Shown: positions 1-64,000 of the stretch, in pieces | Position numbering within the stretch: position 1 is the first letter of the stretch | Layout: each line of letters begins with the position of its first letter | Source of the DNA: Deltaproteobacteria bacterium | GTDB lineage: Bacteria > Myxococcota > Kuafuiibacteriia > Kuafuiibacteriales > Kuafuiibacteriaceae | Direction: 5' to 3' | DNA: 64,000 bases | NCBI GenBank assembly: GCA_040218735.1 | Contig: JAVJQW010000038.1 | Span: 192,001 to 256,000 of the forward strand | Program-made: the position numbers and the translations under genes | The notes under the pieces: model-generated | Told to the model about the DNA's origin: nothing | Seen by the model: only the letters and a program-made list of their open reading frames with translations | Database searches by the model: none

Positions 1-1196
1 ACGAGATCCGCAAGACGGCGCTGTCGTGTATGCGCGATCCGGAGACGGTCGACATCTCGCGCGACGAGCTGACCGTCGAGAACATCACCAACATCGCGTA
101 CGAGACGGACGACCGGCTGCCGAAGCCGCGGAACCTGTTGTACGTGCTCGAGGTCGAGCAGCCCGAGAACGCGATCATCTTCTGTAACACTCGCGACGAC
201 GCTTCGATCATCGCGGCGTTCCTACGGCGGCAGGGGCACCACGCGTTGTGCCTGTCCGGTGAGCTCGCGCAGCGCGATCGCGAGCGCGTGATGCGGCGGA
301 TGAAGAACCGCGACCTGAAGTACCTCGTCGCGACCGACATCGCGGCGCGCGGCATCGACATCTCGGAGCTGTCGCACGTGGTGAACTACTCGCTGCCGCA
401 GTTCACCGAGGTGTATCTGCACCGCGTCGGCCGCACCGGTCGCATCGGGAAGAAGGGCACCGCGGTGTCGCTCGTGAGCGGGCGCGACGAGATGACGTAC
501 ACGGAGCTCACGCGGAAGTACGGCATCGACTTCGAGAAGAAGGAGCTGCCGGAGTTCGACGAGATCCAGAAGATGCAGGCCGAGCGCGTGGCGGCCGAGC
601 TGCTCGTCGAGGCACGTGACACGGAGATCACGTCGTTCCTGCGGCTCGCGGACCACCTGAAGCAGACCGAGCCGGGCACCGAGGTCATCGCGTACCTGCT
701 CAAGCGGTACTTCTCGTTCCTGGAGGAGAAGCGCCTCAACGAGCCGATCGAGATCGGCGGCGACAAGAGCAAGAGCCGCGACAAGGACCGCAGCGAGCGC
801 AAGCGCAAACGCCGCGATCGCGAAGAGGACGTGGCGCCCGTCGAGGACGACGACGACGGCGATGACGACCGCCCGAAGAAGCGCCGCAAGCGGAAGCGCA
901 AGAGCCGCGACAAGGAAGACGAGCCGATGCCGCCCGCGCCGAGCGGTGACTGGGTGCGCCTGTTCATCAACCGCGGCAGCAGCGACGGCTACGACGAAGG
1001 CAAGCTGCGTTCGCTGATCGACGACGTCAGCGGCAACAACGCGTCGGATGCGATCGGTCGCATCCAGCTGCGTCGCACGCACGCGTTCGCGGAGGTCACG
1101 GAGCAGGTCGCGACCGCGTCGATCGACGCGGCGGAAGAGGGCGTCGAGCGAGAGGAGAAGCCGGTCGCCATCGAGCGCGCGAGGACGCGGGGATGA
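1..1196 (+). CDS. DEAD-box RNA helicase, 5'-truncated by window edge, with DbpA-type C-terminal RNA-binding domain
   Basis: Helicase motifs IV (IIFCNTR), V (ATDIAARGID) and VI (YLHRVGRTGR); charged linker; C-terminal RLFINRG...IGRI...HAFAEV. Frame is open back to the window start. Confidence 0.9.
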   Translation, partial: EIRKTALSCMRDPETVDISRDELTVENITNIAYETDDRLPKPRNLLYVLEVEQPENAIIFCNTRDDASIIAAFLRRQGHHALCLSGELAQRDRERVMRRMKNRDLKYLVATDIAARGIDISELSHVVNYSLPQFTEVYLHRVGRTGRIGKKGTAVSLVSGRDEMTYTELTRKYGIDFEKKELPEFDEIQKMQAERVAAELLVEARDTEITSFLRLADHLKQTEPGTEVIAYLLKRYFSFLEEKRLNEPIEIGGDKSKSRDKDRSERKRKRRDREEDVAPVEDDDDGDDDRPKKRRKRKRKSRDKEDEPMPPAPSGDWVRLFINRGSSDGYDEGKLRSLIDDVSGNNASDAIGRIQLRRTHAFAEVTEQVATASIDAAEEGVEREEKPVAIERARTRG

Positions 1197-1900
1197 AGAA
1201 ACGCGCGAACACGACGTCGCAGCGCATGTCGCGGGCCAAGACGGTCAAGCGCAAGGGCAAGCTGCCGCAGACGGCGACCACCAAGACCGAGCAGGCGATG
1301 GTGGATCGGCTCCAGACCTTGGAGCCGGGTTCGCAGCGGTACTCCGTGCTGGTTTCGGCGATCGAGTTCAAGCGTTCCTGGGTGCAGCTCGCCCGTCACC
1401 TGACGGAGTGTCGGCGCACCAACGCGTTCAAGGAGTGGGGCTATCGAACCTTCGAGGCCTACGCGCAACACGAGTTGCACATCCGTCGCGAGACGGCGCA
1501 GAAGCTCGTGCGTGGGTTCGACTTCCTCGCGTCGCACGAGCGGCCGCTGCTGACGCAGGCGACGGAGTCGCAGGAGGTCACGCAGCTGCCGAGTTATCAG
1601 GCGCTCGACATCCTCGCGGAGGCCCGCCAGAACCCGTACCTCCCCGAGAGTGACTACCAAGAGATCCGCGACCAGGTGTTCCGGGAGGACACGCCGCCGA
1701 ACCAGCTCAAGAAGCTGGTGCGCGAGCGGGCGCCGGAGCCGCCCAAGCAGCAGGACGAAGATCCCACGGCGCGCCTGCGGAAGTGCCTCGCGCTCGCGGA
1801 GCGCCTCTACGGCATGTTGCTCGAGGAAGACGTCCCGGAGGCGGTGAGCCACCCCGTCGAACAGACCATAGGCAGCCTTCGCCGTTTGATCGAAGAGTGA
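1193..1900 (+). CDS. hypothetical helical protein, possibly nucleic-acid binding
   Basis: ATGA overlap with helicase stop; basic N-terminus; motif FKEWGYRTFEAY...EL.I...TA.KL. Confidence 0.75.
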   Translation: MKKRANTTSQRMSRAKTVKRKGKLPQTATTKTEQAMVDRLQTLEPGSQRYSVLVSAIEFKRSWVQLARHLTECRRTNAFKEWGYRTFEAYAQHELHIRRETAQKLVRGFDFLASHERPLLTQATESQEVTQLPSYQALDILAEARQNPYLPESDYQEIRDQVFREDTPPNQLKKLVRERAPEPPKQQDEDPTARLRKCLALAERLYGMLLEEDVPEAVSHPVEQTIGSLRRLIEE

Positions 1901-1905
1901 ACCCG

Positions 1906-3963
1906 ATGCGTCGCTGGCTGGTCGCGCTGTTCACATTGACCGCTTGTGCGGGGCCGCTGAAGTCGTCGATCTCTCCGGCGGATCTGTTGCGGCGGGTCGA
2001 GGACGCCGAGGCACGTCGCGACGCCGCGTCGCCCGCGGTCGCGCGGGCGCTGGGGCGCCAGGAGGAGCGGCTCCGCATCGCGGGGTTGATGACCCTCGCG
2101 CGCACGGAGGCGGTCGGGACGTCCTCGCTCGCGCGGGTGCTCGTCGGGGATCGGGATCCGAAGGTCGCGACGTGGGCGGCGTTCAGCCTCGGGCAGATCG
2201 GTGACGCCGCCGTGACCGCGACGTTGCTCACCGCCGCGGACTCGAAGGCGTCGGTGGTGCCCGATCAGATCTTGCTCGCGTTGGGGCGCGCCGGGACGGC
2301 GACGACCGCGCGGCTGTTGATTCCGCACTTGTCGGACGACAGCGCGCCGGTGCGCGGGGCGGCGGCGCTGGCGATCGGCCTCATCGCGAAGCGCGACCTC
2401 GAGCCGCTCGCGCCCGACCGCTTCGAAGCCGCGCTCGCGCCGCTGCTCAGCGACGCGGATCGCGACGTCCGCTTCGGCGCGACCTACGCGTTGATGCGTT
2501 TGGAGAGCCCGGGCGCCGCGGTGATGTTGATCCGCCTGCTCGCGGACGCCGACCCGGAGATCCGCGCCAACGCCGTCTACGGTCTAGGGCGCGCGCACTC
2601 CGCGCCGCAGGTGCTCGACGCGGTGATGGCGGATCCGGACTGGCGCGTCCGCGTGCAGCTCGCCCGCGCGCTCGGGGAGATCGCCAAACACGACGAGAGC
2701 GACGCACCCGCGGCGTCGATTCGCCTGGGGGCCCTCGGCACGAAGTCGTTCGCGCGGTTCAGGAAGGGCGACCCGCTCGCCTCGGGACGCGCGACGCACG
2801 TGTTGCTCGCGGTGGCGGACGCTGCGGCGCAGTCGCCGAAGTTCGGGCGCAAGGTGCTCGAAGGGCTGGAGAGCGCGCCGTGGTCGATGGACGGGCTCGC
2901 AGAGGCGTCGATCCCCGACGTCGCGCGGGTGCAGTGCCGCGTCGCGTACCACCTCGATCGCATCGACGAGGAGATCAAACGCGTCCGCACCTGCGGGAAG
3001 CCGAGTTACCCCGAGTGGGCGCGACAGGTCATGGTCACTCGGCTCCTCGCGGCCCGCGGTGGGGCGCGGTCGATCCAGTCGCTGGTCAACCTCGCGTCCG
3101 GACAGGACCCCAAGGTTCGCGTCGCCGCGATCCTCGCGCTGGGGACGATCGAAACCCGAGAGGCGACGGAGGCGCTTCGCCCGTTCGTGCGGAGCAACGA
3201 CGCGTACGTTGCGACCGCGACCGCGGAGATCCTCGCGCGGCCGGCGCGCGCCGGTCTGCGGTACGACGGGTTGGTCTCCGACCTGGGGGCGACGTTGGTG
3301 TCGACCATCGAAGACCCGGACTCCTCTCGCGTCGCCCTCGTGCTCGACGCCATCAAGAACCTGGGGTCTGCGGCGGCGCCGCTGTTGGGCACCCTCGAGA
3401 AGCTCGACACGGACCCGCGAATCGCGATCCGTCGGCGGGCGGCCCAGGCGCGGGCGGCGATTACGAATACACCCGTCGCGTTCTCTCCCCTGAAGACCGC
3501 ACCGGCGGCGGCGGGTCCGACGCCGACGCGTCGCGTGCGTCTCGCGTTCGACACCGTGCGCGGAACGGCGGTGATCGAGCTGTTCGGGGACGTGGCGCCC
3601 AACACCACCGCGAACCTCGTCGCGCTCGCGGCCCAGGGCTTCTACACCGACCTCACCTTCCACCGGGTCGTGGCCGACTTCGTCGTGCAGTCGGGTTGTC
3701 CGCGCGGTGATGGGTGGGGGATCGGCGGTTCGGTGATCCGCGACGAGACGTCGCCGCTCCCGTTCGTGCGGGGCGCCGTGGGGATCGCGACGAACGGTCG
3801 AGACACGGGCGGCAGCCAGATCTTCGTCATGCACGCGCACCACCCCCACCTGGAGGGTGGCTACACGTTGGTCGGGCAGGTGTTGGAGGGCATCGAGGTG
3901 ATCGATGCGCTGCAGGAGGACGACCGGATCCTCGGCGTTCGTTTACTCGCTTCCAAACCCTGA
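1906..3963 (+). CDS. lipoprotein with HEAT repeats and C-terminal cyclophilin-type peptidyl-prolyl isomerase
   Basis: Signal/lipobox MRRWLVALFTLTAC; repeated D...VR..AA.ALG HEAT units; cyclophilin motifs APNT..N, FYTDLTFHRVVADFVVQSG, DTGGSQIF, HLEGGYT. Confidence 0.88.
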   Translation: MRRWLVALFTLTACAGPLKSSISPADLLRRVEDAEARRDAASPAVARALGRQEERLRIAGLMTLARTEAVGTSSLARVLVGDRDPKVATWAAFSLGQIGDAAVTATLLTAADSKASVVPDQILLALGRAGTATTARLLIPHLSDDSAPVRGAAALAIGLIAKRDLEPLAPDRFEAALAPLLSDADRDVRFGATYALMRLESPGAAVMLIRLLADADPEIRANAVYGLGRAHSAPQVLDAVMADPDWRVRVQLARALGEIAKHDESDAPAASIRLGALGTKSFARFRKGDPLASGRATHVLLAVADAAAQSPKFGRKVLEGLESAPWSMDGLAEASIPDVARVQCRVAYHLDRIDEEIKRVRTCGKPSYPEWARQVMVTRLLAARGGARSIQSLVNLASGQDPKVRVAAILALGTIETREATEALRPFVRSNDAYVATATAEILARPARAGLRYDGLVSDLGATLVSTIEDPDSSRVALVLDAIKNLGSAAAPLLGTLEKLDTDPRIAIRRRAAQARAAITNTPVAFSPLKTAPAAAGPTPTRRVRLAFDTVRGTAVIELFGDVAPNTTANLVALAAQGFYTDLTFHRVVADFVVQSGCPRGDGWGIGGSVIRDETSPLPFVRGAVGIATNGRDTGGSQIFVMHAHHPHLEGGYTLVGQVLEGIEVIDALQEDDRILGVRLLASKP

Positions 3964-3973
3964 AGCCCGTACG

Positions 3974-6082
3974 ATGTGGTCGGTGGAGCTTACGCCGACG
4001 CTCCGCGCGCACCTCGACGCGCTCGACCCCTACCTCGAAGATCCGACCGTTTCGGAGATCTTGGTGGCCGGGCCGGACCGCGTCTTCGTCACGCAGGACG
4101 GGGCGAGCCGCCCGGTGGAGATCGCCCTCGGCGAGGCGCGCCTGCGGTCGATGGCGGACCGCCTCCTGCGGGCGATGGGCCCCCGCCCGCGCGAGCAGAG
4201 CGCGGTGCAAGTCGGGCGGATCAGCGACGATCTGGAGGTCACGATCATCGGCCCGCCGCGCGGGCAGCGGTGCCCGATGGTGCGTGTCGTTCGCCGCACC
4301 GCGGCGCCGCGCACCCTCGACGATCTGGTGACCTCCAACGAGGCGAACACACGCCTGCGCGGTGTCCCGGAGGCGCGCGCCTCGGTGCTCTTCACCGGCC
4401 CCCACGGCGCGCCGCGGATCGACCTCGTCGTGGCGATGGTGGCCGAGTGGTCCGCGTACGGGCGGGTGCTGGTGCTCGACGCGGAGGACGGGCCGCTCGC
4501 GACGTCCGGGGCGGCGGACCTCGTGCTCGATCCCGAGGTGGGCGGCGGCGCGATTCAGGCCGTCGCGGCGGACGCGGTGGTGGCGTTCGATCCCTCGCCG
4601 ACGACGTGGTCCGATCTGCTCGCCTCGGGCCGCCCCGTGGTGGCGTCGATCGAAGCGCCCGACGGCGAGACCGGACTGATGCGGGTCATGGCGCGCGTGC
4701 TCGCGGGGCGCGCGGAGCTGTCGCGCGCGGCCGCGGAGGCGCTCGTCGAGTCGGCGTTTTCGGTGGTCGTCGAGCTGTCGGCGGCGCCGGGGGCGGCGCC
4801 GGTGCTGCGCATCGGGCGCGCCGCGTTCCGCGGGGACGGGCTCGCGTTCGAGACGCAGTCCTCCGGCCGGCCCGTCCGTGTACCGGACACCACCGATCTC
4901 CCGGCGCCGGCGCACGACGTGATGTCGCCGGCGTCGGCGCCCAACCTCGAGGTCCCCGAGCCCGCGGAGGACGCGGTCCAGGCGGCGATGCTCGACCTCA
5001 TCCCGGAGGACCTCGTCAGCAAGTCCTTCGTGCACGAGCTCGACGATCCGACGGCGGACTCGGTCGACCTCGACACGGGTGACGTCGACGAGACCGCGCG
5101 GGGCGACGCGACGCCCGCGTTCGCGGTGAAGGTGCCGGTCATCGACGTCCCCGACAGCAAGGTGATGACCGACGGCGAGGACCAGACGCAGTTCGCGCCG
5201 GACCCGCAGTCGGACGAGCGCACCACGAACGACCCGGCCGGACCGATGATCGACGGCGAGGTGATGGCCGCGTTCGACGCGGCGGTGGAAGCGGTGGAGG
5301 CCGCCGAGTCGTTGGTCGACGTCGACGCGCTCGAAGAGGAGGAGGACGTCGAGGTCGACGAGGACCCGACCGCGGAGCCCTTCGACGAGATGCAGACCGA
5401 CGACCGGGCGCGGAGCGGGCCGAAGCGCCGCGTCCCGAACGAACGCACGCCGACGGAGATCGGACCGCCCAACGGGAACGAGGGCTCGGCGTGGGCCGCG
5501 AAGGCGTACACGGCGGCGGCCGGGGTCGGGAACGTCGACATCCCGGAGGACGAACACCGCGAGCTGTCGTCGCCATTCGAGCGGTTCGACGACCAGGACA
5601 TCCGCACCTCCGCGCAGGAGCTCGCGCCTTCGCTCGACCCGTTCGATGCGCTGGACGCGCCGACGGGGCACGGTGACATGCGCGCGCTCGCGGAGCGCAC
5701 GCTCGGCGTCGGCGCGCGGATGCCGGCCGGGCTGAAGGAGCCTTCGGTCGACGACGTCTACGACTCGCGGGTGCACGCCGAGGTCGAGGACGTGGGTGCG
5801 CCGCGGTTGGGCTCGGGGTTGGTGGAGGAGTCCGATGAGGAATGGGACGCCGAGGGGCCGTCGCTGATCATCGACGGGCCTCCGTCGCTCGCGCGCCGCG
5901 GTCCGGATCCGGACCACACCCGTACGGGCGCGCTCGGTCCCGACGCCACGGCGCCGGTCCCGAACCGCCCGAGTCGGCGGCCGCGCCAGGGCGGGTCGGA
6001 GCACGGGGCGTCGAACGATCGCGAGGCGCAGGAGGAGCGTCGGCCGGTGCGGCGAAAGCCACCCGGGCGTTCCCTTGACTAG
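3974..6082 (+). CDS. degenerate CpaF/TadA (VirB11-type) ATPase-like protein with long acidic disordered tail
   Basis: N-terminus LDPYLEDPTVSEILVAGPDRVFV is typical of CpaF; the Walker A position reads TGPHGAPRID; D/E/P-rich C-terminal half. Confidence 0.7.
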   Translation: MWSVELTPTLRAHLDALDPYLEDPTVSEILVAGPDRVFVTQDGASRPVEIALGEARLRSMADRLLRAMGPRPREQSAVQVGRISDDLEVTIIGPPRGQRCPMVRVVRRTAAPRTLDDLVTSNEANTRLRGVPEARASVLFTGPHGAPRIDLVVAMVAEWSAYGRVLVLDAEDGPLATSGAADLVLDPEVGGGAIQAVAADAVVAFDPSPTTWSDLLASGRPVVASIEAPDGETGLMRVMARVLAGRAELSRAAAEALVESAFSVVVELSAAPGAAPVLRIGRAAFRGDGLAFETQSSGRPVRVPDTTDLPAPAHDVMSPASAPNLEVPEPAEDAVQAAMLDLIPEDLVSKSFVHELDDPTADSVDLDTGDVDETARGDATPAFAVKVPVIDVPDSKVMTDGEDQTQFAPDPQSDERTTNDPAGPMIDGEVMAAFDAAVEAVEAAESLVDVDALEEEEDVEVDEDPTAEPFDEMQTDDRARSGPKRRVPNERTPTEIGPPNGNEGSAWAAKAYTAAAGVGNVDIPEDEHRELSSPFERFDDQDIRTSAQELAPSLDPFDALDAPTGHGDMRALAERTLGVGARMPAGLKEPSVDDVYDSRVHAEVEDVGAPRLGSGLVEESDEEWDAEGPSLIIDGPPSLARRGPDPDHTRTGALGPDATAPVPNRPSRRPRQGGSEHGASNDREAQEERRPVRRKPPGRSLD

Positions 6083-6115
6083 GGCGCGCTGTCGGCGGAC
6101 GACGACCAGGTTGTC

Positions 6116-6577
6116 ATGGGATCCACCTCCCGAGACGTGGCGCACGATCTGTCGCGGCTGATCCGCGGCGACATCGACGTGCGCGACTTCCCGTGGCTCG
6201 ACGACAAGGAGCGTCGGGCCCTCGGTGCGCTCGGGATGTCGATGATGAAGTCCGGCAAGGCCGACATCGCGAAGGCGGCGTTCGGCGTGCTGATCGATCT
6301 GGAGCCCGACGACGCCGTGCACCGGCTGATGTTCGGGCACGCCTGCGCCCTGTTGAACGAGGTGCAGGACGCGTTCGTCAGCTTCGGCAAGGCCATCGGG
6401 CTCGCCTCGCAGGACGAGGCGCAGCACGAGGTCGCGAGCGAGGCGTTCCTCGCGCGGGGGGATCTGCTCCTGCGGCTGGGGCGCACGGTGGAGGCGCGGG
6501 CGGACCTCGCCGACGCGGCGACGCGGATGGCGGATCCGGTGCGGAAACGGTCGCTCGAAGCCTTCTTGGCGCAGTGA
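6116..6577 (+). CDS. small TPR protein, SycD/LcrH-like chaperone
   Basis: 153 aa; GKADIAKAAFGVLIDLEP and GHACALLNEVQDAFVSFGKA TPR pattern like class II T3SS chaperones. Confidence 0.6.
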   Translation: MGSTSRDVAHDLSRLIRGDIDVRDFPWLDDKERRALGALGMSMMKSGKADIAKAAFGVLIDLEPDDAVHRLMFGHACALLNEVQDAFVSFGKAIGLASQDEAQHEVASEAFLARGDLLLRLGRTVEARADLADAATRMADPVRKRSLEAFLAQ

Positions 6578-6668
6578 AGGAAGATCTTGCGACTTGGTGC
6601 GTACATGTGGTTGTATATCGGAGTGTGGCCTCTATTAAGGAGGCAGCGCGAAGCGACAGGAGGCGACT

Positions 6669-7382
6669 TTGGCGGATAACACGATCGGCAAGGGCCAGCG
6701 GGGTGTGATCCCCGGACTCCCGAACACGAGCGACGTTCGGCCGACGCGGGCCGACGACGCCCAGCAGATCGGGAACGTCGCGCCCCGCGCGATCGACGCG
6801 CAGGAGCTGCCCCGGCACGAAGTGCTCGCGCAGCCGGCCGGTCCGATTCGGAAGCTGGTCGACGAGTCGCTCGCCAAGCTGGGCGACAGCCGCTACGGCG
6901 GCGCCGCCACGAGCACGTTCCAGCTGCTGATCGGGACCCTCGGGGCTTCGGCCGCCCAGGTGAAGTCCTCCGAGATCGCCGATCAGGCCGTCCGTGAGCT
7001 GCGCTCGACGTACGCGAGCATCCTGCGGGGCGCGGCCGACGTCACGCCGGACCGCATCCGGATGATCAAGGACGACGCGCCGGCGCTCATCAAGCTCGCG
7101 GTCCAGGCCATGGACGACGGCAAGAGCTCTGCGCAGGAGATCATCGACGGCGCCCGGAAGATGGGCGAGTCGTTCGCCGAGGTCTTCGCGATGACGCCGC
7201 AGGACCGCAAGGCCTTCATCGCCAAGCGCCGCGAGGACATGGCGACCGAGCGCGCGCAGCTCTCGAAGGGCTCGGTGGCCCTGGAAGCCGCCAAGATCAA
7301 CGCGCTGGACCGCATCGACGCCGTCACGGACATCCTCGCGACCCTCGAAAAGTACGTCGCCTTCCCGCAGATACCCTCGTAA
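6669..7382 (+). CDS. hypothetical helical protein
   Basis: TTG start with AGGAGG Shine-Dalgarno upstream; genome-typical codon usage; no signal peptide. Confidence 0.75.
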   Translation: MADNTIGKGQRGVIPGLPNTSDVRPTRADDAQQIGNVAPRAIDAQELPRHEVLAQPAGPIRKLVDESLAKLGDSRYGGAATSTFQLLIGTLGASAAQVKSSEIADQAVRELRSTYASILRGAADVTPDRIRMIKDDAPALIKLAVQAMDDGKSSAQEIIDGARKMGESFAEVFAMTPQDRKAFIAKRREDMATERAQLSKGSVALEAAKINALDRIDAVTDILATLEKYVAFPQIPS

Positions 7383-7442
7383 CGCATTTCTGGACGAATG
7401 CCCCTCGACACAGCCGGCCCGCTCGGGTGACGTTCCGCGCCC

Positions 7443-8279
7443 GTGGGACGAAGCGCCGATGTCGAAGTCCAGGTGGTCGCCGCGCTCAAGGAGCTGGGGC
7501 TGACCGCAACCGAGGGGAAAGCGTACGTCGCGCTCCTCAAGAACCACCCCGCGACCGGCTATGAGCTGGCGGCGCGCTCGCAGGTGCCGCGCTCCGCGAT
7601 CTACGGCGTCCTGAAGAAGCTCGAGGCCGTGGGCCTCATCAACGCGATCCAGCAAAAGCCCGCGAAGTTCGTGCCGTTGCCCCCCAAGCGGCTCTTGGAG
7701 CTGATGGAGTCGCGCTTTCGGCAGAACCTCGACACCCTGGAGGGGGCGCTGTCGCAGTTCTCGGTGGAGGGCCCGGACACCGTCACGTGGACGTTCGTCG
7801 GGTACGGGCCGATGCTGGAGCAGGCGCGCGCGCTCATCGAGCGGACGGACCGGACGTTGTACGTGTCGGCCTGGCGCCGTGAGATCCTCGCGCTGGAGGC
7901 GCCCCTCAAGGCGGCGGTGGCGAACGGCATCGACGTGGTGGTGTTCTCGTTCAACCGCCTCCCGCAGGGCATCGGGCGGACCTTCTGCTACGACATCCCC
8001 GAGGACGAGCTCGAGGCGTACTGGCCGCACCGGATCATCCTGGTCGGGGATCGCCGACACCTGCTGGTCGGCGGCGCCGAGGCGACCGAGGACAACCGGA
8101 GCGTGGTGACCGAGGAGACGCCGCTGATCGAGGTCGCGGTTTCGAACCTGGTCCTCGACCTCACGCTGTACGGGCAGCGCACGGGCACCGACCTCGGGCC
8201 GGTTATCGAGCGCCTGACCCCGCCGCTGCCCCCGGTGGAGGCGCTGATTCCTCGCGCTTCGGGGTTGACCCCGGCGTGA
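7443..8279 (+). CDS. TrmB family transcriptional regulator
   Basis: LKELGLTATEGKAYVALL...ATGYELAARSQVPRSAIYGVLKKLE winged HTH plus effector domain. Confidence 0.9.
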   Translation: MGRSADVEVQVVAALKELGLTATEGKAYVALLKNHPATGYELAARSQVPRSAIYGVLKKLEAVGLINAIQQKPAKFVPLPPKRLLELMESRFRQNLDTLEGALSQFSVEGPDTVTWTFVGYGPMLEQARALIERTDRTLYVSAWRREILALEAPLKAAVANGIDVVVFSFNRLPQGIGRTFCYDIPEDELEAYWPHRIILVGDRRHLLVGGAEATEDNRSVVTEETPLIEVAVSNLVLDLTLYGQRTGTDLGPVIERLTPPLPPVEALIPRASGLTPA

Positions 8280-8394
8280 TCGCACGCACAAACACCCAGT
8301 GGGCGCCGAGATGCGTCTACAAGGGTGCTAGAGATTGACGCGGCGGCGGCCGGATGATGGTGTGCCCGCCGCCCCAGGGAGGCAGCTAAAACTC

Positions 8395-9711
8395 ATGCAA
8401 CTACGATTCTATGGCCTTCTCCTCACTTCCATGGCTGGTCTGGCCACAGCCTGCGGTAACCCCGCGATCGACCCCAACGCAACGTATGCGGCGGTGGGCA
8501 CGGCGCTGAGCGCGGACGGGACGCCCATGGCGGACGTCGAGGTCCGGATGCTCAAGTACTGGAGCGACAGCCGCCTCCTCGAGCCGACGACCGAGCAGAT
8601 CTTCGCCGACGCACCGCGCGGCGACGACGCGGTGGGTTTCAACATCGAGCTGGTCACCACGACCCGCACGGGCATGGATGGCGCGTTCCGGTTCGAGGTC
8701 CTCGGCGAGGACATCTCGCTGCCGGGCGGGTACTCGACCGCGGACGGTCTGGTGGAGGGCGCCAAGGTCGTCCTCGTGATCCGCGACCCGAACGACACCC
8801 TGAAGCGCTCCGGTATCTACACGTACCAGAAGACCTTCATGCGCGCGGACGCCGAGTGGGGCGCTGGCCAACTGCAGATGTGGGACTCGGCCGCGAGCGC
8901 CGACTTCTCGGACGCGCTGACGACGGGTCTGCTGCGCCTCTCCTGGAACGCGATCGAGCGCGGCTCCTCGCAGGTGAAGAACAAGTACCGCATCTCGGTC
9001 GAGGGGCCGTCCGGCAACACGCCGCGCCTGATCATCCGCTGTAACGAGGGTGACGTGGTCGAGGGGGGCTGCTCCCCCGCGGGCACCGGTCAGCTGGAGC
9101 GCTACCTGTCTGCGTTCTCGGTGTACTCGTTCTATTCGGACGCCAACGGCGACGTCGCCGCGTACATCCAGGCGAACAGCCCGAACTACCGCTTCGTCTC
9201 GCGCTTCACGGTGACCGAGCCGGTGCCGGACATCACCGCCATGCGTGATCCGGTCGGCCTCGAGGGCCTGTGGGCGGTCGGCACGGGCGCGGACCAGGAC
9301 CTCCTCGGGACGCGCGCCGACGACGGCGACCCGAAGACCCGCGAGACGATCAACAACATGGCCACGGCCATCTACGCGGACCTCGAGCTCGCCGAGATCA
9401 CCGACTCGGGCCTCTTGAACTCGCTCGTGAAGAACGCGGAGAACGCGTGCCTCGTCCTGGAGTTCTCGGTCACCAACTTCGCGGACCTGACGGCGGCCAA
9501 GGCGGCCGGCGACGCGATGTGGACCCAGAAGGGCAAGGCCTGCGGCGAGAACGGCGCGCGCAACGAGATGAGCACGCTGGTCAGCTTCGACACCACGGCG
9601 TCGGAGTCGGTCGTGGCGGGCTGGATGCGGATCCGCGCGGTGAACGACGGCGGCGTCGGCACCCCGACCATCGACGAGGTCGGCGAGGTCGCGGTCTACA
9701 CCCTCCCGTAG
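8395..9711 (+). CDS. hypothetical lipoprotein
   Basis: Lipobox LATAC; carboxypeptidase-regulatory-like N-terminal beta domain (GTALSADGTPMADVEV...TGMDGAFRF). Confidence 0.75.
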   Translation: MQLRFYGLLLTSMAGLATACGNPAIDPNATYAAVGTALSADGTPMADVEVRMLKYWSDSRLLEPTTEQIFADAPRGDDAVGFNIELVTTTRTGMDGAFRFEVLGEDISLPGGYSTADGLVEGAKVVLVIRDPNDTLKRSGIYTYQKTFMRADAEWGAGQLQMWDSAASADFSDALTTGLLRLSWNAIERGSSQVKNKYRISVEGPSGNTPRLIIRCNEGDVVEGGCSPAGTGQLERYLSAFSVYSFYSDANGDVAAYIQANSPNYRFVSRFTVTEPVPDITAMRDPVGLEGLWAVGTGADQDLLGTRADDGDPKTRETINNMATAIYADLELAEITDSGLLNSLVKNAENACLVLEFSVTNFADLTAAKAAGDAMWTQKGKACGENGARNEMSTLVSFDTTASESVVAGWMRIRAVNDGGVGTPTIDEVGEVAVYTLP

Positions 9712-9799
9712 AACGCTTGCCTTGTTGATCGACCATCACATTGTCGAGTAGACGGCCGGGGTGGTTGGCCCATCCCGGCCGTCGTCGTCTCTAGGCGGC

Positions 9800-11155
9800 G
9801 TGATCGGTGGCGCTCTTGCGCGTTTCTTCCGCGCGGTGACGCCTGACCCCTTCGTCCTCGCCATCCTCCTCACGCTCCTGACCGGGCTGCTCGCGCTGGC
9901 GCTCACGGACACGACCGTCGACGGCGTGATCACCGGGTGGCAGGGGCCCTCCGGCTTCTGGAAGCTCCTCGCGTTCTCCATGCAGATGTGCCTGATCCTC
10001 GTGACCGGGCACGCGCTCGCGAGCACGCCGCTCGTGCGGCGTCAGATCGCGGCGGTGGTTGCGCTCCCCAAGAGCGCGGGGGCGGCCGGCGCGTTGGTTG
10101 CGTTCGTCGCGATCGCGACATCGCTGTTGAACTGGGGCCTCGCGCTGATCGTGGGCGCGCTCGTCGCGCGTGAGATGGGGCGCTCCTGTCAGCGCCGCGG
10201 CGTGCGGGTGCACTACCCGCTGCTCGTCGCGGCCGGGTACACCGGCCTCATGTGCTGGCACGGGGGCTTTTCGGGGTCGGCGCCGCTGAAGGTCACCACA
10301 CAGAAGGACCTCGTGGAGCTGCTCGGCGCCGAGCTCGGCGCGCGCACCGCGCCGCTGTCGACGTTCGAGACGATCCTGAGCCCGATGAACCTCGTCATCT
10401 CGGGCGGCCTGCTCGTGCTCGTGCCCGTGGTGATCTGGTTCCTGTCGCCGCGCGGCGACGACGAAGCGGTCGGCATCGAGGTCTTCGACGTCGCGGAGGA
10501 CACCCCGCCGGCGCCGGTGACGCCCGAGACCGTGCCGGAGCGGCTGGAGCAGAGCTTCTTCGTCACGCTGCTCTTGGTCGCGCCGCTCGCGTACGGCCTC
10601 GCGCTGTACTTCGTAAAGAACGGTCTGTCGAAGCTCGACCCGAATGCGGTGAACCTCGTGCTCCTCACCGCGGGGTTGCTCTTGCACAAGACCCCGCGCG
10701 CGTACCTGAAGGCGGTGCAGGACGCGGTGGCGGGGTGCTCGGGAATCATCCTGCAGTTTCCGCTGTACGCGGGGATCATGGGGATCATGGCGACGTCCGG
10801 GCTCGCGAAGCTCTTTGCGGGGTGGGCCGCGTCGACGGCGTCGGCGAGCAGCTATCTGGTGCTGACCTTCCTGTCGGCGGGGTTCATCAACTTCTTCGTG
10901 CCGAGCGGCGGCGGGCAGTGGGCGGTGCAGGGGCCGATCGCGGTGCAGGCCGCGGAGATGGTCGGCGTGCCGTTTTCGTCGGCGGTCATGGCGGTCGCGT
11001 ACGGCGACCAGTGGACGAACATGCTGCAGCCGTTCTGGGCGTTGCCGTTGTTGGGCATCACCGGCGTCACGGCCAAGGACATCATCGGTTACACGGCGTT
11101 CATCATGTTCGTGGCCGGACTGTGGTTGATGGGGGGGCTCGTGCTCCTCGGTTGA
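9800..11155 (+). CDS. atoE: short-chain fatty acid transporter (AtoE family)
   Basis: PDPFVLAILLT, LLAFSMQM.LILVTGH.LA, WHGGFSGSAPL, QFPLYAGIMG, VPSGGGQWAVQGP, AYGDQWTNMLQPFWALP. Start codon approximate. Confidence 0.9.
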   Translation: MIGGALARFFRAVTPDPFVLAILLTLLTGLLALALTDTTVDGVITGWQGPSGFWKLLAFSMQMCLILVTGHALASTPLVRRQIAAVVALPKSAGAAGALVAFVAIATSLLNWGLALIVGALVAREMGRSCQRRGVRVHYPLLVAAGYTGLMCWHGGFSGSAPLKVTTQKDLVELLGAELGARTAPLSTFETILSPMNLVISGGLLVLVPVVIWFLSPRGDDEAVGIEVFDVAEDTPPAPVTPETVPERLEQSFFVTLLLVAPLAYGLALYFVKNGLSKLDPNAVNLVLLTAGLLLHKTPRAYLKAVQDAVAGCSGIILQFPLYAGIMGIMATSGLAKLFAGWAASTASASSYLVLTFLSAGFINFFVPSGGGQWAVQGPIAVQAAEMVGVPFSSAVMAVAYGDQWTNMLQPFWALPLLGITGVTAKDIIGYTAFIMFVAGLWLMGGLVLLG

Positions 11156-11166
11156 GGGGCGACGTC

Positions 11167-11913
11167 ATGTCGAAGTCGAAGGTCGTCGCCGCTTTCCGTC
11201 GTCACGCGGGCGCGGCGCTCAAGGCGCAAGGCTTCGCGGGCGGGCGTGGGCACTACGTGCGCCGCGAGGGCGCGGTCACGCAGGTCATCGAGCTGCAGCA
11301 CTCGATCTACGGCGGTCGGGTGACGGCGAACCTCGGGCTCGACCTCGAGTGGCTCAAGCCGTACGTCCGCTGGATCCCGACGCCGCAGGTCGGCCCGCAC
11401 GCGCACGACGCGACGCGCTGGGTGCGCGTGGGCATCGTCAGCCCGGCGAAGGCCGACGTGTGGTGGTCCTTCGGTAGCGAGGACGAGATCGACGGCTGCG
11501 CCAAGAACCTCGCGCGCGCGGTGCTCGAGTACGGGGTGCCGTGGCTGGACGACAAGAGCGGCCGCGACGCGTTCCGCAAGTACGCGGAGGAGAAGCTCGC
11601 GCGCTCGCAGTCGTCGATGCGCCCGCACGGTAGCTTCCTCGAGCTGCGCCTGATGGCCGCGGTCTGCGCGTGGCGCGGCGAGCTCACGCTCGCGACCGAG
11701 CACGCGGGTCACGCGGCGGCGCTGTGGAACGAGGAGCGCGCGCGCCTCGTGAACGCGCGGACGATGTACAAGAAGCGCCACCCCGAGCAGCCGCGCCTCG
11801 CCGGCGTCCCGAACCTCGTGCGGGAGCTCGAGCGGCTGATCACGCCGGGGAGCGCGCGGCAGTTCGTGCCGCCGAAGAAGAAGAAGGCGACGGCGAAGAA
11901 GAAGCCCGGCTGA
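11167..11913 (+). CDS. DUF4304-like hypothetical protein
   Basis: ALKAQGF...YVRREG...QVIELQHS...TANLG pattern; C-terminal VLEYGVPWLD. Confidence 0.6.
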   Translation: MSKSKVVAAFRRHAGAALKAQGFAGGRGHYVRREGAVTQVIELQHSIYGGRVTANLGLDLEWLKPYVRWIPTPQVGPHAHDATRWVRVGIVSPAKADVWWSFGSEDEIDGCAKNLARAVLEYGVPWLDDKSGRDAFRKYAEEKLARSQSSMRPHGSFLELRLMAAVCAWRGELTLATEHAGHAAALWNEERARLVNARTMYKKRHPEQPRLAGVPNLVRELERLITPGSARQFVPPKKKKATAKKKPG

Positions 11914-11935
11914 TCACCGTCGTCACCGGCGCGTC

Positions 11936-12577
11936 TCAGAAGACAAACGTGGCTTCGCGTTCGTACGCGGTGTCCGAGTCCGTGCGCGGGAACGACAGCG
12001 TCGGGACGCGCCTGACGAGGCACCGCGCGATGCGGCGCTCCGCGAGGTTGTCGACGTCGCGGGGGCGCGCGTCGACCACCTCGCCGGTGGGGGCGATGGT
12101 CAGCGCGAGGGCGAGCGCAGACGCGTCGTCGCCGCGGCGCGCGCAGCGGTGCGGGGCGGTCCAGTCCGCGATGGCGGCGCGGAAGTCTTCGTCGGAGAGG
12201 ATGGTGGTCTGGCTTCGTTCGACGCCGACCCAGTCGCCATGCGTTCGTTCCAGGTCGACCGACGGGAGCGCGTCGTCCTTCAGCGCGACCCCGATGTCCT
12301 CGGACGCCGCATCGGTCGCGCGGGTCTTTCCGACGTCGCGTGCGTCCGGCGGCGGGAGCGTGTCGGGCGTATCCGCCGAGCTGCGCGCCGCGACACCGTC
12401 GCTCGCGGTGCGGAGGCGAGTCTGGTCGAAGTCCGCGTTGTGGATCTGCGGTGCGACGACGAGCGCGGGGCGTCGTTCACCCCAGAGGTTCCAGCTCACG
12501 AGCGCGGCGCCGAAGAACACCAGCAACCAGGTCAGGCCGGCGACGGCGTACTTCAGCGGGTGATGCGGTGTCTTCAT
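11936..12577 (-). CDS. membrane-anchored protein with AgmX/PglI- or TonB-C-like C-terminal domain
   Basis: N-terminal TM helix; C-terminal C...LTIAPTGEV...IARCL.......FP. Confidence 0.6.
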   Translation of the reverse strand: MKTPHHPLKYAVAGLTWLLVFFGAALVSWNLWGERRPALVVAPQIHNADFDQTRLRTASDGVAARSSADTPDTLPPPDARDVGKTRATDAASEDIGVALKDDALPSVDLERTHGDWVGVERSQTTILSDEDFRAAIADWTAPHRCARRGDDASALALALTIAPTGEVVDARPRDVDNLAERRIARCLVRRVPTLSFPRTDSDTAYEREATFVF

Positions 12578-12591
12578 GCCCCTTCGGAGGA

Positions 12592-12606
12592 GCAAGGCAC
12601 GATCCA
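12592..12606 (-). promoter_or_regulatory. putative sigma54 (-24/-12) promoter
   Basis: Minus strand TGGATCG-TGCC-TTGC(T), ending 14 nt before the ATG at 12577. Confidence 0.55.
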
Positions 12607-12676
12607 GGCGGAGCGCGCCGCGCAAGCGCGGGCGAGTGAGGCACGATGTCACGCGCCGTCGGTCTGCTGTGACGCG

Positions 12677-13372
12677 CTAACGCGCCCACCAGGGTTTCTT
12701 GTCGCGCTGCGGTGGTGGCGCGCGCGTCGTCGTCGACGTCTGCGCCGCGCGGACCTTCGCGAAGGGGACGATCATGTGGCGGTCGTGATCCCAAGCGAGC
12801 ACGCGCGAGTAGCCGGCGAGGTGCGCGCGGTCGTCGAAGACCGGCATCCCCGCGTTCAACACCACGTCGACGCGCGGGTGCCCTTCGTACTCCGCGAGCT
12901 CGCCCGTCTGGGTGACGACGGTGTGCAGCACGCCGGCTTCACCTTCCGTCGAGATGAGCGCGAACAGCTCCATGTCGACCTTCCACGCCGCGGTCGAAGG
13001 TTTCGCAGGGACGAGGCCGATCTTCGCGAGGGGGGCGTCGGTGTCGAGCAGCGCGACGCGACGCTCGAGATCGAGCAGCGCGAGCTTCGCGGTCAGCTTC
13101 CCCTGGGGCCCCTGCACGGTGACGCGGTCCGCGCCCTTCACGAGGTGTGCGAGCGCGACGAGGCGACGCGGACCGATCACCGCGCCGTAGGCCGAGCGAG
13201 GCTCGGGCGACAATGGGCCCTCGCGCTTCGGGGTGACGCTGAGGAAGGCGACGTGTTTCCGAAGGACGCGGGACAGCGCGTCCATGTCGGACGCGTCGAG
13301 CGCGCGGTAGCGGCGATCGTCGGCGTGGGCGGCGCTCGCCACGAAGACGAGGAGCAGCGCCAGTCGCTTCAC
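12677..13372 (-). CDS. secreted trypsin-like fold protein, probably inactive
   Basis: Signal peptide (AHA|); GAVIG...LAHLV retains His; the GNSGGP position reads NAGMP. Confidence 0.6.
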   Translation of the reverse strand: MKRLALLLVFVASAAHADDRRYRALDASDMDALSRVLRKHVAFLSVTPKREGPLSPEPRSAYGAVIGPRRLVALAHLVKGADRVTVQGPQGKLTAKLALLDLERRVALLDTDAPLAKIGLVPAKPSTAAWKVDMELFALISTEGEAGVLHTVVTQTGELAEYEGHPRVDVVLNAGMPVFDDRAHLAGYSRVLAWDHDRHMIVPFAKVRAAQTSTTTRAPPPQRDKKPWWAR

Positions 13373-14649
13373 GACTCCTCCCCGAGCGGGACGAGGGTCC
13401 CTCGGTCACGCACGTGGGGGCGCCCCGGCTCGATGTGCTCCGGGACGGTGTGGATGATCTCGTCGGGGCGCATCACGATCACCGTGTCGTTCGGGATCTC
13501 TCGCCCGCACTGCACGATCATCTTCGCCGCCATCTTCGCGCGGTGCCCGATCACGGAACCCAGGAACGCGCGCTCGGAGCTGACCAGCGCGCCGTCCTTG
13601 TTCACCTTCACGTGGCCGATGAACTTCGCGTCGACGAAGGACGCCCAGTTGTTGATGTACGCGCCGCGACCGATCAGACAGACCTGCAGCTTGTAGTTGC
13701 CGACCGTCGCGTCCGGGTAGATCACGTTGCTGACCAGGAACGCGTTCTCGCGGATCAGCGCGCCTTCGCCCACGACGCAGTTGAGCAGCACCGCGTGGTC
13801 CTGCACGACGGCTCCCGCACCCACGATCGAGTTTCGGACGCTGGCGTTGGCGCCGATCTTCACGCCCTCGCCGAGGATCGACGCGGAGACGTACGCGCTG
13901 GGGTGCACCGACGCGCCCTTGTGCTTGTAGACGAGCCGGTCGAGGAGCTTGAACTTGTTCAGCGAGAACGTCGTGAGCGCGCGCCACAGGCCCCACAGCG
14001 GTTTGCGGCGGAGCAGCTCGACCCACCGAACACCGAACGCGATCTGGTTGAGCCACAACACGTGGACCCAGTGCTCGATCGACACCACCAAGGTGGAGGT
14101 GATCGGGTAGAGCAGGGTGGCCTTTTCGCGTTCGCCGATCGTCGGCAATGGGATCGGCGCGACGATCTCGCGCTTCGGGACGTCGACCGGGGTGGCTTCG
14201 ATCCGGCGCAGCCAGGTCACGCCGTCCTCGCCGTCCGCCGGCTCGGGGAGCGTCGCGCCCTCGACGAGGAGGACGTCGTGCACCACGGCGTCGCCGTTCT
14301 TGCGCACCGACTGGAGCGGGAGGGTGTAGTCCACCGAAGCGTTGAGCGTCAGGCTGAGCGCGGCGGGCCGCGATGTCTGCCGCGCCGCCTTCAGGAAGTC
14401 CTTCGCGGCCTTCTCGCTGAGGTAGATTCGATCGAGGAGCAGCAGCACCGGGCGGCCCGCGGGGGCCTCCTTCACGAGGCGCATCGCCTCCGAGGGGTCG
14501 GCGGCGACGACGCGTTCGAACTTCATCCGCGCGAACGTCGAGCGCTGCGTCTCTTCGATCGTCTCGCCCGAGAAGTACGCTTCGCGCGCGGGGTCGCCGA
14601 ACGGTGAGATCACCGTGTCGGTGGTGAGGACGACGGCACGGCCCTTCAC
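13369..14649 (-). CDS. GlmU-like protein with hexapeptide (left-handed beta-helix) repeats
   Basis: Hexapeptide repeats VHPSAY VSASIL GEGVKI GANASV; GTGA overlap with upstream paralog. Confidence 0.75.
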   Translation of the reverse strand: MKGRAVVLTTDTVISPFGDPAREAYFSGETIEETQRSTFARMKFERVVAADPSEAMRLVKEAPAGRPVLLLLDRIYLSEKAAKDFLKAARQTSRPAALSLTLNASVDYTLPLQSVRKNGDAVVHDVLLVEGATLPEPADGEDGVTWLRRIEATPVDVPKREIVAPIPLPTIGEREKATLLYPITSTLVVSIEHWVHVLWLNQIAFGVRWVELLRRKPLWGLWRALTTFSLNKFKLLDRLVYKHKGASVHPSAYVSASILGEGVKIGANASVRNSIVGAGAVVQDHAVLLNCVVGEGALIRENAFLVSNVIYPDATVGNYKLQVCLIGRGAYINNWASFVDAKFIGHVKVNKDGALVSSERAFLGSVIGHRAKMAAKMIVQCGREIPNDTVIVMRPDEIIHTVPEHIEPGRPHVRDRGTLVPLGEES

Positions 14650-15773
14650 GCGAGCTCCTCCGCGATCTCTTCGGGGACATAGTCCGGCGCCACGTCCGCG
14701 ACGGGGACCATCGCGCCCTCGTGCCAGATCATCGGCGTGCCGGGCGGGGCGTCGTGGATCGCAAAGACACTCTCCTCCTTGCGCATCACCACGGTCGTGC
14801 GGTTCGGGAGCCCGCGGCCCGGAGCCAAGATCGTGCGCGCGCCGAGCACCGAGCCGTGGCCCGCGCAGCCGCCCAGCTCCTTGCGGCCGGTGTCGACCGA
14901 CGCGCCGCCGTGGTCGACGAACACCGTGCCGTCGAGCTGCTCGTTCCAGAAGATCACGCCGGTGGTGAGGAACACGTCGTGGCCGAGCACGGAGTCCGCG
15001 AAGCCGAGGTTGGTGAGGGTGCCCCCGCCGAGCGCGACCATCTCGGAGAAGCTCGCGTCGGCGAGGGTGTGGGTGTCGCGGCCGAGCACGGCGTAGCGGC
15101 ACTTCGTGAAATCCGAGAGCTGGCAGCCCGCGCCGATGAAGCTGCCTTCGATCGAACACGACGCGCCGATCTGGACGTCGTCGCCGATGACCGAGCCCTC
15201 GACCCGCGCGCTGGGGTGGATCTGGACGTTGTCGCCGATGACGTTCTTGGTCGGTCGCTTCTGCAGGCGGCGCACGAGCGCGGGCCACAGCCACAGCACG
15301 TGCACCCAGTGTTCGACGTGCATCGCGAGGACGCCGTCGTCGACGAGGTCGATGTGGTGGGGCGGGGGACCGACGCGGATCAACTCGCGGCGGCGGAGCG
15401 TGACGTCGACGTCGACCTCGACGGGGACACACGCTGATCGCACCGTGTCGAGGTCGCCGTCAGGGGCGTCGAGGAAGAGGTCGAGCACGAACCGATCACC
15501 GTCGCGGCGTGCGCCGGACACCGCGAGGTACTTCGCGAGGGGAGAGCCGACCGGCACGGCGAGCGCGCTCGGTCCGCGCGCCTTCGCGGCGAAGGCCGAC
15601 CAGATCGGCGCGCTCGCGAACGCGTAGTCCGCGCGCGTCGCGCGCGCCGGGGCCACGCCGCTGTTGTCGAGCTGTTGGGCTGCGAAGGTTTCGAAGGTTC
15701 GATCCAGACAGAGCAGATCGCCGACGCGGTCGCCGAAGGGAAGGATGCGAGTGTCGAGATCGATCACGCGCAC
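14646..15773 (-). CDS. GlmU-like protein with hexapeptide repeats, paralog of the neighbouring gene
   Basis: IGDNVQ IHPSAR VEGSVI GDDVQI repeats; shares PFGD and EHWVHVLWL with 13369-14649. Start approximate. Confidence 0.75.
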   Translation of the reverse strand: MRVIDLDTRILPFGDRVGDLLCLDRTFETFAAQQLDNSGVAPARATRADYAFASAPIWSAFAAKARGPSALAVPVGSPLAKYLAVSGARRDGDRFVLDLFLDAPDGDLDTVRSACVPVEVDVDVTLRRRELIRVGPPPHHIDLVDDGVLAMHVEHWVHVLWLWPALVRRLQKRPTKNVIGDNVQIHPSARVEGSVIGDDVQIGASCSIEGSFIGAGCQLSDFTKCRYAVLGRDTHTLADASFSEMVALGGGTLTNLGFADSVLGHDVFLTTGVIFWNEQLDGTVFVDHGGASVDTGRKELGGCAGHGSVLGARTILAPGRGLPNRTTVVMRKEESVFAIHDAPPGTPMIWHEGAMVPVADVAPDYVPEEIAEELA

Positions 15774-15811
15774 GGCGCCCCAGCCGACCACGGGGCGCCG
15801 TTTTCGTCGAG

Positions 15812-16594
15812 TTACTTGACCAGCGCGAGGCGGTTGCGGGTCGCGATGCGCTCGCGCTCCGCGAGCTCCTTCTCGATGTACATCGTCCCGTTCTCGATGC
15901 AGTTCGCCATCATGTCGATGAGGAGCTGCTCCATGTGCTTCTTCGAGAGGCGCAGGGTGTCGTAGTAGCGCTGGCGCTCGGTCGCGTGGAAGACGACCGG
16001 CATGTACCCGTGCCGGATGAGCACGTAGTTCACGAGCAGGCGGCCGGTCTTCCCCGTGTGGTGGCTGAAGGGGAAGATGCTCATGTACTCGTGGTGGAGG
16101 TGCGCGGCGAAGCGCACGGCGTCGTCGTCCTCCGGATCGTTCTCGATCGCCCAGTCGAACAGCTTCTGGACGCGGCTCGGTATGACCTGGGGCTGCGCGA
16201 TGTCGTGGAAGTACGCCCGGTGCAACGGGATGTCCTTCCGGTAGCGCGCCGGCTGGAAGTCCGGGTCGTGCGAGCCGAGCGTCGCGTGGATGCGGCGGAC
16301 GAGGGCCATGTCCACCTTCCCGCCCTCGGCGGCCTCACGCCGGACGAGGCTCACCGCCAGGCGCTGGTTGCGAATGTCGTGGTAGGTCTCCGGGGCGATC
16401 GGGCGGCCCTTGAGCGCGCTCGTCAGCTCCGCGTGTGTGAGAACGATCCCTTCCAGGGCGTTCTCATGGTAAATCCAGGAAAGCTCGAGCTCCCGTAGAA
16501 ACCCTTGCCAGATGTCCGGGTGCGACGCCGCCAGCTCCAGTAGATCCTCCGTACGGTCGTCGATGTCCCGAAACGCTTCCCGCTTGATCGTCAT
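15812..16594 (-). CDS. Fic/DOC family protein with non-canonical active site
   Basis: YHENALEG helix; Fic motif position reads IFPFSHHTGKTGRLL; tail ERQRYYDTL. Confidence 0.8.
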   Translation of the reverse strand: MTIKREAFRDIDDRTEDLLELAASHPDIWQGFLRELELSWIYHENALEGIVLTHAELTSALKGRPIAPETYHDIRNQRLAVSLVRREAAEGGKVDMALVRRIHATLGSHDPDFQPARYRKDIPLHRAYFHDIAQPQVIPSRVQKLFDWAIENDPEDDDAVRFAAHLHHEYMSIFPFSHHTGKTGRLLVNYVLIRHGYMPVVFHATERQRYYDTLRLSKKHMEQLLIDMMANCIENGTMYIEKELAERERIATRNRLALVK

Positions 16595-16967
16595 TAGGTT
16601 CTCTCCCCCGAGTCCCAAGGTCCGAGTGTTTCACGCCCGAACCACATCTGAAATATGGTCGCCGTAAGCATTCGATCTCACGACGTAGATCAGCGATATC
16701 GAGTTGATTTCCAACCTGTCAACGCAGCCGATGTGAACCCTGATACGCCGATGTCGGACCCTGTAACCGGCTGATAACGCTTCGTTTTCACGGCTCGCCC
16801 GTGAAACATTCGGGGGGTGTGAACCGGGGCTCGGGTGGGCGAAAAGCGTTAGTGGTTGCAGGAGGTTATCAGGGGTCGGACAAACGTCCGACCCTGTGGA
16901 CAACGTGTGTTTCACTGTGTGGACCACACGGTCCAACCGCCGCCGTCGACGGCTCTGCCACACGGAT

Positions 16968-16996
16968 CCGGTCCGATTCGGGCCGATTTTTTTTTG
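16968..16996 (+). terminator. possible intrinsic terminator on + strand
   Basis: CGGTCCG-ATT-CGGGCCG stem followed by a run of 9 T; no + strand CDS lies upstream. Confidence 0.4.
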
Positions 16997-17065
16997 AAAT
17001 TTTTTGGTGTCGGCGACCGTTCGGAAGGGTTTCGGCCGCGAGCTTCGACCCGCGCGCGCCGTTTT

Positions 17066-17992
17066 TCAGACGAAGCTCAGCCACTCGGGGTGGCTTTCGT
17101 CGTTCCCGCGGACGGCATCGAAGTACGCCTGCTGCAGCTGCTCGGTCACGGGACCGCGGCGGCCCGCGCCGATCCTACGCCCGTCGATCTCGCGCACCGG
17201 CGTGACCTCCGCGGCCGTCCCGCACAGGAAGACCTCGTCCGCGATGTACAGGTCACTGCGCGTGAAGCGCTCCTCGCGCACCGTGAAGCCCGCGTCCTTC
17301 GCGAGCGTGATGATGCTCGAGCGCGTGAAGCCCGCGAGGATCGAGGCGCCGCGCGGCGGCGTGAACAGCACGCCGTCCCGCACGATGAACAGGTTCTCGC
17401 CGCTGCCCTCCGTCACGTAGCCGGCCTGGTCGAGCAGGATCGCCTCGTGGAAGCCGTTGTTGATCGCCTCGCGCTTCGCGAGCACCGAGTTGGTGTACTG
17501 CCCGCAGATCTTCGCCTTTTCGTAGTGGGAGCGGACCCCCATCCGCGTGTAGCTCGACACGCAGCACCGCACGCCCATCTCCAGCGCTTCGTCCCCGAGG
17601 TACGCGCCCCACGGCCACGCGGCGATCGCGAAGCGGACCGCGTTGTCGACCGCGGCCACCTTGATCGATCCCTCGCCGAGCCAGATGAGCGGCCGCAGGT
17701 AGCCCTCGTCGAGCGCGTTCTCCCTCAGGACCAGCTTGCAGGCCTCGTTGATCTGCTCGACCGTGTACTTCACGTCGATCAAACAGATCCGCGCGGAGTC
17801 GAGGAGGCGCTTCGTGTGGTCTTCGAGCCGGAAGATCGCGGTCTTTCCGCCGGCGGTCTTGTACGCGCGGATGCCTTCGAACACCCCCAACCCGTAGTGC
17901 AGCGTGTGGCTCAGGACGTGCGTCGTGGCCGCCCCGTAATCGACGACTTCACCGTCCAACCAGATGCGCTTGGCGTCCTGCATGCCGGACAC
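17066..17992 (-). CDS. ilvE: branched-chain amino acid aminotransferase
   Basis: LHYGLGVFEGIRAY, AKICGQYTNS (PLP lysine), EGSGENLF, ADEVFLCGTAAEVTP. Confidence 0.97.
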   Translation of the reverse strand: MSGMQDAKRIWLDGEVVDYGAATTHVLSHTLHYGLGVFEGIRAYKTAGGKTAIFRLEDHTKRLLDSARICLIDVKYTVEQINEACKLVLRENALDEGYLRPLIWLGEGSIKVAAVDNAVRFAIAAWPWGAYLGDEALEMGVRCCVSSYTRMGVRSHYEKAKICGQYTNSVLAKREAINNGFHEAILLDQAGYVTEGSGENLFIVRDGVLFTPPRGASILAGFTRSSIITLAKDAGFTVREERFTRSDLYIADEVFLCGTAAEVTPVREIDGRRIGAGRRGPVTEQLQQAYFDAVRGNDESHPEWLSFV

Positions 17993-18051
17993 CCAAACCT
18001 GCGCCAGGCCAGCCGGTCAAGGAACTTCGACCGTACTGTATCTATCCGGAA

Positions 18052-19488
18052 TCAGGGGAGAGTGAGGGGTTCGAGCATCTTCTGGACGAACGGTCCCTGC
18101 TGCGCGAATTCGGCCTTCCCGCGGCGGATCGCCTGGTCCACCGCGCGGCGCTTCGGCACCAGCGAAGTGGGCGAGAGCGTCCACCGGTACGTGAACACGT
18201 GCTGCGCGAAGCCCCGCTCCTTGGCGACGTTCTCCGCCGCGATCCGCTGCAGCGGGAGGAACAACACGTTGCGCCCGATCTGGGGGGCAAAGCAGTCCAG
18301 CCCGAGGATGAACGCGTTGCGCGTCCCGAGGTGCCCGGACTGCACGTGCTCCCACGCCGCCCGCGCCGGGACGTTCGCCGCGATGCCCCCGTCCGCGAAG
18401 TAGTCGACGCCGTGGTGCTCCATCAGCGAGCGCATGATCGCGTGCATCCGCGGGTCGTCGCGCGTGATGTCGTACTGGATGACCACCGGCAGCGCCGACG
18501 AAAAACCCACGGCGTCGATCACGTCGAACGCCTGCGACATCGTCTCCGCGCCGAGCGGAATCTGCGTGAGCGCACCCGGCGTCGCGACGAGCTCCGACAG
18601 CAGCGACACGACGTTGCTCATCATGTCCTTCAGGTGCAGCAGGCGCCCGAGCGCCCCGCGTCGAATCTCGCGCCGGAACATCCGCTCGTACTCGTCGACC
18701 TGACGCACCGCCTCGCGGCGCACGCCGGTCACGACGCAGATGAACGGGATCGGCATGTCCTGCAGGCGCTGCGTCTCGCCGTCCATACCGACGAAGAACC
18801 GCGACAGCGCCGACCGCAGGTAGAGCCTCAGCGCCCCCGGCATCGCGTAGCGGGTCTCGGCGTCGAGGATCCGGAAGATCTTCTTGAACGTGAGCCCGTG
18901 TGTCACCGCCCGCACCGTCTCGTCGCGGTAGTGCACCTCGCGCGCGCGGAAGAGGCCGAGGATCGATCCGATGCTCGAACCGCTGATCAGCTTGGGCGTC
19001 AGGCCGAGCGACTCGAGGACGCTGAAGGTGCCGAGGTGCACGTACCCGCACCCCCCTCCGCCCCCAACGGCGAGGACGAGCGCCTTCTCGGTGAGCTCGC
19101 GCTCGAGGTCGGCCGCGTCGAGGCGGCCGAGGAACTGCGAGCGCAGCCCGTCGCGCGCCGTCCTCAGGTGCGGCTCGAGCGCCTGCGCGTCGGTGCCCAG
19201 CGCGCGCGGATCGAGGCCCTTTGCGCGCAGGATGCGGTCGGCGAGCGGGCGCACGCGATCCCGGAACGTGCCGAGCTGCGGACCGACGACGACGGGATCT
19301 TTCGAAGAAATCACCCAGAGGCGGGCAAGATTCAGCGCCTGCCGGAGTATGACCTCATGAGTGCGAGGGAGGCGGTCGGGGCGCTCGACGAGCGCGTGCA
19401 CGAGCGCGACCTCGGCCTCGTCGAAGGGACGGAGCTGTCGATAGCGTTCGGCGAGGTCGGGGCGCACGTCGGGAGGGATCGCGACCAA
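18052..19488 (-). CDS. patatin-like phospholipase
   Basis: GGGGGCG oxyanion loop, GSSIG nucleophile elbow, DGG motif. TTG start inferred. Confidence 0.88.
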   Translation of the reverse strand: MVAIPPDVRPDLAERYRQLRPFDEAEVALVHALVERPDRLPRTHEVILRQALNLARLWVISSKDPVVVGPQLGTFRDRVRPLADRILRAKGLDPRALGTDAQALEPHLRTARDGLRSQFLGRLDAADLERELTEKALVLAVGGGGGCGYVHLGTFSVLESLGLTPKLISGSSIGSILGLFRAREVHYRDETVRAVTHGLTFKKIFRILDAETRYAMPGALRLYLRSALSRFFVGMDGETQRLQDMPIPFICVVTGVRREAVRQVDEYERMFRREIRRGALGRLLHLKDMMSNVVSLLSELVATPGALTQIPLGAETMSQAFDVIDAVGFSSALPVVIQYDITRDDPRMHAIMRSLMEHHGVDYFADGGIAANVPARAAWEHVQSGHLGTRNAFILGLDCFAPQIGRNVLFLPLQRIAAENVAKERGFAQHVFTYRWTLSPTSLVPKRRAVDQAIRRGKAEFAQQGPFVQKMLEPLTLP

Positions 19489-19532
19489 CCTCTCGACGTT
19501 AGAAGGCTTTGCGGTCGCCTGCCAACTTGAGG

Positions 19533-20348
19533 ATGAGTACTTCGATTCTGCCTGATGACTCGGTCGTGATTCGCCTAGCGCGGGAAACGATCCATCTGAG
19601 CGCCAAGACGGCGGCGATCCACGTACGCGCCGTTCATCCGCGCCGCGACCTCGGGGGTTCACTCCTCGCCGCCTACCCGCTGACCTCCGCGGAGCGCGTC
19701 CGCTTGCGGCCCCTCCTGGACGGCCGGGTCACGCTCACCCTGGAGCTGCGCGGCGGCACCACGGTCTCGCTCGGCGAGGCCCCCGGCCAGGACATCGCGA
19801 TGGTCACCGCCCGCGTCGTGGCCGACGTCACCCGCTGCATGGTCGAGGTCTCCGGGCCCGCGACCGCCGTGAAGGCCCACCTCTACGAGCCGACCGGGCG
19901 CCTGTACTGGGACGAGGGCACGCTCCCCTCGCTCGCCCGCGATGACGAAGAAGATCCCGACACCGATCCGCCGGACGGCTGGCGGCCGCCCCCGGATCTG
20001 ACACCCCCGCCGGTGATCGTCCGCGGCGAGCCGGACCCCGTGGTGTCCTTCCCCGCGGCCCGCGCCGAACCGCCGGAGCCCGAGGCCCCGGTCGCGCCCC
20101 GCATCATCCGGGGCCAGCCCGAACCGCAGGCGCCCGTGTTCCTCGATCTGCTCCGCGAATCGCAGATGTACGAGCCCGTGATGCCCACGCCGATGGAGGA
20201 TCCCGAGAAGGATCGCGCCACGCAGGTCGGCATCGGAGGTTGGCGCGGCCGCTCCACCACGGGCACCCGCCTGCGCGCGATCTACGAGATGCTGCGCCTG
20301 ACGTCGGAGCGCCTCCCGGTGGCGACCGAGAGCCTGGCCCTCCTCTGA
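19533..20348 (+). CDS. hypothetical protein with proline-rich C-terminal half
   Basis: Fills the gap between neighbours; GAGG upstream of ATG; codon bias consistent. Confidence 0.6.
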   Translation: MSTSILPDDSVVIRLARETIHLSAKTAAIHVRAVHPRRDLGGSLLAAYPLTSAERVRLRPLLDGRVTLTLELRGGTTVSLGEAPGQDIAMVTARVVADVTRCMVEVSGPATAVKAHLYEPTGRLYWDEGTLPSLARDDEEDPDTDPPDGWRPPPDLTPPPVIVRGEPDPVVSFPAARAEPPEPEAPVAPRIIRGQPEPQAPVFLDLLRESQMYEPVMPTPMEDPEKDRATQVGIGGWRGRSTTGTRLRAIYEMLRLTSERLPVATESLALL

Positions 20349-20400
20349 GGACAACTGAAGCAACCTCGCAAGGTGTGAACCCGATAATGCACCTCGGGTC

Positions 20401-21597
20401 ATGCCAGTCACGAACGCGATGAAGAAGGTCCTCGGTGACGGCGTCGTCGAACGCCGCGAGGTCCCCCAGCTCTCCCAAGACATCGGCCGCGGCACACGCG
20501 CGTCGGACCTGAGGAAACTCGCCGGACCGCAGTTCGTCGACGCCCTCGAAGGGGGCACCGGCGACGACCTCGTCCGCCTCGGCCGCCAGCACGGCGTCGA
20601 GCTGCGGTTCACCGCGCCGGTGAAGGACATCGCGGGCGCCGGCGACATCCTCGCGGGCCGCGCAACCCTGAAGCGCGGCGGCACGAACCGCGAGGCCTCC
20701 GTCGTCGCCGTCCAGCGCGGCTTGATGGCGCTGTCGAGCCGAATGCAGCAACCGAAGATCGCGCTGCCGAACTGGGGCGCGGACGGGGACTACGGCGGCG
20801 AGACCGAAAAGGCCGTCGTCGCGTTCCAGACGATCTACGGCGCGGCCCACGGGCTGACGCCGAACGGCGAGGTCGACGACAAGACCGCGAAGCTCCTCAA
20901 CGACATGGTCGGCCGCACGTCGGTGCCGAAGCTCCTCGTCGACGAGGTCGGCGCGATGGCGCCGAGCAAGAAGACCGTGCTCGCCGCGTGTGACTTCCTC
21001 CTCAAACACGACGCGCGCTTGTACGGCACGCAGTCCGACTGGCGCTGCCGCGATCCGAAGCACCCGCAGTTCTCCCAGGCAAACGCGGTGAGCGACACGA
21101 GCGGTCGCTACTGCGACGTGTCGATGAACGGCAGCGGTTGGAAGTGCAACCTCGCGCTCGGCACCGCGCTCTACCTCGCGGGCTTCGAGCCGCCGCGGTA
21201 CCCGAGCGGCGCGTACCCGATCGCCACGGAGCTGTACCGCTACACGAAGTCGATTCAGGGACGGAACGCTCGCGACCACGTCGAGCTCGACCTGAAGGCG
21301 CAAGTCAGGAACCTCGATCAGATGAGCGCCGACGAGCGCAAAGCGAAGATCGCCGCGCTGATCGATCAGGCGGAGCCGGGCCAGCTGCTGATCGTCGACC
21401 ACGGCTCGGGTGGCGGCGCCGACGGCGGTCACTGTCGCATCGTCCGAGATGTCTCGGACTGGAACGGTGGGCGCGGGACGATCCGCTGCTTCCAGGCGTC
21501 GAGTCGCGCGGCGCTCGACAAGGACCAGGTGCTCTCGGACTTCACGAGCGAAAAACACGTCTACCTGCTCGAGGCGAACACGCCGCGCGAAGCCTGA
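20401..21597 (+). CDS. peptidoglycan-binding domain protein with putative Cys/His (NlpC/P60/CHAP-like) amidase domain
   Basis: PG_binding_1 motif VQRGL...GADGDYGGETEKAVVAFQ...GLTPNGEVD; C-terminal KCN.......LAGF and GHCRIV. Confidence 0.7.
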   Translation: MPVTNAMKKVLGDGVVERREVPQLSQDIGRGTRASDLRKLAGPQFVDALEGGTGDDLVRLGRQHGVELRFTAPVKDIAGAGDILAGRATLKRGGTNREASVVAVQRGLMALSSRMQQPKIALPNWGADGDYGGETEKAVVAFQTIYGAAHGLTPNGEVDDKTAKLLNDMVGRTSVPKLLVDEVGAMAPSKKTVLAACDFLLKHDARLYGTQSDWRCRDPKHPQFSQANAVSDTSGRYCDVSMNGSGWKCNLALGTALYLAGFEPPRYPSGAYPIATELYRYTKSIQGRNARDHVELDLKAQVRNLDQMSADERKAKIAALIDQAEPGQLLIVDHGSGGGADGGHCRIVRDVSDWNGGRGTIRCFQASSRAALDKDQVLSDFTSEKHVYLLEANTPREA

Positions 21598-21660
21598 CCG
21601 ATCCTGAAACCAGGGGCGGCCGATTGAACCGACCCCGGACTCCACGCTACCCGTCGAGTC

Positions 21661-22698
21661 ATGCTTCGCCGGTTCGCCTGGGTCCTCCTCGTCTTCGGGT
21701 GCGGGGGCGAATCATCCACCCTGATCGCGGTCGACACCCCAACGGACGCCGACGTCTCGCTCACGTCCGCGCCGCCGGCGACGGTGCAGTCGCTCGGCGC
21801 GCCGTACCCGATCGTGCTCGCGCACGGGATGTTCGGCACCGACCGCTTCGCCGACGTGCTGGAGTACTGGTTCCGGATCCCGGGGCACCTCGAAGCGCAG
21901 GGCGAGGTGGTGTTCGTCGCCGAGGTCGATCCGCTGAACGACTCGACGACGCGCGGGCTGCAGCTGTCCGCGTTCGTCGACGAGGTCCTCGCCGAGACCG
22001 GCCACGATCGCGTGGTGTTGATCGGGCACTCGCAGGGCGGCCTCGACGCCCGCGTCGTCGCGTCCACCTATCCGAACAAGGTCGCCACCGTGGTGACGAT
22101 CGCGACACCGCATGTTGGCAACGAGCTCGTCGACGGATCACTCGGGCTCCTCGACAATCGTTTCGGCGCGCTCGCGACCGACGCGCTTGCCGCGGTGCTC
22201 GGTCCGTTCGTGTACGACCGCGACGAGGATCTCGACGTGCTCGCCGCGTTGAATCAGGTGTCGACCGAAGGCATGGACGCGTTCAACCGCGACTACCCGG
22301 ACGCGGCGGGCGTCGACTACTTCTCGATCGCGGGTCGCACGGACATGGTCGGGAGTGACCACGCGGCGTGCGCCGCACCCGCGGCGCCGGCGTTCGTTTC
22401 GCGCTGGGACGACGAGGACGACCCGGTCAGCCTCGCGATGCGGTTGTCGGAGGATCTCGCCGACGGCAACCCGATCGGGTCGCGCCCCAACGTGCTGCCG
22501 AACGATGGGTTGGTCACCGTCGACAGCGCGCGTCACGGGACCTTCCTCGGTTGCATCCCCGCCGATCATCTCGAGCAGATCGGACAGCTCGTGGGCGCCG
22601 ATCCGGGGTGCGCTTTGATTCCTCCGCGCTGCAACGACTTCGCGTACCTCGAGTTCTTCGCGCAGCTCGCGGACTGGCTGCGCAGCGAAGGGTACTGA
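21661..22698 (+). CDS. triacylglycerol lipase (lipoprotein)
   Basis: PIVLAHG, GHSQG, TIATPH.G, NDGLV, DHLEQI; lipobox VFGC. Confidence 0.92.
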   Translation: MLRRFAWVLLVFGCGGESSTLIAVDTPTDADVSLTSAPPATVQSLGAPYPIVLAHGMFGTDRFADVLEYWFRIPGHLEAQGEVVFVAEVDPLNDSTTRGLQLSAFVDEVLAETGHDRVVLIGHSQGGLDARVVASTYPNKVATVVTIATPHVGNELVDGSLGLLDNRFGALATDALAAVLGPFVYDRDEDLDVLAALNQVSTEGMDAFNRDYPDAAGVDYFSIAGRTDMVGSDHAACAAPAAPAFVSRWDDEDDPVSLAMRLSEDLADGNPIGSRPNVLPNDGLVTVDSARHGTFLGCIPADHLEQIGQLVGADPGCALIPPRCNDFAYLEFFAQLADWLRSEGY

Positions 22699-22738
22699 GA
22701 CTCCCCGCGCGCCCGGTTGGTGTTATGGTCCGGGTTCG

Positions 22739-23347
22739 ATGAACGCCGGCCTCTTCCTCCTGCTCCTCGCCCCGGCCGCACCGAACGCACCGAGCTACGA
22801 ATCGCTGGCTTCGGAGGCGACGCCCGTGAACAACCTCGGCCGGTACCTCGAGGACTACCTCGGTGACTGCGACCACGACACGCCCGGCTTCGACAAGAAG
22901 GGCTGCGAGTCCAAACAGCAGACGGTCCAGAAGCAGAAGAACGGCGACCTCATCAAGATCGTCGTCGACGATGTCCGCGACCAGCTGAGCTTCGCCGGGT
23001 GGGACGATCGCAAGCGGGCCTACCGACTTCACCTCACGCCGCTGTTCCCGGAGCGCGACGTCGCGTTGACCGTCGGGAAGCCCCGACGTCTGACCGCCGA
23101 TGGCCGGCCGATCCTCAAGAACATCCCGCTGTGGGTCGAGCTTCCGAAGGGGGAGGCTGACTTTGCCTTCCGCCGGAGGTTGGAGCGTGGCATGGTCCGC
23201 CTCGAGTTGCTGGTGCGGCCGAAGGGGCCCTGGAAGAAGGCCAAGGGAGACGAGACGCTGCGCGGCCTCGAGGTGAAGCTCGTGGGCTTGCGCCTGCTCC
23301 CTGCGCGCGGCGCCGGTCAGCTCTACCAGCAGGTCTACACACGATGA
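22739..23347 (+). CDS. secreted hypothetical protein (DUF6066-like)
   Basis: Signal peptide; LG.YLEDYLGDC...C pattern. Family call from recall only. Confidence 0.65.
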   Translation: MNAGLFLLLLAPAAPNAPSYESLASEATPVNNLGRYLEDYLGDCDHDTPGFDKKGCESKQQTVQKQKNGDLIKIVVDDVRDQLSFAGWDDRKRAYRLHLTPLFPERDVALTVGKPRRLTADGRPILKNIPLWVELPKGEADFAFRRRLERGMVRLELLVRPKGPWKKAKGDETLRGLEVKLVGLRLLPARGAGQLYQQVYTR

Positions 23348-23928
23348 GCGAGGCACCCAAGGACCCTCGCGCCGCGTTCCGCGCGGCGCTCGAGGACGAG
23401 GCCGTCCACAACGCGGCGGATCGGATTCGCACCACCGACGGCGCGCCGTCGTTGTCGCAGATGCTCGAGCTGGGGCGCGCGCTCTCCGCGGCGTGCGGCG
23501 CGAGCGAGGACGCTGCGCGTCTGCATGCGGAGCTCGTCGGGTACCAGGAGGCGGCGACGCCGATCCCGGACGAGCGTAAGGCGATCGGTTTCGCGAGCCC
23601 GTTCCCCGTGCGCGCGCTCGACATGGGTCTGCTCGATCCGGAGGAGATCTTCCTCGCGAACCGCGAGAAGTTCTCGCAAGTCACGTTGACGATCGGGCAG
23701 CCCGTCGAAGAGCTCGAGACCGCGCTCTCGCAGATCCGTCAGGGCGGCGTGCTCGCGCTCAAGGTGCCGGCTTCGGAGATCACGCAGGAGTCGGCGTCGA
23801 CCGACGAGGAGACCGAGGTCTTCATCTACATCCTCCCGCGCGAGATTCAGCGCATCGTCGACGCCGCGCGCGCGCGCGCGCTGGATGCGGTGATTCGTCG
23901 CATCGTGGATGCGGCGTCCGCATCCTGA
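23344..23928 (+). CDS. stand-alone AbiTii-like domain protein
   Basis: LSQMLELGRALS...LHAELVGY.....IPDER resembles the AbiTii EL.GY...P.YR signature; later QPVEELE. Confidence 0.5.
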   Translation: MSEAPKDPRAAFRAALEDEAVHNAADRIRTTDGAPSLSQMLELGRALSAACGASEDAARLHAELVGYQEAATPIPDERKAIGFASPFPVRALDMGLLDPEEIFLANREKFSQVTLTIGQPVEELETALSQIRQGGVLALKVPASEITQESASTDEETEVFIYILPREIQRIVDAARARALDAVIRRIVDAASAS

Positions 23929-24043
23929 GATGACTTCGCATCCTCGGCGTGTACTCACTGCCGATTCTCCATCCCTTTTTGATTCCCTGATCAGGTGGCC
24001 AGTTGTTGCGCCGAGCCGACCGCTGTCACCGTAGATCTCGGAC

Positions 24044-24607
24044 ATGGGTGCCGACGTCATCCCGCTCGCGGACTGTGAGCTCGCCGACGCCATCGAACGG
24101 GGTGCGCTGGACGACGTGACGCGTGCGCTTCAGCGTGGCGCGTCGTTCGAGCCCGACCCGGTCGACGGTGTGCTGCCGTTGCACCGCGCGATCATCGCGC
24201 AGCACGTGGAGATCGTCTCGCACCTTTGCGCTTCGGGCGCCGACCCTTCACGCGCCGACGACAACGGCGCGAACGCGCTCGACCTCGCGGCGACGCTCGA
24301 CTCCGTCGCGGTCGTCGCCGTGTTGATCGCGTACGGTGCGCCGCTCAACGGGCGCGGGGACGAAGGGTACACGCCGCTGATGAGCGCGGCGGGGCGCTCG
24401 TTCGAGATCGCGACGTTGTTGGTGAGCATGGGCGCCGACTTGAAGGCGCTCAACGATGACGGCCGAACGGCCCTGCAGGAAGCGTTGGCGCTCGGCGATC
24501 TCGCGACGGCCGACCTGATCTTGTCGGTCGACGATCCCGAGCAGATCAGCGACGCGGAGGACCGCCCGCGCCACCGCCGGGCGCGCCCTGCATCATCATC
24601 TCTTTGA
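24044..24607 (+). CDS. ankyrin repeat protein
   Basis: GVLPLHRA, GANALDLAA, GYTPLMSAA, GRTALQEA repeats with GAD/GAP turns. Confidence 0.9.
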   Translation: MGADVIPLADCELADAIERGALDDVTRALQRGASFEPDPVDGVLPLHRAIIAQHVEIVSHLCASGADPSRADDNGANALDLAATLDSVAVVAVLIAYGAPLNGRGDEGYTPLMSAAGRSFEIATLLVSMGADLKALNDDGRTALQEALALGDLATADLILSVDDPEQISDAEDRPRHRRARPASSSL

Positions 24608-25352
24608 AGCCGAGCTTCTTGTAGGCCTTCGGCGCGGTGAAGTTCGACGCCGGAGCGTTGTCCTTCTTCATCTCCTGCACCTCGGTCGTCGAGGCGATCG
24701 CCTGCGGGCCGAGCATCATCGTGCGCTTGGTGCGGAGCGGGAAGCCGTAGTCCGCGACCTGCAGGAGCACCATCGAAGCGGCGCCCGCGCCGACGCCGGC
24801 CTTCTTCAGCTTGGCGGCGAGTTTCTTCGCATCGTTCCGGAACGCGCTGACGTCGACGTCGACCTTCGCGGACATACACGCCTCGACCTCACCCTCGGGG
24901 CCTTCCCACGTGTAGATCTGGCAGGTGCGCCCGGCGACCTTGTCCTTCTTGCCGGTCTTCTTCACCGACAGGTCCGCCTTGCGCGCCTTCTCCTGCTTCT
25001 CGAGCTGCGCCTCGATCGTCTTGCGGACGTTCTCCGGCATGTTCGGCAGCTGCGCCCGCATCTGCGCGATCATCTCGTTCTGCATCTTCACGAGCTCTTC
25101 GAGCGTGACCGACGCGAACTGTTTCTTGCCGTGGTCGACCATCGTGAAGTCGCCGGACAACAGATCGATGATGATGGTCGTCTGGTCCGGGTTGTCGACG
25201 CGCAGCTTGTGGTGGCCGTAGGCCATCTGCGACATCTGCTTGCCGCCCTTGTCACCCATCGTGTGGGACTGCTTGGCGGTCCAGCCGGCGAACGCCGTGG
25301 AGGCCGCGAATGTGAGGGCACCGACCGCGGCGACCGTGGAAACAAAACGCAT
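24546..25352 (-). CDS. secreted DUF4412-like protein
   Basis: Signal peptide (AFA|); KTGKKDKVAGRTCQIY, GFPLRT, FTAPKAYKK. Confidence 0.75.
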   Translation of the reverse strand: MRFVSTVAAVGALTFAASTAFAGWTAKQSHTMGDKGGKQMSQMAYGHHKLRVDNPDQTTIIIDLLSGDFTMVDHGKKQFASVTLEELVKMQNEMIAQMRAQLPNMPENVRKTIEAQLEKQEKARKADLSVKKTGKKDKVAGRTCQIYTWEGPEGEVEACMSAKVDVDVSAFRNDAKKLAAKLKKAGVGAGAASMVLLQVADYGFPLRTKRTMMLGPQAIASTTEVQEMKKDNAPASNFTAPKAYKKLGFKEMMMQGAPGGGAGGPPRR

Positions 25353-25443
25353 CGTCGGCGGGTAGCACGGGGTAGCGACAAGGGTCAAAGCAAGGAAGAT
25401 CTGCCGTTGCGCTATGACGCCTCTTCGGAGTAGCGACGCCTCC

Positions 25444-26496
25444 GTGAAGGTCGCGCTCGTCGGGTTTCGTGGCTCCGGTAAGACCACGGTGTTCAACGCC
25501 CTCACGGGGCAGTCCGCGGAGACCGGGTTCGGCAAGAAGGGCTCGTCGAACCTCGGCCGCATCCAGGTCCCGGACGAGCGCATCGACAAGCTCACCGCGA
25601 TCTACCAGCCGAAGAAGACTACACGCGCGGAGATCCAGTTCGTCGACGTCGCCGGCCCCGAAGACGCCGAGCGCGGCGCCGCGTCCGGCCTCGACCCCGC
25701 GCTCGTCGCGCTGATCCGCGAGGCCGACGCGCTCGTGCACGTCGTCCGCGGCTTCGACAACCCGATGCTCGAAGGCGGCCCCAAACCCGCCGCGGACCTC
25801 TCGGGCTTCGACGACGAGCTCGTCCTCACCGACAACGTGCAGGTCGAAAAGCGCATCGAGCGGCTCCGAAAGGAGAAAAAGGGGCCCGAGCTGGAACTCA
25901 TGGAGAAGCTCCTGGGTCTGCTTGAAGAAGGGAAGGCGCTCCGACGTCATACCTTCGCCGCCGAGGAGCTGCACACGATGTCCGGGTTCGGGTTCTTGAG
26001 CATGAAGCCGGTGCTGTGTGTGTTGAACCAGGGCGAGGACGAGATCGGCAGCCCCGCGCCCGACGACGTGGTCGCGGCCGCGAAGGAGCGGGACGTCGAC
26101 CTCATCTCGATGTGCGCGACGATGGAAGCAGAGATCATGGCGATGGAGCCGGACGACCAGGTGGCGTTCCTCGCCGACTACGGTCTGTCCGAGCCGATGC
26201 GGTCACGCTTCATCGCCGCGGCGTACGGCCTCCTCGATCTCATCAGCTTCCTGACCAGCGGCGAAGACGAAGTGCGCGCGTGGACGATCCGTCGCGGCAC
26301 GAACGCGCGCAACGCCGCCGGGAAGATCCACTCCGACCTCGAGCGTGGCTTCATCCGCGCGGAGGTCACGGCCTACGACGACTTCATCGCCCTCGGCAGC
26401 GAGGCGAAGGTGAAGGAAGCGGGTAAGCTCCGCCTCGAAGGCAAGGACTACATCGTACAGGACGGCGACATCATGCACGTCCGCCACAACAGTTGA
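25444..26496 (+). CDS. ychF: YchF/Ola1 family P-loop NTPase (divergent paralog)
   Basis: GFRGSGKTT, VPDERID.L, FVDVAG, EVRAWTI, AAGKIHSDLERGFIRAEV, EGKDYIVQDGD. Confidence 0.9.
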   Translation: MKVALVGFRGSGKTTVFNALTGQSAETGFGKKGSSNLGRIQVPDERIDKLTAIYQPKKTTRAEIQFVDVAGPEDAERGAASGLDPALVALIREADALVHVVRGFDNPMLEGGPKPAADLSGFDDELVLTDNVQVEKRIERLRKEKKGPELELMEKLLGLLEEGKALRRHTFAAEELHTMSGFGFLSMKPVLCVLNQGEDEIGSPAPDDVVAAAKERDVDLISMCATMEAEIMAMEPDDQVAFLADYGLSEPMRSRFIAAAYGLLDLISFLTSGEDEVRAWTIRRGTNARNAAGKIHSDLERGFIRAEVTAYDDFIALGSEAKVKEAGKLRLEGKDYIVQDGDIMHVRHNS

Positions 26497-26509
26497 GGAC
26501 GAATCGATC

Positions 26510-27094
26510 ATGAAGAAGACGGCATTGCTCTTTGCGTTCACCTTCGCGCTCGGCGCGACGACTTCCGAGGCCCGCGCCGAGACGCACGGGTTGTACTTCT
26601 CGCAGGCCGGCGCGCTCCTCGCGTACGCCGACGCCGAGCTCAAGGTGCTCTACGGCGCCCTGACCGCGAAGGAGTTCGACCCGAAGCTCACCAAGGACAC
26701 CGTGGCCGAGCTCGACCGCACGCTCGCCGCGGCGAAGCGCAGCATCGACCGCAGCATCGCGCTCCTCCCCGAGTCGCAGGGCAAGGTGGCGCCCGAGCTC
26801 GAGAAGCTCCGCACCGCGATCAAGCAGTGCGAGGACGCGCTCAACAAACTCGGCAACGACATCACCGAGCAGACCGGCTCCACCGAGGAGGCGGAGGCCG
26901 AGCTCGGCTCGCGTCCCGAGGAGAACCTCGACGAGGAGCCGCCGCAGCGCGATTGGGAGCTGCTCAAACGCGGGACGGGTTGGCTCGGCGTCGACCTCAA
27001 GGACGCGCGCAGCAAGTACGGCTCGGTCGCGCGTAAGCTGCGCCTGAAGTCGCTGCGTTCGCCGCCGAAGCCGCGCGGCAAGCGCCCCGAGTGA
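26510..27094 (+). CDS. secreted helical hypothetical protein
   Basis: GAGG RBS; signal peptide ending ARA. Confidence 0.75.
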   Translation: MKKTALLFAFTFALGATTSEARAETHGLYFSQAGALLAYADAELKVLYGALTAKEFDPKLTKDTVAELDRTLAAAKRSIDRSIALLPESQGKVAPELEKLRTAIKQCEDALNKLGNDITEQTGSTEEAEAELGSRPEENLDEEPPQRDWELLKRGTGWLGVDLKDARSKYGSVARKLRLKSLRSPPKPRGKRPE

Positions 27095-29107
27095 TCACTT
27101 CGGTGCGAGCGTCGCGACCACGTTGATGGAGCGACGCTCGTCCGGACGCACCCGACGCTCCCAGGGTTCGTGCCCGTCCGCGAGGATGCGGAGCACGTAG
27201 AAGCGGTTGTCGAACGCGTGCGGCAGCACGAGCGGCGTCGTGCCCACGAACCCGTTGTCCAGCTCCACCGACGCCCCCGACGGGTTGCTCATCACCGTCA
27301 GATACCCCTTCGTCGTCGGCTGCGGCGCCGTCGTGCGCGGCGGCTCGACCGGCGGTGGCGGAGGCGGCGGCGGCGTGACCGCGACCGACGTGCCGGCGTC
27401 CGGGGTCGGCGTGACCCCCGCGTCGAGCACGGCCATCGGCTCGATCTCGTCGGTGGGCGTGCTCGTCCGCGACGCGATCGCGATCCCCAGGCCCACGAGC
27501 ACCACGACCGCCGCGCCGATCGCGACGTAGCGCCCGATCGATCCGCCGTCCTCGATGATCACCGGCGGCGTGGGGCGCGACGAGCGCGGTGCGCTCGAGT
27601 CCGCCGCCGGCAACGCGTCTTGCAGGCCCTCGAACTTGCTGTCGTCGATGACCGGCGCGGTCGGCGCCGGACGTCGGTCGTCGCTCGGGGTCGGCAGACG
27701 CAGCCCCGACGATGACGGCGGGCCCGACGGCTTGGGCGGCTCGGGCGCCGGCAGCGGCGCGGCCTTCGGCGGCTCGGACACCTCGGGCGTGGCGAACTCG
27801 GCGGCGGCCGCGCGCGCGATCTCCGGCACCTTGTTGATCCCGGTGACCTCCTGCTGGAGCACCGATCCCCAATCGCCGAACGCAGGCACCGGCGACGAAC
27901 CCTCCGAGGCGGTCAGCGGCGTCGCCGCTGGCCGTCCGACGGAACGTGCCCTCGGCCCGAGCGAAGCGAGGTCCGAAGATGGGGTACCGACGACCGGTGC
28001 GTTGTCGAGCTGCGTCGCCTCGACGTGGGCGTCGGGCATCAGCGGGTTGGTCGCGACGACGGTCTTCGGTGCGTCCTCCTCCCGCGGCGCGGAGTCGAGG
28101 AGCTGGCCGAAGGTCGCGGCGTCGTGGTCGGAGGTGAGCAGCGCCATCGGGCCGCGCCCCACGTTCGGCGGGACCGCCGCGCGCATCACCGCCGCGAGCT
28201 CACGGGCGCCGCCGGGTTGGAGCCCGACCGATTCGAGCTCGTCGTAGATCGCATCCGACAGCTCGATCGCCGTGGAGAAGCGGTCGTCGCGGTTGGGCGC
28301 GAGGGCGCGCTCGAACAGCGGGAGCAGGCCGGGGCGGCCCGCGACCACCGGCGAGGACAGCGACGGCGGCTGACCTTCGATCGCACGCTGGCAGACCAGC
28401 GCGGCCGTGAGGTGGTCGAGGTACGGCCGGCCCGTGACCAGCTCGTAGTACAGGACGCCGAGGCTGTAGACGTCGGCGCGGCGGTCGAGCGGCTCCCCGC
28501 GCGCCGCCTCCGGCGCGAGGATGCGGAAGCGGTCCACCTCGTTCGTGAGCGGCGGGAGGAGCATCGCCTGGATCGCCGGCAACCCCGGGCCGAGCACCGC
28601 GACGGAGCCCCCGGGCGCGAGGAGGACGGCCCCCTTGTGGACCTCGCCGTGGACGCGGAGCGGGGCGTCGAACCCCGGCGTGTCGTTGATCTGCTGGAGC
28701 AGCCCCGCGGCGGTGATCGCGACGGACGCCGCGAGCGGGGCGCCGAGCGGCTGCTTCTTGTGGCGCAGCGCCGTGAGGAGGGTGTCGACGCGCATCGCGC
28801 CGTTCGACACCGGGTCCAGGAGGATCGTGACCCGCCGCCCCGACACCTCGACCAGGCGCGGACCGATCACGCCCTCGATCGGTGCGTTGGCGGCCTGATG
28901 GCCGGCCTGGGTGATCACATCGACGTCGGCCGGGTCGAGCGGCGCCCGCAGATCGAGCTGGACCGCGAGCAGATGGCCCTGTCCGCCCGGCACCGACCTG
29001 AAATCGATGGTGCGACGCGATATGGTCTTACGCAGCTCGTCCCAGCGGAGCACCACGAAGGTCGGTACCTTACGTGGATCGCGGCGTGGGAAAAAGGGGG
29101 CTTTCAA
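27095..29107 (-). CDS. Ser/Thr kinase-like pseudokinase with TM helix and PEGA domain
   Basis: APE and DVYSLG retained; HRD and DFG positions read HGE and GPG; C-terminal SNPSGASVELD...GTTPL. Start uncertain. Confidence 0.8.
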   Translation of the reverse strand: MKAPFFPRRDPRKVPTFVVLRWDELRKTISRRTIDFRSVPGGQGHLLAVQLDLRAPLDPADVDVITQAGHQAANAPIEGVIGPRLVEVSGRRVTILLDPVSNGAMRVDTLLTALRHKKQPLGAPLAASVAITAAGLLQQINDTPGFDAPLRVHGEVHKGAVLLAPGGSVAVLGPGLPAIQAMLLPPLTNEVDRFRILAPEAARGEPLDRRADVYSLGVLYYELVTGRPYLDHLTAALVCQRAIEGQPPSLSSPVVAGRPGLLPLFERALAPNRDDRFSTAIELSDAIYDELESVGLQPGGARELAAVMRAAVPPNVGRGPMALLTSDHDAATFGQLLDSAPREEDAPKTVVATNPLMPDAHVEATQLDNAPVVGTPSSDLASLGPRARSVGRPAATPLTASEGSSPVPAFGDWGSVLQQEVTGINKVPEIARAAAAEFATPEVSEPPKAAPLPAPEPPKPSGPPSSSGLRLPTPSDDRRPAPTAPVIDDSKFEGLQDALPAADSSAPRSSRPTPPVIIEDGGSIGRYVAIGAAVVVLVGLGIAIASRTSTPTDEIEPMAVLDAGVTPTPDAGTSVAVTPPPPPPPPVEPPRTTAPQPTTKGYLTVMSNPSGASVELDNGFVGTTPLVLPHAFDNRFYVLRILADGHEPWERRVRPDERRSINVVATLAPK

Positions 29108-29108
29108 C

Positions 29109-29984
29109 GTGCGGATCGCGAGTGTTTCAGACCTTCATACCGACTACCCCGAGAACCGGGACGCGGTGGTGAAGCTCGCCATCGCGATCCACGAGGGCGG
29201 CGCGGACGTCCTGATCGTCGCGGGCGACGTCTCCCACAAGAACGACCGCATCCGGCGCGCGCTCGCCGCGTTGAAGGAGGCGGCGCCGATCGTCGCGTAC
29301 ATCCCGGGCAACCACGACCTGTGGTTCGACGTCCCGTTCGCCCCGGCGCGCGAGGACCTCGACACCTGGCAGCGCTACCGCCACGAGCTGCGCGACGTCG
29401 CCACCGAGGTGGGCGCCCACTACCTCCCGGCCGGTCCGCTGTACGTCGAGGACGTCGCGATCGTCGGGACCTGCGGTTGGTACGACTACTCGCTCATGCC
29501 GCAGGCGCTGCGCGAGGGCGTGGGGATCGAAGCGCTGGAGAGCAAACAGTACGGCGGCGTGATGTGGAGCGACGCACGTTTCATCGCGTTCCGCGACGCC
29601 GACAAGAACCTGATGCCCGACGTCGACGTCGCGCGACAGATGGAGCGCGAGCTCCTCGCGCACGTCGCCCAGGCCGAGGAGAAGGACGGCGTCGAGCACA
29701 TCATCGCGGTCACGCACCACCAGCCGTTCGACCGTGTCGTCACCCACACCGGCCAGATGCCGTGGGAGTTCTTCTGCGCGTTCATGGGGAGCGAAGGGCT
29801 CGGCCGCGTCATCACCAGCAGCGACAAGATCCACCACGCGATCTACGGCCACACGCACATCGTCGGCGATCATGACGTCGATGGCGTTCGGGTGTTCGGG
29901 ACGGCGCTCGGTTATCCGCGGGAGCGGAAGGGCCTCAGCGAAGACGAGATGGTCGCGAGCCGGGTGGGGTGGATCGACCTGTGA
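29109..29984 (+). CDS. calcineurin-like metallophosphoesterase
   Basis: SDLH, AGD, PGNHD, THH, GHTH motifs. Confidence 0.92.
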   Translation: MRIASVSDLHTDYPENRDAVVKLAIAIHEGGADVLIVAGDVSHKNDRIRRALAALKEAAPIVAYIPGNHDLWFDVPFAPAREDLDTWQRYRHELRDVATEVGAHYLPAGPLYVEDVAIVGTCGWYDYSLMPQALREGVGIEALESKQYGGVMWSDARFIAFRDADKNLMPDVDVARQMERELLAHVAQAEEKDGVEHIIAVTHHQPFDRVVTHTGQMPWEFFCAFMGSEGLGRVITSSDKIHHAIYGHTHIVGDHDVDGVRVFGTALGYPRERKGLSEDEMVASRVGWIDL

Positions 29985-29986
29985 CC

Positions 29987-31630
29987 TCAGCGCTCGAGCG
30001 CGTCGAGCTTCTTGCAGATCTTCCCGTACGTCTTCGGCGTCAGCGCGCCGTCGCCGGCGAGCTGCATTCGCAGATCGATCAGCTCGCTGTCGAGTGAAGC
30101 GTCCTTCGACGCTTCGAGCCGGCGCTGCACCTCGGCGACCCGGCGACGTAGTCGCCACCTCGACCAGTCGATCTCATCGACGTGGCTCAGCACCTTCGCG
30201 CTCGCACGTTCTCGCGCCGCCGGCGACTTGGCGGTGCGCAGCGCGCGGACGCCCGGGACGTGATGTTGGTGGGTGAGGTCGCCCCGCTCGAGCCCCTTCG
30301 CCGCGAGCGCGGTCTGCAGACGCTCGGCGCCCGACGGCTCTGCGGTCCGTGCGAGGTCGGGCGCGGGCTCGACCGGACGCCGACGGCGGGGACGCGGCTT
30401 CTTCGGGGCGGGTGCCTCTTCGGTCGGCGGCTGTTCTGAAGGCACCGCGCGCGCCGAAGGGAGCGCGCTCGCCGAAGGCACCGCACGCGCCCGTACCTCG
30501 GGCGCTCTTGCCGGGGGCCCCTCGGTCGAGCTCGGGAGCGCGAAGAGCAGCAGCACCGCGGTCGAGACCAGCGCCAACGCGAGCAGCACGTACGGCGCGC
30601 GGCTCGGCTTCGGCATCGCCTCCGGGGGCGGGAGGACCGCGGCGCGCGTCGCCTCGGAGGTGTCCGCGACGTGGGTAGCGGCCGCCTCGGGTTGGAAGTG
30701 CTCGCCCAGCCACGCCGCGACCTCGTCGCGGGTCGCGGTCGGGATGCCCGTCGCCCGTAGCGCCGCGGCGAACCGAGCGGCCGTCGCGAAGCGATCCGCG
30801 GGGGCCTTCGCCAGCGCACCGTACAGGACCTCGTCGATCGCGGCGGGGATCTCGGGGCGGAGCGCGGACGCGCTCGGCGCGGCGCGCACGGTGATCGCGG
30901 CGAGCGCTTCGCCCACCGGCAGCTCCTCGATGACCGGTACGAGCGTGAGCATCTCGAACAGCACGACCCCGAGCGCGTACAGATCGGTGCGACGGTCGAC
31001 GCGCTCGCCGGCGGCCTGCTCCGGGGAGAAGTACTCGACGGTCCCGACTAACACCTGCTGCCGGGTCTCGAAGTCACCGACGGACGCACGCGCGACGCCG
31101 AAGTCGATCACCTTCACGTCGCCGTCGAAGGTGAGCATCAGGTTCTTCGGCGCGAGGTCGCGGTGCACGATCGACAGCGGCGCGCCGTCGGGGCCGGTCG
31201 CGTCGTGGACGTAGGCGAGGGCGTCGAGCGTCATCGTCGCGATCGCCATGACGATCGGGAGGGGCATGAACGTGTCACGCTCGCGCAGCGCGCCGATCAC
31301 GTCGGCGAGATCGACGCCCGCCACGTGCTCCATCGCGATGTAGAACGCGTCGTCGACGAAGCCGGCGTCGAGGGTCTTGGCGACGTTCGGGTGGTCGAGG
31401 AACGCGGCGACGTGCGCCTCGCGGACGAAACGTTTGTGCGCGACCTCGTGGTCGACGAGCGCCTCGGTCAGTCGCTTGAGCACACACGGCCCGGGCGCGC
31501 CCTCGCGCTGCGCGAGCCAGACCTCGCCCATCCCGCCGCGACCGATCGGCGCGAGGAGCGCGTACCGCCCGAACGTCCCGCGCGGCGTCGACCGGCGGCG
31601 GATGACGAGCGTCTGCTCCACGTGCGCCAT
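29987..31630 (-). CDS. membrane Ser/Thr protein kinase
   Basis: GRGGMGEV, VLK, HRDLAPKN, DFG, SPE, DLYALG, then a TM helix. Confidence 0.95.
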   Translation of the reverse strand: MAHVEQTLVIRRRSTPRGTFGRYALLAPIGRGGMGEVWLAQREGAPGPCVLKRLTEALVDHEVAHKRFVREAHVAAFLDHPNVAKTLDAGFVDDAFYIAMEHVAGVDLADVIGALRERDTFMPLPIVMAIATMTLDALAYVHDATGPDGAPLSIVHRDLAPKNLMLTFDGDVKVIDFGVARASVGDFETRQQVLVGTVEYFSPEQAAGERVDRRTDLYALGVVLFEMLTLVPVIEELPVGEALAAITVRAAPSASALRPEIPAAIDEVLYGALAKAPADRFATAARFAAALRATGIPTATRDEVAAWLGEHFQPEAAATHVADTSEATRAAVLPPPEAMPKPSRAPYVLLALALVSTAVLLLFALPSSTEGPPARAPEVRARAVPSASALPSARAVPSEQPPTEEAPAPKKPRPRRRRPVEPAPDLARTAEPSGAERLQTALAAKGLERGDLTHQHHVPGVRALRTAKSPAARERASAKVLSHVDEIDWSRWRLRRRVAEVQRRLEASKDASLDSELIDLRMQLAGDGALTPKTYGKICKKLDALER

Positions 31631-31669
31631 CCTAACGGCGATACATACTTCGTGGTACGATTCGTCGCC

Positions 31670-32350
31670 GTGTGGAGTCTGGGCCTGCTCCTGTCCAGCG
31701 CGCCCGTCGTCCTCCATCTGCTGAACGCCGAAGGCCTCCCGCCCCGCGGGGCGACGGAGGTCATGACGCAGATGGCGGTGGGGATCGAGGCGGCGACGGG
31801 GCGTGACGTCGCGCTCGACGACAGCACGCGCTGCGAGGACGCCGAGGTCTGCGCCGGAGCGATCGGTACGCGTTACGCGACGGACGATGTCCTGCTCGTG
31901 CAGCTCTTCGGCGCGGTGCAGACGGGGCGCGCGCGTGTGCTGCTCGCGGATCGAACGGGAAGGACGCAGCGTCGCGTCGACCTCGACTTCCCGCGTGACG
32001 ATCGCCAGCTGTGGCCGGCGATCTTCTCTGGGCTCGCGAACATCCTCTTCCCGGCGGTCCGCGAGAAGGTCGTGGTCGAGACCACGCCGGACCCGCCGCC
32101 CGACTCGGGGTTCGGCGCGATCGTCGCGTGGACCGCGGTGGGAGTCGGCGTCGGTCTCGCGGCGGGGGGCACCGCGTTTCGGATCGGCTCGAACAGCACA
32201 CGCGACGACGTCGAGGGCCGTCCGCTCGAAGACCCGATGCGCGATGAGCTCATCTCGAGCTCCAACGCGCAGGGGCTGACGTCCAACCTGATGTTCGGCG
32301 CCGGGGCCGTCTCGATCGCGTCCGGCCTGGTGTACCTGCTCACGCGATGA
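31670..32350 (+). CDS. hypothetical secreted/membrane protein
   Basis: Signal-like N-terminus, C....C pair, two Gly-rich C-terminal hydrophobic helices. Start inferred. Confidence 0.65.
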   Translation: MWSLGLLLSSAPVVLHLLNAEGLPPRGATEVMTQMAVGIEAATGRDVALDDSTRCEDAEVCAGAIGTRYATDDVLLVQLFGAVQTGRARVLLADRTGRTQRRVDLDFPRDDRQLWPAIFSGLANILFPAVREKVVVETTPDPPPDSGFGAIVAWTAVGVGVGLAAGGTAFRIGSNSTRDDVEGRPLEDPMRDELISSSNAQGLTSNLMFGAGAVSIASGLVYLLTR

Positions 32351-33876
32351 GACGCGCGGTCCTCCTCCTCGCGCTCGCGGGTTGCGACTCCTCGTTCTTC
32401 GACCACGCGACGTCGGACGTGCTGCCGCGCGGTACCTGCCCCGACTACGTCGTGGACGTCCGCGAGCTGGACGCCGTGCCGCGGCCGGACTGCGTCCCGG
32501 AGGTCGAGATCGAGGCGCGCGCGGACGGCTGCTGGGTCGACGTCCGGCTGGCGTGTGTCGAGGTCGGACCGGCGGTGACGATCCGTGCGCGGGTGACGGA
32601 CGGGGTGGTGCACCCGCGTGACGAGGTGTGCAGCGTGCGGGGGGAGTGGCTGAGGTGCAAGGCGTTCGAGGTCCGCATCGTCGAGCCGGAGCCGCTGCCC
32701 TACGCGCAGACGGGCGCGTCCGGGTGGGTCGAGCACGACACCTACTTTCAATCCACGACGCAGGAGCTCACCGTGTACGCGGCGATCACGCGGCGCGGCT
32801 ACTACCAGGAGCTCCTCGCCCTCGACGACGGGTTGATCACTTTCCGCAACGAGACGCCGAACATCATCCCGGTCTGTCCCGGCGAGGCGCCGACGCAGAT
32901 CGAGGATCCCGAAGACCCGTCGCGGTCCTTTTCGTCGGAAGACTGTCTATTCAGTGGATCGGTGCTCGACGGGAGCTCGTTCGTCGCGTCCTACGGCCAG
33001 ATGCAGACCACGTTCGGGATCTTCGAACGCCGCGACGGCGAGTTTGGTTTCGACGTCGTGTCGAGCGTCGAGCTCGATCCCGCGGCGGACTGCGGACGGG
33101 ACGTGCCGACGGCGACGTCCGGCTTCACGCTCGACCGCATCGTACGTTCGGTGCGCGCGTACCCGGAGCTCGGCGAGGTGGTCGCGGTGATGCAGGAGAT
33201 CGGGCGCCCCATCGCCGTGGGCGATAAGGTCGACTGGGGTAGCTACATCGTGCTCCTCGAGCTCGCCGAGGACCCCGACGCGCTGTCGATCGCGGACTGC
33301 CGTTTCTTCCCGCCGCGCGGAGAGAGTGTGCCTCGCTTCGCGGACGCCGCGCTCGACGAGCGATCCGTGTACGTCCTCGACGACGCCACCAACGAGGTCG
33401 CGCGGGGCGTACGCGACCTCGACCAGGCGTTCGAGGGGGTGTCGCTCGACATCAACGGAGGGCTGTACCGCTACCTCCCGGAGATCTCCGTCGAACAGGA
33501 GCGCGCGTTCGTCATCGACATCCGCGGCACCGTCGCGACCGTACTGCTGTCGGACCCGGTCGCCGTGCGCGGCGCGACGCCGTTCGGCGTGGCCCACGGA
33601 TTCCAGCCGTCGACGATGGTCCGCGTCGGCGACCTCTACGCCGTCGCGTTGTACGCGCCCGTCGAAGGCATGGAGACCGGTGCGGTCGGTGAGGCGTGGA
33701 TCGGGTGGTTCGATCCCGAACGCGAGGCCTTCCTCCCCGGCGCGACACCGCTGTCGATCCCGCAGGCGCCGGGTGTGCCCACCGGGTTGATCGGGCGGCT
33801 CGTCGTGAAGGGCGATCGACTCTATGCGTTGCTGTCCTGGACGGGGGCGGTCGTGGAGCTCGCGCCGACGCCCTGA
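32347..33876 (+). CDS. hypothetical lipoprotein, probable beta-propeller
   Basis: Lipobox LAGC; ATGA overlap; beta-rich composition. Confidence 0.75.
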   Translation: MRRAVLLLALAGCDSSFFDHATSDVLPRGTCPDYVVDVRELDAVPRPDCVPEVEIEARADGCWVDVRLACVEVGPAVTIRARVTDGVVHPRDEVCSVRGEWLRCKAFEVRIVEPEPLPYAQTGASGWVEHDTYFQSTTQELTVYAAITRRGYYQELLALDDGLITFRNETPNIIPVCPGEAPTQIEDPEDPSRSFSSEDCLFSGSVLDGSSFVASYGQMQTTFGIFERRDGEFGFDVVSSVELDPAADCGRDVPTATSGFTLDRIVRSVRAYPELGEVVAVMQEIGRPIAVGDKVDWGSYIVLLELAEDPDALSIADCRFFPPRGESVPRFADAALDERSVYVLDDATNEVARGVRDLDQAFEGVSLDINGGLYRYLPEISVEQERAFVIDIRGTVATVLLSDPVAVRGATPFGVAHGFQPSTMVRVGDLYAVALYAPVEGMETGAVGEAWIGWFDPEREAFLPGATPLSIPQAPGVPTGLIGRLVVKGDRLYALLSWTGAVVELAPTP

Positions 33877-35144
33877 GGTCGGCGTCGCTGCACGTTGAGC
33901 GTTCGCACGGCTTCACACACGGCGTCGGGGGCGCGGGCGAGCGAAGCGGCGTACACGATCGGCGTCGCCGGTACGCTGTAGAGCAGCTGGTACGCGGCCT
34001 CGAGACGCTGCGGGTCGTGCTCGACGAGGGACGCGACGCTGGGACGCTCCGGCTCGTCGTGGTGCTCGAGCGCGACGGCGAGCGCCGCGCCGTGCAAGGG
34101 GCGGGGTGGTTCGGAGAGGATCACGTCGAGCGCGCTCCGGTCGCCGGTCCGTACGGCGGCGCGCAGCGCGTCCATCAGATCGTGATCGAAGAGTAGGTCG
34201 CCTTCGCTGGTCGTCGCGTCCCCGTTGACGACCACGCCGCCGCCGCCGAACGGCAGCGGGCTCGCGTCGGGCGCGAGCTCCGGGATGACGATCTCGTGGG
34301 CGCCGAGCATCTTGAGGAAGAGCTTGATCAGCGCGTGTACGAGGTGGGCGTCGCGCGGCTCGGGGAGCCAGCGATCGACGCGGTGGGTGCGCGTCGCGAG
34401 GACGCCGAGGTTGGCTTCGCGCCCGAGCGTCGCGAAGACGCGACCGAGGACATCGGGATCGCGGAGGTCCCCGCCGGTCCACCACGTCGCGGGGTCCGAG
34501 CCGAAGTCGACGCCGACCGCGATCCGGAGCCCGAGCCGCTGCGCGCGCGCCATGAACCGTTCGAGGCGCGCGGTCCCCCCGGCGGCGAGGTCGGCGCCGA
34601 CGTTCACCAGCAGCCCGACGTTTTCGAAGCCGAGCGCCTTGGCTTCGTCGAGCGCGGCCTCGAAGCCTTCGCGCGGATCGACGTAGTACCAAGGCGCGCG
34701 CCACCAACCCTCCGGGAGCCGTTGGTCGCGGGCGCGCCACCTCGCCTGGCGATCGAACCGGGCGCGGAGGAGTGCGTCGCTGAAGATCGCGAGGAGGCGG
34801 CGCCAGTCGTTCGGGACGAGCTGACGGCAGAGGCGACGCGCGTAGTCGAGATCGTCGGCGCCCAGCCAGGCCGCCAACATCGCCCACTTCCGTTCGAGGC
34901 GCGCGGGGCGTGCGCGGAGGCATTCGGCGATGCTCGCGAGCGCGGGGTGCTCGGGGCGGTGGGTCGCGGCCGCGAACGGGGAGGGCAGGTACATCGCCGC
35001 GGGGTCGGGGCGGTGCGGCAGGACCGTCGGCGTGACCGTGGGCCGTTGGGCTCGGGGAGCACCAGCGTCCGCACCGCGTCGCCCGGGGCGCAGCTCGATC
35101 TGCTGGCGCCCCTCGCGCAGCGTGAAGTTTCGAACGAGTCCCAT
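33822..35144 (-). CDS. degenerate GH13 (alpha-amylase/TreS-like) protein
   Basis: YVDPR, GGTARLERFMARAQRLGLRIAVGV, LEHHDE, LLYSVPATPIVY resemble the GH13 scaffold; catalytic motifs not evident. Confidence 0.45.
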   Translation of the reverse strand: MGLVRNFTLREGRQQIELRPGRRGADAGAPRAQRPTVTPTVLPHRPDPAAMYLPSPFAAATHRPEHPALASIAECLRARPARLERKWAMLAAWLGADDLDYARRLCRQLVPNDWRRLLAIFSDALLRARFDRQARWRARDQRLPEGWWRAPWYYVDPREGFEAALDEAKALGFENVGLLVNVGADLAAGGTARLERFMARAQRLGLRIAVGVDFGSDPATWWTGGDLRDPDVLGRVFATLGREANLGVLATRTHRVDRWLPEPRDAHLVHALIKLFLKMLGAHEIVIPELAPDASPLPFGGGGVVVNGDATTSEGDLLFDHDLMDALRAAVRTGDRSALDVILSEPPRPLHGAALAVALEHHDEPERPSVASLVEHDPQRLEAAYQLLYSVPATPIVYAASLARAPDAVCEAVRTLNVQRRRPQGVGASSTTAPVQDSNA

Positions 35145-35488
35145 ACCCGATCCCCTACACAGCAAACCGCCGGCCAACGCGGGACCCCTGCGACGGGCTC
35201 CGGGGACGTTACGGGTGGGTAAACGTACGTTCGAAATGCGTTGAGGAACCGAAACGGTTCGCGACCGCACGGAGACGGCGCCTGCTTACCGTTCCCGGCC
35301 CTCGCTCACTTCTTCTGAAATTCACTCGGGACGGTCCGTGGTCGCGATGGTCACGAAACCCCGGTTTCGAGCCCGAATTCGCGGTCGAACGCTCGCGGAA
35401 CCGTCGCGCACGCCAAGCAACACCGTGGCCACCGCGCCGATACCGGTACGCAGCTGTACTACATCAGCCGACACGGCCAGGAGACGCC

Positions 35489-35935
35489 ATGCACACCGCT
35501 TACGGACAGACCTTCATCCCCGGCCAGACCCCGCTCCCGCCCGTCGATCCCACGCCGATTCAGCCGCCGACCACCCAGCCGGACGACTGCCGGGCGATTC
35601 CGCTCGACGTTCGCGGTTGGAGCACCTCCGCGAACCTCACCATCCACGAAGCGACGACCTGTCGCTATCGCGCGACCTGGAACGTCCGCGCCTCCAACCG
35701 CTACGGCACCTGGCCGCGCGACTACGACTTCAAGGCCGACGCGAAGGGCTGGATCTCGGACGTCTTCATCCGCGGCAACGATCGCGTCCGTGTCCGCTGG
35801 AACCTCCGCACCGACGCCGTCGAGGTCGCGAGCAACGACGGTCGCGCGATGAACGCCGACCGCGCCCTTCGGATGGCGCGCTTCGCGAAGGCGACCGTCT
35901 TCCCCGGGATCGATCTCGGACAGCTGGCGTACTGA
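35489..35935 (+). CDS. hypothetical protein
   Basis: AGGAG RBS; ATG start; codon bias consistent. Confidence 0.65.
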   Translation: MHTAYGQTFIPGQTPLPPVDPTPIQPPTTQPDDCRAIPLDVRGWSTSANLTIHEATTCRYRATWNVRASNRYGTWPRDYDFKADAKGWISDVFIRGNDRVRVRWNLRTDAVEVASNDGRAMNADRALRMARFAKATVFPGIDLGQLAY

Positions 35936-35944
35936 CGTCGGTGT

Positions 35945-36352
35945 TCAGGGTGTCGTCGTGAACCGGCGCTCGACGGGCGCCGCCAGGCGCGCGCGTGACG
36001 TGGCGACCACCGTGGCGTCGTCGACCGTGAGGAGGAACGTCGCGTCGGCTGGGAACGCTTCGACCGTGTACGTCGCCGTGAAGCGGTCGCGGTCGTAGTC
36101 GTCGAGGGCGATGTCGAGCTGGCGCATCACCGCGCCGGTCCGGGACGTGACGGCGACGGTGACGCCGTCTTCGAGGGAGCCCGGATCGACGGCCTCCGAG
36201 AATGCGACGACGATCGGCACTTCACCGGGATCGACGACCGCGCCCTGGCCAGGGAACGTGTCCACCACGACGAGCGCGCCGGGCGCGACGATCTCCGCGC
36301 TGCCGCAGCTCGCGAGGAGCACACCGAGGATCAACCACCAGCGACGTATCAT
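35945..36352 (-). CDS. Ig-like (Big_5-like) domain lipoprotein
   Basis: Lipobox LASC; P..GA..V...I.V.FSE.VD...L and terminal FTT. Confidence 0.75.
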   Translation of the reverse strand: MIRRWWLILGVLLASCGSAEIVAPGALVVVDTFPGQGAVVDPGEVPIVVAFSEAVDPGSLEDGVTVAVTSRTGAVMRQLDIALDDYDRDRFTATYTVEAFPADATFLLTVDDATVVATSRARLAAPVERRFTTTP

Positions 36353-37302
36353 TCGACCTCCACCGCCGCGAGCGCGTGTACCCCCGCGCGTCCGCCGGCC
36401 GTGATGCGATGGGCCACGATGTACGTGCCCGCGGCCATCGGTATCAAGCGTCGGCACTGTTCGGGCGGGCACCCCGTCGCAAACGAATCGAGCGCGCTCG
36501 GCTCGGCGGGGCCGCCCACCAGTGACCACGTGCGCTGCACGCTGGTCGAAGTGCCGACGGTGCTCGCGCGTCCGTCGAACAACACGAAGTTGCCGCGCTG
36601 CGCACGACGCGGCGCCTCGAGTCGAGCGAGGGGGCGGTCGTGGGCGTCACCGTCGAAGACACCGACCGACGCGACCGCGATGGACGCCCCCGTCGCCGAG
36701 GTCGCGCGGGCCACGACCCAGTAGTCGCCGGGGCGCGGCGGGACGAACGACAACGCGCCGTCCTGCGAAGACACGTCCAGGTCGTCGTCCGAGAGCCCCG
36801 CCGGGAGGCGCAGGAAGCGCCAGGTGATCGACTCGGCGCCGATGCTCGTCGCGGTGAACGTCACGCGGCCGGGCACGCCGCCGCAGTCACCGAGGTCTGT
36901 GAGATCGGTCTGGCACACCGCCGGCTCGACGCCGACGGACACGGAGCTCGTCGAGACCTCCGTCGCGGTGATGCTCACGAGGTCCTGCGCGACGAAGTCC
37001 TCGTCCGCCGCGGAAAGGTGCGCGACGTAGACCCCCGGCACGTCCGCGACGAAGCGCGCCAAGGTGGTCGCGCCGGTGTCGAGGCGCGCCTCGCTGGCGC
37101 CGGGCAGGGACACGAGCGCCCAGTCGAACCCGAGGGGGTCGCCGTCAGGATCGGAGGAGAGGCTCGCGTCGAGGACGACCTCGTCGCCAACCTGCACGAC
37201 GCGGTCGAACCCGGCGAAGGCCGTGGGCGGGCGGGCGATTCGAACTTCGTCGCCGCACCCCGCGAGCGCGAGCGCGACGTACAACGCCAGGCCCCACCTC
37301 AT
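36349..37302 (-). CDS. PKD-like domain lipoprotein
   Basis: Lipobox LAGC; LDASLSSDPDGDPL.FDW and F..DVPGVY repeats. Confidence 0.8.
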   Translation of the reverse strand: MRWGLALYVALALAGCGDEVRIARPPTAFAGFDRVVQVGDEVVLDASLSSDPDGDPLGFDWALVSLPGASEARLDTGATTLARFVADVPGVYVAHLSAADEDFVAQDLVSITATEVSTSSVSVGVEPAVCQTDLTDLGDCGGVPGRVTFTATSIGAESITWRFLRLPAGLSDDDLDVSSQDGALSFVPPRPGDYWVVARATSATGASIAVASVGVFDGDAHDRPLARLEAPRRAQRGNFVLFDGRASTVGTSTSVQRTWSLVGGPAEPSALDSFATGCPPEQCRRLIPMAAGTYIVAHRITAGGRAGVHALAAVEVE

Positions 37303-37333
37303 CGGCGGGGAGCCTAGCTCCATCGCCGTGCCG

Positions 37334-38770
37334 ATGCCATCATGCGCGTCCGTGTCGCCGTACGCCCCGCTCGCGTTGATGCTGCTGTCGCTGGGCGCCG
37401 GCGAGCCCGAAGACCTCACCAACCTGGAGGTCGCCCTCACGCGGCACACGCGCGACATCTACGCGGTCGACCTCGACGAGATCAAGAAACGCGGGGTGCT
37501 CCGCGTCCTCACGCGGAACAACTCGGCGCACTACTACATCGCACGCGGTGAGCAGCGCGGGTTCGAATACGAGCTGGCGAAGGCCTTCGCGAAGGAGCTC
37601 GGCGTTCGGCTCGCGGTCGTCGTGCCGCCGAGCCGCAACGCGCTGATCAAGGGGCTCCTCGACGGGCACGGCGACATGATCGCGGCCGGCACGACGATCA
37701 CCAACGTGCGCGGCGAGAAGGTGCTGTTCACGCCGCCCGTGACCTCCGCGCCGCGCGTGGTCACCACGCACGAGAACATCGTGAAGCCGCTCGAGACCCT
37801 CGAGGACCTCTCGGCGTTCGAGATCCACCTCAGCTTCCGCTCCACCACCCTCCGCGACATGCGCGCGGTGGAGACCAAGCTCGGCCGCGCGCTCCGGCTC
37901 GTGGACGTCACCGACGGCGTCGAGATGGAGGCGATGGTGCACCGAGTCGGCGAGGGCGAGTACGAAGCCACCGTCATCGACGAGGACCTCCTGCACCTCG
38001 CCCAGGCGGCGGGTGAGCCGGTTCAGACGGGTGTCATCATCTCCGAGGCGCGCCACAAGGGCTGGGCCGTGCACCCCGGCGCGCCCGCGCTCCACGAGGC
38101 GGCGTCGCAGTTCATCGAGAAACACTCGAAGAGCGGGCTGATCCGGATCCTGTACGGCAAGTACTACCGCGCCAACTCGCGCTTCGCGAAGAAGGCGCAA
38201 GAGCTCGAGTACCGCGCCGACGCGTCCGGGACGATCTCCCCGTACGACGACCTCTTCAAGGAGGCCGAGGCCGAGACGGGGCTCGACTGGCGGCTCCTCG
38301 CGGCGGTTGCCTACACCGAGTCGCGGTTCGACCCGAAGGCGGAGAGCCGCTGGGGTGCGAAGGGCCTGATGCAGGTGCTCCCGTCCACCGCGAAGAGCAT
38401 CGGCTTCCGCAGCCTCGACTCGCCCCGGGCGCAGGTCATGGCGGGGGCGAAGTACCTCGCGCGGCTGGTGTCGCGGTTCGACGAGTCCATCGCCGAGCGC
38501 CAGCGCATTCGTTTCGCGTTGGCGGCCTACAACGCGGGCCTCGGCCACGTGTACGACGCGCGCCGCCTCGCCGAGCAGACGAAGAAGAACCCAGACCGTT
38601 GGTTCAAGAACGTGGAGGAGGCCCTGAAGCTGAAGATGGACAAGAAGTGGCACGAGAAGACGCGCCACGGGTACTGCCGCGCCGTGGAGACGGTGCAGTA
38701 CGTCTCGTCCATTCAGACCCGCTACGACGTCTACGTCCGCCATGTGAAACACGCGACCCGCGACAAGTGA
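37334..38770 (+). CDS. mltF: membrane-bound lytic murein transglycosylase F
   Basis: SBP domain (LDEIKKRGVLRVLTRN, GFEYELAKAFA) fused to SLT domain (DWRLLAAVAYTES, GAKGLMQ, AAYNAG.GHV). Confidence 0.92.
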   Translation: MPSCASVSPYAPLALMLLSLGAGEPEDLTNLEVALTRHTRDIYAVDLDEIKKRGVLRVLTRNNSAHYYIARGEQRGFEYELAKAFAKELGVRLAVVVPPSRNALIKGLLDGHGDMIAAGTTITNVRGEKVLFTPPVTSAPRVVTTHENIVKPLETLEDLSAFEIHLSFRSTTLRDMRAVETKLGRALRLVDVTDGVEMEAMVHRVGEGEYEATVIDEDLLHLAQAAGEPVQTGVIISEARHKGWAVHPGAPALHEAASQFIEKHSKSGLIRILYGKYYRANSRFAKKAQELEYRADASGTISPYDDLFKEAEAETGLDWRLLAAVAYTESRFDPKAESRWGAKGLMQVLPSTAKSIGFRSLDSPRAQVMAGAKYLARLVSRFDESIAERQRIRFALAAYNAGLGHVYDARRLAEQTKKNPDRWFKNVEEALKLKMDKKWHEKTRHGYCRAVETVQYVSSIQTRYDVYVRHVKHATRDK

Positions 38771-38827
38771 CGACGGCCCGCCCGTTTGCCGCTTGACGTG
38801 GTCTTCGGGACACAAAATGGTGCGGCC

Positions 38828-40594
38828 GTGGACCCGCTGAGCGCGATCCCTCCCCCCGAGCCGCTGCCGAATCTCTTCTTCGCGCGGTGTGAAAAGGACG
38901 CGGAGCAGATCGCGTCGTACACGAAGGTCGACGGCCGTTGGGTCGGCACGACCTGGCGGCAGTCACGCCTCGCTGTGGAGGAGACCGCGCTCGGGCTCGT
39001 CGAGCTCGGAGCGAACAAGGGGACGCCGATCGGCATCCTCTCCAACACCCGCCGCGAGTGGGGTCAGGCCGACCTCGCGATCATCGCGATCGGCGGCATC
39101 ACGATCGGCATCTACCCGACGCTCACCGGGCCGCAGACTCGGCAGCTCCTCGAGTTGTCGAACGCGCGCATCGTCTTCGTCGAGGATCGCGCGCAGCGCG
39201 TGAAGGTCGAGGAGGCGTGTGAAGGGCTCGAGCCGCCGGTGCAGTTCGTGACGATGGCGCCGCACGCCGACGGGCGCCGCACGATCACACTCGACGAGCT
39301 GAGGCGCCGCGGCGCGAAGCGACGCCAGCAGAACCCCGAGGAGCTCGCACGCCGCGTGGAGGAGCTTCGGAGCGAGGACCCGGTCAGCTACATCTACACG
39401 TCGGGCACGACCGGCGACCCGAAGGGCGCGATGCTCAGCCATCGCAACTTCCACTACACGGCGCACGCGACGAACGCGCTGATCGACTACGGCGGCGAGC
39501 GCGCCTTGGCCTTCCTCCCGTACGCCCACTCGTTGCAGCGCTACGCGAGTTACCTGCCGCTCATCACTTCGATGGAGGCGTACTTCGCGGAGTCGTTCGA
39601 CACGGTGCGCGAGAACCTGCGCGAGGTGCGGCCGACCGTGTTTGCGCTGGTGCCGCGGGTGCTCGAGAAGATCCACGCGAAGGCGATGGCCGTCGGCGCC
39701 GGGCGCATCGAGCTGCAGCGTAGGATCTTCGACGGGTCGCTCGGCGTGATGCGCGCGGTGGGGCGCGTGCGGCGCGACGGCGGCGTGCCGGGGCTCCGCG
39801 AACGCCTGCTCGCGCGCGCCGCGGATCGGGTGGTGGGCTCGCGCATCCGCGAGCGCATGGGCGGCCGCGTGAAGTTCATCGGGTCGGGCGGCGCGCCGCT
39901 CGCGCGTGAGACACACGAGTTCTTCGAGGACATCGGCATTCCGATCCTGGAGGGCTACGGGCTGACGGAGACCTGCGCGCCCGCGACGGTGAACACGTTG
40001 GAGATGCGGCGCATCGGCACGGTCGGGCGGCCGCTCCCCGGCACCGAGGTGAAGATCGCCAAGGACGGCGAGATCCTCATCCGCGGGCCCGGAGTGTTCT
40101 CGGGCTACTTCGAGAACGAAGAGGCCACGAAGGCGGCGTTCGACGACCAGGGCTGGTTCAAGTCCGGCGACATCGGCCACATGAGCCGCGACGGGTTCCT
40201 GACGATCACCGATCGCAAGAAGGACCTCATCGTCACCGCGGGCGGGAAGAACATCGCGCCGCAGCCGATCGAAAACGAGCTCAAGCGGCACGGGTTGGTC
40301 GGGCAGGTCGTGGTGATCGGTGACCGGCGGCCGTACCTCACCGCGTTGATCGGCATCGACCCGGAGCAGAAGGACGACCTCCCGAAGGACGCGCGCGAGC
40401 AGATCGAGCGCCACGTCGCCGAGGTGAACGCGCGCCACCCGAGCTTCGAGCAGGTGAAGCGCTTCGAGATACTCGACGACGAGATGACGATCGAGTCGGG
40501 GCTCCTCACGCCGACGCTGAAGGTGAAGCGGCGCGTGGTGGACGAGCGCTACGCGGACGCGATCGAGCACCTCTACTCGGACAAGACCCGGTAG
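38828..40594 (+). CDS. long-chain fatty acid--CoA ligase
   Basis: YTSGTTGDPKG, EGYGLTET, WFKSGDIG, DRKKDLI, TPTLKVKR. Confidence 0.93.
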   Translation: MDPLSAIPPPEPLPNLFFARCEKDAEQIASYTKVDGRWVGTTWRQSRLAVEETALGLVELGANKGTPIGILSNTRREWGQADLAIIAIGGITIGIYPTLTGPQTRQLLELSNARIVFVEDRAQRVKVEEACEGLEPPVQFVTMAPHADGRRTITLDELRRRGAKRRQQNPEELARRVEELRSEDPVSYIYTSGTTGDPKGAMLSHRNFHYTAHATNALIDYGGERALAFLPYAHSLQRYASYLPLITSMEAYFAESFDTVRENLREVRPTVFALVPRVLEKIHAKAMAVGAGRIELQRRIFDGSLGVMRAVGRVRRDGGVPGLRERLLARAADRVVGSRIRERMGGRVKFIGSGGAPLARETHEFFEDIGIPILEGYGLTETCAPATVNTLEMRRIGTVGRPLPGTEVKIAKDGEILIRGPGVFSGYFENEEATKAAFDDQGWFKSGDIGHMSRDGFLTITDRKKDLIVTAGGKNIAPQPIENELKRHGLVGQVVVIGDRRPYLTALIGIDPEQKDDLPKDAREQIERHVAEVNARHPSFEQVKRFEILDDEMTIESGLLTPTLKVKRRVVDERYADAIEHLYSDKTR

Positions 40595-42420
40595 ACGTGC
40601 CGCACCTGGCCGGCGTGTCGGGCGTCGAAGAGGTGCGCGAAGCGCTTCGGATCCTCGAGCGACGCGCGCGCCGCCGGGGTGAGGCGGCGTAGATCCGACG
40701 GGGCGAGCACGACGAACTTCGCCGACAGCGCCGCGAGGTCCTCCGCGGCGAGGGTGCGCTTCGCGCGTTCGTGGTGCTGGTGCAGTCGGTCCGCGACTTC
40801 GCGGTCGAGCATGTAGCCGATGCCGTCGCGTCGCCAGTCGAAGCCGGGCGTGCGCATGCCGCCGGAGAGGCCGAGGTCGGTGTGCGGCGTGAACACGAAG
40901 TCCTCGTTGCTCGCGTAGGGCTCGAGCTGCTCCGCGGTGATCTCGCCGATCGCGCTCGGCGCGGGGAAGTTCATCTTCGGGATGCCGAGCTGCCCGTCGA
41001 GGATCCCCATCCGCACGATCCACAGGTAGCCGGTGAACACCGTGACGAAGACGAGCCCGACCGCGAAGGCGCGCTGGCGGTGCCGCCACAGGTCCGCGAC
41101 GAAGCCGACCACCAAGAGGTTCGCGAAGAACGCGCCGATTCCGTAGAACTTCACGATGTCCCAGCTGCGTTCGTAGGTGACGAAGTTCGGGATGGCGAAG
41201 CCGAGCACGGCCGCCGTCACGAGCGCGACGCGTAAAGGCGTGGGCCGCCGCGCCACCACGACGAGCCCCACGAACGCCGCGATCATCGGCGCGCCGAAGT
41301 GCACGACGTGGAGCATGAGGATCTGAAGCGGCGGGCCGCTGAAGAACGAACGCCCGAAGCGAAGCACGTTCCCGACGGAGGGACCGCGCTCCAGCATCCC
41401 GCCGAGGAGGTAGGCGACACCGAGCGCGCCGAGGAGCGCCGCGACGGTGACACCCGCTCGCTTCAGGTCGCGCTGACGGACGAAGCGGTAGACGACCAGC
41501 ACCCCGAGCACGAGCCCGAGCACGCCGAAGAACACGATGTGCGCGAGCCCGAGCGCGCCGAGGAGCAGGCCGCCGGTGACGAGGCGGAGCGGGTGGTCGT
41601 CGTCGTCGACGAAGATCCGCAGGACGGCGAGCGACAGCGGCATCCCCAACCCCTGCGGGTGTTGGAAGAAGTTCGAGATCACCGGCGGGGGGATCTCGAG
41701 GTGGAGCCACGCCTGGGGGATCGCGGACCACCGAAACTCGAGCGGTCCCGACTGCCCCCAGAAGAACAGCGACAACATCCCGCCGCCGAACGGGACGACG
41801 CACATCGCGAGCGCGGAGCCGAGGCGCCCGCCGACGGTCGCGCCGAGCTCGCGCGCCATGCCCATCAGCAGGACGAAGCAGACGATCGTGGCGCCGTCGA
41901 TCACGTCGTCGGCGCTCGCGCCGGTGAACGCGCGGAGCTGCGCGGCGAGGACGTCGAAGCCGTAGTGGTAGCGGAAGGGCTCGGTCGGGAAGAGCGGGTG
42001 CACCGGCGGGACGATGCCGCGCGCGAGGACGGTGACGACGCCGTCGTGGCAGTTGTGCTCGTCCCACCAGTGCCCGCCGAGCGCCGCCCAGGTCACGAGG
42101 AACAGGCCCAGCGCGACGACGCCCCACACCCACCGCGGCGTTCGTGGCGCGGAGGGCACGACGTGGTCCGAGGGCGGTCGCTTCCAGAGCGCGACGGTGC
42201 CGGCGAGCGCGAGGCCGCCGAAGATCAGCGTCGCCACCACGAGGTCGCCGGTGAGGCGGGCGAGGGCGGTGGGGATGGTCGACATCATCGCCGCAGCGAC
42301 GGTCGCGGCCATCGCCCAGCTTCGGTCCCCGATCTGATGCAGCCACGCGCGCGCGAACACCACCGCGAGCGCGGCGACCAGGAACAGCGGGACGAGACCG
42401 AGCATCGGGCCGGGGCGCAT
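40573..42420 (-). CDS. polytopic membrane protein, GT-C glycosyltransferase-like
   Basis: Many TM helices; WDE...H in first loop; PPVHPLFP...FRYHYG. Confidence 0.6.
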   Translation of the reverse strand: MRPGPMLGLVPLFLVAALAVVFARAWLHQIGDRSWAMAATVAAAMMSTIPTALARLTGDLVVATLIFGGLALAGTVALWKRPPSDHVVPSAPRTPRWVWGVVALGLFLVTWAALGGHWWDEHNCHDGVVTVLARGIVPPVHPLFPTEPFRYHYGFDVLAAQLRAFTGASADDVIDGATIVCFVLLMGMARELGATVGGRLGSALAMCVVPFGGGMLSLFFWGQSGPLEFRWSAIPQAWLHLEIPPPVISNFFQHPQGLGMPLSLAVLRIFVDDDDHPLRLVTGGLLLGALGLAHIVFFGVLGLVLGVLVVYRFVRQRDLKRAGVTVAALLGALGVAYLLGGMLERGPSVGNVLRFGRSFFSGPPLQILMLHVVHFGAPMIAAFVGLVVVARRPTPLRVALVTAAVLGFAIPNFVTYERSWDIVKFYGIGAFFANLLVVGFVADLWRHRQRAFAVGLVFVTVFTGYLWIVRMGILDGQLGIPKMNFPAPSAIGEITAEQLEPYASNEDFVFTPHTDLGLSGGMRTPGFDWRRDGIGYMLDREVADRLHQHHERAKRTLAAEDLAALSAKFVVLAPSDLRRLTPAARASLEDPKRFAHLFDARHAGQVRHVYRVLSE

Positions 42421-42493
42421 GAGATCCCCGCTTGCACGCCGGGGCAAGACTCGACGTGACCCGGGCCGTCAGGCGCGCTAACGGTGACCCGCC

Positions 42494-44011
42494 GTGTCCC
42501 GGACGTACCGTGCGCTCCTCTTCGCGCTCCTCGCGTCCCCCGGGCTCATCCCGCTCGTCGCGCCGTATCTGCCGTTCCAGGATTGGCCCGGTCACCTCGG
42601 CGTGATCGGCGCGCTGATCCACCTCGACGATCCGGCCGCCAACATCCGCGAGCTGCTCGAGTTCAAGGGGTGGTTCGGTCCGAACCGCGCGCTGTACTGG
42701 ATGGGCACGCTCTTCGGCCGGGTGCTCGGGCCGATGCTCGGCGGGCAGCTCCTCCTCGCGATCGTGATGGGCAGCCTCGGGCCCGCGATGTGGTGGCTGT
42801 GTCGCGCTTCGGGGACCGACGAACGCGTCGCGCTGCTCGCGCTACCGCTCGCGCTCGGGCGGCACCTGTACTGCGGCTTCGTGCTCAACGCCGCGGGGCT
42901 CACGTTCCTCGTCCTGGCGATCGCGGCGTACTTCGACGTGCTGCGACGACCGGAGCTGAAACCCACGTTGCGCCTCGCGGCGGTGCTGTTCCTGATCCCG
43001 TTCTTCCACGGCTTCTTCCACCTCGTGAGCGTCGGCCTCATCGCGTGGTGCATCCTCCTCGCGCTCGTGCAGCGCCGCTGGCGCGCGGCGCTCGCGGGGG
43101 TGGTGACCTCCGCGCTGTCGTTCGTCGCGCTCGTGCCGCAGCTGTCGTCGATCGGCGGCGACCCGAACGCACCTTCGCTCTACACCGCGGTGACGACCGC
43201 GGCGGCGAACGCGGACCGGTCGCGGCTCGGCGTGGAGCTGTGGGAGTGGCTGTTCGCTTCGTATCGCTACAGCGCGGTCGACGATTGGTTCCAGGGGATC
43301 TGGATCGCGATGCTGGTGATGCTGCTGCTCGTCGCCGTTGCGTTCGAGCGGCGCCACTTCTTCACGGGCCTTCGTTGGTACCTGTTCTTCATGGCCGGTG
43401 TGACGGCGGTGATGTTCTGGTGGCTGCCTTCGTACATCGGTCCGCCGCTCAACTGGTGGGGCGGCAACCTCCGCCTCCCGATCGTGATCGCCGCGCTGCT
43501 GGTGCCGACCGTCGGGCTCGTCGGTCAGATGCGCGCGCAGAACTTCATCCGCGTGGCGGCGGCGTTCTCGGTGTTGGTCGTGGCGGTCGCCGCCGCGGAT
43601 CTCGTGCGCTTCTCCTACGGGGAGATGGATGGCCTCACCGAGGTGATCGAGGTGATGCCGCCCGGCAAGAAGATCTCCTCGATCCACTACACACCGCGCG
43701 AGGTCCACGAGTACCCCGGCGAGCCGCACGGCTACGTCGGCAACTACTACACGCTCGTGAAGGGCGGCGTGACGCCGCACGATCTCTTCGAGGTGAAGGA
43801 CATCCCGTTCGCGCGGAAGGAGCGCCTCCCGTCGCCGCCGTGGGGCAGCGGCGGAGGTTTCAGGTACAACCTGCACGCGCCCGCGTTCGACGGGTTCCTC
43901 GTGCGCGTCGCGCCGAACGCACCCGACGCACCGTTTCGAAAGGACGACCCGCGCGTGACGCTCGTGAAGTCGGCCGGCAACTGGCGCTACTACCGGCGCA
44001 ACACCCCCTGA
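42494..44011 (+). CDS. polytopic membrane protein, GT-C glycosyltransferase-like
   Basis: PFQDWPGHL first-loop motif; about 11 TM helices; soluble C-terminal domain. Confidence 0.6.
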   Translation: MSRTYRALLFALLASPGLIPLVAPYLPFQDWPGHLGVIGALIHLDDPAANIRELLEFKGWFGPNRALYWMGTLFGRVLGPMLGGQLLLAIVMGSLGPAMWWLCRASGTDERVALLALPLALGRHLYCGFVLNAAGLTFLVLAIAAYFDVLRRPELKPTLRLAAVLFLIPFFHGFFHLVSVGLIAWCILLALVQRRWRAALAGVVTSALSFVALVPQLSSIGGDPNAPSLYTAVTTAAANADRSRLGVELWEWLFASYRYSAVDDWFQGIWIAMLVMLLLVAVAFERRHFFTGLRWYLFFMAGVTAVMFWWLPSYIGPPLNWWGGNLRLPIVIAALLVPTVGLVGQMRAQNFIRVAAAFSVLVVAVAAADLVRFSYGEMDGLTEVIEVMPPGKKISSIHYTPREVHEYPGEPHGYVGNYYTLVKGGVTPHDLFEVKDIPFARKERLPSPPWGSGGGFRYNLHAPAFDGFLVRVAPNAPDAPFRKDDPRVTLVKSAGNWRYYRRNTP

Positions 44012-44063
44012 CGCGCCGCGCCACGCTTGACACCGTCGCGGGCGGCGGGCTTCTTCGACGCCG

Positions 44064-44957
44064 GTGACGTTACCGCCGGCCCTGTTCAAGCTCGTCGCGC
44101 TTCCGTTCGAGCGTGAACGTTACGTGGCGCGTGTCCAAGGGATCGTCGCGCGCTACGAGGCCATGCTGGGGGTGGTCGACGCGTCGCCCGACCACCGTCG
44201 ACGCCGCCAGGTCGAGCTCATGTACACCCACCCGTCGGCGTGGTCGGAGCTCGAGTCGATCGATCGCGAGGAGATCATCCGACGACGCGAGCTCGCGCGC
44301 ACGGAGCTCACCGCGGTGCGTGCTGCGGCGCCCCTGCCGGCGCCCGCCACCCGTGAGGAGCGAACCCGCGTGCTCGCGCTCGCGGACTTCGAGTGGCTCG
44401 CGCGTCACGTGCGCACCCTCGCGCGTCGTGCACGTCGCTTCGGCATCGCGGCGGCGATCGATCACCACGTCGAGAACGCGGCGGATCCGATCGGGGGCCT
44501 CGACGCCCTGGTCGTCGAAGCGCTCGCGAGTGTCCCGCGCGGGGCGCGCCACGGCGCGCTGAGGAAGCTCGTCGCGGTGCGGCACCAGTGCCCGCCGTTC
44601 GAGCACGAGCTCCTCGGGCGCGCGAAGAACCCGACGAACGTCGACCGCACCGTGGTCGGGCGCTTCGAAGATCTCCGCGAAGGTCGCGCCAAGCGCGTCG
44701 AGATCGCGGACCAGATGATCGCGGTCTTCAAACACGAAGGCCGACTCCGCGCGATCGAAGACACCTGCCCGCACCGCGGCGGTCCCCTCGGCAAGGGGGA
44801 GATCGACGAACACGGCTGTGTGCGTTGCCCGTTGCACGGGTGGCCGTTCGATCTCACGACCGGACGCATGCGCGGGAACGAGAACCTCGGCGTGAAGACG
44901 TTCGAGTCCGGCGTCGACGACGACGGCAACATCTGGGTCGGGTCCGAAGCGACGTGA
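44064..44957 (+). CDS. Rieske [2Fe-2S] ferredoxin domain fused to unknown N-terminal helical domain
   Basis: CPHRGGPL and CPLHGWPFD. Confidence 0.85.
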   Translation: MTLPPALFKLVALPFERERYVARVQGIVARYEAMLGVVDASPDHRRRRQVELMYTHPSAWSELESIDREEIIRRRELARTELTAVRAAAPLPAPATREERTRVLALADFEWLARHVRTLARRARRFGIAAAIDHHVENAADPIGGLDALVVEALASVPRGARHGALRKLVAVRHQCPPFEHELLGRAKNPTNVDRTVVGRFEDLREGRAKRVEIADQMIAVFKHEGRLRAIEDTCPHRGGPLGKGEIDEHGCVRCPLHGWPFDLTTGRMRGNENLGVKTFESGVDDDGNIWVGSEAT

Positions 44958-46732
44958 GCGCGTTCCTCCCGGTCGTCGTCCTCGGGCTCGTCACCGCACC
45001 GGTGGCGTCCGAGCGGTGGCGTCCGCCCGAGCTCGTCGTGAAGGCGCCGCCGCCGATCACCGAGTTCGAAGCGCTGGAGGAGATCGCGCTGTCATACCTC
45101 GGGCGCCCCTACGTGATGGGGGGCGTCGGGAGCCCGGGCTTCGACTGCTCGGGGTTCGTGTGCCGCGTGTACGCGGAGTCGGGTTACGCGATCCCGCGGG
45201 TGTCGCGCGACCAGGCGAAGGCGGGGGAGAAGGTGCCGCTCGACGCCATCGCGCCCGGCGACCTGGTGTTCTTCGCGGAGAAGGGGCGGCCGATCTCCCA
45301 CGTCGGGCTGTACCTCGGCGACGGCGAGCTGGCGCACGCGTCCACCGGGCAGGGGCGGGTGGTCGTCGCGCGGATGTCGGCGCGGTGGTTCTCGGATCGC
45401 TTCGTGGAGGCGCGTCGCATCCTGACGAGCACGACGGGGGAACCTTGGGACCCTTCGCAGAGTCCAACTCCGTACGTGGCCCCGACGGAGGAGCTGGTGG
45501 AGCACCGCGGCGACACGCTGCTGCTGCCGATGTTGCGTCGCCCGGCGCGGGTGCCGGCGCCGCGCTACGGGCCCGATCTGATCGGGGCGGACGTCACGTC
45601 GGTGGCGGTGCGGAGCGCGTTCGTCGGCGAGGACGGCGAGCTCGCGTTCACGTTGACGCCGGAGGCGACGCTCACGTTCGAGTCGATCGCGTTGCGTGCG
45701 TCGGTTGCGGTGCCGGTGCGCTTCCCGTTCGACGCGCGGCCCACGGTCGGGACGTTCGACGGCTTCGGCGACTACACCCGGTTCCTCCGGCACCTGTCGC
45801 TCGGCGTCGAGGACGCCGACCTCGAGCTGGTGCTGTCGCGCTTCTCGGAGCTGTCGCTGTTGTCCGGCTTCGTGATGGACCAGGTGGTGCCGTCCACCGA
45901 GGTGCGCGCGGTGCCGGGGTTCGCGGTGCAGCGGACGCCGCTGTCGTTCTTCGGGCGGGCGCGTTCGTCGTGGTTCGAGGCGGAGGCGACGATCGACGAC
46001 GTGATCGACCCCGCGATCTTCGGCGGTGGGGTGCGGGTGCCGATTCAGCTCGCGCCGATCGCGTTGGGCGCCGCGGTCGCGACGGACCAGCGCGCGCGGG
46101 TGACGTCGGGGCTTCGGGCGATCACGACGGCGGAGGCGCAGCTGTTGGGGCAGCTCGTCGACACGCGGGAGTGGACGCTCGACGCGCACCTCGACGTCGG
46201 TGTGATGGGCGCGCTCGACGACTCGGGGTTCGGGACGACGTTCAGCCTCGAGGGTGAGCGACGTTTCTACGGTGCGACCTCGGTGACCTTGGAGCTGGAG
46301 GCGGGCTACGCCGGGTCGCACTTCGTGCCGGGGTTGTTCGGGCCGACGTACGCGCACGAGCGTCGCGCGCACCTGGAGGCGATGGACGCGACGGTGGGCC
46401 GGCCGACGCTCGGCGGGCGGACGGCGGTGCGGTTCGGGAAGCTCGCCATGGAGGTCGGCTACGGGCAGAGCATCGGGGCGAACCGCGCGGCGATCGACCG
46501 GCGTCTGCAGGTCGTGTTGGAGGCGCAGTCCTTGTCGTTGTTCGGAACGCGGTTGTTGGATCTGCGCGTCGCGTATGCGTCGCGCGCGCCGTTCGGCGAC
46601 GAGCCGACGCTCGACATGTTGCAGGGCGGAGCGCGGCTGAGGCTGTTCAGCTGGCTGTTCGCGGAGGCCTACGCGCAGAAGGGTCGCGCGTTCGAAGCCG
46701 GCGCGGGGGTGACGGTGGCGTGGCTCCCCTGA
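44954..46732 (+). CDS. NlpC/P60 (C40) peptidase fused to a putative outer-membrane beta-barrel
   Basis: LGRPYVMGG, FDCSGFV, PGDLVFF, HVGLY, HAS; C-terminal region of alternating beta strands. Confidence 0.85.
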   Translation: MSAFLPVVVLGLVTAPVASERWRPPELVVKAPPPITEFEALEEIALSYLGRPYVMGGVGSPGFDCSGFVCRVYAESGYAIPRVSRDQAKAGEKVPLDAIAPGDLVFFAEKGRPISHVGLYLGDGELAHASTGQGRVVVARMSARWFSDRFVEARRILTSTTGEPWDPSQSPTPYVAPTEELVEHRGDTLLLPMLRRPARVPAPRYGPDLIGADVTSVAVRSAFVGEDGELAFTLTPEATLTFESIALRASVAVPVRFPFDARPTVGTFDGFGDYTRFLRHLSLGVEDADLELVLSRFSELSLLSGFVMDQVVPSTEVRAVPGFAVQRTPLSFFGRARSSWFEAEATIDDVIDPAIFGGGVRVPIQLAPIALGAAVATDQRARVTSGLRAITTAEAQLLGQLVDTREWTLDAHLDVGVMGALDDSGFGTTFSLEGERRFYGATSVTLELEAGYAGSHFVPGLFGPTYAHERRAHLEAMDATVGRPTLGGRTAVRFGKLAMEVGYGQSIGANRAAIDRRLQVVLEAQSLSLFGTRLLDLRVAYASRAPFGDEPTLDMLQGGARLRLFSWLFAEAYAQKGRAFEAGAGVTVAWLP

Positions 46733-46767
46733 CGCGAAGTCGAACGAGATGTGGCAGAGTCGGCGCG

Positions 46768-47655
46768 ATGCGTTGGCTGCTCCTGCTCTTGGTCGCTCTG
46801 TCGTTTGCTTGCGAGGGCAAGCTCGACAAGGAGCGTTTCCGTCGTCGCGCGGAGAAGGCGTACATCGAGGTCAACTCGGGTTGGACGATCATCAAGCGCG
46901 ACCTGCACGAGACGATCTTCGTGCGCGGCGATCAGGTCGACACACTCGACGTCCAGACGATGTTCGAGGACTACGAGAAGAGCGGTCAGAAGGGGTCGGA
47001 CTATTTCGAGGCCTGGATGGCGGAGCGCAAGGCGGAGGCCGAGGCGCGCCGGCGAACGCTGGAGCAGGCCAAGTCGGAGGTCATCCCGATCATCAAGAGC
47101 GAGAAGTGGATTCGGGTGCAGGACCTCGGGGCGATCGGACCGGAGCGCATCCGCGACCAGATTCGCCCATGGCGGCAGGAGGTCGCGCCCGACGTCTTCG
47201 CGGTCCTCGGCATCCCCGAGGAGAAGCTCGGCTATCGCTTCGCCTCGATCGAAGAGGTGAAGGCGTCGAAGGTCTCGGACGACGCGTGGATGAAGATCGG
47301 CATGGAGAACGTCCGCCGCATCGTCGGTGAGCCGACCGGCCAAGAGATGCGCATGGAGGACAAACTGAAGGTCTTCGACCTGAAGAACGTCGACGGCGTC
47401 TCCGCGCTGCTGCTGGACCCGCGCTTCCGCGCGAACATGCTCGAGAAGTTCTCGCTGTCAGAGCTGGGCGCGGCGGTGCCGATCCGCAACGTGCTGATCG
47501 TGTTCGACCCGGCGGACTTCACCACGATCAAACCCATCCGCGCGCGCGCGCGGCAGCTGTATGACTCGCAGAACCACCCGGGGTTCAGGGGGTTGTTGAG
47601 GTTCGATAAGAACGTGGTGACGGTGCTGGACTCGGGGGAGGACAAGAAGAAGTAG
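46768..47655 (+). CDS. hypothetical lipoprotein (DUF1444-like)
   Basis: Lipobox SFAC; [11 protein letters not shown]. Family call tentative. Confidence 0.7.
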
Positions 47656-47662
47656 AGGGGAT

Positions 47663-47916
47663 CGGATTCGGACACGGACTCGGATTCGGTTTACGGACAC
47701 GGATTCGGTTACGGACACGGATTCGGACACGGATTCGGTTACGGACACGGATTCGGTTACGGACACGGATTCGGACACGGACACGGACACGGATTCGGAC
47801 ACGGACACGGATTCGGACACGGACACGGATTCGGTTGCGGACTCGGATTCGGATTCGGACACGGACTCGGATTCGGCTACGGACTCGGATTCGGTTACGG
47901 ACTCGGATTCGGAATC
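47663..47916. repeat. degenerate hexamer tandem array (CGGATT/CGGACA/CGGACT/CGGTTA)n, about 42 units
   Basis: Read directly; higher-order 18-mer GGATTCGGTTACGGACAC recurs. Confidence 0.97.
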
Positions 47917-47920
47917 TGCT

Positions 47921-47946
47921 GGCGGCGCCCCTCGCGGAGCGCCGCC
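47921..47946 (-). terminator. GC-rich hairpin with GCGA tetraloop downstream of four-helix-bundle gene 1
   Basis: Minus strand GGCGGCGCTCC-GCGA-GGGGCGCCGCC, 11 bp with one G-U; no U-tract, so terminator role uncertain. Confidence 0.7.
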
Positions 47947-47960
47947 GGCATGACCTTCGC

Positions 47961-48314
47961 CTAATGCGTCAGCCGATACAGCATCGCGTTAATCCTATCG
48001 ATGAGCTCCATGCTCACCGCGGCGTCCTCCGCCTTCACGTACCCCCAGGCCACCGCCACGCGCAGCGCGCAACGCACTTCGTCCGCGCTGCCCGCAGCCA
48101 CCGTGTAGTGATATGTCCTCGACCCGCCCTCCCGTCGACGCCCCTCACCGAGATTCAGCGCCACCGAGCTCGCGGCGTCCCGAATCTGCTTCGCCAAGCT
48201 CGCGTCCTTCTTTCGGATCTTGCTCACCACGTCGACGAGTTCCTCGATGAGCTCCACGCTCACCTCCAGAACGATGAACCGACCAGGAGAGGCTGCATTG
48301 TTTTTTCTGTTCAT
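47961..48314 (-). CDS. four helix bundle protein (23S rRNA IVP / Avd-like family)
   Basis: LAKQIRDAASSVALNLGEG.RR...YTVAAGSADEVRCALRVAVAWGY; 117 aa. Confidence 0.9.
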   Translation of the reverse strand: MNRKNNAASPGRFIVLEVSVELIEELVDVVSKIRKKDASLAKQIRDAASSVALNLGEGRRREGGSRTYHYTVAAGSADEVRCALRVAVAWGYVKAEDAAVSMELIDRINAMLYRLTH

Positions 48315-48479
48315 ACCTCCCCCCGGCGCAGGCGGCGTGACGAACGGCCCTCCCTTCGTTCGGTTACTTTGAGTGGAATCTATTCGGTGGCTCGGTCGTG
48401 GTGGGGAATCGGAACCATAGGCCGATCGGCACGACGGTTGCGCTGCACATAAGGGATGAACAGAAAAAACAATGCAGCC
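48291..48479. repeat. perfect 24-bp inverted repeat (48291-48314 / 48456-48479) equal to the first 8 codons of gene 1
   Basis: ATGAACAGAAAAAACAATGCAGCC on - at 48314 and on + at 48456; 141-bp spacer. Confidence 0.97.
48427..48441 (+). promoter_or_regulatory. sigma54 (-24/-12) promoter pointing away from gene 1
   Basis: CGGCACG-ACGG-TTGC versus consensus TGGCACG-N4-TTGC; 14 nt before the duplicated ATG. Confidence 0.7.
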
Positions 48480-48616
48480 GTCGGCCGGTAGCTCGGTGTG
48501 TGCACCTCAACCAAGAAGACGGAGAGAGAGTCCTCCCCTTCAATCCTGCAGAAGAAAGAACCTCTCCCGTCAAAGTGCCTTAGGGAGTTGAAACCATCCC
48601 CAGTACCACGACCCCC

Positions 48617-48739
48617 GGCCGAGTCCTTGGTTGGGTTCACACCCTTTGAGCAGCGCAACGGACGCGCCAAGGCCCGCAGACGGTCCTTGTCACGCCCCCT
48701 GCGCTGAAGGGGGGCATGAACCCAACCAAGAACTCGACC
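48617..48739. repeat. 21/24-bp inverted repeat (48617-48640 / 48716-48739) equal to the first 8 codons of gene 2
   Basis: ATGAACCCAACCAAGAACTCGACC (+) versus GTGAACCCAACCAAGGACTCGGCC (-); 75-bp spacer. Confidence 0.95.
48655..48669 (-). promoter_or_regulatory. sigma54 (-24/-12) promoter pointing away from gene 2
   Basis: Minus strand TGGCGCG-TCCG-TTGC; 14 nt before the duplicated GTG. Confidence 0.7.
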
Positions 48740-49063
48740 TACCGCTTCGTGGCGCTCGACGTGGCGCTGGAGATGATTCGTCAGCTCCGAGAGCCGCTTG
48801 CGAAGATTCGAAAGCACGATGCGGATTTGGCGAAGCAGATTCGGAAGGCGGCGGCGTCGGTGCCGTTGAACGTCGCGGAGGGGAGCCGGCGCGCGGGGGG
48901 CGATAGAGCGTATGCGTTCCGAGTTGCGCTCGGGAGCGCCGACGAAGTGCGCGCGGCGTTGCTGTGCGCGGATGCGTGGGGGTACGCGGAGGTGGACGAG
49001 GAGCTACTGGCGACGCTGGATCGCTTGATGGGGCTCATCTGGGGGCTCGGCGGTAGGCGGTAG
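48716..49063 (+). CDS. four helix bundle protein (23S rRNA IVP / Avd-like family), paralog of 47961-48314
   Basis: LAKQIRKAAASVPLNVAEG.RR...FRVALGSADEVRAALLCADAWGY; 115 aa. Confidence 0.9.
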   Translation: MNPTKNSTYRFVALDVALEMIRQLREPLAKIRKHDADLAKQIRKAAASVPLNVAEGSRRAGGDRAYAFRVALGSADEVRAALLCADAWGYAEVDEELLATLDRLMGLIWGLGGRR

Positions 49064-49065
49064 AG

Positions 49066-49107
49066 GAGGAGGCTCGGCGCCGTCGCGAGGCGGCGCCGAG
49101 CCTCTTC
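49066..49107 (+). terminator. GC-rich hairpin with GCGA tetraloop downstream of four-helix-bundle gene 2
   Basis: GAGGAGGCTCGGCGCCGTC-GCGA-GGCGGCGCCGAGCCTCTTC, 19 bp with two G-U. Confidence 0.75.
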
Positions 49108-49117
49108 GATCGCGACT

Positions 49118-49299
49118 CGGAAACGGAGACGGACTCGGATTCGGACTCGGACTCGGACTCGGACTCGGATTCGGATTCGGACTCGGATTCGGACTCGGAT
49201 TCGGATTCGGAATCGGACGCGGAATCGGAATCGGAATCGGAATCGGAATCGGAATCGGAATCGGATTCGGTAACGGATTCGGACTTGGTGTCCGAATCC
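49118..49299. repeat. degenerate hexamer tandem array (CGGACT/CGGATT/CGGAAT)n, about 28 units, ending in a hairpin
   Basis: Read directly; terminal GGATTCGGAC-TTGGT-GTCCGAATCC (49275-49299) is a perfect 10-bp stem. Confidence 0.97.
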
Positions 49300-49962
49300 C
49301 TACGAATCGATCTCCTCGCGCGCCCGCGCATCCAACAACGCGTTCAACCCCCGCGAGATCTGCTGCGGCTCGTACGTCCCCCGCGGCACGCACCGCCGAT
49401 ACACGTCACCGTTCGTCGCCGCCGTCACGGCGTCGCGGATCTCGTCGAGGGGCTCGACCACCAGCGAGTCCAGTCGTCGGGAGAAGAACACGAACACCAC
49501 GAACGCGATCAGGCCGACGGCGGCGGCGGACCAGGCGCCGGCGAGGCCGAGGCGTTGGGCTTCGGTGTCCTGTTCGCGCATGGAGCGGCGGTTGATGCCG
49601 GAGAGGGCGACGATGGCGTCGACGACGCGGCCGCGGACGGCGCGGTCGTTGGGGCGCTCGAACATCGTCTTGGCGTCGCGTTCGATCGCTTCGAGGTAGG
49701 GGCGCTCCTCCTCCTCCGTGACGTTGTTCTTGGCGCGCTCGAGCGCGCCGTCGAACTGCGTACGCCCCTCCTTGTCGAACGACTCCGTCGCGATCACCGT
49801 CAGCATCTCCTCCGCCGCGCGGATGCTGTACTCGTTCTCCGCGAGGATGCGCTCGATCGCCGGGGACATGCGGGCGAGGAGGGCGATGCCCGTGAAGACG
49901 CCCGCGAGCTGGAACACGAAGAGCGTCCCGACCGCCGCGCGGATCTCGCGGCGGACCGTCAT
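49300..49962 (-). CDS. two-TM sensor-like protein with periplasmic helical domain and HAMP, no kinase domain
   Basis: TM, then ILAENEYSIRAAEEM...NNVTEEEE, TM, HAMP (EPLDEI...GD...E...I....N.LL); coupled to trkA. Confidence 0.75.
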   Translation of the reverse strand: MTVRREIRAAVGTLFVFQLAGVFTGIALLARMSPAIERILAENEYSIRAAEEMLTVIATESFDKEGRTQFDGALERAKNNVTEEEERPYLEAIERDAKTMFERPNDRAVRGRVVDAIVALSGINRRSMREQDTEAQRLGLAGAWSAAAVGLIAFVVFVFFSRRLDSLVVEPLDEIRDAVTAATNGDVYRRCVPRGTYEPQQISRGLNALLDARAREEIDS

Positions 49963-50627
49963 GACAGCTTGCTCGCGAGGTCGGTCGCGTCGTTCGCGGC
50001 GGTCGCGACGACCAGCACGTCGGACGAGGACAGCGGGGTGTTCGCGTCCGGCAGGACGGCTTGCACCGCTCCGTCGATCTTGCGGCGCACCGCCACCACC
50101 GTCACGCCGAGCTTCGCGGGCAGGTTCGCCTCGCGCAGCGACTTGCCGGCGAGGGAGTCGGGGACCTGGAGCTCCGTGATGACCAGGTTCCCGCCGAGCG
50201 GGATCTGGTCCACGACGTTCGAGTGCGCGAGCCGCGCCGCGAGCCGCTCGCCGAAGGCGCGCTCCGGGTTCACGACCTCGTGCGCGCCGACGAGGCGGAG
50301 GATGCGTTCGTGGATGGTGTCGTTGGCGCGGGCGACGATCCGCTTCGCGCCCATCTGCCGAAGGAGGGCCGTCACTACGATCGAGCCGTCGCGTGACTCG
50401 TCGCCGATCGCCACGACGCACAGGTCGCGCTCCGCGGGCTGCGTGCGGGCGAGGGCGGCCTCGTCGGCTGCGTCGAAGGCGACGGCCTCCGCGGCCCACG
50501 TCGAGGCTTGCTGCACGAGCCGGTCGTCCTGGTCGACGACCATCACCTCGACGCCGTGCTGCGCGAGCGCCCGTGCGGTCGACATGCCGAACTGGCCGAG
50601 ACCCAGGATGAGTGCCTGTGTCTTCAC
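49959..50627 (-). CDS. ktrA: TrkA/KtrA potassium uptake regulatory subunit
   Basis: GLGQFG Rossmann motif, VVAIG, VGAHEVVNPE, C-terminal RCK_C. Confidence 0.9.
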   Translation of the reverse strand: MKTQALILGLGQFGMSTARALAQHGVEVMVVDQDDRLVQQASTWAAEAVAFDAADEAALARTQPAERDLCVVAIGDESRDGSIVVTALLRQMGAKRIVARANDTIHERILRLVGAHEVVNPERAFGERLAARLAHSNVVDQIPLGGNLVITELQVPDSLAGKSLREANLPAKLGVTVVAVRRKIDGAVQAVLPDANTPLSSSDVLVVATAANDATDLASKLS

Positions 50628-50661
50628 GTCGCCTGCTTTGTCGTCCGACGCGCCGGTCAGG

Positions 50662-52608
50662 TCAACCGACGGGGACGTCCTCCTCGGGCAGCCGCCACCC
50701 CGAGTCGGGCGCCTGGTCCGCGAGCCAGAGGAACGCGGTGAGCGGTCCGATGCGGCCGACGAACATACACGCGCCGATGATCACCTTGCCGACCGCGTCG
50801 AGTTTGCCGGTGGCGCCCGTCGACAGGCCGACCGTGCCCAACGCGGAGAACGACTCGAACCACAGGTCCGCGACCGGGATGTCCTGCGTGAGCGTCAACG
50901 CGATCACCGCGCCCACACTGGACGCGACGCCCAGCGACATGACCGCCGCCGCCCGGTAAACCGTGATGTGCGCGAGGCGACGGCCGCCGACCTCCGCTTT
51001 GGCCACGCCGCGCAACGCCGCGAGCACCGCGAGCGTCAGCACCGCGATGGTCGTGGTCTTGATGCCCCCCGCCGTGGAGCCCGGGCTCCCGCCGATCAAC
51101 ATCAACACGATCATGATTGCGTGCGTCGCGGGCGCGAGGTGCGCGAAGTCGACCGAGTTGAAGCCCGCGGTGCGAAGCGTGACCGACTGGAACCACGCGT
51201 TGTGGAGCCGGTCGACGACGTCGAGGTTCAGGAGCGCACCGTTCCATTCGATCGCGCCGATCAAGAGCGCCGGGACGACGGTCAGCAGCGCGCTCGTCAC
51301 GAGGACGAGGCGCGCCTGGAGCGACACCCGCTCGCGTCGCACGAACCGCGGGAGCATCACGACCGTGGCCGGCCCAAGGCCGCCGATGATGATCGTGAGT
51401 GCGATGACGTGCAGGACGAACGGGTCCGTTTGGTAGGGCACCAGGCTGTCCGACTGCAGCGCGAAGCCGGCGTTGCAGAACGCCGACACCGCGGTGAACA
51501 GCCCGCGCCATATCGCGGTGGGGAGCGCGTCGCCGGCGAAGTAGAACCGCGTGGCCAGCAGCAGCGCGCTGACCCCCTCCGTGGCGCCGGTGACGGTGAG
51601 GATCATCCGGACCGCCCTGCGAATCGAGGGGCCGCCCTCGGTGCCGAGGACACCGGCCGCGGCGCGCTCGTAGGTGAAGCTCACGCGACGGTCGAGGACG
51701 AACAGCACCGCGACCGACAACGCCATGATGCCGAGCCCGCCGACCTGGATCAGCGCGAGGATCGTGGCTTGCCCGGCGAAGGTGAAGGCGGTCGGCGTGT
51801 CGACGACGATCAATCCCGTCACACACACCGCGCTGATCGCGGTGAACGTCGCGTCCAATCCGGACAGCACCGGTCCCGCCGACGCGTACGGGCTCGACAG
51901 CGCGACGGCGCCGATGACGGCGAGCAACGAGAACGTCGCGACGACGAAGCGGCCGGGGCGGCGCAGGAGGAAGTCGAGGTCGCGCGCCACCATCGCGGGG
52001 GCTGCGACGACGAGCAACGCGACGCCCGCGAGGACGGGGCCCACCGCGACCAACACGCCGAACGGGTCGTAGAAGAGGACCGTGATGACACCGCCCGCGA
52101 CGATCGCGCCCGCGACTCGGTTCATTCCGCCCAGCGCGTTGCGTGCGTAGCGCGCGGCGAACACGAGCGCGGCCAGCGACGCGACGATCAGCGACGCGTC
52201 GCTGATGCCGTCCGCTGGTCCGCGGAGGCCGCCGAAGTACCCGGCGAAAGCGCAGACGATCAACGCATCGCGCGCGTCCTTACGTTCCGTCATCGCCGCG
52301 AGTGACACGCGGCGGACGAACATGCGCGCGAGGGTGGTGCTCACGACGAGGCCGAGCACGAGGGCGCGCGCGGGGGCGTCGACGAGGAGCGGTCCGCTGA
52401 CGAGGACGAACGCGACGGCCGCGACGAGGATCAGCACGCGAGCCAACGCTTCCATGCGTGGCATCACGAACCCGGCGGTCACCGCGGCGACCGCGCCGGC
52501 GCCGAGGACGATCGCGAGCGCAGGATCGACCAGCGAGATGGACGTCTGCGTGGCGGCGCCGAAGAGCGGCACCGCGCACAGGCCGAGGACGACGAAGGTG
52601 CCGCGCAC
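50662..52608 (-). CDS. ktrB: TrkH/KtrB potassium uptake membrane subunit with N-terminal TM extension
   Basis: SAVCVTGL, SAFCNAGF, RTAGF, GGSPGSTAGGIK, SALGTVGLS, GRIGPLT. Confidence 0.93.
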   Translation of the reverse strand: MRGTFVVLGLCAVPLFGAATQTSISLVDPALAIVLGAGAVAAVTAGFVMPRMEALARVLILVAAVAFVLVSGPLLVDAPARALVLGLVVSTTLARMFVRRVSLAAMTERKDARDALIVCAFAGYFGGLRGPADGISDASLIVASLAALVFAARYARNALGGMNRVAGAIVAGGVITVLFYDPFGVLVAVGPVLAGVALLVVAAPAMVARDLDFLLRRPGRFVVATFSLLAVIGAVALSSPYASAGPVLSGLDATFTAISAVCVTGLIVVDTPTAFTFAGQATILALIQVGGLGIMALSVAVLFVLDRRVSFTYERAAAGVLGTEGGPSIRRAVRMILTVTGATEGVSALLLATRFYFAGDALPTAIWRGLFTAVSAFCNAGFALQSDSLVPYQTDPFVLHVIALTIIIGGLGPATVVMLPRFVRRERVSLQARLVLVTSALLTVVPALLIGAIEWNGALLNLDVVDRLHNAWFQSVTLRTAGFNSVDFAHLAPATHAIMIVLMLIGGSPGSTAGGIKTTTIAVLTLAVLAALRGVAKAEVGGRRLAHITVYRAAAVMSLGVASSVGAVIALTLTQDIPVADLWFESFSALGTVGLSTGATGKLDAVGKVIIGACMFVGRIGPLTAFLWLADQAPDSGWRLPEEDVPVG

Positions 52609-52609
52609 G

Positions 52610-53314
52610 TCAGGTCGCGAGGACTTTGCGCTCGCCGGACGCTCGGCCCGGGACGCGCAGCACGTACTCGCCGGGCACCAGGAACACGACGGAGCGCCGC
52701 GCGGCGTCCTCCTCGTCCTTCACGAGCATCGGCGCGCCGATACGGCTGTCGATCTCGGGAGGCGGGAGCGAGCGTCCGCGTTCGTCGGTCGCGGTGAGCG
52801 AGAGGACCTCGCCGATGTTCACCGTGACCTTGCCGCTCTTGTCGTGGCCTTCGATCTCGATGATCGACTTACCCATCGCGCGGAGCGCGTGGACGGAGAG
52901 GCCGGACGTCGGCTCGTAGGATCGGAACCCGTCGCTCTCGAGCTCCGGGATGCGGTCGCGCACGCGGACGGCGCGCTCGAGCACGCCGAGGCCCTCGTCG
53001 ATGCCGTTGCGGACCTCTTGCGTCAGCTCTTCGAGGAGCTCGTCGCGCGCGCGGCGGATGTCGTCGCTCGTCAGCTCGCCGTTGACCTTCTCGGAGAACC
53101 GCAGCGCGATGGCGACGCCGAGCTCGCGGAGCGGGGAGGGGCTCTTGGCGAGGAGCGTCTCGAAGTTCGCGACGTCGAACGACAGCCAGTACTCGGCGTT
53201 GGAGAGCATCTTCTTCAGCGTGTCGTTCACCGCGTTGGTCGCGGACAGATCGATCCCGCCGACGAGCTCTTGCATCACGGGGTGGCTGCGTCTGGACTCC
53301 ACGGCAGACGTCAC
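52610..53314 (-). CDS. hypothetical protein
   Basis: GTGA overlap with upstream stop; codon bias consistent. Confidence 0.7.
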   Translation of the reverse strand: MTSAVESRRSHPVMQELVGGIDLSATNAVNDTLKKMLSNAEYWLSFDVANFETLLAKSPSPLRELGVAIALRFSEKVNGELTSDDIRRARDELLEELTQEVRNGIDEGLGVLERAVRVRDRIPELESDGFRSYEPTSGLSVHALRAMGKSIIEIEGHDKSGKVTVNIGEVLSLTATDERGRSLPPPEIDSRIGAPMLVKDEEDAARRSVVFLVPGEYVLRVPGRASGERKVLAT

Positions 53315-53871
53315 TGGCCCAGGATGTTCACGTCGATGAGTAGCCGGATCGTAGTGCGGATGGTGATCGCGACCCCGCGCGGCTCGGCGAGGTTCACGGT
53401 GGCGCTCACCGTCATCGCCTCGGCGGTCGCGTAGGGTTTGAGGTTGAAGTCCGTCGGGACCTCCAGCTCCGTCGAGCTCGTCATCGGGACGGGGAGCGGG
53501 AGCTCCGCGAGCATCGCCTCGGGTTGACCCGTCGCGGTGACCTTCATCGTCATGCTCTCGACGTAGAGGTTGAGCTCCTCGAGGCGGGCGTCGCCGCTCT
53601 GGTGCTCGACCTCCAGGGTCACGGACTTCACGTAGATCGCGTCGACGTCGTCGGGCGAGATCCCCTCGTCGGCGAAGGTCCCCGACCGTGACAGGTCGAT
53701 GTTCGAGAAGCCGGCGCCGAACGACGGCGCGTAGGGCCCGGTGATGCCGGTGTCCGAGCGGGGGATCGAGGCTTCCTCGACGATCACCTCTTCGAACTCG
53801 TCCAGCCCGCCGCACGCCGCGAGCGTGAGCGCCGCGCTGGCCAGTAGGTGTCTTCGAAGCACGGCCCGCAT
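53311..53871 (-). CDS. hypothetical lipoprotein
   Basis: Lipobox LAAC; beta-rich. Confidence 0.75.
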   Translation of the reverse strand: MRAVLRRHLLASAALTLAACGGLDEFEEVIVEEASIPRSDTGITGPYAPSFGAGFSNIDLSRSGTFADEGISPDDVDAIYVKSVTLEVEHQSGDARLEELNLYVESMTMKVTATGQPEAMLAELPLPVPMTSSTELEVPTDFNLKPYATAEAMTVSATVNLAEPRGVAITIRTTIRLLIDVNILGQ

Positions 53872-53920
53872 CCTACCCGGGAGTGTTGGCCCCGTGCTAC
53901 ATGATCGCGCTGAACGCCCG

Positions 53921-55507
53921 ATGATCTTCCACTGTCCCGCCTGCTCGGCCGGGCACACGGTGCCGGTCTCGATGATCCCGAACGGCGGGATGGACATGAC
54001 CTGCCGCCGCTGCTCCGCGTCGTTCCTGGTCGACGTCGACGAGCCCGCGGTCGTCGAGGAGGAGGATCCGACGGTCGCCGCCAAGGCCGAAGCGACCGCG
54101 ATCGGGGTCGCGAACCCCTACGACGAGCTCGTCCCCGACGCCCAGCTGATCCGCCCCGGCGGCGAGCTGCTCGACCTGGACGACTCCTCCGACGACACCG
54201 AGGCCCTCGTCGCGGCCGAAGACCGCGCCCGCTCCGCCGACAAACCGACGATCCCGATCGACCACAAGCGTGTTCCGCTGGGCCCGGACGAGGTGGGCGT
54301 CGACCCGGAGATCGACAACACCCAGCGCTTCGACGTCGAGGAGGAGGACGTTCCGACCTACGAGCCGGACGTCATCGGGATGCAGGACATCGATGGCGGC
54401 GGCCTCGGCACCTCACGTCCCCCGAGCCGCCGCGCGCCGACCCCGGAGCCGCGCAAGCTGGGCGGCAGCAAACCGCCGCCCTCGTCGTCGACGACCCGGC
54501 CTCCGTTCGACCGTGACGATCTCTACGCCAAGGTCGCCTCCGGCCGCTACGAAAAGCCCGAAGCCCCACCGGAGCCGGCCTCCAACGTCCCGCGCGAACG
54601 CGCTTGGAACGAACCCTCGTCGCTGATCTTCACCGGCGCCGGATCCGACTCCGCGCTGCGACGCTTCGCCGAGTGGCTCAACCGCGCCCCGTTGCCGCTG
54701 AAGGTCGCGTTGATCGTGTTCCCGGTGACGCTGGGCCTGACGCTGGTGCTCACGGCGGGGCCGAAGCGGGGGGAGCCGGTGGACGTGGGGGCCGTGGGTT
54801 CAGTGGATTCTACTCAAACGAGCCCCAGCGAGGTTCCCGGTCCGGGTCCCGGTCCGGGTCCCGAAGCGGGCACGGGTTCGGGATCGGGCAAGGGCTCGGG
54901 CTCGGACTCGGACACGGGATCGGATTCGGACTCGGATTCGGACACGGGATCGGATTCGGGATCGGATTCGGACTCGGACTCCGGGTCGGATTCGGACACC
55001 GACGCGGACGCCGTCGCTCGTTCGCGTTCGGGACCCGGACCGGAACCGGGACCCGGACCGGGTGCCCTGCGCTTCCGCGACCCCACGGCGGCTGAGGGCC
55101 AAGCCTACATCCAAGCCCCCAACACCCGCCTCCGCGCCACCGCGGCGCCGCGCGGTCGCACCGTCGCGCGGCTCGGCGCCGGACAGCTGGTCCAGCGCTA
55201 CGATCGGCGCGGCGAGTTTGCGTTGGTGTTGGTCGCGCCGGACGGTCCGGTCGGGTTCGTCGACGAGGGGCGCCTCGGGGCGCGAAAGCCGGTCGTGGCG
55301 CTCGCCGAGGACATCGCGTTCGAGGGGTGCTCTTCGACCGGGAGCACGCTGGACGCATGCCTGTTCGCGGCGAAGCAGAAGGAGGGCGCGTGCGTCGACG
55401 GCTGTGGTGCCGACGGTGCGCGCTGTCGCGAAGCCTGTCAGATCGCGTTCGAGCGCTGCACGCGCCAGTGCCAGCCGCCGAAGCGTCGGCGGCGTCGGCG
55501 GCGTTGA
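53921..55507 (+). CDS. MJ0042-type zinc-ribbon membrane protein with SD-repeat linker, SH3-like and Cys-rich C-terminal domains
   Basis: CPAC...CRRC...F at N-terminus; acidic linker; TM; RLRATA...VARL..G; CxxxC repeats. Confidence 0.8.
   Translation: MIFHCPACSAGHTVPVSMIPNGGMDMTCRRCSASFLVDVDEPAVVEEEDPTVAAKAEATAIGVANPYDELVPDAQLIRPGGELLDLDDSSDDTEALVAAEDRARSADKPTIPIDHKRVPLGPDEVGVDPEIDNTQRFDVEEEDVPTYEPDVIGMQDIDGGGLGTSRPPSRRAPTPEPRKLGGSKPPPSSSTTRPPFDRDDLYAKVASGRYEKPEAPPEPASNVPRERAWNEPSSLIFTGAGSDSALRRFAEWLNRAPLPLKVALIVFPVTLGLTLVLTAGPKRGEPVDVGAVGSVDSTQTSPSEVPGPGPGPGPEAGTGSGSGKGSGSDSDTGSDSDSDSDTGSDSGSDSDSDSGSDSDTDADAVARSRSGPGPEPGPGPGALRFRDPTAAEGQAYIQAPNTRLRATAAPRGRTVARLGAGQLVQRYDRRGEFALVLVAPDGPVGFVDEGRLGARKPVVALAEDIAFEGCSSTGSTLDACLFAAKQKEGACVDGCGADGARCREACQIAFERCTRQCQPPKRRRRRRR
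54836..55062. repeat. in-frame (CGGATT/CGGACT/CGGACA)n array bracketed by roughly 30-36 bp inverted repeats
   Basis: 54836-54865 is the reverse complement of 55027-55062 apart from one 6-nt unit. Confidence 0.9.
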
Positions 55508-55511
55508 GGCT

Positions 55512-57764
55512 TCACAGCCCCCACTCGACCGCGACCGTGCGCTGACGTTCGATCTCCTCCGCGTCACCCACCGCCTCCGCGAGCTCCGGCCACACCGTCG
55601 GCTCTGGCAGGCCCGCGTCCGCCAACCAGCGCGCGGCGGCCTCGGGGCCCATCGACGCCCCGAACCCGACCACGACGTACCACGCCGGCGTCGGCTCCTC
55701 GTCGTCCTCGCGCCCGATCGCGTACTCGTCCCCGCTCTTGATCCACATCGCGCCGCCCTCGGCGTCGAGGGCCTCCGCGAACGCCTCGATCGCGTCGTCG
55801 TCCGGGCGCGCGCCGTCGAGGTGGTAACTCGTGAACCCGCCGGCCTTCTTCGTCGCGACGACGGCGAAGTCCACGGGGCCTTCCTCGCCCTCCGCCGGCT
55901 GCGCGACGGGCTGCGGATCGAACACGACCTCGTCGCCCTTGTGTTGCGGCTCGCCGGGGCTCGCGAGCTCGAGCACCCGCGCCGTCACCGGACCGGTCCG
56001 GAGCGCGAACGTCGCGGTGGTGCGGCCGTCCGGCTCCTCGAACACCACGCGGCACGTCCCCCACCGCGCGCCGATCGGCGTGTCACCCGCTTCGACCGGG
56101 TGCTCCAACGCGATCGCCGCGGTGCGCACGAGATCCCACCGACCCACCATCGTCGCCGCGAGCGCGCGATCCCACTGCGTGTCGGCGTCGGTCTCGCCCT
56201 TCGCGACCATCCGCTCGATGTGCTCGAGCGCCGCGTCCCAGTCTCCTGCGCGCCGCTCGACCCACGCGGCGGCGTCGTCGATGCGCACGTCGTCGCTCAG
56301 TGACAGCGCCTCTTCGAGGTATCGGCGCGCGCCGCCGAAGTCGTCCGTCCGCGCGGCGAACTGCGCGCGCAGCCCGAGCACGAGCGCGCGTAGCTCGTCT
56401 CCTTCGACTCGCGCGAGGAGCGCGTCGAACGCCTCGAAGTCCTCCTCGCGTCCGTACATGTCCGCGAGCGCCACGACCACCGACTCCTCGTTCGGCGACG
56501 CCGCCATCGCGTCTTCGTACGCCGCGATCGCGCGCTGCGGTTGGCCGAGGGTGAACAGCGCGTCGCCGAGCGCCTTCGCGCGCTCCGCGTCGAGCGGCTC
56601 CATCGCCGCGACCGCGTGCAGCACCTCGATGTCCTGCTCCGGATCCTCGCCGAGCTCCTGCAGGCGCTGCGCGAGGGTCTCGGGGTCCACCGACGGCGCA
56701 CCCTTCCTGCGCTCGGTGAGGAGCTCTTCGATGATGCGGATCCGATCCGGCGCGTCGAGCGGGCGGTGCAGCTCGGGGGCGATCCGGCGGAGGTCTTCGA
56801 GGGTGTCGGCGACCGTCCCGTACGCGCGCCGCGCGAGCGCGAGGTGCGCGCGACGCTGCGCGACGATGAACGCGGCGCGCATGGCGCCGCTGTCTTCGAG
56901 GTCCTCGTGGAGGTGACGGAAGAACATGCCGAGCCGCCACGTGTTCTCGACCGTGCCGGCGATCGCCAGCTCCGTGATCGTGTCCGTGTACCGATCGTAG
57001 TCGTCGCGGATGCCGTGGATCTCGGACGACTTCGGCAGCGCCTCCTTCGCCTCGTCGTACCGACCGAGCTTCGCGAGGATCCGCGCGTGGTCGATCCCCT
57101 TCGACAGCTCGAACGCGCGCCCCGCCTCGGGCACCGATGCACGCGCGTTCGTCTGCAGCGCCTCGTCCGGACGCCCGAGCTGAAGGAGCGACGACACGAT
57201 CGCGCCGCGCATCTGCGAGCCCTCCGTCGCGCCCACCTCCGCCTCCGCCTTGCGCGCGAGCTCCAGCGCTTCGTCCGGGCGCCCGTCGTCGAGGATCGCC
57301 GACGCGAGCTCCGACGAGATGCACATGTAACAGGGCCACTTCGGGTCGATGCGCGCGAGCGTCTCCTCGGCGACCTCGATGCGCTCCGCCGCGTACCCCG
57401 GACCGTCCGCCTTGCCGTAGCAGTTCGCGAGGTCCTGCACGACGCAGACGCTCTGCGGGCACTGCTTCGTCTCTTCGCGGTTCGCGAAGTCGAGGAGGTC
57501 GACGGCTTCGGGCAGCGAGCGCTTCACCTCGCACCGCTTCAACACGCGGCTCTGCAGGAGCCAGTGCCGGAAGTAGACCTCCAGCCATGGGCTCTTCTTC
57601 GCGCGCGCTGCGGCGAGCGCCTCGCCGATCAACGCTTCGACTTCGTCGTGCCGGTGCTCGACCGTGTAGTGCGGCACCACCTCGATCAGCTCGCAGAGCC
57701 TCAGCTCACCGGCTTCGTACAGCTCTTGTTGGAGGTCCTGCACCCACGCCCAGATGTCCATCAC
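55512..57764 (-). CDS. tetratricopeptide repeat protein associated with HSP90-like gene
   Basis: Repeated LGRPDEAL / LGRYDEA TPR units; Cys-containing N-terminus; GTGA overlap with upstream gene. Confidence 0.85.
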   Translation of the reverse strand: MMDIWAWVQDLQQELYEAGELRLCELIEVVPHYTVEHRHDEVEALIGEALAAARAKKSPWLEVYFRHWLLQSRVLKRCEVKRSLPEAVDLLDFANREETKQCPQSVCVVQDLANCYGKADGPGYAAERIEVAEETLARIDPKWPCYMCISSELASAILDDGRPDEALELARKAEAEVGATEGSQMRGAIVSSLLQLGRPDEALQTNARASVPEAGRAFELSKGIDHARILAKLGRYDEAKEALPKSSEIHGIRDDYDRYTDTITELAIAGTVENTWRLGMFFRHLHEDLEDSGAMRAAFIVAQRRAHLALARRAYGTVADTLEDLRRIAPELHRPLDAPDRIRIIEELLTERRKGAPSVDPETLAQRLQELGEDPEQDIEVLHAVAAMEPLDAERAKALGDALFTLGQPQRAIAAYEDAMAASPNEESVVVALADMYGREEDFEAFDALLARVEGDELRALVLGLRAQFAARTDDFGGARRYLEEALSLSDDVRIDDAAAWVERRAGDWDAALEHIERMVAKGETDADTQWDRALAATMVGRWDLVRTAAIALEHPVEAGDTPIGARWGTCRVVFEEPDGRTTATFALRTGPVTARVLELASPGEPQHKGDEVVFDPQPVAQPAEGEEGPVDFAVVATKKAGGFTSYHLDGARPDDDAIEAFAEALDAEGGAMWIKSGDEYAIGREDDEEPTPAWYVVVGFGASMGPEAAARWLADAGLPEPTVWPELAEAVGDAEEIERQRTVAVEWGL

Positions 57765-59560
57765 GTCCCCTTCAGCAGCGCTTCGACGGAAGCGTTGATC
57801 GTCTCCAACACGGAGCGCACGTCCTTCACCACGCTGTCCGCGCCCTGGCTCGCCATCACCTTCGCAAACGCCACCAGCAGCTGCGCTCCCGACGCGCGCC
57901 GCGACGGCTCGGCGTCGAGCAGCTGCCGCACGACGGGCGCATCGACGTTCACGTACAGCCGCGCTTCGGGCCGCTCCTCGAGCTTCGCGGTGAACATCCG
58001 CGCCAGCCCCAACGCCGCGCTCCCGATGCGGCGGTCGGCGTCGTCCGACTCGATGCGCGCCTTCATCTGCGCTTCGCGATCCGGCACCACGACCAGCGGC
58101 AAATACGTCGGCTCGAAGTGCGCGAGCTGCAAGCTCATCCCCTCGACCCCCGCGTCCTCGAGCAGCGCGCGCAGCGCGTCGCCGTCTTCGAGCTCGGCGT
58201 CGCGGAACAACGCGCGGTTGCCGTGCTCGGTGCCGAGCTCCACCACGCGGTATCCGCGCTGACCCGCGACGCGCTTCGCGAACGGGAACGCCGCGAAGCG
58301 TGTCCCGGTCACGACCGGCACCAGCAGCGCCGAGAAGAGCGTCTCCTCCGGCGCGCCGCGCTCGCCGAGCGACACGTAGATCGTGCCTTCGCTGCGCTTC
58401 GCCACCGTCGCCATCGTGAGGTCACCGGCCGAAGTGGGCACGGTGAGATCGTCCACGACGATCTCGAACAGCTGCGGGTCCGACAGCGCCGCCCCGAGCA
58501 GCGCCTCGTTGTGGCGTCGCAGGATCCGCCGCCAGTTCGCCGGGTCGTGCCGCGCCGTGTGACGAAGGCCCGCGATGAGTGTGTCGCGCACCAGCGCCTG
58601 GACCTCTTCGAAGACGTCGTCCTCGCACAGCTCTTCGCGGCTCGCCGTCGGCGCGAGCCGCTCGCTCTCGATGACGCCGCCGACGAACCCCGCCCACGGC
58701 GGGACGAGCTTGCGGGCGTCGTCGCTCACGAGCATCCCGCGGACGAAGACGGACATGTTGCGGTTGTCGCTCGTCGCGTAGGTCGACCCGTCCTGGATCC
58801 ACAGCGTCCCGCGGTGACCGTCGCCTTCGAGATCGTACGCGCAGATCGGATCGAACGTCCGCTCGAAGTGGCGCGCGAGCGCGAGGTCCGCCTTGGTCTT
58901 CTTCACCCCCGTCGGCGCCGGGTCCTGCCGCCACCACGGCGCGAGGACGTTCGCGCGCTGCTGCCGCGCGCCGTCGAGGAACACCGGCGTGGGGAGCAGG
59001 GCGCAGTAGTGCTCGACGAGGTGTGCGATCGCGTCAGGCTCGGCGAGGTGCTCGAACGCCGGCGCGAGGTGCAACACCACGGTCGTCCCGACCGCGCGCG
59101 TCGTGGGGTGCGGCTGGATCGTGAACCGTTGCCCGTTGTCGCTCGCGAAGTGCCAGGTTCGATCGGGCGTCTGGTACGACGTCGTGAAGACCTCGACACG
59201 CCGGCTCACGACGAACGCCGTCAAGAACCCCAGCCCGAACATGCCGATCAGATCGTTCGCCTCGCCCTTTTCGCGGAGCGTGCGCGTGTAGCCGCGGCCG
59301 ATCGTCGCGAGGTCACGTTCGAGCTCCTCGTCCGTGAGGCCGGCGCCGGCGTCGCAGATCTCGATGCGCCCGGGCGTCGCCGTGACGGTGATCCACGCCT
59401 CGAAGGGCGCCTTGGACTCGATCCGCCGCCGCACGCAGGAGTCGTGTGCGTTCTGGACGAGCTCGCGCATCGCGACGGCGGGCGTCGAGTACAGGTTCTT
59501 GCCCAGGACCTGGAGCAGGCCGGGGAGATCGACGCGGGTGGCTTCCAGCCGAGCCGTCAT
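57761..59560 (-). CDS. HSP90/HtpG-like GHKL ATPase (divergent paralog)
   Basis: LYS....MRELVQNAHDS, DAGAG, LATIGRG, IGMFGLGF, GTTV. Confidence 0.9.
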   Translation of the reverse strand: MTARLEATRVDLPGLLQVLGKNLYSTPAVAMRELVQNAHDSCVRRRIESKAPFEAWITVTATPGRIEICDAGAGLTDEELERDLATIGRGYTRTLREKGEANDLIGMFGLGFLTAFVVSRRVEVFTTSYQTPDRTWHFASDNGQRFTIQPHPTTRAVGTTVVLHLAPAFEHLAEPDAIAHLVEHYCALLPTPVFLDGARQQRANVLAPWWRQDPAPTGVKKTKADLALARHFERTFDPICAYDLEGDGHRGTLWIQDGSTYATSDNRNMSVFVRGMLVSDDARKLVPPWAGFVGGVIESERLAPTASREELCEDDVFEEVQALVRDTLIAGLRHTARHDPANWRRILRRHNEALLGAALSDPQLFEIVVDDLTVPTSAGDLTMATVAKRSEGTIYVSLGERGAPEETLFSALLVPVVTGTRFAAFPFAKRVAGQRGYRVVELGTEHGNRALFRDAELEDGDALRALLEDAGVEGMSLQLAHFEPTYLPLVVVPDREAQMKARIESDDADRRIGSAALGLARMFTAKLEERPEARLYVNVDAPVVRQLLDAEPSRRASGAQLLVAFAKVMASQGADSVVKDVRSVLETINASVEALLKGT

Positions 59561-59631
59561 GGCGCGACAGCCTAACCGCTTACGGGCCCGGCGAAAGCGA
59601 ACTTGTGCGCTGGCTGTGGTGAATTGTGTCC

Positions 59632-60807
59632 ATGGCCTCGCCGATCGACACCCTCCGCTCCTCACCGCGCGCCCCGTTCGTCGAACCGCCCACGCCCCGG
59701 GCCCGCAGGTCGGCGCCGATCGTGCCGGCGTTCGACGCCGCCGCGTCGGCCTACGGGCAGCAGACCGGGCGCGCGAGCACCACGAGCGGACCGGCGCAGC
59801 TCGCGCAGCTCGTCGCGAAGGACTTCGAGGTGAGCCCCGAGCAGCAGCGCTTCGAGCGCATGATGCGCACCGACACGAAGCTGTTCGTGAACCCCACGAA
59901 GTCGCGGACCAACTGCAGCGAGTGTGCGATCGCGCTCGACCGTCGCTTCGGCGGCGACATGTCGGCGGTCGCGCGCGACGAAGCGATCAGCGCGCACGGC
60001 GGAGACCCGATCGTCGGGATGCTCGCGGAGCTGGAGCGCCCCGAGGTCCACGCGAAGTTGATCGGCGACGACGAACCTGACCCGCAGCTCGCCGCGCTCC
60101 GCGCCGGCGACATCACGTTCGCCGACCTGCGCGCCGGCGGGCGCGCGAAGATCGAAGCGGCGATCGAGACCCTCCGCAGCACCGACTTCACCGAGGACAG
60201 CACCACGGCGGAGCGCGCGGTCGCCGAAGTCGCGGCGCTCCCGCACGTCGTCTTGATGGGGCGGCACAACGCCGAGGACTACTCGATCCAGGAGGTCGCC
60301 CGCCGCCTCGGGCGACCGAGCGAGGACATCGAGCAGTTCGCGTCCAAGGAGTCCGGGCTGTGGGCGCAGATCCCGTTGTTCGACGTCGAAGGATTCAACG
60401 CCAAACAGCTCGTCCCCGTCGCGCGCCGCAGCGGCGTCGCCGACGCGCTCGGCAAACGCATCCGCGCGATGAAGACCAACGAGCGCGCCGTGCTGTCGTT
60501 CCTCGCGGTGTCCCCCGACGGCCACGTGCACGCGCACCTGTTGAACGTCGTGAAGCCCAACACCACGCGCCCGCTGCCGGGCGGCGGCACGCACACCATG
60601 GGGCCCGACGAGTTCATCGTCGACGGGCAGCTCGGCCACGTCTACGAGCTCGACGCGTTCCTGAGGTTCACGTACCCGAACCTGCTCTACGCCGAGCTCC
60701 TCCCCACCGGCACCGAGCTGCACGACGGGAAGAACCTCGCGCTGTTCCGCACGCTCCGCGGCGGGGCGATCAAAACGCAGGAGGCGCTGCGCTGGGCAGC
60801 GTGGTGA
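59632..60807 (+). CDS. putative papain-fold toxin (Tox-PL / glutamine deamidase-like)
   Basis: TNCSECAIALD, HLLNVV and IVDGQLG motifs in the expected order. Confidence 0.65.
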   Translation: MASPIDTLRSSPRAPFVEPPTPRARRSAPIVPAFDAAASAYGQQTGRASTTSGPAQLAQLVAKDFEVSPEQQRFERMMRTDTKLFVNPTKSRTNCSECAIALDRRFGGDMSAVARDEAISAHGGDPIVGMLAELERPEVHAKLIGDDEPDPQLAALRAGDITFADLRAGGRAKIEAAIETLRSTDFTEDSTTAERAVAEVAALPHVVLMGRHNAEDYSIQEVARRLGRPSEDIEQFASKESGLWAQIPLFDVEGFNAKQLVPVARRSGVADALGKRIRAMKTNERAVLSFLAVSPDGHVHAHLLNVVKPNTTRPLPGGGTHTMGPDEFIVDGQLGHVYELDAFLRFTYPNLLYAELLPTGTELHDGKNLALFRTLRGGAIKTQEALRWAAW

Positions 60808-60809
60808 GA

Positions 60810-62876
60810 TCAGCGCTGCTTCACGATGAGTGTGTACGGGCCGGGTAGGCCGGACGACACCACGATCGTGTAGTCCCCCGCGCCGTCGAGCGCGACGCCC
60901 CACGCGGCGCCGAGCTGCGTGGAGATCGCGGCGCCGTCGGGATCGCGGACCTGGATCTGCCGCTGGTACGCGCCCTCGCCGAGCGCGACGTCGATCGTGA
61001 CCGCGCCGGTCGCCGTGTACGTGTACAGGTCGAGGTCGGACGCGTCCGAGAGCTCTCCGACGGCGGCGTCGATCGGGTTGGCCAACGCCGTCTCTTCGCC
61101 GGGGGCGTCGTTCGGCTCGACCTCCATCACGCCGGTCACCGGCGTGATCTCGGCCGACAGATCGTACGTGTAGAGCGCGCCGCCGAAGCCGTTGTTCGCG
61201 TTGTGCACGGACGCGATGTAGCGGTCGGTCGTCGGCAAGTACGCGAGCGCGCGCGGCGCGCCCTGGCCGAACTGTCCGACGCCGTTGGGCCCGTACACCC
61301 GAATCGAAGGGTCGAAGTCCGCGACGCCGTCGTTGCCGACCACCGACAGATCCGCGACCGCCCGAACGCCCGGGTTGAGGTAGTGGCGACGGATCGAGCC
61401 CGCCGGGTTCAGCTCGCCCGAGAGCGTCCCGGTCGACGTGAACGTCCCGCCGACCGGCGGCCGGAAGACGACCGTCGTGAGGATGCCGTACCCGAACAGC
61501 GGCCCGCCCTCGTTCGCCGGCGGGTCGGCGAGGTTCGGCTGGTGCACGACGAGCATGTGGTACGTCCCGGCGTACGGGAACACGGCTTCGATCTTGGGTG
61601 CGAGGCCGGACGAGTCGAGGCTCGTGTACAGCGCCTCGAACTCACCGTCCTCGCGGATCTGTCCGAGCAACATCGCCGGGTCCGTCGAGTTCGCGGGCAG
61701 GATGATGCCGTCGAACGCGAGCGTCTGGCCGGCCTGCGCCTCGAAGAAGTACCAGTCCTGGTCGGGCTGCCCGAGCGGCGCGCTGATCTCGCCGTCGGTG
61801 CGTCCCGGCACCGTCATCGCGCTCGCGATGTCGATGCGATCGTTCGGCTCGAGGTCGCCGATCAGCTCCGGCTGATCCACGGTCAGCCGAACTTCGCGGT
61901 CCTCGCCGTACACCGCGATGTAGTCGAGCACGACGCGGATCGTCTTCGGATCGTCGGGCTCGAAGACCACGCGCGAGTCGAAGTAGCCGTCCGCGAGGTT
62001 GTCGGAGACGTAGATCGTCTCGCCGTCGTCGACCTCCACGTACAGCACGGTGTCGACGCCTTCGTTCGACAGCCCGCGGCCGAAGTCGGTCTGCGTGGAG
62101 ATGCGCGAGAACTGCGCTTCGAGCGTAGCGTCGAAGACGAACACCTCGTTGTCGATCGTGTACGGCTCGTTGGCCACGGGCAGCGTGAGCATCGTGCCCT
62201 CCACGGGGAGCGCGCGGATCGACAGCGCGTAGCCGTACGCGTCGCTGCCGCGCGGCTCGTCGCCGAGGATGCCGCGCCGGTCCGCGACGCCGATCGTGTA
62301 CGTGCCGGCCTCCGCGACGTAGACCTGCCGCTCGGCGACGAACAGCCCGTCCGTGTACCGCGCCACGTCTTCGAAGCCGCCGCCCATGATCTCGACGTAC
62401 GGCTCGAGCAGCGACTCGGAGCTCGTCCGTGCGACACGCAGCTCCAGGAGCGTCTGCGCGGGCACCATCACGTCGTACGTATCCATCTGCTGCTCGGCGC
62501 CTTCCTCGATCACGCCGCGCACCTCACGGATGTGTCGAAGCGGCTCGAGCGAAAGCGTCGTCCCGGTGACGTTGCGCTCCTCGTCGAACACACACTGGTC
62601 CTGCTCGGCGCGCCCCGCTTGGCCGTCGTTCGGCGTGGCGGGGCAGGTGTCGCAGGCGTCGCCGACGCCGTCGCTGTCACGATCGCGCTGCTCGGGGTTG
62701 GCGAGCGCGGGGCAGTTGTCCTCGTCGTCGAGCCAGTCGTCGCCGTCCATGTCGGGGCCGCGCGGGCCCGCGTCGCGTTCGACGCCGCCGTCGCGGGCGG
62801 TCATGGTGTCGTCCGAATCGTCGCCGCCGCTGCACGCGGCGAGGACGAGGCAGCCTGCGATCAGAGCACGGCGCAT
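60810..62876 (-). CDS. surface lipoprotein with thrombospondin type 3 repeats and multiple PPC-like domains
   Basis: Lipobox LAAC; DGD...D.EDNCP...NP.Q.D.D.DGVGDACD; EPND motifs; D.DWY.F. Confidence 0.85.
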   Translation of the reverse strand: MRRALIAGCLVLAACSGGDDSDDTMTARDGGVERDAGPRGPDMDGDDWLDDEDNCPALANPEQRDRDSDGVGDACDTCPATPNDGQAGRAEQDQCVFDEERNVTGTTLSLEPLRHIREVRGVIEEGAEQQMDTYDVMVPAQTLLELRVARTSSESLLEPYVEIMGGGFEDVARYTDGLFVAERQVYVAEAGTYTIGVADRRGILGDEPRGSDAYGYALSIRALPVEGTMLTLPVANEPYTIDNEVFVFDATLEAQFSRISTQTDFGRGLSNEGVDTVLYVEVDDGETIYVSDNLADGYFDSRVVFEPDDPKTIRVVLDYIAVYGEDREVRLTVDQPELIGDLEPNDRIDIASAMTVPGRTDGEISAPLGQPDQDWYFFEAQAGQTLAFDGIILPANSTDPAMLLGQIREDGEFEALYTSLDSSGLAPKIEAVFPYAGTYHMLVVHQPNLADPPANEGGPLFGYGILTTVVFRPPVGGTFTSTGTLSGELNPAGSIRRHYLNPGVRAVADLSVVGNDGVADFDPSIRVYGPNGVGQFGQGAPRALAYLPTTDRYIASVHNANNGFGGALYTYDLSAEITPVTGVMEVEPNDAPGEETALANPIDAAVGELSDASDLDLYTYTATGAVTIDVALGEGAYQRQIQVRDPDGAAISTQLGAAWGVALDGAGDYTIVVSSGLPGPYTLIVKQR

Positions 62877-62887
62877 CACGTCCCTAC

Positions 62888-63814
62888 CTACCGCGCGGAA
62901 CGTTCCGTTGGCAAAGCTGCGTAACTTTCCACCCATCCGTCGACGCCCCGATCCTTCAGCGCGCGGACGACGCGGCGCGCCGCGGTCGGCGTCGCACACA
63001 CCGCGACGAGCGCACCTCCGGTTCCGCCTGCGCCGCTCATCTTGGCGCCGAGCGCGCCCGCGGCTTCGGCGGTCTGCACCGCCGCGCGCACCTCCAGGCC
63101 CACCAGCCCGAACCCGTCGAGGATCCCCTGGGCGATCTTCATCGCGCGCCCGACCAGCTCCAGGTCGCCGGTGCGCAACCCTTTCACACCGGCGTCGGCG
63201 GCCGCGCCGAGGGTGTCCATCGCCGATCCGATCAACTGCGGCGCGGCGCGGCGCGTCTCCCCGATCCGCGCGACGACGGGGGCCGTGCCGCCGTGGACCC
63301 CCGCGGTGGCGACGACCACGTACACCGGCGCACCGATCCGCAGCGGCTTCACGCGGATCCGATCCGTACGCTGGAACCGGATCGGTGCTCCCCAGATCGA
63401 CGCCGCGGGATCGATCCCGGAGGGGCGCCCGTGCGCGACGGACTCCACGTCGATGGCGCGCGCGAGGAGCTTCGGCTTGCTCTTCGGCGTCCCGAGGGCC
63501 CGCAGGGTCGCGACGGCGAGCGCCGCGGAGGAGCCGAAGCCGGCCATCGGCGGGACGCCGAGGTCCACGCGCACGTCGAGCGCGTCGAACGAGGCCCCGA
63601 GCGCGCGCCGCAGCAGCTCCACGGGCGCGGCGGCGCGGTGGGCGTCGGGGATGGTCGCGCGACGGGGGACGCGTACGTCGACCTGGCCGCTCCCGTCCCG
63701 CAGCGTGACCTTCACGTGTTTCGATAGGGGGAGGGCGACCGCGGCCGCGCCGTAGACGACGGCGTGCTCCCCGAACAGGATGACCTTGCCCGGGGCTTCA
63801 CCCGTTCGCTTCAC
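62888..63814 (-). CDS. mvk: mevalonate kinase
   Basis: APGKVILFGEHAVVYG, P..AGFGSSAA, HGRPSGID, GAKMSGAG.GG. Confidence 0.95.
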   Translation of the reverse strand: MKRTGEAPGKVILFGEHAVVYGAAAVALPLSKHVKVTLRDGSGQVDVRVPRRATIPDAHRAAAPVELLRRALGASFDALDVRVDLGVPPMAGFGSSAALAVATLRALGTPKSKPKLLARAIDVESVAHGRPSGIDPAASIWGAPIRFQRTDRIRVKPLRIGAPVYVVVATAGVHGGTAPVVARIGETRRAAPQLIGSAMDTLGAAADAGVKGLRTGDLELVGRAMKIAQGILDGFGLVGLEVRAAVQTAEAAGALGAKMSGAGGTGGALVAVCATPTAARRVVRALKDRGVDGWVESYAALPTERSAR

Positions 63815-63816
63815 TT

Positions 63817-64000
63817 TTAGCTTTCGCCTCGGCACTTGGTGAGCTCGTGCGCGACGCGCTCGGCGGAGACCGGTCCGCCCTCCAGCGTGCGCTCCACGAC
63901 GCGATCCACCTCGTCCGGTGAAGCGCCCGCGGCGAGCGCGAGCTGGCGGGCGTGCAGCGCCATGTGGCCGCGCTGGATCCCCTCGGCGGCGAGCGCCCGG
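63817..64000 (-). CDS. mvaA: class II HMG-CoA reductase, C-terminal fragment (runs off window)
   Basis: Own translation: RALAAEGIQRGHMALHARQLALAAGA...; not in the ORF track; lies directly upstream of mvk. Confidence 0.92.
   Translation of the reverse strand, partial: RALAAEGIQRGHMALHARQLALAAGASPDEVDRVVERTLEGGPVSAERVAHELTKCRGES

Follow-up and report, generated by a model that had tools for sequence, protein, structure and literature searches.

The PF05635/TIGR02436 proteins form a large family that, to our knowledge, has no assigned function outside diversity-generating retroelements (DGRs). The ORFs carried by rRNA intervening sequences (IVSs) have been puzzling since the 1990s. The 23S rRNA IVS of Coxiella burnetii, with S23p, has a 28-bp stem that is cut by RNase III, and PMC4990558, which describes it, also cites, as an old idea, that IVS ORFs serve mobility. 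PF05635 is equated with Avd in PMC10053308. A literature search found no published description of PF05635 cassettes flanked by arrays.

The locus described here lies in a 64-kb window, by which we mean the whole stretch of DNA that was analyzed. We put at about 65% the probability that positions 47656-49299 are one copy of a three-copy, 1.6-kb cassette without a transposase, a composite and lineage-specific variant of array-flanked PF05635 cassettes. It resembles the Coxiella IVS in having a PF05635-family ORF and a long stem within what is likely a small selfish insert, in its sporadic distribution, and in stem length, the 28 bp of the IVS being set against outer arms of 28 nt. Unlike ORF-bearing IVSs, it lies outside rRNA, carries two genes, has stems that enclose a leader and start codon and not the whole ORF, and possesses sigma54-type sites, GNRA hairpins and long direct hexamer arrays. 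It shares the four-helix-bundle fold with DGR Avd, but no reverse transcriptase is found near any of its copies. Like MITEs and integron cassettes it is small, multi-copy, intergenic and without a transposase of its own, and the imperfect palindrome beside a small ORF is reminiscent of integron cassettes in particular. Unlike either, it carries conserved, selected ORFs, and no target duplication was found; in contrast to integron cassettes, it has its palindrome at the 5' end, with the start codon inside, and there is no integrase gene nearby.

Results

Extent, copies and empty sites of the inserted unit

The unit is 1,644 bp long (47656-49299, assigned to no strand) and fills the space from stop codon to stop codon between two convergent host genes, whose ORFs end at 47655 and 49300; no Pfam family was found for either flanking host protein, so that the labels 'lipoprotein' and 'HAMP' given to them in an earlier note are tentative. 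An earlier note on this DNA had suggested a mobile or repeat-associated cassette, and the unit does behave as an insertion, being present in three copies in different contexts: the window copy, one on contigs C13 and C33, and one on C43 and C70. All three copies sit between protein-coding genes, the host genes beside them are unrelated and different for each copy, and homology between copies ends at the arrays. The genome has eight PF05635 matches, six of which constitute the three A/B pairs (four of these six genes are at contig ends), and the two further PF05635 genes, one of them on C39, have no adjoining arrays. Synonymous divergence (dS) among the copies is 0.20-0.26.

The inserted DNA comprises the whole unit with its arrays and sits directly behind host stop codons. 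Where 1,644 bp are found here, the orthologous stop codons of a genome of the same genus (G001) are 4 nt apart (TAG-ggcg-TCA); this empty site comes from that one genome, which is 75% complete and has 0 PF05635 matches. Copy 2 lies between rbfA and truB, which adjoin with no PF05635 gene between them in 4/4 family relatives in which truB was found. Both empty sites are taken from species other than the host of the unit. The locus is not a single local duplication or an assembly artefact: in a ~99%-identical strain, a contig from another run has this site occupied by the left array and its hairpin. Three copies, together with absence from the same spots in relatives, indicate that the unit is likely a selfish gene cassette, of a kind undescribed in print.

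We know of no mobility enzyme for the cassette. A clear terminal repeat or target duplication of the unit was not found; in the window copy the 12-nt GGATTCGGACAC is inverted at both ends, with no direct duplication to be seen. A model in which TA or CTAG is the duplicated target breaks down on the truB side of copy 2, and Campbell-type entry into a pre-existing array is not supported, because there is no array at either empty site. Joints between array 1 and array 2 that skip 1446, 1257 and 1241 nt were not counted as excision products, as one side of these joints is just 30-40 nt long, with extra letters between, and they possibly derive from other arrays. No close relatives of gene A were confirmed in the genome contigs searched, and the 24-mer with which gene A begins had 0 exact matches in metagenome contigs.

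Genes A and B encode four-helix-bundle proteins

As the earlier note had it, two divergent paralogous small genes lie between the convergent host genes. Gene A (47961-48314, minus strand, 117 aa) and gene B (48716-49063, plus strand, 115 aa) are head to head, and their diverged products are 50% identical. Both are assigned to the four-helix-bundle family by the Pfam and TIGR02436 profiles, with scores for A and B of 56.9 and 47.4 bits against PF05635 (cut-off 33.8) and 56.3 and 51.5 bits against TIGR02436 (cut-off 24). Purifying selection on both proteins is strong: dN/dS among the copies is 0.015-0.08 overall, made up of 0.015-0.039 for gene A and 0.06-0.08 for gene B. The first 95 nt of A and B have only 1.1 and 2.1 variable columns per 100 nt among the copies, compared with 10-11 in the gene bodies.

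The AF2 model of gene A, built from an alignment, consists of four helices with a pLDDT of 92.7 (the single-sequence model, at pLDDT 47, was unusable). Homo-oligomers have been solved for the family, and the PDB entries of its members contain five chains. The model matches 2GSC and 2RLD with TM scores of 0.78-0.81, and the structural kinship to Avd that had been proposed from sequence is borne out by 4DWL (TM 0.77, rmsd 1.7 Å, sequence identity 12-13%) and by a resemblance to another Avd, 8UBE chain D.

Each start codon lies in an imperfect palindrome

An inverted copy of the start of each gene had been noticed before, and its arms are 28 nt long in both cases, 96% complementary for A and 86% for B. 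Palindrome A (48291-48479) has outer arms at 48291-48318 and 48452-48479 and an interior that pairs partly; the first of these arms comprises the Shine-Dalgarno sequence, ATG and first 8 codons of gene A. Palindrome B (48617-48739; arms 48712-48739 and 48617-48644), identified by repeat detection and folding, is one continuous stem-loop of ~60 bp that buries the Shine-Dalgarno sequence, ATG and first 8 codons of gene B. Neither palindrome is assigned to a strand, and the same holds for the non-coding spacer between them (48480-48616), which has 10 variable columns per 100 nt and a 13-nt insertion in copy C70. The predicted folds are far more stable than expected from composition, at -86.1 kcal/mol for A (z -5.9) and -73.4 kcal/mol for B (z -6.5), with 0/200 shuffles as good in either case.

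The outer arms of palindrome A are invariant in the three copies (0 variable columns per 100 nt), and those of B have 3.6. Across the three copies, 2/42 predicted pairs of hairpin B are compensatory and 0/42 broken, and in hairpin A there are 0 compensatory pairs and 4/65 predicted pairs are broken, in one copy each. The antisense strand folds better than the sense strand, with -98 vs -84 kcal/mol for hairpin A and -90 vs -71 kcal/mol for hairpin B, and does so in 2/3 copies of hairpin A and 3/3 copies of hairpin B.

Sigma54-type sites in the palindrome arms

The outward sigma54-like sites that had been claimed are present and fit the GG-N10-GC pattern of the consensus TGGCACG-N4-TTGC. The -24/-12 site CGGCACGacggTTGC (48427-48441, plus strand) is directed toward gene B and TGGCGCGtccgTTGC (48655-48669, minus strand) toward gene A; each has 10/11 consensus positions, and they are the only such matches in the window. 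Inward variants, GTCACG-N4-CTGC, were likewise found, at 48328-48341 (minus strand) 14 nt before the gene A ATG and at 48689-48702 (plus strand) 14 nt before the gene B ATG. Fold pairing places the variant at 48328-48341 in the mirror arm of the site at 48427-48441, and the variant at 48689-48702 in the mirror arm of the site at 48655-48669. In mirror image, each sigma54-like site is 15 nt from its stub start codon. For each gene, then, the repeat at the start codon, the outward site and its inward variant all belong to the arms of one long imperfect palindrome. The distal arms keep a near-consensus sigma54 -24/-12 motif directed at the partner gene, and the proximal arms have a disabled copy of it (GT for GG and CTGC for TTGC) together with a G-rich Shine-Dalgarno sequence.

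With a start expected ~12 nt downstream of a sigma54 site, transcription from CGGCACGacggTTGC is predicted to start at ~48452-48454 (plus strand) and from TGGCGCGtccgTTGC at ~48643-48645 (minus strand), and no sigma70-like promoters were found within 47600-49350. The genome encodes one rpoN and ~90 activator genes. Exact GGCACG-N4-TTGC, the form of CGGCACGacggTTGC, occurs 35 times in the 11.6-Mb genome, 29/35 outside the 61% of it that is masked as coding; since control motifs are likewise enriched outside the mask (57-75%), the sigma54 motif is only a moderate predictor. Among the copies, the gene-B-facing site is GGCACG in the window and C70 and GGCGCG in C33, and in the TGGCGCGtccgTTGC site the -24 and -12 blocks are kept in the three copies, with two varying spacer bases.

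Terminal hairpins and hexamer arrays

A GC-rich hairpin with a GCGA (GNRA) loop follows each stop codon, as reported earlier, at 47917-47950 (minus strand) just after the gene A stop and at 49066-49107 (plus strand) just after the gene B stop. In both cases the GNRA loop is on the sense strand of the gene. The gene A hairpin is kept in C13 and C43, with a GAGA loop in C43, and the gene B hairpin is kept in C33 and C70.

Beyond each gene is the long CGGNNN array that had also been noted. The left array, (CGGATT/CGGACA/CGGACT)n, has ~42 units by TRF and extends over 47659-47915 (plus strand; to 47913 by TRF); it is 72 nt shorter in the close strain, and its hexamer make-up varies among the three copies. 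The right array (49117-49299, plus strand; to 49283 by TRF) is composed of (CGGACT/CGGATT)n and then (CGGAAT)n, is 72% self-complementary, and in its last 13 nt flips to GTGTCCGAATCCC, its terminal 12 nt being the inverse of 47664-47675. Arrays are present at 6/6 flanks of the three copies and are direct, with CGGNNN on the plus strand throughout.

The two flanking arrays are not supported as pairing arms, as their cofold (-190 kcal/mol, vs -182 kcal/mol apart) gives no gain over the self-folds, and they are not coding tails of the host genes, because the host stop codons come first. Rfam returned only sub-threshold microRNA look-alikes for the unit, on the array. Elsewhere, the genome contains 56 CGGNNN arrays of at least 90 nt, most of which apparently encode Ser/Asp-rich linkers.

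PF05635 cassettes across the class

The distribution of PF05635 across 20 genomes of the class is highly uneven: twelve have 0 matches, two have 1, and the remainder have 6, 8, 10, 14, 26 and 86. In genome G003, inverted (CCTGGA)n/(TCCAGG)n arrays accompany 10/10 sampled PF05635 copies, and the array arms pair around the ORF in 3/3 copies folded. In genome G022, a (CCGCNN)n array precedes the PF05635 gene in 11/11 loci, and in the single locus that was tested there is a confirmed second PF05635 gene in convergent orientation. The present unit is like the cassettes of G003, G006 and G022 in its PF05635 ORF, short-period arrays and multiple copies, its position behind host stop codons, and its lineage-specific hexamer motif. 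The cassettes of G003 and G006 have a single gene between inverted arrays that pair around the ORF; unlike them, the present unit has two head-to-head paralogs, direct arrays and private start-codon palindromes.

The five-part architecture put forward in the earlier note stands in part: all of its features are present, but three of the five parts are arms of one palindrome and the array type is common in the genome. Its extension to other family members does not hold, as the start-codon inverted repeat was seen in 0/20 homologous loci of other genomes, and a set of 51 loci from other genomes showed nothing like the paired sigma54-like sites. The self-contained protein-plus-RNA module that the note also inferred is conjectural.

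Discussion

How might two small genes whose start codons are buried in long hairpins be expressed, and what would their products do? We tentatively propose a joint mechanism from the leader hairpins, the putative sigma54 promoters in the partner arms and the Avd-like proteins, although we rate it at clearly less than even odds. Each gene would be transcribed from the sigma54 promoter in the distal arm of its partner's palindrome, and its long leader would therefore hold the gene's own full hairpin, which would block translation. The two convergent leaders would overlap by ~190 nt, and the hairpin might be opened by pairing between leaders, by RNase III cutting or by protein binding. Proteins A and B, as presumptive Avd-like nucleic-acid binders, would probably act on the repeats or hairpins of the cassette, for its upkeep or spread.

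A quite unlikely alternative is that the palindromes act at the DNA level, much as attC sites or the ends of IS200/IS605 elements do, with hairpins or cruciforms in single-stranded DNA recognized during copying or movement of the element and the sigma54-like motifs incidental. The better folding of the antisense strand of both hairpins fits this view and does not favor an mRNA-leader role, and the near-invariant first 95 nt of both genes exceed what 28-nt arms need. Gene conversion within a palindrome could also keep its arms identical; however, both paralogs and all three copies show the same contrast between arms, with GG/TTGC in the distal arm and GT/CTGC plus a Shine-Dalgarno sequence in the proximal arm, which points to distinct arm functions and not to simple homogenization. 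The GNRA loops on the sense strand of each gene also indicate features that act at the RNA level. The 28-bp repeat pairs could instead bound invertible promoter segments, making a phase-variation switch in which a flip puts the canonical sigma54 site 15 nt before the real start codon. That inverted repeats flank a promoter-like site directed away from its gene, and that the site is 15 nt from the stub start compared with 14 nt on the real gene side, would suit such a switch, but we regard it as very improbable: 6/6 segments (two in each of three copies) have the same orientation, and so does the A segment (48319-48451) in contigs from a further two runs, one of which covers B as well. No strand-changing joint appears among the joints listed from other runs, which is weak evidence, because contigs drop rare forms. 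Moreover, none of the 12 tyrosine recombinases of the genome is on the five copy-bearing contigs, no serine recombinase was found in the genome, and the transcript of the inverted state would be without a Shine-Dalgarno sequence.

Must the unit be mobile at all? An old, non-mobile paralog pair lost from relatives, with the other two copies arising by segmental duplication, would account for the missing target duplication and terminal repeat, and site 1 depends on the single incomplete genome of the same genus. This too we hold to be highly improbable, since the copies are homologous only as far as their arrays and have unrelated neighboring genes, copy 2 interrupts an rbfA-truB pair that is adjacent in 4/4 relatives, G001 is devoid of PF05635 matches, and genomes of the class have anywhere between 0 and 86 copies. 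That genes A and B are accessory Avd proteins of a DGR is scarcely credible: the fold is shared with 4DWL and 8UBE chain D, and the family is equated with Avd in PMC10053308, but the five reverse-transcriptase matches in the genome include none on C66, C13, C33, C43 or C70.

In the light of its copies and empty sites, we thus read the unit as a transposase-free variant of the array-flanked PF05635 cassettes. A far bolder generalization, which we consider unlikely, is that PF05635 proteins are the active factor of a widespread class of transposase-free cassettes, in which an Avd-like oligomer would recognize the lineage-specific hexamer arrays or the hairpins of its cassette and bring about the cassette's copying, its retention, or its insertion behind stop codons. 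IVSs of rRNA and DGR Avd would then be two specialized offshoots, and the present unit a two-paralog, sigma54-controlled and mutually cross-activated form.

Such cassettes are tolerated inside the rbfA-truB operon, beside essential translation genes, and the operon is not destroyed. For annotation, hairpins, arrays and sigma54-like sites at such loci should be assigned to the insert and not to the host genes. The locus offers filled and empty sites, three selected copies and defined RNA and DNA structures, and so makes the role of a stand-alone IVS protein testable, in a myxobacterial background of cultivable type.

Three copies of the unit and empty sites in relatives

Six of the eight PF05635 matches in this genome form three A/B pairs, each belonging to a copy of one unit. 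The window copy, a 1,644-bp insert at 47656-49299, carries gene A (47961-48314, minus strand, 117 aa) head to head with gene B (48716-49063, plus strand, 115 aa), a palindrome at each gene start, a GC hairpin behind each stop codon with its GCGA loop on the sense strand, and hexamer arrays on the left (47659-47913) and right (49117-49283). The other two copies are split over contig ends, with the A sides on C43 and C13 and the B sides on C70 and C33. Copy 2 (C70:1-1900 and C43:1-1600) lies between rbfA and truB of an infB-rbfA-truB-pnp cluster, with gene A in the same direction as truB, and copy 3 is neighbored by an unnamed gene and a carbamoyltransferase-like gene. DNA similarity between the copies ends at the arrays, and the neighboring genes are unrelated. 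In the same-genus genome G001, the orthologs of the window's host genes (83% and 73% amino acid identity) end 4 nt apart, as TAG-ggcg-TCA, at a site without the 1,644 bp, both arrays included. Likewise, rbfA abuts truB in all four family relatives where truB was found, and no PF05635 gene stands between them. A contig from another public run, whose host gene is about 99% identical, has the left array, 72 nt shorter, and the hairpin at the same site. Because there are three copies in unrelated contexts, empty sites, and a same-site contig from another run, the unit is neither an assembly artefact nor a single local duplication; the earlier observation at this locus is confirmed, and its reading as a mobile or repeat-associated cassette is supported. 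Neither flanking host protein, earlier labeled "lipoprotein" and "HAMP", has a Pfam match.

TAG is the stop codon of all five host genes whose 3' end abuts a unit copy, at a distance of 0-4 nt from where the element ends (window 47653-47655 and 49300-49302; C13 at about 620, C33 at about 1123, C70 at about 1120). By a crude genome-wide count, TAG makes up 21.5% of stops and TGA 71.5%. Of the orthologous host genes in G001, one ends in TAG and the other in TGA; rbfA of the relatives ends in TGA three times and in TAG once. The unit either prefers TAG sites or supplies the TAG.

Family, fold, and selection of genes A and B

Genes A and B are 50% identical, score 56.9 and 47.4 bits against PF05635 (curated cut-off 33.8), and both pass the curated cut-off of NCBIfam TIGR02436. 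Modeled from an alignment of 47 sequences, gene A forms a four-helix bundle (pLDDT 92.7); the structures that match it best are 2GSC, 2RLD, and Avd of DGRs (4DWL, TM 0.77, rmsd 1.7 Å). On these scores, model, and matches, the proposed family and Avd-related fold hold. A link between PF05635 and Avd is also made in PMC10053308. Both genes are functional: comparison of the three copies gives a dS of 0.20-0.26, with a dN/dS of 0.015-0.039 in gene A and 0.06-0.08 in gene B.

Gene bodies have 10-11 variable columns per 100 nt between the three copies, and the first 95 nt have 1.1 in gene A and 2.1 in gene B. These starts (window 48220-48314 and 48716-48810) hold 1 and 2 variable columns, respectively, a near-invariance exceeding what the 28-nt arms account for.

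Start palindromes and candidate promoters

The start of each gene is repeated inverted upstream, with 28-nt arms of 96% (A) and 86% (B) complementarity, and when the region is folded, these arms form the outermost part of a long, imperfectly matched palindrome. Palindrome A folds at -86.1 kcal/mol (z -5.9) and palindrome B at -73.4 kcal/mol (z -6.5), equaled by 0 of 200 shuffles in each case. All parts of the postulated five-part architecture are present, but the sigma54 sites described earlier as "outward canonical" and "inward variant" each belong to one arm of this palindrome, and the start repeat and the two sites amount to a single feature. Aligned by eye, all four arms have G(G/T)C(A/G)CG-N4-(T/C)TGCGC in common. 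In all three copies, the distal arms, which bear a stub copy of the start codon, keep GG...TTGC, and the proximal arms, at the gene starts, have GT...CTGC and a G-rich Shine-Dalgarno sequence. Since this asymmetry is the same in A and B and in every copy, it predates the A/B split, and it looks to be under selection. Variable columns per 100 nt number 16-18 in the palindrome interiors and 0 and 3.6 in the distal arms. In hairpin B, 2 of 42 pairs have changed on both sides and none is broken; hairpin A has no compensatory pairs, and 4 of its 65 pairs are broken, in one copy each. These three sequences give modest support for a selected hairpin structure.

How might the palindromes act? In each hairpin it is the antisense strand that folds better, which speaks against a role purely at the mRNA level; the palindromes may act at the DNA level. 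The 28-nt repeats could instead bound an invertible promoter segment; this is unlikely, because a single orientation is found in all six segments and in the contigs of other runs, and the copy-bearing contigs have no invertase gene. A DGR is excluded, since no reverse transcriptase is linked to the unit copies.

The two distal-arm sites are the only matches of at least 10/11 to the sigma54 consensus in the 64-kb window. The genome contains 35 exact GGCACG-N4-TTGC motifs, of which 29 fall outside a mask of coding sequence spanning 61% of the genome, but the share outside the mask is 57-75% for control motifs. The genome encodes one rpoN and about 90 activator genes, and a search for a sigma70-like promoter at the unit found none. 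Each distal-arm site lies 15 nt before the stub start codon and points to the partner gene. We infer that genes A and B would each be transcribed from the sigma54-like site in the partner's distal arm; with this arrangement, the leader of each gene would include that gene's complete hairpin, and the leaders would share an overlap of about 190 nt.

Hexamer arrays

Of the 56 CGGNNN/CCGNNN arrays of at least 90 nt in this genome, most lie in long high-GC3 ORFs and code for runs of Ser/Asp/Glu/Gly, so the motif has no diagnostic value by itself. Translation of the six arrays flanking the three units yields no sensible peptide, and wherever a host gene ends beside one of them, its stop codon comes before the array. 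In every copy, the two unit arrays have CGGNNN on one and the same strand and are thus direct repeats; they pair with each other no better than they fold on themselves.

A third array in the window (54835-55062) is part of an ORF, where it codes for a linker rich in Gly, Ser, and Asp. A few solo arrays, gene-less and intergenic, sit just behind host stop codons elsewhere in the genome (C66:150636-150785, C8:143769-143905, C42:399330-399470, and C61:134890-135320, all outside the window); one ends with the unit's GGGGATCGG motif, and one consists of two arrays in inverted orientation. Possible explanations for these arrays are solo remnants and landing sites.

Related cassettes in other genomes

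Across 40 related genomes, the closest gene A homologs are at most 45% identical. A start-codon inverted repeat is present at 0 of 20 homologous loci in related genomes, and only this element has the five-part architecture. Tandem arrays are more widespread: one lies beside the PF05635 gene at 6 of 6 loci from G006, G010, G011, and G032 (periods 6-41 nt), and at neither of this genome's other two PF05635 genes. PF05635 matches across the 20 genomes of the class number 0 (12 genomes), 1, 1, 6, 8, 10, 14, 26, and 86. In all ten G003 copies sampled, a (CCTGGA)n array runs up to the ATG and a (TCCAGG)n array follows the stop; these arms pair in the three copies folded. G006 has (CCCGGT) and/or (CGGGAC) arrays in 13 of 16 sampled copies; the copies in G012 show no more than a short run of 7-mers.

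The 86 matches belong to G006, a family relative, where they are spread over many contigs; among the matches listed, at least 16 have one in-frame stop (14 TAG, 2 TAA). At L010 (G011:C1), a 41-nt tandem repeat of 18 copies (584-1344) lies directly upstream of the PF05635 gene, the closest gene A homolog in another genus.

G022, which is from another family, carries a repeated unit that accounts for 16 matches. A (CCGCNN)n array lies upstream at all 11 full loci, 8 of which have a further such array beyond a second, convergent gene; at the one locus tested, this gene is also PF05635. Together with the unit studied here, the G022 arrangement places paired paralogs between direct arrays in two lineages. 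By eye, in the G022 unit (L020 and 10 other loci), the second gene opens with codons made of hexamer repeats that are inverse to the array lying about 100 nt upstream of them, and the first gene's leader has an anti-Shine-Dalgarno stretch.

Full-text literature searches on PF05635/TIGR02436/S23p proteins yielded only a DGR review and a paper on the Coxiella intervening sequence, and no such cassettes outside rRNA. The Coxiella element, as described in PMC4990558, has a 28-bp terminal stem cut by RNase III. The unit is a new two-gene form of a PF05635 cassette class that is apparently undescribed in print and is related to rRNA intervening sequences.

Follow-up and report, generated by a model that had tools for sequence, protein, structure and literature searches.

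The start codon of a small gene (gene 1) lies in one arm of a palindrome whose other arm is a mirror copy of the same start region, and a sigma54-type box accompanies each of the two copies. It is established that this mirrored start module has a common design whose arms co-vary, that its orientation is constant, and that it has spread over PF05635 and DUF559, two gene families unrelated to each other. As to its nature, we tentatively favor, as a reading that falls a little short of being probable, a fixed, non-inverting palindromic front end of a small-gene cassette, in which a fold-back lock would be combined with an outward sigma54-type promoter. Hereinafter, the window refers to the whole 64,000-nt stretch of DNA that was analyzed.

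Mirrored start module and two-gene cassette

Perfect 24-bp inverted repeats (48291-48314 and 48456-48479) enclose 141 bp, which agrees to the base with the initial annotation of this DNA, and the whole feature at gene 1 spans 189 bp. The left repeat consists of the ATG (48314-48312) and codons 2-8 of gene 1, and the right repeat, 141 bp upstream, mirrors this start (arm identity, 24/24). The repeat finder also returned longer arms of 28 nt with 96% complementarity (48291-48318 and 48452-48479), and the likeness of the two start copies extends beyond the arms into both boxes. Both boxes, their 13- and 14-nt spacings and the 11-codon outward ORF had been described earlier and were all recovered exactly (Table 1). 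The mirror score, defined as the best inverted repeat having one arm on the start codon, was 25 for gene 1, while 400 random sites of the same genome gave a null distribution with a mean of 8.4, a standard deviation of 1.2 and a maximum of 16.

Gene 1 (47961-48314, minus strand) is arranged head-to-head with its paralogue, gene 2 (48716-49063, plus strand), with a spacer of 400 bp between them; both encode four-helix-bundle proteins (PF05635/TIGR02436), and according to the repeat finder the locus is palindromic at three scales. The mirror at gene 2 scored 17 against the null maximum of 16, and its arm sequence is very unlike that of gene 1. A third, direct 10-nt copy of codons 3-6 of gene 2 (CAACCAAGAA) was present at 48508-48517, 215 nt upstream of gene 2.

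Table 1. Coordinates of the cassette features in the window.
Feature	Position	Strand	Score or support
Gene 1, four-helix-bundle protein, 117 aa	47961..48314	-	PF05635 E 2.8e-15, TIGR02436 E 3.1e-15
Hairpin 1, 3' arm: bases just before the ATG, ATG 48314-48312 and codons 2-8 of gene 1	48291..48318	-	unchanged in three genomic copies
Mirror copy (decoy) of the gene 1 start: ATG at 48456, 11-codon ORF MNRKNNAAVGR, then stop; 5' arm of hairpin 1 on the gene-sense strand	48452..48479	+	
A1, gene-facing box CGTCACG-N4-CTGC, 13 nt, then ATG of gene 1; GT replaces the -24 GG	48328..48342	-	
B1, outward box CGGCACG-N4-TTGC, 14 nt, then decoy ATG 48456; directed at gene 2	48427..48441	+	
Gene 2, paralogue of gene 1 (49% identity) in head-to-head arrangement, 115 aa	48716..49063	+	PF05635 E 2.4e-12; BLASTP 9e-35
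Hairpin 2, 5' arm; read on the minus strand, it mirrors the start of gene 2, with GTG at 48640-48638	48617..48644	+	mirror score 17
Hairpin 2, 3' arm: ATG 48716 and codons 2-8 of gene 2	48712..48739	+	
A2, gene-facing box GTCACG-N3-CCTGCGC ahead of gene 2	48689..48704	+	
B2, outward box TGGCGCG-N4-TTGC, 14 nt, then decoy GTG; directed at gene 1	48655..48669	-	
Small hairpin at the center, between B1 and B2; resembles a terminator when read on the minus strand	48521..48538	.	
GC-rich hairpin directly past the stop of gene 1	47917..47950	-	
GC-rich hairpin directly past the stop of gene 2	49072..49103	+	
Left hexamer array (CGGANN)n, cassette boundary	47659..47913	+	
Right hexamer array (CGGANN)n, oriented like the left array	49117..49283	+	

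The genome (11.6 Mb, 69% G+C, 70 contigs) contains the two-gene cassette three times: the window copy and two copies split across contig ends (C13/C43 and C33/C70). The spacer is 90-94% identical among the three copies. All four arms are unchanged in them except for one base, in the upstream arm of gene 2 in C70, and a compensatory double change (48660 with 48697) was found between copies within the genome. No arm variant was present among the 40 listed differences from four sequencing runs. The ends of C13 and C43 and the starts of C33 and C70 all break off within the cassette and have 96 nt in common (window 48220-48315), which makes it ambiguous how the left and right halves pair in the two split copies. 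These breaks were considered as a sign of inversion and rejected, because the 96-nt stretch is common to the copies and the breaks are repeat-induced.

The cassette sits between convergent host protein genes, with a (CGGANN)n array on either side. Arrays of this type were found 33 times genome-wide, including three in the window (47659-47913, 49117-49283, and 54868-55009). Several of them form back-to-back inverted pairs without a gene between (C27, C43, C61, C66 near contig position 162300), which look like hairpins of the cassette family that lack a gene.

Distribution, consensus and covariation of the module

Genes of the PF05635 family were detected in seven of 20 genomes of the order, with counts of up to 80, 23, 14, and 10 matches per genome. 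The start-codon mirror is a feature of a sub-group, being present at three of 30 other PF05635 loci (L023 in G010, score 23; L043 and L036 in G015, scores 26 and 23), while the remaining loci scored 10 or less. Between this genome (G000) and G015 the gene-facing box is about 88% identical, and the proteins are just 23-24% identical. In 401 genomes of the phylum, the gene-facing box followed by a G-run and ATG was found only in G000 (six sites, all of them cassette copies), G015 (three sites) and G254 (one site), and the reversed control pattern had no match in the same 401 genomes. A DNA search of 41 relatives with the intergenic region returned just one 39-nt piece, in G015, and a profile search of genome contigs with a four-sequence alignment returned three G010 loci and no others.

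A metagenome scan with the pattern of the gene-facing box matched at least 121 stretches, of which 80 were taken for analysis. The ORF after the box belonged to PF05635 (21) or DUF559 (11) in 32 of these 80, counts that overstate independence in that the sequences are related, the 11 DUF559 loci being close kin and several of them adjoining a tRNA gene. Assignment to DUF559 was made by Pfam (E 4.6e-27 and 7e-25). At least 170 nt of upstream sequence was available for 27 of the 32 family loci, and 24 of the 27 had a mirror score of at least 12 and 20 of at least 17. Five of the other 48 stretches scored at least 12, four of them with cut-short, family-like N-termini. The module occurs in many environmental bacteria. 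In most metagenome loci the 5' arm ends about 84-88 nt ahead of the ATG, every arm sequence is different, and similarity among the DUF559 loci ends within about 6 nt of the outer end of the 5' arm. The upstream host gene had the same orientation in four loci and the opposite orientation in three, with 12 undecided. In viral contigs the pattern matched eight times; no match had a mirror (the best score was 9) or preceded a family gene.

Several DUF559 cassettes with the module adjoin tRNA genes (L084, with the tRNA at 50-123, L088, and L141), and several DUF559 loci have a conserved tRNA-end-like motif at 50-70 nt from the hairpin on its outward side; these tRNA-adjoining loci may be orthologous sites instead of separate insertions. 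Short-period low-complexity arrays were present outward of the hairpin in L072, L102, L120, L133, L137, and L144. The last of these is the closest relative of the genes in the window, and its flanking array is also of the (CGGANN)n type.

An alignment of 33 modules gave, on the gene-sense strand, the following consensus layout: 5' arm, CATG; GCGCACG-nnn-CGCGCCAGC; variable apex; GCTGTCACG-nnn-CCTGCGC; G-run, ATG, and 3' arm. On the opposite strand, the left block reads CTGGCGCG-nnn-CGTGCGC. The outward copy (GGC...TGCGC, i.e., GG-N10-GC) and the gene-facing copy (GTCA.G...CCTGCGC, with GT) were each found in 33/33 modules and form invariant columns. The RNAalifold consensus of these sequences contained 37 pairs, 28 of which were changed on both sides; outer-arm pairing is partly by construction, as loci were picked by arm score, and the double-change pairs include the spacer triplet and the inner stem, neither of which was used in the choice of loci. 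The complement of the start region is thus kept upstream by covariation, as is characteristic of a 5' fold-back structure. The predicted folds of four modules had free energies of -100.3 (z -6.2), -83.3 (z -6.8), -126.5 (z -6.6), and -81.1 (z -9.6) kcal/mol; in each of the four, the stem includes the start codon and the codons that follow it.

Covariation was almost purely of the Watson-Crick type, with 0-1 G-U intermediates or one-sided changes per pair, and the gene-sense strand was more stable than the antisense strand in just six of 31 loci. An RNA-type signature, that is, G-U intermediates and a favored sense strand, was looked for in the modules and was not found. Since G-U intermediates are few and the sense strand is not favored, gene-sense RNA does not stand out as the molecule under selection, and what maintains the palindrome may act at the DNA level. 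On the sense strand, outer-arm mismatches comprised 24 A-C versus one G-U. This excess was considered as a strand signal and rejected, because it diminishes when the mismatches are looked at singly: among 39 arm mismatches, 10 lie on the decoy start codon and seven fall at a single position common to related DUF559 loci, and 28 have C in the 5' arm, which fits GC drift of a non-coding arm.

Rfam searches of window positions 47500-49500 (E up to 1) returned just sub-threshold miRNA hairpin models, in the array, and no rRNA; in six metagenome loci they returned one tRNA and one sub-threshold miRNA model, with the module itself unmatched. The module is therefore absent from Rfam, and it has a built-in asymmetry, the hallmarks of sigma54 promoters being confined to the outward copy. 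No description of such a module was found in an abstract-level literature search.

Sigma54-type boxes and orientation of the segment

The motif GGCACG-N4-TTGC occurs 35 times in the genome and is followed by ATG 13, 14, and 15 nt later in six, 13, and two cases, respectively; over the whole genome, its reversed control had no ATG at 13-15 nt. The looser form GGC[AG]CG-N4-[TCG]TGC with an ATG exactly 14 nt later was found 56 times, versus two at a control spacing of 20, and 47 of the 56 precede an ORF of at least 80 aa. Across the whole genome, the GT form showed no excess at 14 nt (14 versus eight at the control). The genome encodes one rpoN and 90 Sigma54_activat domain matches. The combination of -24 GG and -12 GC, 10 nt apart, is present in B1, B2 and 33/33 modules, while the gene-facing boxes carry GT and lack it. 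Judging from these sequence patterns, the outward box is plausibly a sigma54-type promoter. The promoter reading proposed in the initial annotation is thus supported for the outward box by sequence statistics; the box reported ahead of the gene at 12577 (minus strand) does show the same spacing (TGGATCGTGCCTTGC, 14 nt, ATG).

Boxes B1 and B2 combine TTGC with a spacing of 14 nt, and 28 metagenome modules have GTGC or CTGC with 9-12 nt; the form found in B1 and B2 looks like tuning to this host at the sequence level. The predicted fold of the outward RNA from B1 was not unusual in structure (z 0.58). In the predicted fold of the outward RNA from B2, the third copy CAACCAAGAA pairs with the decoy end.

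Transcriptionally silent sigma54 binding sites are reported alongside sigma54 promoters (PMC4591121). The outward box resembles such promoters in GG-N10-GC and in TGC at -14 to -12, and the host has rpoN and activator domains; it differs from them in being paired with a mirror copy bearing GT, and RpoN binding is here predicted from sequence. Sigma54-type boxes at a fixed 14 nt (13-15) before ATG were observed genome-wide, e.g., at 12577 (minus strand) and 48427-48458 (plus strand). A box 14 nt before the ATG implies 5' leaders of just about 2-3 nt for this whole gene class, which gives a separate lead on near-leaderless sigma54 transcripts.

One of the options in the initial annotation was that the segment between the 24-bp repeats is an invertible promoter switch (phase variation). 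Inverted repeats do flank a promoter-like box, and inversion would set the canonical box before the gene. However, the GT box adjoins the gene in all nine genomic copies (three of gene 1, three of gene 2 and three in G015). Among 31 metagenome modules, 25 had the family gene on the GT side and none had it on the opposite side, with six undecidable, and a flipped module would match the search pattern where the decoy keeps its ATG, i.e., at 18 of the 31 loci. The contigs of four runs from four studies contained no strand-change joints, a comparison in which rare variants would be dropped, and a contig of run X4 covers 48145-48480 with the same orientation as the window. The arm sequence differs at every locus, so the arms share no common recombinase site; the loop measures just 39 nt in G010 and 67 nt at gene 2, and 13 of 31 loci no longer have an ATG in the decoy. 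Among seven neighboring ORFs, Pfam identified no recombinase or transposase (NlpC/P60 and TrkH were found). With one orientation at every locus where it could be determined and with locus-specific arms, the proposed switch found no support, and we regard it as highly improbable.

Invertible promoters include fimS and the invertons of Bacteroides and Clostridioides. The module shares with these the inverted repeats around a promoter-like element, but it is found in one orientation everywhere examined, its arms are locus-specific and lie within coding sequence, and no recombinase was identified in its vicinity. For PhaseFinder-type scans, this carries the caution that inverted repeats flanking a promoter can be fixed palindromes.

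Candidate explanations and comparison with known systems

The module is an imperfect palindrome of about 120-190 bp, with outer arms formed by the start codon with about eight codons and by their upstream mirror, and with a conserved, mirrored pair of sigma54-type boxes inside. Under the fixed fold-back reading that we tentatively prefer, a read-through transcript spanning both arms would form a very stable hairpin burying the start codon and first codons, and with the start buried the cassette gene would stay untranslated from foreign or read-through RNA. The gene-facing box would then be a conserved, disabled copy (GT for the -24 GG). The outward box, with -24 GG, -12 GC and the host-typical TTGC plus 14 nt, probably fires away from its own gene, and in this head-to-head pair the only canonical boxes directed at the two genes are those of the partner, B1 toward gene 2 and B2 toward gene 1. 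Of the three options listed in the initial annotation (inversion, an outward RNA mimicking the mRNA 5' end, and a leader folding back over the start codon), we rank the fold-back leader first. Against the lock, the loops of G010 (39 nt) and gene 2 (67 nt) fit no internal promoter beyond the disabled box, which leaves the route of gene expression unexplained by the lock model.

A role at the DNA level is a serious rival to an RNA-only reading. By analogy with REP/REPIN, IS200/IS605 and attC elements, the palindrome might fold as single-stranded DNA or a cruciform and serve as a recognition end for copying or moving the cassette, with any RNA effect as a by-product, an explanation that we consider rather unlikely but worth retaining. 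It would account for Watson-Crick-only covariation and for three fixed asymmetries in the conserved core, as expected of a hairpin read by a protein. It is also in line with the presence of one module in front of two unrelated gene families, with the three cassette copies in this genome and the amplification of PF05635 in relatives (up to 80 matches per genome), and with the end of DUF559 similarity about 6 nt from the outer end of the 5' arm. However, no transposase or recombinase is linked among the seven neighboring ORFs, and neither the identity of the arm with the first codons of the gene itself nor the retention of GG solely in the outward box is explained by it. Another possibility is that transcription from the outward sigma54 promoter yields an RNA that begins with about 25 nt identical to the 5' coding end of the gene, and that this RNA would open the lock by pairing with the 5' arm of a read-through leader or would mimic the mRNA. 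The outward box fits the promoter class of the host with its start at the decoy, arm identity at gene 1 is complete, and the outward boxes B1 and B2 converge on the central hairpin; nevertheless, the structure of the B1 RNA is unremarkable, the outward ORFs are short and not conserved, the decoy start codon is frequently lost (13/31) and outward spacing varies between hosts, and we consider such an RNA improbable. The more specific idea of a sigma54-gated lock and key on a mobile cassette, with the outward RNA pairing with the 5' arm and freeing the start codon, is likewise doubtful in our judgment; if it were true, the head-to-head cassettes here would unlock, or drive, each other. Finally, the locus might be a relic of nested inverted duplications of a promoter-start segment, functionless now and kept alike through gene conversion. 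Palindromes at three scales are consistent with this origin, and the mismatches (C in 28/39) resemble GC-biased decay of a non-coding copy. The relic explanation is nonetheless of low probability, given that the gene-facing box is far better conserved between G000 and G015 (about 88%) than the proteins (23-24%), that the geometry is constant across two families (at most loci, about 84-88 nt lie between the end of the 5' arm and the ATG), and that even the copies of this one genome differ by compensatory double changes (48660 with 48697).

The fold-back inhibition of IS10 and IS50 shields these insertion sequences from outside transcription. In IS200, the tnpA 5'UTR is reported to form a stem-loop and to be accompanied by the antisense RNA art200 (PMC4513863). 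As in these elements, the start region of a selfish gene is paired with an upstream complement, and an outward or antisense promoter lies opposite the leader. Unlike in them, the module has as its upstream arm a copy of the coding start, 24-30 nt in length, its stem is much longer (at least 50 pairs) and contains a mirrored pair of sigma54-type boxes, and the cargo gene does not encode a transposase. The module may accordingly be viewed as a start-codon-occluding palindrome at the front of a selfish cassette, the occlusion principle being already known and the mirrored sigma54-box module being newly described.

The module resembles REP/REPIN elements (PMC3116915) in being a multi-copy, palindromic, GC-rich intergenic element. 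It differs from them in that it carries or overlaps a protein gene, that no RAYT-type partner was seen and that its core is unrelated.

The cassettes of both gene families that carry the module are selfish-looking and appear mobile, and the common co-varying front end links PF05635 and DUF559 members to one cassette biology. We take PF05635 to be the "23S rRNA intervening-sequence protein" or Avd family, and DUF559 to be a Vsr-like nuclease; to our knowledge, both are very large families with roles known solely in a few special cases. The S23p IVS of Coxiella burnetii is reported to be an ORF-bearing intervening sequence of 23S rRNA (PMC4990558). With IVS elements of this kind, the cassette shares a PF05635 protein in hairpin-forming DNA and short-period repeat arrays in the flanks. 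In contrast to them, it lies outside any rRNA gene (no rRNA by Rfam), between convergent protein genes, and its hairpin is located at the 5' end of the ORF and holds the start instead of enclosing the ORF. The two arrays flanking the cassette are also direct and not inverted repeats.

Repeats containing PF05635 genes were also observed in two relatives. In G003, which has 23 PF05635 matches, a repeat unit consists of a terminal inverted repeat with (TGGACC)n, an ATG and the PF05635 gene, and (AGGTCC)n with the inverted terminal repeat. The gene thus lies within a long hairpin of inverted hexamer arrays, one of which touches the start codon, and the copies L041, L046, L051, and L056 are near-identical. 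In G006, a genome of 10 Mb, PF05635 was matched 80 times; an in-frame TAG or TAA is present in at least 13 of these matches, and many copies are therefore decaying.
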